A program made the position numbers and the translations under genes. The notes beneath the pieces were generated by a model, which made no database searches, was not told the DNA's origin, and worked only from the letters and a program-made list of their open reading frames with translations. Shown here piece after piece: positions 1-64,000 of a stretch of DNA of 64,000 bases. The stretch lies in NCBI RefSeq assembly GCF_030144855.1, contig NC_082728.1, positions 10,602,001 to 10,666,000 on the forward strand, read 5' to 3'. Every line of letters begins with the position of its first letter. Positions within the stretch are counted from its first letter, which is position 1. This DNA comes from Hypanus sabinus. Lineage: Eukaryota.

Positions 1-118
1 CAGAGGGAGGTGACGGGCAGGTAAGGAGACGAGGTGAGAGGGGGAAAACAGGAATGGGGAATGAAGGGCAGGAGGGAGTTGGGGTTGGCAATTACCGGAA
101 GTTAGAGAAATTAAACCA
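1..118 (-). mobile_element. Penelope-like element 3' fragment
   Basis: Ends in ...FSNFR* plus pyrimidine-rich tail, like the copy at 4485-5075. Confidence 0.6.
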
Positions 119-154
119 GCTCACCGATTCCTTCATCTGCAGCTGACTGAAGGA

Positions 155-590
155 ATCCGAATCATTACTGAAAGATGTTGTGAAATGTGCTGCACTGTGG
201 CAGCAGTAACAGCGCAATACATAACAACCAGAAGTGACAGAGAGAGAACAGGTAGTGTTCACGGGTTCACTGCCCATTCAGAAATCTGACGGCAGAGGGG
301 AAGAAACTGCTCCTAAAAAGCCTTTTGTGTGTATGCCTTCTGGTGGCTGTACTACTTCTTGATGGTAATGATGAGAACGGTAGCACGTCCTGGGCGGCAG
401 GGCCCTCAACGATGGATGCTGCCTTCTTGAGGCATCCCCTTTTGAAGATGTCCTCGATGGTATGGGGAGGCTAGTGCTTGTGAGGAAGCTGGATGAGTTT
501 GCAACGTCTCCACCCCTGTGCAGTGGCCCCCTCCCATACCGGACGAGAGATGCAACTGGTTAGGAAGCTCTCTGTGATACTATGGCGACA
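155..590 (-). mobile_element. Rex1/Babar-like LINE 3' fragment
   Basis: Similar to the 3' parts of the copies at 37770-38200 and 49850-50290. Confidence 0.55.
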
Positions 591-1447
591 TTCAGTACTA
601 CATTTCCTCAAACTCCTTGGAAGGAAACTGACATCAGACACCAGCCCTGCCCTCCGCCCAAGATATTTAAGTATTTTAATTATCCAGGAAATAAAAGGCA
701 CAAGTAGAAAGGACAGTCTGCCAGACTGGTTGAGTCAACAGGCAGGCTCACAGATGAATGCTAAATAGGCTAATCCACATCGACTGGATTAAACTGTCTG
801 GGAGAATTTCTGGCTCCCAGTCCTTCCAAAATCCTTCATCAGAATCAGGTTTGTTATCTAAACGAGATGCCACCTCCTTGAACGACGAGGAGGATGGAAT
901 CGTCAGTGAAACCAGAGGCAGCTTGAGCAAGTTTATTCCAGACGCTAGACAAACTCTTCCTTGGCTCTGCAGAGTGGGTGTAAACTCAGATCTGCTCCCA
1001 AATGGGATTTGGCGATGGTGAGAAATTTGCTGTTTTGCAGCAGCAGGAGAGCTGAGAGATAAAAAAAAATTACCAAAAGACAACTCCACCCTGTTAGCTG
1101 CAACATTGCACATCAACATCTGGGGCTTACCTCCCTTCCAAACAAATTTATAAAAAGATGTAGCAGTGCACTTCGCTGACTTCACCAAGCTAATCATTAT
1201 GTTTGTGTAGAGCGTCAACACCCCATCAACCCTTCAATCCCAATCACTTTAACAGCGGTAAATCCGGGTAGTTACGGCACACTGCGGAGGGAGGACTCCT
1301 TACCACAGACTTTCCCCACACTACCTATCGCCTGTTTCGCAACGGATGGGCGCAAAGGTGAAGGAAAAAGGTTTAAAGCAACCAGCAGAAGGATTAGGAA
1401 ATTACATCTCCCATTGCAAGTGGCTGGGAGAGGCAGGAACATTGAGG

Positions 1448-1940
1448 TACCTTCTGTGCATAATAAAGCAGCCACTGAGTGTATGTTTGCGGTCCTTTTG
1501 CTGTTGTGGCCCATCCACTTCAAGATTCAATTTGTTGTGCGTTCAGAGATGCTCTTCTGCACACCACTGTTATAACGTGTGGTTATTTGAGTTACTGTCA
1601 CCTTCCTGTCAGCTTGAACCAGTCTGGCCACTCTCCTCTGACCTCTCTCATTAACAAAGCGTTTTCACCCACAGAACTGCTGCTCACTGGATGTTTTTCC
1701 TGCACATGTTCTCTGTAAAATCTAGAGACTACTGTGCGTGAAAATCCCCGGAGATACTCAAAACCTACCCCATCTGGAACCAACAACCATTCCACGGTCA
1801 ATGTCACTCAGATCATATTTCTTCCCCGTTCTGATGTTTGGTCTGAACAACAACTGAACCTCTTGACCATGTCTGCATGCTTTTATGCATCGAGTTGCTG
1901 CCACATGATTGGCTGATTAGGTATTTGCATTAACAAGTTG
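1448..1940 (-). mobile_element. Tc1-like transposon derivative (N-terminal transposase remnant)
   Basis: GFSRTVVSRFYRE and KWMG remnants. Same family as 21867-22338. Confidence 0.8.
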
Positions 1941-3509
1941 ATGACCACTGCATGCTGAACAGTACAGGCCATTCAGCCCACAATGTTACACTGACCTTTT
2001 AACCTACTCCAAGATCAATCTAACCCTTCCCTACCATGTGGCCCCCATTTTTCTTTGTGACCTTGGTCACGTGGTCTTTCTCCGCCAGAGGCTTCAGTAA
2101 TTAAATTGTGGCTCTGTGCTTTGTAAACCCGAAACATTTTCAGATGGTCTGCTCGTAATATTTATTTACTGAGACCCAGAGCAAAATAGGTCCTTCCAGG
2201 CCTCAAAGTGGCGCAGACCGGCACCCCGCCTGATTTAATTCCAGCCTAATCACTGGACAATGACCAATTAACCTACCGTCCGGTACAACTTTGGACCGTG
2301 GGCGGAAACTGGAGCATCCGGAGGAAATCCACTTGGTCATAGAGAGAACGTACAAATTCCTTACAGTCTGCGGCAGGAAATGATCACAGCTCACTTGTAC
2401 TGTAAAATGCTGTACTAACCACTAAAGCATAGTAGACGAACAATAAACTGCTCGGGTTAGCCAGCTTATACTGGGATTTATTGACCGTATATTCCTCTTC
2501 TCATCCCCTTACAATCACAACATCAATCCCTACAAAGTCCCCTTCAAGATAACGAGTTCACTTAATCCCACATTGCATCCAATTTACTACTGCGTCCTGA
2601 ATTCCAAGGGACTGAAGCTTCTTGAGTAACCTCCCTTTGGGACTTGGTGAAGTCCATGTACACAACATCCACTGCCTTGCCTCCATTAACTTTTCTGGTA
2701 ACCTCCTTGAAAAAGAGCATTCCCCAGTGCCCTACCCTTCCCTGTGCAAGTCAATTTTACCAGGTAGGAGTGTAAACAAGAAGAAAACTGTATTAAAAGG
2801 GCACGGAATGTGGTTGGACAGGTTCCCCGATTCCGGATCGATCGCACCACGGTTAATCCTTCCAGTAAAAATGTTCCTCTCCCCTTCTCCTCGTCTTCCA
2901 TTCCTCACTCTAGCCTCTTCCCACCTGCCTATCACCTCCCCTGGTGCCTCATCCTACATTCCCTTTCTCCTAGGGTCCACTCTCCTTCTCCTATCAGATT
3001 CCTTCCTCTCCAGCCCTTTATCTTTCCCACGCACCTGGCTTCACCTATCACCATCCTTCCCCTCCCCCCCATCTTTTTATTCTGGCATCTTCCCTCTCCC
3101 TCTTCAGTGTCTTGGCTCGAAACACTGACTGTTAATTCATTTCCGTCTGTGCTGCCTGACCTGTTGAGTTCCTCCAGCACTTTGTGTGTGTGGCCCATCA
3201 GTAAATGCCTTCAGTCTTTAGTAATTGAGCCGAGAGGAGAGTGCACATTGAGGGAGAAAGAGAGGTACAAGGAGCAGACAAGGGGGTACGACAGAGCTGG
3301 AAGTTGGTACCTGCAAACATCCTGGGTCATGTGGGGGGGGGTTAATTACTGGCTAGGATCTTATGGTATCTGGAACCACGCAGCCTGCACTGGAGACCCC
3401 TTCCTCGACGTTTAATGAGCTACAGCAGGGTTAAATGGGAAACCACCAACAATACAAAAACAGAGGAAATTTAGAAAAACGTGTTTCTAGTTGAGACCCC
3501 CTATTCCGA

Positions 3510-3880
3510 AGGGTTATGACTGCGACCTGTCTAGTGGTACTTACCTCCAAATGGACCACAAGCTTGTCGTGGTTTGGAGGATTAGTGCCTCAATGACCTG
3601 GAGAGCTATACTGGCTGGAATCGGGGCATTACACTTTGACTCTCGGTAGGGTCACCAAGCCAAACATGTCAAAGGTTAGAGGCCAGACTAAGAGTGGTCC
3701 ACTGGTCCTCCAGGTTCGGGGTGGGGTTAGGGCTAACAACCTCGATCGGTCAAAAGAAATTGTTACGGAAACAGCAATGAAGAATCCTTCGACATCTGTG
3801 TGCAACAGTACGGACAGAATGAGATGGGGGACCCTCAATGCTGCCCTAAACACCAAGCAGTATAATGCGCAGTAACTCAC
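3510..3880 (+). mobile_element. RTE/Rex3-like 5'UTR-derived element
   Basis: ttgtcgtgg...ggtagggtcacc...gccaaaca.gtc...gaggccagac motif string recognised from RTE/Expander leaders. Confidence 0.45.
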
Positions 3881-4484
3881 AGTACGAGGGGAATTAAGAT
3901 AACGAGTCCAATATATTGGTTGTGTGTTGGCTGTTAACACGATACATTTCACCGTATGTTTCAATGTAAACCCGATAAATAAACTTGAATCTTGAAAATT
4001 CTTCAGATACTTCACAGTGCTAGGCCCTTTGGCCCATCAAGACCATGCTGACCAACCTTACTATGTGTATCTATACATGTTAATCCAAATTTAACTCTCC
4101 TCACACAGACTCATCGACTCACTCCTGATTCTATCATGTACCTACACATTAGGGGCAATTGACAAGGGCAAATTAACCTGCCAACCTGCACGTTTGGGAT
4201 GTCGGACGGAAGTAGAACACTCAGAGCGTGGAGCCCACAGGGAGAACGTGCCGACTTCAGAAGGAATATCGCGTTCAGTTCTGTTTGCTTCGTTTTAGGA
4301 AGCTTCGGTGAAGTTAGGGAAGAGATTTACCAGCATGCTGCCTGGATTACTGTGTTAGGACATATTTTGGAGCTAGGGTATGTAGCAAATATTAATTTCT
4401 ATACCAGTCTTCGGATCCAAATGTGGACTGCAGATGGAATTTACAAAGCAGGTCCTAGCTGCTGACTGGGGTTGATTGCAAACC

Positions 4485-5075
4485 GGGAAACACCTCTGCT
4501 CTGTCCGTCACAACAGACAGGATCTCCCGGTTGCCACCCACTTCAACTCTGCTTCACGTTCCCATTCGGATACGTCCATACACGGCCTCCTCTACTGCCA
4601 TGATGAAGCCAAACTCAGGTTGGAGGAGCAACACCTCCATATACCGTCTGGGTAGTCTCCAGCCCCTTGGTATGAACATCGAATTCTCCAACTTCCGGTA
4701 ATTCCCTCCCTCTCCCTTCCACCACCCCCCTTCACTCTGCCTCCTCCTCCAGCTGCCCATCACCTCTCTCATGATTCTGCCTTCTTCTACTACCCAAAGT
4801 GCTTTCCCCTTACATTCCTTCTTCACCTCTCCGGCCTATCCCCTCCCTGCTTCCCCTCCCCCACCCCTTGATCTTTCCTCTGATTGGTTGTTCACCTGCC
4901 ACTTTCCACCCCCCCACCTTCTTGCTAGGGCCCCTGCCCCCTCCAGTCCTGACGAAGGGTCTCAGCCTGAAACGTTGACTGCTCCTTTCAACAGATGCAG
5001 CCCGACCTGCTGAGTTCCTCCATCTTGTTTGTACGTGTTGATTTGACCCCAGCATCTGCAGTGTACTTTGTGTTT
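4485..5075 (+). mobile_element. Penelope-like retroelement 3' end (GIY-YIG C-terminus plus pseudo-LTR)
   Basis: Translates as HLCSVRHNRQDLPVATHFNS...RLEEQHL/YRLGSLQPLGMNIEFSNFR*, followed by a hammerhead-like motif. Confidence 0.8.
4944..4981 (+). ncRNA. Minimal type-I hammerhead ribozyme motif
   Basis: CAGTC-CTGACGA-AGGGTCTCAGCCT-GAAACGTT-GACTG: helix I arms, CUGANGA box, helix II hairpin, GAAA box, palindromic ACGT helix III. Confidence 0.65.
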
Positions 5076-5504
5076 ACTAAACACCTCACTGACCTGCCAC
5101 TTGATACAAGATGGGAAGAGGCACAGGTAGAGTGGATAGCCAGGGGCTTCTTCCCAGGACGGCAAAGGACATCCCTTTGAGGGAAGTATAGGAGGGATAA
5201 AAATACACACAGAGAGTGGCATGTGCTAGAACACGCTATCAGATTTGCTGGTAGAGGCTGGTACATCAGCGACATTTAAGGGACTCTTAGCTCAGTACAT
5301 GAATGAAAGAAAAATGGAGGGATATGCGGAATTGTCAGATTGACTGTGGAGTACGTTAAAGGGTCAGCACAACACTGTGGGCCGAAGGGCCTGTACCTTG
5401 CTGTGCTGTTCTAAGTTCACACAGACAGCAGCCTATGGCAGGATTGAACCAGGGTTACCAGAGCTTTGAGCTTGCAGCTGCACGAGCCACACCGGTGTGC
5501 CTCA

Positions 5505-5945
5505 TCTCTCAGTTTCCCATCTTTGTAATTCCTATTCCCGTTCTGACTTGTCGGACCACGGCCTCCTCTTGTGCCAGGATGCGGCCACCCTCAGGGTGGA
5601 GGAGCAACACCTAACATTCCACCTGGGCAGCCTCCAGCCTGACGGGTATGAATATCGATTTCTCCTTCCACTAAACAGATTTTCTCCTTCTCTTCCTTTA
5701 CTCCTCACTCTGAACTTACCTGCCTGTTACCTCCCTCGGGTCCTCTCTCCTCTCCTCCACCTTTCCCAGCTAGCCTCCTTTCCCCTCTCCCCCCCCCCAC
5801 CTTTTTATTCTGGCCTCTTCCCCCTTCCTTCTCAGTCCTGAAGAAGGGTCTTGGCCCGAAACATTGACCATCTACCCATTTCCACAGATGCTGCCTGGCC
5901 TGCTGAGTTCCTCCAGCATTTTGTGTGTGCTGCAGACTTCTTCGT
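5505..5945 (+). mobile_element. Penelope-like element 3' end
   Basis: HGLLLCQDAATLRVEEQHLTFHLGSLQPDG, then CTGAAGA...GAAA motif at 5838-5861. Confidence 0.8.
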
Positions 5946-6879
5946 GTTTAAAAGCTTCCTATCCACTCGCTTGGATATGCAAGGCTCGATTCCTCAACAA
6001 AATTAAAAGCCAGGATCCCACAGAACACCATCTGGGATACCAGACTGACAAAGAACTTTTCACTTCTATTAGGGATCCCTCAATACCTCAATTTCCTGAT
6101 AAGACAGTACTAATGCATAATCACACTTCCCATTTTTCCCCAAATGAAGCCATTCAGATGCATCATTGTTAAGGATTGTAAACACAAGAGGTTCTGCAGA
6201 TGCTGGAAATCCAGAGTAACACACACACACACGACGCTAGAGGAACTCAGCAGATCAGGCAGCATCTACGGAGGGGAACAAAGAATCAACTTTTCGGGCC
6301 GATGTCAAGACTGTTTTTTTTAAATATAAACAAGAGAAAAATCTGCAGATGCTGGAAATCTGAGCAACACACAGAGATAAAATGCTGGAGGAACTCAGCA
6401 GGCCAGGCAGCATCTGTGTCCTGCCGAAGGGGTTTGATGTTGACTGTACTTTTTTTCCCATAGATGCTGCCTGGCCTGCTGAGTTCCTCTGCACAATTTT
6501 CTTTCTCTGCGCACTGGGTGTAAATGACTTTTTAAAAATAGGTTCGATAGGGTTTCTTTGTTTTGTGGCTGCTGGTAAAGAGACGAGTCTCAACGCTGTA
6601 TAATGTATACATACTTTGATAATCAATGTAGTCTGAAATGAGGGGCACTCACGGGGCTTGACATCGCAATGGGATTTGAGCTCTGACAGATAAATCACTG
6701 ACGCGATTGCCTCCCAGCTTCAGGGTTCGGTGGATGAGCCACACCCTCTGCCGTGGAAAGACTAGTCACCCCCACCCAAACACCACCGTACGTCTCACAC
6801 ACACACATTTCATAATCTGCGGTGCAAACAACTTACATAGGAGAAGGGTGTTTTCTTGGCACCGTGCAGTATTTTTAAA

Positions 6880-7635
6880 ATCAAAATAATCTTTATTCAT
6901 AATAAAAATATTTACAAGAATAAACTGTGTGTGCAATGCCTTTCCATTCTTTACATTAATAATGAATGCATTAAGTACTGTTTGATTACATTTCTACAAA
7001 TCAATAGTACAGCCTCCTCTCATGTAGTCCTCTGGAAGATACACTCTACAGTAATTGAGGGGCTTTCTCTCCCAACCTGGTCCCTCCCTCCCAGTAGCAG
7101 AAGAACCCTACACTGTGGCTCTCCCCCACAGAGCCCTTGCGATGGCTGCACCCAGCTTCAGTGGGTCCCTGAGCACGTACTCCTGCAGCCTGGAACGTGC
7201 CAGAGAGCAACGTTCCTCTGTGCTACGGACTTCTCCGCGTGCTAGCAGACCAGCCAAGCTGATCGCCTGCCAGCAGTAGTTGATGCTCGTCCGTCCCTGG
7301 GAGCTGCCCGCAGATCAGAGAGTCATCTGTAGCACAGCTACCCAGGATGAACCGCGACGCAGGCCCTCTCGTCTTCCTCCACACCTTTTTCACAAACCCA
7401 CGGTCTGCAAGGAGACGAGCTACTGCCTCCTCCCCAAAGCAGCTATCCTCGTGGGGGGGCTCCATGCACGCGGGAAAGATGTGCCCGAGAGGACACTGTC
7501 ACCGCCAGTCTGGCAAGGTCTCAGTGACCTGGCTTCCTTCTCAGCCTATGGGAATGCAGCCAAAGAAAACAGATATTCCTAGTACCCAACCGTCACACCA
7601 CACGTTTTTCAGAAGGACGCCCACTAAGATACCTG
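6880..7635 (-). mobile_element. Tx1/L1-clade LINE 3' fragment
   Basis: Degenerate C-terminal zinc-binding region (CFGEEAVARLLADRGFVKKVWRK) and AATAAA-containing 3' end. Confidence 0.6.
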
Positions 7636-8074
7636 GCTGACAGTGAACAATTGCTATGCAGTTGTCTGCATCCACTTTTAACTCTTACATAGTTAAAAGC
7701 AGAATTAGCACCAAACCTGCCATACACACTACCATAAATAATGAAGAAATGAATACAATAATAGACCATTGGACACCATAGCAGAATGGGGCCATTCAGC
7801 CCATCAAGTCTGCTCTGGCATTCAATCACAACTGATTTTCCCCCTCAACCCCATTCTCTGCCTTCTCCCCATAATCTCTGACGCCCTTACTAATCAAGAA
7901 GTTATCAATCCCTGTTGTAAATACACCCAATGACTTGATCTCCACAGCCGTCTATGACGATGGATTCCACAGATTCACCACACTCTGGCTAAAGAAATTC
8001 CTCCTCAGCTCTGTTCTAAAGGGGTGTCCACGTATGCTGAGGCAGTGTCCTCTGATCCTAGACTCCCCCACTAT

Positions 8075-8355
8075 GGATGCCACGGTGGTGAGGCAGTTAG
8101 TGAGACGCCATTACAGCTCAGGGCATCGGAGTTCAGAGTTCAATCCCAGCATCCTCGGCGGAGTCCCTGTACATCCTCCCCGTGAAATGTGTGAGTTTCC
8201 TCCGGGTGCTCTGGTTTCCTCTCACAGTCCAAAGAAGTACCGGGTAGGTTAAGTGGTCATTGTGAATAGGTTAGGGTTAAATCGGGGTTGTCGGGGGGGG
8301 GGGGGGGGGGTTCGGAGGGCCTATTCCATGCTGTATCACTAAGTAAATAAATAAA
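8075..8355 (+). mobile_element. tRNA-derived V-SINE (HE1-like) inserted in a CR1 fragment (about 7760-8600, minus)
   Basis: Box A/B remnants, V-domain gtttcctccgggtgctctggtttcctc.cacagtccaaaga, (taaa)n tail. Confidence 0.7.
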
Positions 8356-9004
8356 CTATAGGAAACGATATGTCCATTCTACCATGGCCTTGTTTCAATG
8401 AGATCCCATCTCATTCTCCTAAACATCAGCGAGTACAGGCCCAGAAAATCAAAACACCCCTCGTCCATTAACCCTTTCATGCCTGGAACAATTCATCCTT
8501 TCCAATGCCAACTCATCTTTTCTTAAATATGGGATCCAAGACTGCTCACAATACTCTGAATGCAGTCTGACCAATGCCTAACAAACCCTTCAGCTTACAA
8601 GAACAAAAAAATCATTCTCACACGCGTTATCTATTTTATTATTTATCGAGATACAGCGCGGAATTCCAACTGCGCCGTCCGGCAAAATCCCGATTTAATC
8701 TGAGCACAGTCGCTGGACAATTTACGGTGACCAATTAGCTTACCAACCAGTACGTCTTTGGACTGTGGGGGGAAACCAGAGCACCTGTGGTCACGGGGAG
8801 TGGCAGGAATTGAACCCGGGTCACCTGTACTGTATTACATCGCACTAACCACTTCACTACCACGCCACCCCAGCTGAGCAGGTGTAACAGTCTGCCAAGG
8901 TGATTCTTTTGCGTCCAGGAACTGAATAAAATACATTTGCAAGTTTATCCCGTTGATCTTATAATGCAAAATGCCCACTTGTACATTTTACAATATTGTC
9001 ATAC

Positions 9005-9096
9005 CTTGAAACTGGTAAGTTCCTGCTCAGTAAATCCATGACTGTGAATTATCTTCATCTGCTTTACCAAGGTGCTCTTCCCACTTTCGGCCGCCC
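9005..9096 (-). CDS. gnav1: G-protein alpha subunit, Gv class, coding exon 2 ([31 protein letters not shown])
   Basis: ttgcag acceptor, phase-compatible with exon 1, P-loop [15 protein letters not shown] donor. Exon 3 not found in 1-9000, so it presumably lies left of the window. Confidence 0.92.
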
Positions 9097-10294
9097 CTGC
9101 AACACAAGGACACAGACATCAAACAGGAGGTTGGGTAGCCCCACCTTTCCCCAAGTTTGTTCGGCCTCTGGAAAGCTAATGCACTCCAACCCTGTTCTGC
9201 GATACAAGAGAGCTTTATTTGTCACACGCACATCGCAACACACAAACGTACAGTGAAACGCATCATTTTGCACCAACCACCAACGCAGTCTGAGGATTGT
9301 AACCCACAAATCTTGCCGACGTAGCACCCCCTGGTTTATTAACTTTCTTTGGAAAGTGGGAGGAAATCAGAGCACCCAGAGGAAACCCACGCGGTCACGT
9401 ACAAACTCCTTACCGGTGGGAAATGACCCCCGCATCGGTAATGGCTGGCGCTGTCAATTACACACACTATAGAAGAGTACAGGCCCTTCGGCCCACAATT
9501 TTATGATGACCTCTTAACCTACTCCAAGATCAATCTAGCCCTTCCCTCTTACCTAGCCCTCTGTTTTTCTTCCATCAATTTGCCCTCCAAAATCAACCTA
9601 ACCCTTCCTTCCTACACAGCCTCACACACAGAATGCTGGGGGAACTCAGCAGGCCAGGCAGCATCGGCAGGTCTGAACAAAGGGTCTCAGCCCGAAATGT
9701 CAACTGTACCTTTTTCTTCTTCCCATGGATGCTGCCTGGCCTGTTTCAGTTCTATATTTTTATTTCTGTTCTCGCCCATTCTTTCCTGTTGCTGATTGGT
9801 GGGTGAGAGGAGTTTATTCATTCCTCCAAATACTTTCAAATCATGCTCTCTTGTATTAGCCATTTCATTCCTGGAAAAGGATTTCTGGCCTCTCATCATC
9901 TTGCACACCTCTCATCCTCCTTTGCTCCAAAGAGAAGCTCTCGCTCATTCAACCCACCTTGATGATCCAGGCAGCATCCTGCACCCTCCCTAAAGCTTCC
10001 GTATCTCCCCTACAGTGAGACAATCAGAACTGAACACAATACTCTAAGACACAAGGAAATCTGCAGAAGCTGGAAATTTAAGCAACACACACAAAATGCT
10101 GGTGGAACGCAGCAGGCCAGGCAGCATCTACAGGAAGAAGTACAGTCGATGTTTCGGTCCAAGACCTGACATCAGAGACTACAGACCAGGCTGGGGGTGA
10201 TCCTGGTTGAAACACTGCTTAGAGACTACAGACGAGGCCTGGGGGTGTGGGGTAATCTTGGTTGGTGTGTCTTCCATGGAATCCAATAACAATG

Positions 10295-10570
10295 TTTTTA
10301 TTTATTGAGATACAGTATGGAATAGGCCTTTTGAGCCATGCTGCCCAGTAATCCCCCAAGTTAATCCTAGCCTAATCACAGGGCAATTTACAATGACCAA
10401 TTATTCTGCCAACCAGTCCATCTTTGGACTGTGGGAGGAAACCGCAGCACCCAGCGGAAACCCTCACGGTCACGGGGAGAACATACAAACTTCTTACAGG
10501 CAATGGCAGGAATTGGACCCAGGTTGTCCGCAGTGTAATGTGTTGTGCTGACCACTACGCTACCGTGCCA
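10295..10570 (-). mobile_element. tRNA-derived V-SINE (other copies about 2165-2425, 8635-8870, 9300-9450, 39585-39855 minus; 40735-40900 plus)
   Basis: GGCACGGTAGCGTAGTGG box A, GGTCCAATTCC box B, V-domain. Confidence 0.75.
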
Positions 10571-11370
10571 ATAGACAATAGGTGCAGGAGTAGGCCTTTC
10601 GGCTCTTCCAGCCAGCACCGCCATTCAGTCAGTACCCCGTTCCTGCCTTCTCCCCATATCCCTGGACTCCGCTATCTTTAAGAGCTCTATCTAACTCTTT
10701 CTTGAAAGCACCCAGAGAACTGGCCTCCACTGCCTTCTGAGGCAGAGCGTTCCATAGATCCACAACTCTCTGGGTAAAAAAGTTTTTCCTGAACTCCGTT
10801 CTAAATGGCCTACCCCTTATTCTTAAGCTATGGCCTCTGGTTCTGGACTCCCCCCAACATCGGGAACATGTTTCCTGACTCTAGCGTGTCCAATCCCTTA
10901 ATAATCTTATGTTTCAATCAGATCCCCTCTCATCCTTCTAAATTCCAGTGTATACAAGCCCAGTTGCTCCAATCTTTCAACATATGACAGTCCCGCCATC
11001 CTGGGAATCAACCTCATGAACCTATGCTGCACTCCCTCAATAACAAGAATGTTCTTCCCCAAAATTGGAGACCAAAACTGAACACAATAGTCCAGGTGTG
11101 GTCTCACCAGGGCCCTGTGAGGAGCCAAAGGACCTCTTTGCTCCTATACTCAACTCCCCTTGTTATAAAGGCCAGCATGCCATTAGCTTTCTTCACTGCC
11201 TGCTGTACCTACATGCTTACTTTCAGTGACTGATGAACAAGGACACCTAGATCTCGTTGTACTTCCCCTTTTCCTAACTTGACTCCATTTAGATAGTAAT
11301 CTGCCTTCCTGGTCTTGCCACCAAAGTGGATAACCTCACATTTATCCACATTAAACCTCATCTGCCAATG
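10571..11370 (-). mobile_element. CR1-type LINE 3' fragment
   Basis: WQMRFNVDKCEVIHFG, RDLGVLV, LVRPHLDYCVQFWSP, RLEQLGLYTLEFRRMRGDLIE. Confidence 0.9.
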
Positions 11371-11644
11371 AAGGAAATGTATTCGATCCTTTAATAAGAA
11401 ACTAACAAAACGAACAATCTTGAAGTGATACAACTAAAGGAATCCCTAAAACTAACAAAGTTAAACACATTCATCACCCTGACCTACTCCCTAATTCTAA
11501 ACTGACTAGAATGACTCTAAACAGCACAAACATATAATTAAATCTCTCCACATCTACCACACCCCCGCCCACGTGACTCACTACTATAATAAACATAATG
11601 AACACAATTAAAAACAGGCGCATGCCTCTTGCTCCACAGTACTG

Positions 11645-12265
11645 GACACAAAATGCTGGAGGACTCAGCAGGTCAGGCAGCATCTACGGAGAGGAATAAA
11701 GAGCTGACGTGTCAGATGACGACCCTTCATCTGGACTGGAAAGGAAAGGGGAAGAATAAGGATGTGGGGGGCAGGAGGAGCACTGCAGGCTCGAAGGTGG
11801 CAGGTGAGGGGAAGGTAGGTGGGTGGGGAAGGGGGGAATGCAGTGAGGAGCTGGGAGGTGATACATGCAAAAGGTGAAGGGTTGAAGGAGGAATTGGATA
11901 GGAGAAGAGAATAGACTGTGGGAGAAAGGGAAGGAGGAGGAGCACCAAAGGGAGGGGCAGGTGAGAAGAGAAGGGGTAAGTGGGGAGCCAGAGTGGAGAA
12001 CGAATAAAAAACGGAGGGGGAGGCCGGGAGAAATTACTGGAAGTTGGTGAAATCAATGTTCACGTAATCAGGTTTGAGGCTAAACAGACGGGATGAGGTG
12101 TTCAGCATCGAGGACGAGGTCTCAATACAAGATAATTCAGAATACTAGATAATCTGCAGATGCTGGAAATCCAGAGCAACACACACACAATGCTGGAGGA
12201 ACTCAGCAGGTCAGGCAGCAACTACGGAAATGAACGAACAGTCGACGTTTTGGGCCAAGTCCCTT
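11645..12265 (-). mobile_element. Penelope-like element ends (tandem pseudo-LTR pieces)
   Basis: Reverse-complement similarity to 4485-5075, degenerate hammerhead motif near 11705-11740. Confidence 0.7.
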
Positions 12266-14387
12266 TATCAGACAAGCTGATTAAATATAGTTGCAAGTGT
12301 AACAGCCACGTAGCCCTGTTGTCTCTGATCTCATCCAGAATCCATTGCTTAGGGATCTCTGAGTAAATTGAGATTGCTTAGTAGGCAATTAATGTGTCAA
12401 TATAAACACAACAAAGTCTGTAAATGCTGGAAATCCAAAGCAACAAACACAAAATTCCAGAGGAACTCAGCAAATCAGACAGCACCTATGGAAATAAATA
12501 AGCAATTGATGCCTATGTGTTACTAATGGGTTAACATTTGAACCATTTCATTTCCTCCCTCTCCTTCTAAAAGTTCGTAGTTTTTGGCATTTTAATGCTC
12601 TCAATTAAGTACTGAATGACGAACTTTAAAGACAAATTTTGAAATGAAGTGATGTTTGTGTTGAGAGGCAAGCCAGTGCCCCTCACAAGTTTCTCATTTA
12701 GTCCTATAATAGTGTCAGTCATGCTTTCCACCGTCACTAGTATTTACTGAATGCTTATTTGATACACACAATAGTCTCCCTTATTGCCTCATTGGATTAT
12801 TCTTAGTCAATGAGACAGAAAAGTCAGCTGAAGCTGGTTGCCTCAAATTAATAAATAATAAGAGATTCTGCAGGTGACCGAAATCCAGAGCAACATACAA
12901 AATGTAGGAGGGGCTCAGCAGGTCAGAGACAAGCCGGACCATTTAATTCCCGGATGTGTTGGTGCCAAGATGAGGCCACCCTTATCTTTTACCTCTTCTC
13001 ACCCGCCTATTACTTCCCTGAGGTGCCCCTCCTCCTTCCCTTTCTCCTCGGGTCCTCTCCTTTGAGATTCTTTCCTCTCCAGCCCTCGACTTTTCCCGCC
13101 CACCAGGCTTCACGCTTCACCTTCCACCTTCCTATCCCGGCACCCTTTCCAGCCCCAGGGAAGGGTCTCAGCCCGAAATGTCATCTATTCACTTCCATCG
13201 ATGCGGCCTGATCTGCGGAATTCCTGCAGCATTCTGCAAGTGTTACTTCGGAGTTCCAGCGTCGGCAGTTTACCGGAAAAGCCAGCATCCGTGGGGAGGG
13301 GAATACACGGTCAGGCCGAGACCCTTCATCAAATCCTGAGGGGGTAGACCTCCCCCTCACCTGGTCTCACTCATCACCTGCCATCTTGCACTCCTCCCCC
13401 CCTCCCCACCTTCTTATTCTAGTTTCCACCCCCCCAACACTTCCTCTCCAGTGCTGATGAAAAGTCTGCGGACCGCTCCATAACTGATGCCTGACCTACC
13501 GAGTTCCCCCAACATTTTATGTGTTGACTCAAATTTATGTTTAGCGACTTTAAGAAACTGAGTCTTGATAATCTAAAGAATTTTTTTTAACTTTCTAATC
13601 ATAAACGATACGCACTGGAACTCAAACATTGGCTACAATACAAAAGTTCTATTATCACTGTCGCCCTTATCACCGCCAAATGACGAATGTTTCCACTGTC
13701 AATATTTTCCAATTCATTCACTCGACGGGAGGTCTTTACCCGTTTAAATAATTGGGGTTGTGTTTCAAAGGACATACATGTCACCCCGCGATTCATTTTC
13801 TTGCGGGCTTTCACAGTAAACACGACAGAATCATTGCAAGACCGCGCCCAACAAGACGGACAACAGCCATCGTGCAAAAAAAAACCCCTGCAAATACAAA
13901 AATAAATAAACAATAAGTATCGAGAACATGAGACGAAGAGCCTTTTAAGTTGTGGCAGCAATTCAGTGATGGGGCGAGTGAAGTTATCCCCTCTGGTTCA
14001 AGAACCTGATGGTTGAGGGGTAAGAACTGTCCTTGAACGTGGTGGAGCGGGTCCCGAGGCTCCCGAACCACCTTCCTGGTGGCAGCAGCGAGATCCGAGC
14101 ATAACCTGGGAGGTGGGGGCGTTGATGGGTGCGACGGCGTTCCGTGGAGATGTGCTCAGCGGTGGGGAAGGCTTTGCTTCACCTACGCAAAATGCATGGA
14201 ATAATTTGAGAAAGAATGCAAAGCGGGGAGGAGAGAGCAGATACCTCGCCTAAACCACTCCAATGAAAACCAAATTGTGACGGGAGTCAAACCGTAACTA
14301 TGTATACGGAGCTCAAAATAGCAGGGTAAAAGTAATATCTAGCATTGCCGGCAACCTACACACTGGAACCAACAATCTTTTACTGAC

Positions 14388-14517
14388 CTAGCAGCAAAAT
14401 TTTCACCACGTTCAACTCTTGTTTGGCATATTCATAGAGAGCGCGGTCAATCTTGTCGCTGCGGAGCCGCGCCTGCCGTTCCTCGGCGCTGCTCTCCGAT
14501 CCCAGGCACAGTCCCAT
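14388..14517 (-). CDS. gnav1: G-protein alpha subunit, Gv class, coding exon 1 (MGLCLGSESSAEERQARLRSDKIDRALYEYAKQELNVVKILLLG)
   Basis: MG..C acylation-type N-terminus, S..ID..L helix, KILLLG strand, phase-1 donor GTCAGT. MGLCLGSE and LYEYAK.ELNVVKILLL match fish Gv as I recall it. Confidence 0.9.
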
Positions 14518-14689
14518 TGCCGCCGACCATTTCTTCCCCAAGTGGAAGGTAGCGAGCTGAGGTGGGATGAATCTCTCCTGTGCCCCTGCACCCCACCCTC
14601 TCTGACTTCAGGAGCAGTCCCTCTTCCCCCCCTTCACTTCCCCGGACTTGCACGTGTCCTCATGTTGCTCCGTCGCGCATCAAAACTTT

Positions 14690-14800
14690 GTTTCCTTCTC
14701 CGCCCGCGCCTCCCGAAAGTTTAAACCGCTGGCGCCCTAGTTACACTAGGAAACATCCCCGGTCAAACTCAGAGGAAATGACGTCGGCCTGTGGAGGCTT
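14690..14800 (-). promoter_or_regulatory. Putative gnav1 promoter
   Basis: CpG-rich block, TTTAAA near 14722, X-box-like GTTTCCTAGTGTAAC (14754-14740), GGAAATGACGTC ETS/CRE-like motif (14774-14785). Confidence 0.5.
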
Positions 14801-15470
14801 CTCATTTTGGGAATGCAGAAGACTAGTTTGCAAAATAATGTTTCTCAATTTAAAAATCGCTTAATCTCCAACTGGATACAAATCTACCTGATACTGCGTC
14901 ATTAAAATAGAAAACTCACAGCCTCTGTGGAAAGGGAAGCGGAGTTAACTGTTCAGGCCAGTTCTGAGGAAGGTTTAAAATAAACACTAGCCGCTCGTAT
15001 TTCTGTACTCTGGCTTGCTGAGTGTTTCCAACATTTTCAGTCATTTTCTAAATTTCAGTTTTCGAGCTTTTGCGATTTTATTTCGCTTTTTATTTACTGC
15101 TATAGCACGAATGTCGTACAATCGATCTTGTGGTACTTTGGAAAGCAAGCAATTCAAAATAATTTACAGCCAAGTATAATCATTGTGGTAGGAGAAGCAG
15201 CCGCCAATTTTCACGAAACAAATATAGACAAGGAAATTGCCCACTTTCAAAACAGTGGGATCTTACAGCAAACGAAAAAGTACCAGTAAAAAAATGGCCA
15301 CAAATCTCAATTCAAACTGTAGGAGGATATCAAAATGCACTTTCCTGCTAGATCCCACGCAGAGTAGCTGGGATCGAGGATGGTTTATGAAGATACTGTT
15401 GCTGAACTTTCCAAGAAATCCTGTTATTTCAGCAGAAGCACTTGTGGAAATAGTAAGATACATGAGATGG

Positions 15471-15867
15471 AGTACTGTGCCAATGTCTTAGGCAGCCTAG
15501 ATTAAAAAAAATACTGTATATAGCTTCAGATGGTATGGCCCATAATCATCCATGATGTCTGGGGTTACCTGGAGAGTCAGAAACAAGCGAAACAGCCACA
15601 GTCTGCAGAACTGTAGCAAATTCTCCAAGATGCTTGGAACAATCCACCAGCCAACTTTGTTATAGAACTGCGGGACAGTGCACTGAAGAGAATTGATGTA
15701 GTTTTAAAGGTCACTCCAAATATTGATTTGATTTAGTTTTTTTTTACTGTTTACTGCTCTTTATAGTAATTTTTTCATACTTAGAAACATCTCATTCCAT
15801 TACTTTTGAAAGCATCATCACTTTACAGAATTTTTTACATATGCGTAAGATTTTTGCACTACTGTAT
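15471..15867 (+). mobile_element. Internally deleted Tc1-like element (C-terminal transposase remnant)
   Basis: TIR-like agtactgtgc...gtcttaggca and tgc.taaga.ttttgcac..ctgta ends, VWGYLE and LQDAWNN remnants. Confidence 0.65.
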
Positions 15868-18049
15868 AGCTTATGTGTAGTGATTTTAAACAAAACCAAA
15901 TGATCAGTTTGATGCAAGCTGCTCGTTGCAAGTGTATTTTCCTAAGCAGGCTGATCCATAAGCAAATCATCTTCGACACAGCATAAGATCCGCACCAAAT
16001 GTTTAAACTCGTTAGGTAGAAGGTACAAGAGCCTCAGGGCTTGTACCACCAGGTTCAAGAACAATTACTACCTCTCAACCACCAGGCTCCTGAATAAAGA
16101 AGGATAACTACAATCACTCATTGAGATGTTTCCCACAACCAATGGTCTCACTTTAAGGACTCTTTATCCTATTGCTATTTACCTTTATTTGCATTTGCAC
16201 GGTTTGTTGTCTTCTGCACTCTGGTTGACCTTTCATTGATCCTGTTATAGTTACTATTCTATAGATTTGCTGAGATTGCCCATGTGAAAATAAATCTCAG
16301 GGTTGTATGTGGTGACATGTATATACTTATAATAAAATTTACTTAGAATTTATTTTGAAATATGTTCTTCCTGCACATTTAGGTCTACTGTCTTTCAGCC
16401 TGTTTCAGATGCATTTATGTTACCTGTGGAACTGACATTAAAGACTTCATAAACTAAAAAGCAAGAATCAGTACTATTCATTTCAACTTGTTATCACTCC
16501 CATTATAGAGGGCACAACAGTGCTTTAAATATATATATATATATACAAGCTGTCTATCCAGTTTTCTTTTTCCTTTATTCATTCTCCCCCATATGCTTCC
16601 ATTTTGTTTTGTAATTCCAAAAACACAAAAATTAATTGGATTGAAAACAAGAGAGCTGGAAGTGCAAGTCTAACTTCATTTTCACTTCAAGTGAGGCACA
16701 CATATGACATACACAGCTCTTGTGTTTCTGCATATAACTTGCAATAAGTTATTTAAATGAACAAGAATGCTTAATTGAATATATTTACAATATTACTGAA
16801 ATAATAAATGCACAATTTCTATCTGCCAATCAAAATCTACCCTATCACTTACCTGCCTCTATCCCACCATTCACTATATACTGCTGTTCACTGGCAATCT
16901 GTCCCTCTCCTGTGTCAGTCCTGATGCAGGCTTTGACCCAAAACGTCGATCATATCTTTTGCTTCCACAGATGCTGCAGACTTGCTGAGTTCTTCCAGCA
17001 TTGTGCTTCTTTTTGTAGATTCCTGTAGAATCCAAATTTGGCTGCAGTATGGTGTAATATCATAAAAATTACTGTAAGTTACAGTAAGAAATATTTTAAA
17101 AAGTCCTGCAAAAAGAGAGCTAAAATTGAGGTAGTATTCATGATCTGTTGGTGGAGAGAAAGCTGCCCCTTAAATACTGAATGCATGTCTTAAGGCTTCT
17201 TTCTCTCCTCCTTGGACGGCAGGAATGAGATGCGGGCACGTCCTGAATGCTGAGGGATTCTGTTGCCGATATTGAAGGATGTTGTCGTTGTGAGTACTTT
17301 CTTGGCTGAATCTTGATTTGTGTTTATCACAGACAGAAAATAGATATAAAAAAAACTTTTAAATAGATACACAAGTTGCGTGCAGCCCAAGTAACTAAAA
17401 GGGAGCTGGAAGAACAGTAAAAAGATTGAGTCTTACTATTATAGTCAAAGTTAAATTTATTATCTAAGTACATGTATGTTACCTTGAAATTCAATTTCTT
17501 GCAGGCATTTACAGGAAAATAAAGAAATACAATAGAATTTAAGAAAATAATACATAAGAAAGACGGACAAAAAACCAATGTGCAAATAAGACAAATTGTG
17601 CAAGTAAAAATAAATAATACTGAGAACGTGTTCTAGAGTCCTTGAGAGTGAGTGTATGGGTTATGGAATCAGTTCAGAGTTATGGTGAGTGAAGTTATCC
17701 ATGCCAGAGATGACCCCAGACACAAAGAATTTATGGAATAAGTCACAAATTTGAGGAGTCACAGATTTCTATTTGATCTCCCATAGCACAGACTGGTTAT
17801 TAGGGTTTTATTCTTGCTCAATAAAATATTAATGAATCTAATTACAGCAGTTGTGCTGTAATTTTATGTAAAAACATGCTTCAACATTGTCACTTAATTG
17901 CAGTGCTGAAGGAATCTTGCATTCTTGGGAGTTTCTGGTGAGGAATATCATCCCATGGAGCGCAGGTAAATTCTTCAGTATTGTGACCAATCCCTTCACT
18001 CAGAAGCATAAAAATAGTTCAGTCATTATTTGATCCCACATCCAAAGAT

Positions 18050-18660
18050 CCTCCAAAGTTGCTTCACAAGTTGATAGGATTGTTAAGAAAGTTGGCTTTC
18101 ATTAGTCGGGATATTGAGTCAGAACCGCGAGGTAATGTTGCAGCTCGATAAAACTTTGGTTAAACCATACTTGGAATATTGTTGTTCAGTGTCAGTCACC
18201 TCATTATAGGGAGGATGTCAAAGCTTTGGAGAGGGTGTAGAGGAGATTTACCAGGATACTGCCTGGACCAGAGGCCATGTCTTTTGAGAGGATATGTCGA
18301 GCCAACTAGGGTTTTTTTCTTTAGAGCAAAGGAGGACGAGAGGTGATTTGGTAAGCGGCATGATTGAATGGACATATTTTTCTCCCCAGGAGATATAATT
18401 GTAAGGCGATTGGAGGAAATTTGGAGGGGGGGGGGGATTATCAGATAGTACTTTCTTTTACACAGAGAGTGGTGGGTGCATGGAATGCTGTGGTGGGGGT
18501 GGTGGTAGGAGAAATATGTTAGAGATATTTAATACACTCTTAGGCACAGGCATGATAGAAAAATGGAGGGCTATGTAGGAGGGAGGGGTAGGTTATAAGT
18601 TTGGCAGAACATCATGGGCTGAAGGGCTTGTCCTGTGCTGTAGTGTTCTTTGTTCCATGA
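18050..18660 (+). mobile_element. CR1-type LINE 3' fragment
   Basis: KTLVKPYLEY remnant and gggctgaagggc.tgt.ctgtgctgt tail. Confidence 0.75.
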
Positions 18661-18764
18661 TCAGATTGTTTATGGAAGCTTACTGTGCATAAACTAGCTG
18701 CCACAGCTCCCCCATCATAATAGTGACATTCAAAGTATTCTTAAACAACTGGTAAAATTGGTAT

Positions 18765-21450
18765 ATTTATCATGGGCAAATTTATTATATTTTATTATTA
18801 ATGACTTTACACTTTCAAGAAAAGTGGTTTTTATAATCTAAGAAAACTTACAAAACAGGAAACTAAATTCTCACAGAGAATTTGCACTAACAGAAATGCA
18901 GAGAATTAAGTCCAAAACAAGTGTACTTATTCTTTAATTAGTCATGTCCCCTTCCTTATCCCACAATGGAGAATGTATGTAACAATAGAAAATATGCATT
19001 ACAGCGCAGTCATTTTATAGTCCATTATTTGTTAGCCTGTTGGAGCTTTCTTCTGAATTCGTAACACAAATCTCCTGAGGGTTGTACTTTATAATAATTT
19101 CCATTTTGCTGGAGGTGTTAAATGAAGCCCAAACCAAATGTTCATGCAATTACACTTTCCAGAGCTGGGCAATCCACTGGTAAAAAGACTTATTATAGCA
19201 GTATGAACAAAGCGAGCCTTCCATTATGGTGCACTATTAAAACTATTAGAATTTGAAGTTAAATCAGAGAAACGACTTAACTTATTTTGTGTAATTACCC
19301 ATTCAGAACTAAGACAGGTCCCCACTTAAACTTATCGACTTTCCTTATCCCTGTGTCATCATCTTTTAATTACCATGATTCAGAGAGTAATAGAAACACA
19401 GATCTCAATAGTGATAATAACTTATTGAAAAGAAAATCAGCTGAGTACAACTTCCACACAGAAAGTGTTTGAAATACAAAGGTTAATGAAAGGGGCATAT
19501 GAAAGCAAATTAACGAGAAACATTTACAGTGGTTTGTTGAAGTTCACACTTCACTAATTCAGAAGCATACCAAATAAAATGAGTATTAGTTTTTATTTGT
19601 TGGGTTCCATCCATTTTTACCATTAGACATTTCTCTTAATTCATCACTGGTGTGAAGTTAAAAGTTAACTTTTAACTTCAAAATTTAAAAGTTTTATGGG
19701 TACAGGTTTGTCAGGACGTACATTCGTTAAAGTTGTAACTTTTAGAAACAAACATGAAACAGAATACTTAAATTAATTCAAGCAAAATCACCATATTAAA
19801 AAGCAAACAAAATAATGGTAAAACAAATTTACAGAACGTAATAAAATATCAAAGAAAAATATTTTCTCTAAGTATGAAACAAAGGAAAAAAATGAGCAAA
19901 TATTAATTACTTCTGCTTCTGCAGAACACCTGATGATACAAATCAATAAGATACGCTTACATTATAATGTTACTGGTTCAGTTGCAAAGGTCACTCACTC
20001 TTAATGTTACTAATTATAGAAATGTGGACATTGAGGGATACATGTACATTTCAAGTGAAAGTAATTCCATAATTTCTAAGTAAATTATGAAATAATATTC
20101 CATAATTTCTAGGTAAATTTCTAAGAAAGAAATTTATTTGAGCTGCTTACATGGTTAAGTGCTGGAATACAAACCAGATCTAAAGAAAAATGCATGAATT
20201 TGCAATGTTTAATTTTAAGCCCTAATTAAAAGAGAGTTAGGATATAACAGATTTACTATCAGCTTATTGTAGAAATGGGTAACTATAATTTACTGGACAG
20301 TATGCATTACAGACCCTTTTGAAATACTATATGGTCCCTTGAAATAACAGTTACCTAAATGAATTTTGCTTCGGAATAATCAGAACTACCAAATATGCTA
20401 AGAGAAAAAGAATTACCAGTTCCATTTGTGTCAAATTATTCTTTTAACCACCGAGGACTATTTGTTGTTGGGGATGTGGGTCAGTGGTGAGATGGCCACA
20501 AAAGTTCATAATCTTTATTAAATAAACGAGATTTAAAATTGCTTCCTGCACTATGACTGAGGATCATAGGTTAATATGGAGCCATAGAGCACCTAGTTGA
20601 TACCCAACTATTATTCTAACTCGTCCCATTGACCAGCCCTTCCATATATGTTCCAATCCAAATTTCTCTTTAATGTTGAAATCAAACCTGCATCCACTAC
20701 TTCCACTGGCAGTTCGTTCCAAACCCTCATGTTCCAGCCTCACTCAACCACAGTGGAAAAAGCCTGCCTGCATTTACCCTTTCGATACCCCTCATGATCT
20801 TGAATACCTCTGTCAAATATCTCCTCATTCCCTTACGCTCCATGGAATAAAGTCCTAACCTATTCAACCTTTCCCTGTAACTCTGGTCCTCAAGTCCCAG
20901 CAACAGCCTTATTAATTTTCTCTGCACTCTTTTAACCTTATTGATACCTGCAAATTAAATTGATACCATTGTTTAGTTAGTAAACACTAAAATAGTTTTA
21001 ATTTTAATTGCACCTTAAATATCCTTATAAATAGAAAAAGCAGCATGATACATAAATAAAACTAAATTACCCACAAATATGACAGATTTTTTGAAAAGTC
21101 TGCAATAGCAGATCTTTCACAGGTCAATCAAATGAAAATAGAATATGCAATTTTAAATTATATACTTAAAAGATTTTACTGCACTGGACTGTAAACACAT
21201 TCACTAACCATCTGGATATTTACAAGCCACTGCTTTAGTACACCCAAATGTTCAGACCATTCCTTTGGTGCATCCCATAATTTTAAATTAAAACTATTAT
21301 TAAAAGTTTTGCCAAGCAAACGCACTGCAAAAAATCTAAAGCACTTAAATCTGGTAGACATAAAAAGAAAACAGTGCTGATGTAAGATCGTTCATTAAAT
21401 TTAGTGTACTGATGTAAATGCCCATCCTGAATGCACGCTTCAGCACTGCA
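18765..21450 (-). other. Probable long PCYT2 3' UTR
   Basis: AT-rich, largely repeat-poor block after the stop codon, ending at two AATAAA (minus strand) at 18781-18796. Several upstream AATAAA could be alternative poly(A) sites. Confidence 0.5.
20575..20945 (-). mobile_element. CR1-type LINE 3' fragment inside the putative PCYT2 3' UTR
   Basis: SYRERLNRLGLYSMER...EVFKIMRGIERVN. Confidence 0.8.
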
Positions 21451-60815
<39,365 letters not shown>

Positions 60816-61386
60816 GCTGCCGGCTCTGTGCGGTCACACACCCACTCGCACCCGCTGAGGCTGCCGACCGAAGCCGCAGGAGACACGCCTCCCCCCCGGC
60901 CCCGGCCCCGGCTCCCTCCCCGCTCGCACCACCCACTCTCGGCCAATCGGAGCTCGCCCCGCCGCCGGAAGTGACGCAGGTTGCGGGGGAACGGCGAAGG
61001 CCCCGCGGACAGAGGGATCAGGCAAGCCGCAGTCGGCGTGTACAATATTCCGCGGTTAATAATGGGGTGGATGACGGATGATGAAAACCAACCACAGCGC
61101 GCGTCACTTGCTGACAGAGTCAGAACTGAAGTGAGCGGTTGACTGATGGTAGAACCAGCCAATCAGCAACGGGTACGTGCTGCTGGTGCAACCCCTCCCC
61201 CCTGCAGTGATTGGTGAAGCCGACGAGTCACCGGGAAGCTTCAAATTTGACGTCATAACAGACGAGGCGCGCGGTCATGACTGACTGACAGCGGAACTAA
61301 CCAATTGTAACCTGGACGTTTACGAATAGGACGAATCGCGTCAGGGAATCTGCTCTGGGGGCGGGTTTGGGAGAGAGCCGCGAAGA
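60816..61386. promoter_or_regulatory. CpG-rich bidirectional promoter (PCYT2 / putative CENPX)
   Basis: 571 bp between divergent ATGs. CCAAT boxes at 60943, 61159, 61210 (reverse) and 61301. CCGGAAGTGACGCA ETS+CRE at 60965-60978, TTCAAA (CHR-like) at 61240, full CRE TGACGTCA at 61248-61255, GC box at 61358. Confidence 0.8.
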
Positions 61387-61410
61387 ATGGAATCCGCCAG
61401 GTTCAAGAAA
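61387..61410 (+). CDS. CENPX: First coding exon of a divergent gene (MESARFKK), probably centromere protein X
   Basis: agaATGG Kozak context, perfect GTAAGT donor, phase 0. Resembles the CENP-X N-terminus (ME...GFRK then E.V). CENPX lies in the same human 17q25.3 block as PCYT2. Only 8 codons are visible. Confidence 0.55.
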
Positions 61411-61728
61411 GTAAGTACCCTGATGGCAATGTTTTTATTGTGATGGCTGCTCCTTCGGTTGGTTTTAAATCTATTTGATTTTAAATGAATACTCACCATC
61501 TGCAGCTTGTACAGTATTCTTAAGGCCGTGTTCATAATCTGCATCAGGCAGTTACTGAAAGAGAAGCTCTTCGTAAATCGGAGCATTAAAGCCCGGGTTC
61601 GTAGGGGGCATATCTAAAGGCGATGGGAAAGGATTGGGTAAAATGTCTAGGAGGTGCCTGACTGGATGTTTTTTTTTTAACGCTTGAAAATCAAGCAGTT
61701 GTTTCCATTACGCCCATTACATTCCATT

Positions 61729-63055
61729 ACCTGGACAAGCCGGCGAGCACTGTGAGGGTCATGTTTTTTGACTTCTCCAGTGTGTTCAACACCATCCGCC
61801 CTGCTCTGCTGGGTGAGAAGCTGACAGTGATGCAGGTGGATGCTTCCCTGGTGTCGTGGATTATTGATTACCTGACTGGCAGACCACAGTACGTGCGCTT
61901 GCAACACTGTGTGTCAGACAGAGTGGTCAGCAGCACTGGGGCTCCACAGGGGACTGTCCTGTCTCCCTTTCTCTTCACCATCTACACCTCGGACTTCAAC
62001 TACTGCACAGAGTCTTGCCATCTTCATAAGTTTCCTGCTGACTCTGCCATAGTTGGATGCATCAGCAAGGGAGATGAGACTGAGTACAGGGCGACGGTGG
62101 GAAACTTTGTCACATGGTGTGAGCAGAATCATCTGCAGCTTAATGTGAAAAAGACTAAGGAGCTGGTGGTTGACCTGAGGAGGGCCAAGGCACCGGTGAC
62201 CCCTGTTTCCATCCAAAGGGTCAGTGTGGACATGGTGGAGGATTACAAGTACCTGGGGATACGAATGGACAATAAACTGGACTGGTCAAAGAACACTGAG
62301 GCTGTCTACAAGAAGGGTCAGAGCCGTCTCTATTTCCTGGGAGACTGAGGTCCTTTAACATCAGCCGGATGATGCTGAGGATATTCTACGAGTCTGTGGT
62401 GGCCAGTGCTATCGTGTTTGATGTTGTGTGCTGGGGCAGCAGGCTGAGGGTAGCGGACACCAACAGAATCAACAAACTCATTCGTAAGGCCAGTGATGTT
62501 GTGGGGGTGGAGCAGCAGGCTGAGGGTAGCAGACACCAACAGAATCAACAAACTCATTCGTAAGGCCAGTGATGTTGTGTGCTGGAGCAGCAGGCTGAGG
62601 GTAGCGGACACCAACAGAATCAACAAACTCATGCGTAAGGCCAGTGATGTTGTGGGGGTGGAACTGGACTCTGACGGTGGTGTCTGAAAAGAGGATGCTG
62701 TCCAAGTTGCATGCCATCTTGGACGATGTCTCCCATCCACTCTATAATGTACTGGTTAGGCACAGGAGTACATTCAGCCAGAGACTCATTCCACCGAGAT
62801 GCAGCACTGAGCAACATAGGAAGTCATTCCTGCCTGTGGCCATCAAACTTTACAACTCCTCCCTCAGAGTGTCAGACACCCTGAGTCAATAGGCTGGTCC
62901 TGGCCTAATTTCCACTTGGCATTATTTACTTATTATTTAATTATTTATTGTTTTATATTGCTATATTTCTACACTATTCTTGGTTGGCGCGACTGTAACA
63001 AAACCCAATTTTCCTCGGGATCAATAAAGTATGTCTGTCTGTCTTGCCTGTCTGT
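61729..63055 (+). mobile_element. Young 5'-truncated Rex1/Babar LINE with internal 75-76 bp triplication
   Basis: FFDFSSVFNTI, GAPQGTVLSPFLF, KFPADSAIVG (catalytic DD broken), AATAAA plus (tctg)n tail. Near-identical to 47963-49173. Confidence 0.93.
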
Positions 63056-64000
63056 ACATCCTTTGAGGTTGTTAGAATTTCCATACTTTGGCCAGAGAAA
63101 ATCCTGAGCAACATACTGGAGGAACTCAGCAGATCAGACAGCATCAACAGAGGGGCTGATACTTGAGGAATGTAGCTCATTGACACAAGCTACATATTTC
63201 GATGTACGTGCAACATATAAAGCTAATCTTTAATCTTGTTTACTTTGCTCTTGCTCCTTATCCACAGTTTAATTTGAACCTCTCCATTCTGATGAAACAT
63301 ACTGACGAAACATCTGTTGCTCCCTTTATTGATGCTGCCTGACCTGCTGACTATTTCTAGTATTTCCATTTTTATTTTCAGTCCCTTCAGACTTAGACAG
63401 ATTAGGGGAATGGGCAAAGAAGTGGCAAATGAAATACACTGTTAGGAAGTGAATGATCATGCACTTTGGTAGAAAGAATAAAAGCACAGACTATTTTCTA
63501 AAAGGGGTGAAAATTCAAAAACCCAAAGGTTCATTATATTATCAGAATATGTATGGAGAACACAACTCTGAGATTTGTCTTCTCCATATAGCCATAGAAT
63601 ATAGAAGACTTTAAGCAGTTGGGAGACATCAACCCCCCGGCAAGAAAAGAAAAAGAAACAAAAACTTGCAAACCCCAAACATCCCCAACCCTTCCCTCAA
63701 ACAAAAGCTAACAGATTACCCAAGTCGCCAGCCCGCCAATCCGGAACATGAAAGAATGGGTTAGAACACAAGAAAACCATCGAACTGAAAGAGGCCAATA
63801 CGTACTACAGTCCAAATCAGAAATCTCAGAATTTCGATAACCTCCTCAAGAGCATCATGACCTGGTGACCTTCCAACAGCAGAGACTCGAGCTGGCAGCC
63901 CCAGCGAGAATTACTTGCTTTCCTCTGCATTTGCCTCAATGTTTCCATCTACCTTGATGCTTTAATTGGGGAGAAAGGTAGTGTGATCAACTACATCTCT

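Follow-up and report, generated by a model that had tools for sequence, protein, structure and literature searches.

Coding exons 1 and 2 of gnav1, a fifth-class G-protein alpha gene, in the stingray Hypanus sabinus

Two short open stretches on the minus strand of a Hypanus sabinus contig raise the question of which gene they belong to, and whether this gene is new, intact, and placed in the right class. A first-pass annotation of the 64-kb window—the whole stretch of DNA that was analyzed—had read them as the start of a hidden gene for a G-protein alpha subunit of the class Gv. This class has been on record since 2009 (Oka et al. 2009, as cited in PMC5896119); a catalogue of its distribution and gene structure followed in 2018 (PMC5896119). 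Our answer is that the two stretches are almost certainly coding exons 1 and 2 of gnav1, the gene for the fifth-class G-alpha Gv and a single-copy orthologue of the zebrafish gene of the same name, in the Atlantic stingray. The structure of its exons, its membership in the Gv class, its orthology, and its synteny are demonstrated in the following sections; its possible function is treated thereafter.

Exon structure and 5′ region

Coding exon 1 occupies positions 14388–14517 on the minus strand (130 nt; codons 1–43 and the first base of Gly44), beginning at 14517 with the A of the ATG and ending at the donor CTAG/GTCAGT. An in-frame stop lies 31 codons 5′ of this position with no in-frame ATG in between; hence, 14517 is the first possible start. 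The exon is followed by intron 1 (9097–14387, minus strand; 5,291 nt, GT...AG, phase 1) and by coding exon 2 (9005–9096, minus strand; 92 nt, codons 44–74), which was located by tblastn with four chondrichthyan Gv proteins. Exon 2 bears the acceptor ...ttgtgttgcag/G, preceded by a pyrimidine tract, and the donor CAAG/GTATGA. Spliced together, both exons give 222 nt that translate without a stop into 74 residues, whereby the junction falls inside the codon of Gly44 (phase 1) and the end of exon 2 is in phase 0. The proposal of two minus-strand exons that splice in phase is thereby confirmed to the base, including the GT/AG sites and the 74 residues quoted for it.

Exon 1 encodes the acylation motif MGLC, the αN helix, strand β1, and the first glycine of the P-loop; exon 2 encodes the P-loop GAAESGKST, helix α1, linker 1, and the start of the helical domain, with ...LTSFK as last residues. 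The absence of the gene from the track of open reading frames, which had been noticed from the outset, is explained by these short exons: the frame of exon 1 runs for only 45 codons between the ATG and the first stop in the intron, which is below the usual length cutoff of such tracks. Sequencing runs guessed to be RNA—their type is uncertain—contain 50–77% of the exon 1 words. For a 5.8 kb stretch, the shares in sequencing runs reach at most 0.27 and scatter over many organisms; they are read as shared interspersed repeats and as uninformative.

Upstream of the start codon, positions 14518–14800 (minus strand) probably comprise the 5′ UTR and the core promoter, with a GC content of 0.57–0.59 and a CpG observed/expected ratio of mostly 0.8–1.0. 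This extent is deduced from the public record, in which 6.9 kb separate gnav1 from the upstream gene, together with the position of the last exon of that gene, pcyt2. At 14530, a well-contexted, out-of-frame ATG opens an upstream reading frame of 27 codons that overlaps the gnav1 start codon. If located inside the 5′ UTR, this ATG could damp the translation of gnav1.

Orthologues and public annotation

The peptide is identical over 74/74 residues to the start of the RefSeq protein XP_059804338.1 (G protein alpha v1 isoform X1, 361 aa, Hypanus sabinus; GCA_030144855.1), and tblastn aligns exon 1 with the same gene at 44 of 44 positions. As the exons of the window show no detectable difference from this record, both are most likely the very same gene. 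Identity amounts to 73/74 toward three other rays and a sawfish and to 63/74 toward skates and a chimaera, a pattern of strong purifying selection on exons 1 and 2. The suggested elasmobranch origin holds; the peptide nests in the ray Gv clade (see below).

The gene is not hidden, though, as had been claimed: at least 16 chondrichthyan species, Hypanus sabinus among them, already have a gnav1 named in their NCBI annotation. It is a known, ordinary gene of this stingray. As a gene discovery, the exons described here are thus of little weight, since RefSeq bears gnav1 in many sharks, rays, skates, and a chimaera; what they illustrate is that a gene with short exons can be recovered and correctly classed by a reader of the raw sequence.

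The remainder of the gene

The window covers 74 of the 361 codons of gnav1 (20% of the coding sequence), in exons 1 and 2 only. In positions 1–9004 (minus strand), which form the first 9 kb of intron 2 as judged by tblastn and the public gene range, no further gnav1 exon was detected when four chondrichthyan Gv proteins of full length served as queries (tblastn, word size 2, E up to 10). The public range of Hypanus sabinus gnav1 measures 107,394 nt; exons 3–9 are hence placed past the left end of the window. In the public protein, the sequence continues after ...FK with PAVLDNLL, just as had been predicted for the opening of exon 3. Nine coding exons, with the ancestral exon 7 divided into exons 7 and 8, would be expected of a GNAV gene; gnav1 of the pufferfish Takifugu gives nine tblastn blocks.

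The lack of an exon 3 within the window is also what would be expected from a 5′ remnant or a decaying pseudogene, in which exons 1 and 2 were kept and the rest of gnav1 was disrupted or lost. We regard this as very improbable and reject it: the public 361-residue model spans about 107 kb, carries no low-quality flag, and is identical to the window in its first 74 residues. Furthermore, the splice sites are intact, the synteny described below is conserved, and the near-invariance across rays and the 63/74 identity to skates and chimaera speak for purifying selection rather than decay. The description of gnav1 as intact holds for the splice sites and the reading frame of exons 1 and 2, whereas for the full length it depends on the 361-aa model of the public record.

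Assignment to the Gv class

That the peptide is the N-terminus of a heterotrimeric G-alpha, as proposed, follows from its match to the Pfam G-alpha family PF00503, which scores 59.8 bits over residues 19–73 and exceeds the curated cutoff of 48.8 (E=3.4e-16). The best match in a search of 1.84 billion proteins reaches E=2e-30; both values place the likeness to G-alpha far beyond chance. The P-loop (G1 box, GxxxSGKS/T) is present after strand β1 as G44-A-A-E-S-G-K-S-T52. In the same search, the top matches carry the NCBI name "alpha v1", with 77–82% identity to the closest teleost proteins. The peptide scores 112–119 bits for such "alpha v1" proteins vs 55–65 bits for Gi-class PDB chains.

The main competitor to a Gv assignment is a paralogue of the Gi/Go/Gz class whose N-terminus merely resembles Gv. 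It could draw on the Gi-family chains being the best matches among solved structures, on exon 1 ending at the same position in Gi2, and on the NCBI name "G(o) subunit alpha-like" that several orthologues bear. However, the latter is an automatic label, and the proteins so named fall within the Gv clade. In a maximum likelihood tree, the peptide is placed in a myliobatiform clade (support 99/96), inside chondrichthyan Gv (100/99) and vertebrate Gv (100/99), with Gi and Gz separated from Gv at 100/99. An AU test against a placement of the peptide with Gi and Gz gives a delta lnL of 98.6 and a p-AU of 1.4e-28. The references for other classes came from a search seeded with a Gz protein that yielded Gz and Gi and no Go, Gq, Gs, or G12, and the tree hence tests directly only the Gi/Gz rival.

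Two further characters bear on the class. First, the stingray peptide contains the motif ILLLGAAESGK, which has been reported to occur only in Gv and to bridge exons 1 and 2 in zebrafish (PMC11087313); in the stingray it likewise crosses this border, which lies within Gly44. The AAE-type P-loop (GAAESGKS) occurs in 122 of the 133 motif-bearing proteins on the Gv list vs none of 110 on the Gz/Gi list; the exceptions among the former are the second teleost paralogue, fusions, and mis-predicted isoforms. Second, the position of intron 2 in GNAV differs from that in GNAI (PMC5896119). In the stingray, it coincides with the Takifugu gnav1 position (after ...FK) and is located 20 codons 3′ of that in Gi2, where exon 2 ends after KQMK. 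By AU test, intron 2 position, and P-loop, the Gi-class and Gz-class readings are refuted, and the probability left to any Gi/Go/Gz paralogue is negligible. Database search, tree (with its Gi/Gz references), AU test, diagnostic peptide, and intron 2 thus agree on Gv over Gi/Go/Gz, in accordance with the original class assignment.

Genomic neighborhood

Directly upstream of gnav1 and on the same strand, the window contains pcyt2 (ethanolamine-phosphate cytidylyltransferase; 22936–43216, minus strand), which serves as synteny anchor. Exons were seen at 43216–43121, 39328–39242, 27288–27083, and 22989–22936; they match the Pfam domain CTP_transf_like (E=6e-8), and their fragments are 88–90% identical to human PCYT2 (PDB 3ELB). 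The public Hypanus record likewise shows a same-strand upstream gene with a CTP_transf_like domain (a 390-aa cytidylyltransferase) after a gap of 6.9 kb, with which the last mapped pcyt2 coding exon at 22,989–22,936 is compatible when UTRs are allowed for. In the Takifugu record, the same-strand gene upstream of gnav1 has the same domain. The conserved neighbor supports the orthologous genomic position of gnav1, and the identity of the locus is fixed: pcyt2, then gnav1. For a segmental duplicate of the gnav1 5′ end away from the true locus there is nothing specific in favor, and the spacing to pcyt2 as well as the finding that only one contig carries the gnav1 protein leave it next to no probability.

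Proposed function

Acylation of the product, the structural roles of its parts, its switch mechanism, its expression, and any osmoregulatory role in rays are matters that we infer. By homology to other G-alpha proteins, the 74 residues would form the membrane-anchoring and nucleotide-binding front of a G-alpha switch. Gly2 and Cys4 are predicted acylation sites, the αN helix would contact G-beta-gamma and the receptor, and the P-loop G44-A-A-E-S-G-K-S51 would hold the phosphates of GTP; strand β1, helix α1, and the start of the helical domain would complete this part. The seven remaining exons of the gene of about 107 kb lie outside the window. The public protein that shares this N-terminus also has the switch regions, the G3–G5 boxes, and the C-terminal helix for receptor contact, all of which are encoded by exons 3–9. 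Downstream of a GPCR, Gv would alternate between a heterotrimer with bound GDP and an active state with bound GTP.

Functional data for the class come solely from a zebrafish mutant, which links Gv to the control of ion-transporter expression and to ion balance (PMC11087313); the tie to ion homeostasis that the first-pass annotation had named matches this work. An action of Gv in elasmobranch osmoregulation is speculation. One residue of the P-loop might give it a more specific form: at A46 of the stingray protein, Ala is shared by every gnav1 orthologue examined, from chimaera to teleosts, whereas Gi, Gq, and Gs have Gly. We take this position to correspond to Gly42 in G-alpha-i1 and to Gly12 in Ras. 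Perhaps, A46 makes Gv slow in hydrolysis and poorly sensitive to RGS proteins, and such a switch might couple a receptor to the expression of ion or urea transporters in kidney, gill, or rectal gland of a euryhaline ray—an idea that we consider rather unlikely as it stands. Hypanus sabinus itself is euryhaline; if the idea is true, the locus would open a way to study an orphan G-protein class under unusual osmoregulatory conditions.

Comparison with known systems

Gv shares its fold family (Pfam G-alpha) with the G-alpha i/o/z/t family and also the N-terminal acylation pattern of Gly2 and a nearby Cys. The end of exon 1 is likewise common to Gi2 and stingray gnav1. No solved structure of Gv was found in a search of solved structures; the closest to full-length Gv are Gi-family chains at 312–340 bits. 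On the other side, Gv forms a clade separate from Gi and Gz, intron 2 of Gv is located 20 codons further downstream, and the P-loop of Gi bears a second Gly where Gv has Ala. The C-termini differ as well: Gi carries a Cys four residues from its end, which is the pertussis-toxin site, whereas the public Gv protein ends in ...EAVSLL without a Cys at this position.

Within Gv, rays bear a single type, whereas euteleosts possess a second, divergent paralogue whose N-terminus is extended and whose P-loop varies. The gnav1 gene of Takifugu matches the stingray at both exon borders (...LLLG and ...FK/PAVLDNLL) but measures 10.7 kb compared with 107 kb, making the ray gene about ten times longer. Zebrafish gnav1 has the N-terminus MGLCLGSE in common with the stingray—the zebrafish residues being deduced from a guide-RNA target—and, as in the stingray, carries ILLLGAAESGK across its exon 1/2 border.

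Two coding exons of gnav1

The first-pass annotation had proposed that two minus-strand exons splice in phase into the N-terminus of a G-alpha protein, and rebuilding them by script from the minus strand reproduced this exactly. Exon 1 (14517–14388, 130 nt) opens with the ATG at 14517 and has GTCAGT on its 3' side; exon 2 (9096–9005, 92 nt) has a pyrimidine tract and CAG on its 5' side and GTATGA on its 3' side. Joined, they comprise 222 nt or 74 codons with zero stops; the codon of Gly44 is divided between them (phase 1), and the end of exon 2 is in phase 0. An in-frame stop is located 31 codons 5' of the ATG, with no in-frame ATG between. Counted from the ATG, the exon 1 frame runs into its first intronic stop after only 45 codons—hence its absence from a length-filtered ORF list. 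An out-of-frame upstream ATG at 14530 (minus strand), 13 nt 5' of the start codon and in good context (GAAGAAATGG), opens a candidate 27-codon uORF that overlaps the gnav1 start.

With four full-length Gv proteins of chondrichthyans as tblastn queries, no gnav1 exons other than these two turned up in the window; hence, intron 2 exceeds 9 kb, and exons 3–9 lie beyond the left end. In the public record of the Hypanus protein, the gene covers 107,394 nt; it is this 361-residue model, and not the DNA of the window, that supports an intact gene. Some small sequencing runs, of a type guessed to be RNA, contain 50–77% of the words sampled from exon 1 and the 180 nt upstream of it, which is weak evidence at best for expression.

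Assignment to the Gv class

Judged by its sequence, the 74-residue peptide is a G-alpha subunit: the Pfam G-alpha profile covers residues 19–73 (E=3.4e-16, above the curated threshold), and solved G-alpha chains match up to E=1e-24. A full HMMER scan of 1.84 billion representative proteins placed NCBI-named "G protein alpha v1" of Sebastes (82% identity) and Poecilia (77%) at the top—with a low-quality Gadus model of the same name ranking lower (64%)—and a full-length teleost Gv as seed recovered the family across fishes, cartilaginous fishes included. The peptide is identical in 74/74 residues to Hypanus sabinus gnav1 isoform X1 (XP_059804338.1), in 73/74 to Hemitrygon, two Mobula species, and Pristis, in 66–70/74 to sharks, in 63–65/74 to skates, and in 63/74 to Callorhinchus. 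It also carries Thr71, which among the compared Gv proteins is exclusive to the Hypanus protein.

Besides the peptide, the maximum-likelihood tree drew on 40 full-length sequences, comprising 14 proteins named Gv, nine Gi, five Gz, and two divergent teleost paralogues, plus outgroups from sponge, choanoflagellate, and fungus and some unnamed ones; Go, Gq, Gs, and G12 references were absent. Here, the peptide stands beside Hypanus Gv in a clade of myliobatiform rays (support 99/96), within chondrichthyan Gv (100/99) and vertebrate Gv (100/99), separate from a Gi+Gz clade (100/99). Forcing it into one clade with Gi and Gz costs 98.6 log-likelihood units (p-AU 1.4e-28), so that the phylogeny bears out the proposed Gv class against Gi/Gz. 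In a sea cucumber, a protein named "G(o)" likewise lands on the Gv side, and the Gi with Gi.

The gnav1 finding is correct, yet was known beforehand. NCBI names the Hypanus sabinus gene gnav1 and annotates it, mostly under this name, in rays and skates (Hemitrygon, two Mobula species, Pristis, Amblyraja, Leucoraja, Rhinoraja) as well as in Heptranchias, Chiloscyllium, Hemiscyllium, Stegostoma, Cetorhinus, Carcharodon, Mustelus, and Callorhinchus; the literature already covers the Gv class, including its gene structure and its loss from both tetrapods and lampreys.

Gene neighborhood

In the public Hypanus record, the upstream neighbor of gnav1, on the same strand and ending 6.9 kb away, codes for a cytidylyltransferase-like protein of 390 residues. 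At its expected site, we mapped four minus-strand exon segments of pcyt2, which encodes ethanolamine-phosphate cytidylyltransferase, within 22936–43216 (43216–43121, 39328–39242, 27288–27083, and 22989–22936; 78–90% identity to human PCYT2 fragments), all lying downstream of its 5' exons. The Takifugu gnav1 locus (1–14479) is arranged alike: gnav1 stands between an upstream cytidylyltransferase-like gene, presumably pcyt2, and a gene of the neuropeptide B/W family. Having such an upstream neighbor in the window, the Hypanus record, and Takifugu speaks for orthology and makes a stray duplicate less likely. Human PCYT2 and NPB adjoin each other on 17q25.3; hence, the disappearance of GNAV from tetrapods might reflect its clean removal from between the two.

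Elsewhere, a minisatellite at 59443–60606 (~25 copies of a 45–47 bp unit, 78–86% matches) accounts for long artefactual ORFs at 59108–60728. Two related, truncated LINE reverse-transcriptase fragments lie in opposite orientation at 48328–49267 (minus) and 61752–62345 (plus), each with Pfam RVT_1 and a short 'ALKBH8_N' motif.

Proposed function

By homology with solved Gi-family structures, Gly2 and Cys4 would serve lipid anchoring, followed by the alpha-N helix, strand beta-1 (VKILLLG), the phosphate-binding loop, helix alpha-1, and the first turn of the helical domain; as a whole, the protein would act as a receptor-activated GTP switch. Ala46 of the P-loop presumably takes the position of the Gi, Gq, and Gs glycine equivalent to Ras Gly12, and a slower GTPase is, from this substitution, conceivable. 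Both acylation sites are mentioned in PMC11087313, which states that no receptors or effectors of Gv have been identified. The link to ion homeostasis that the first-pass annotation put forward holds for zebrafish—its scope being that species, not rays: in the mutant fish, Ca, Mg, and K are reduced, and atp1a1a.5, ncx1b, slc12a3, and slc26a4 change in expression (PMC11087313).

Comparison with known G-alpha genes

The 10-residue Gv P-loop motif was present in 122 of the 133 motif-bearing Gv-list proteins and 0 of the 110 Gz/Gi proteins among those fetched, the Gv-list exceptions being a second teleost paralogue, fusions, and mis-predicted isoforms. This euteleost paralogue (P0258, P0269, P0271, P0281, and P0285 among the fetched proteins), named 'G(o)-like' by NCBI, bears a 15-residue N-terminal extension (MFCCLN...), and its P-loop varies (VAE, TAE, AGE), whereas gnav1 has an invariant AAE. 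In the predicted Chiloscyllium isoforms X1 and X3 (P0291, P0295), 26 additional residues separate ...ILLL from AAESGKS where exons 1 and 2 meet, breaking up the P-loop; they probably stem from a mis-predicted extra exon or a retained intron fragment.

According to PMC5896119, the coding sequence of GNAV in jawed vertebrates is spread over nine exons, and intron 2 sits elsewhere than in GNAI. In Takifugu gnav1, exon 1 ends ...LLLG and exon 2 ...FK, followed by PAVLDNLL, both borders being identical to those in the window; in flounder Gi2, the exon 1 end is shared (...LLLG), but exon 2 stops at KQMK, 20 codons short of the Gv border. The tryptic peptide ILLLGAAESGK is reported to be unique to Gv and to span the zebrafish exon 1/2 border (PMC11087313)—and it is encoded exactly across the same border of gnav1 in the window.
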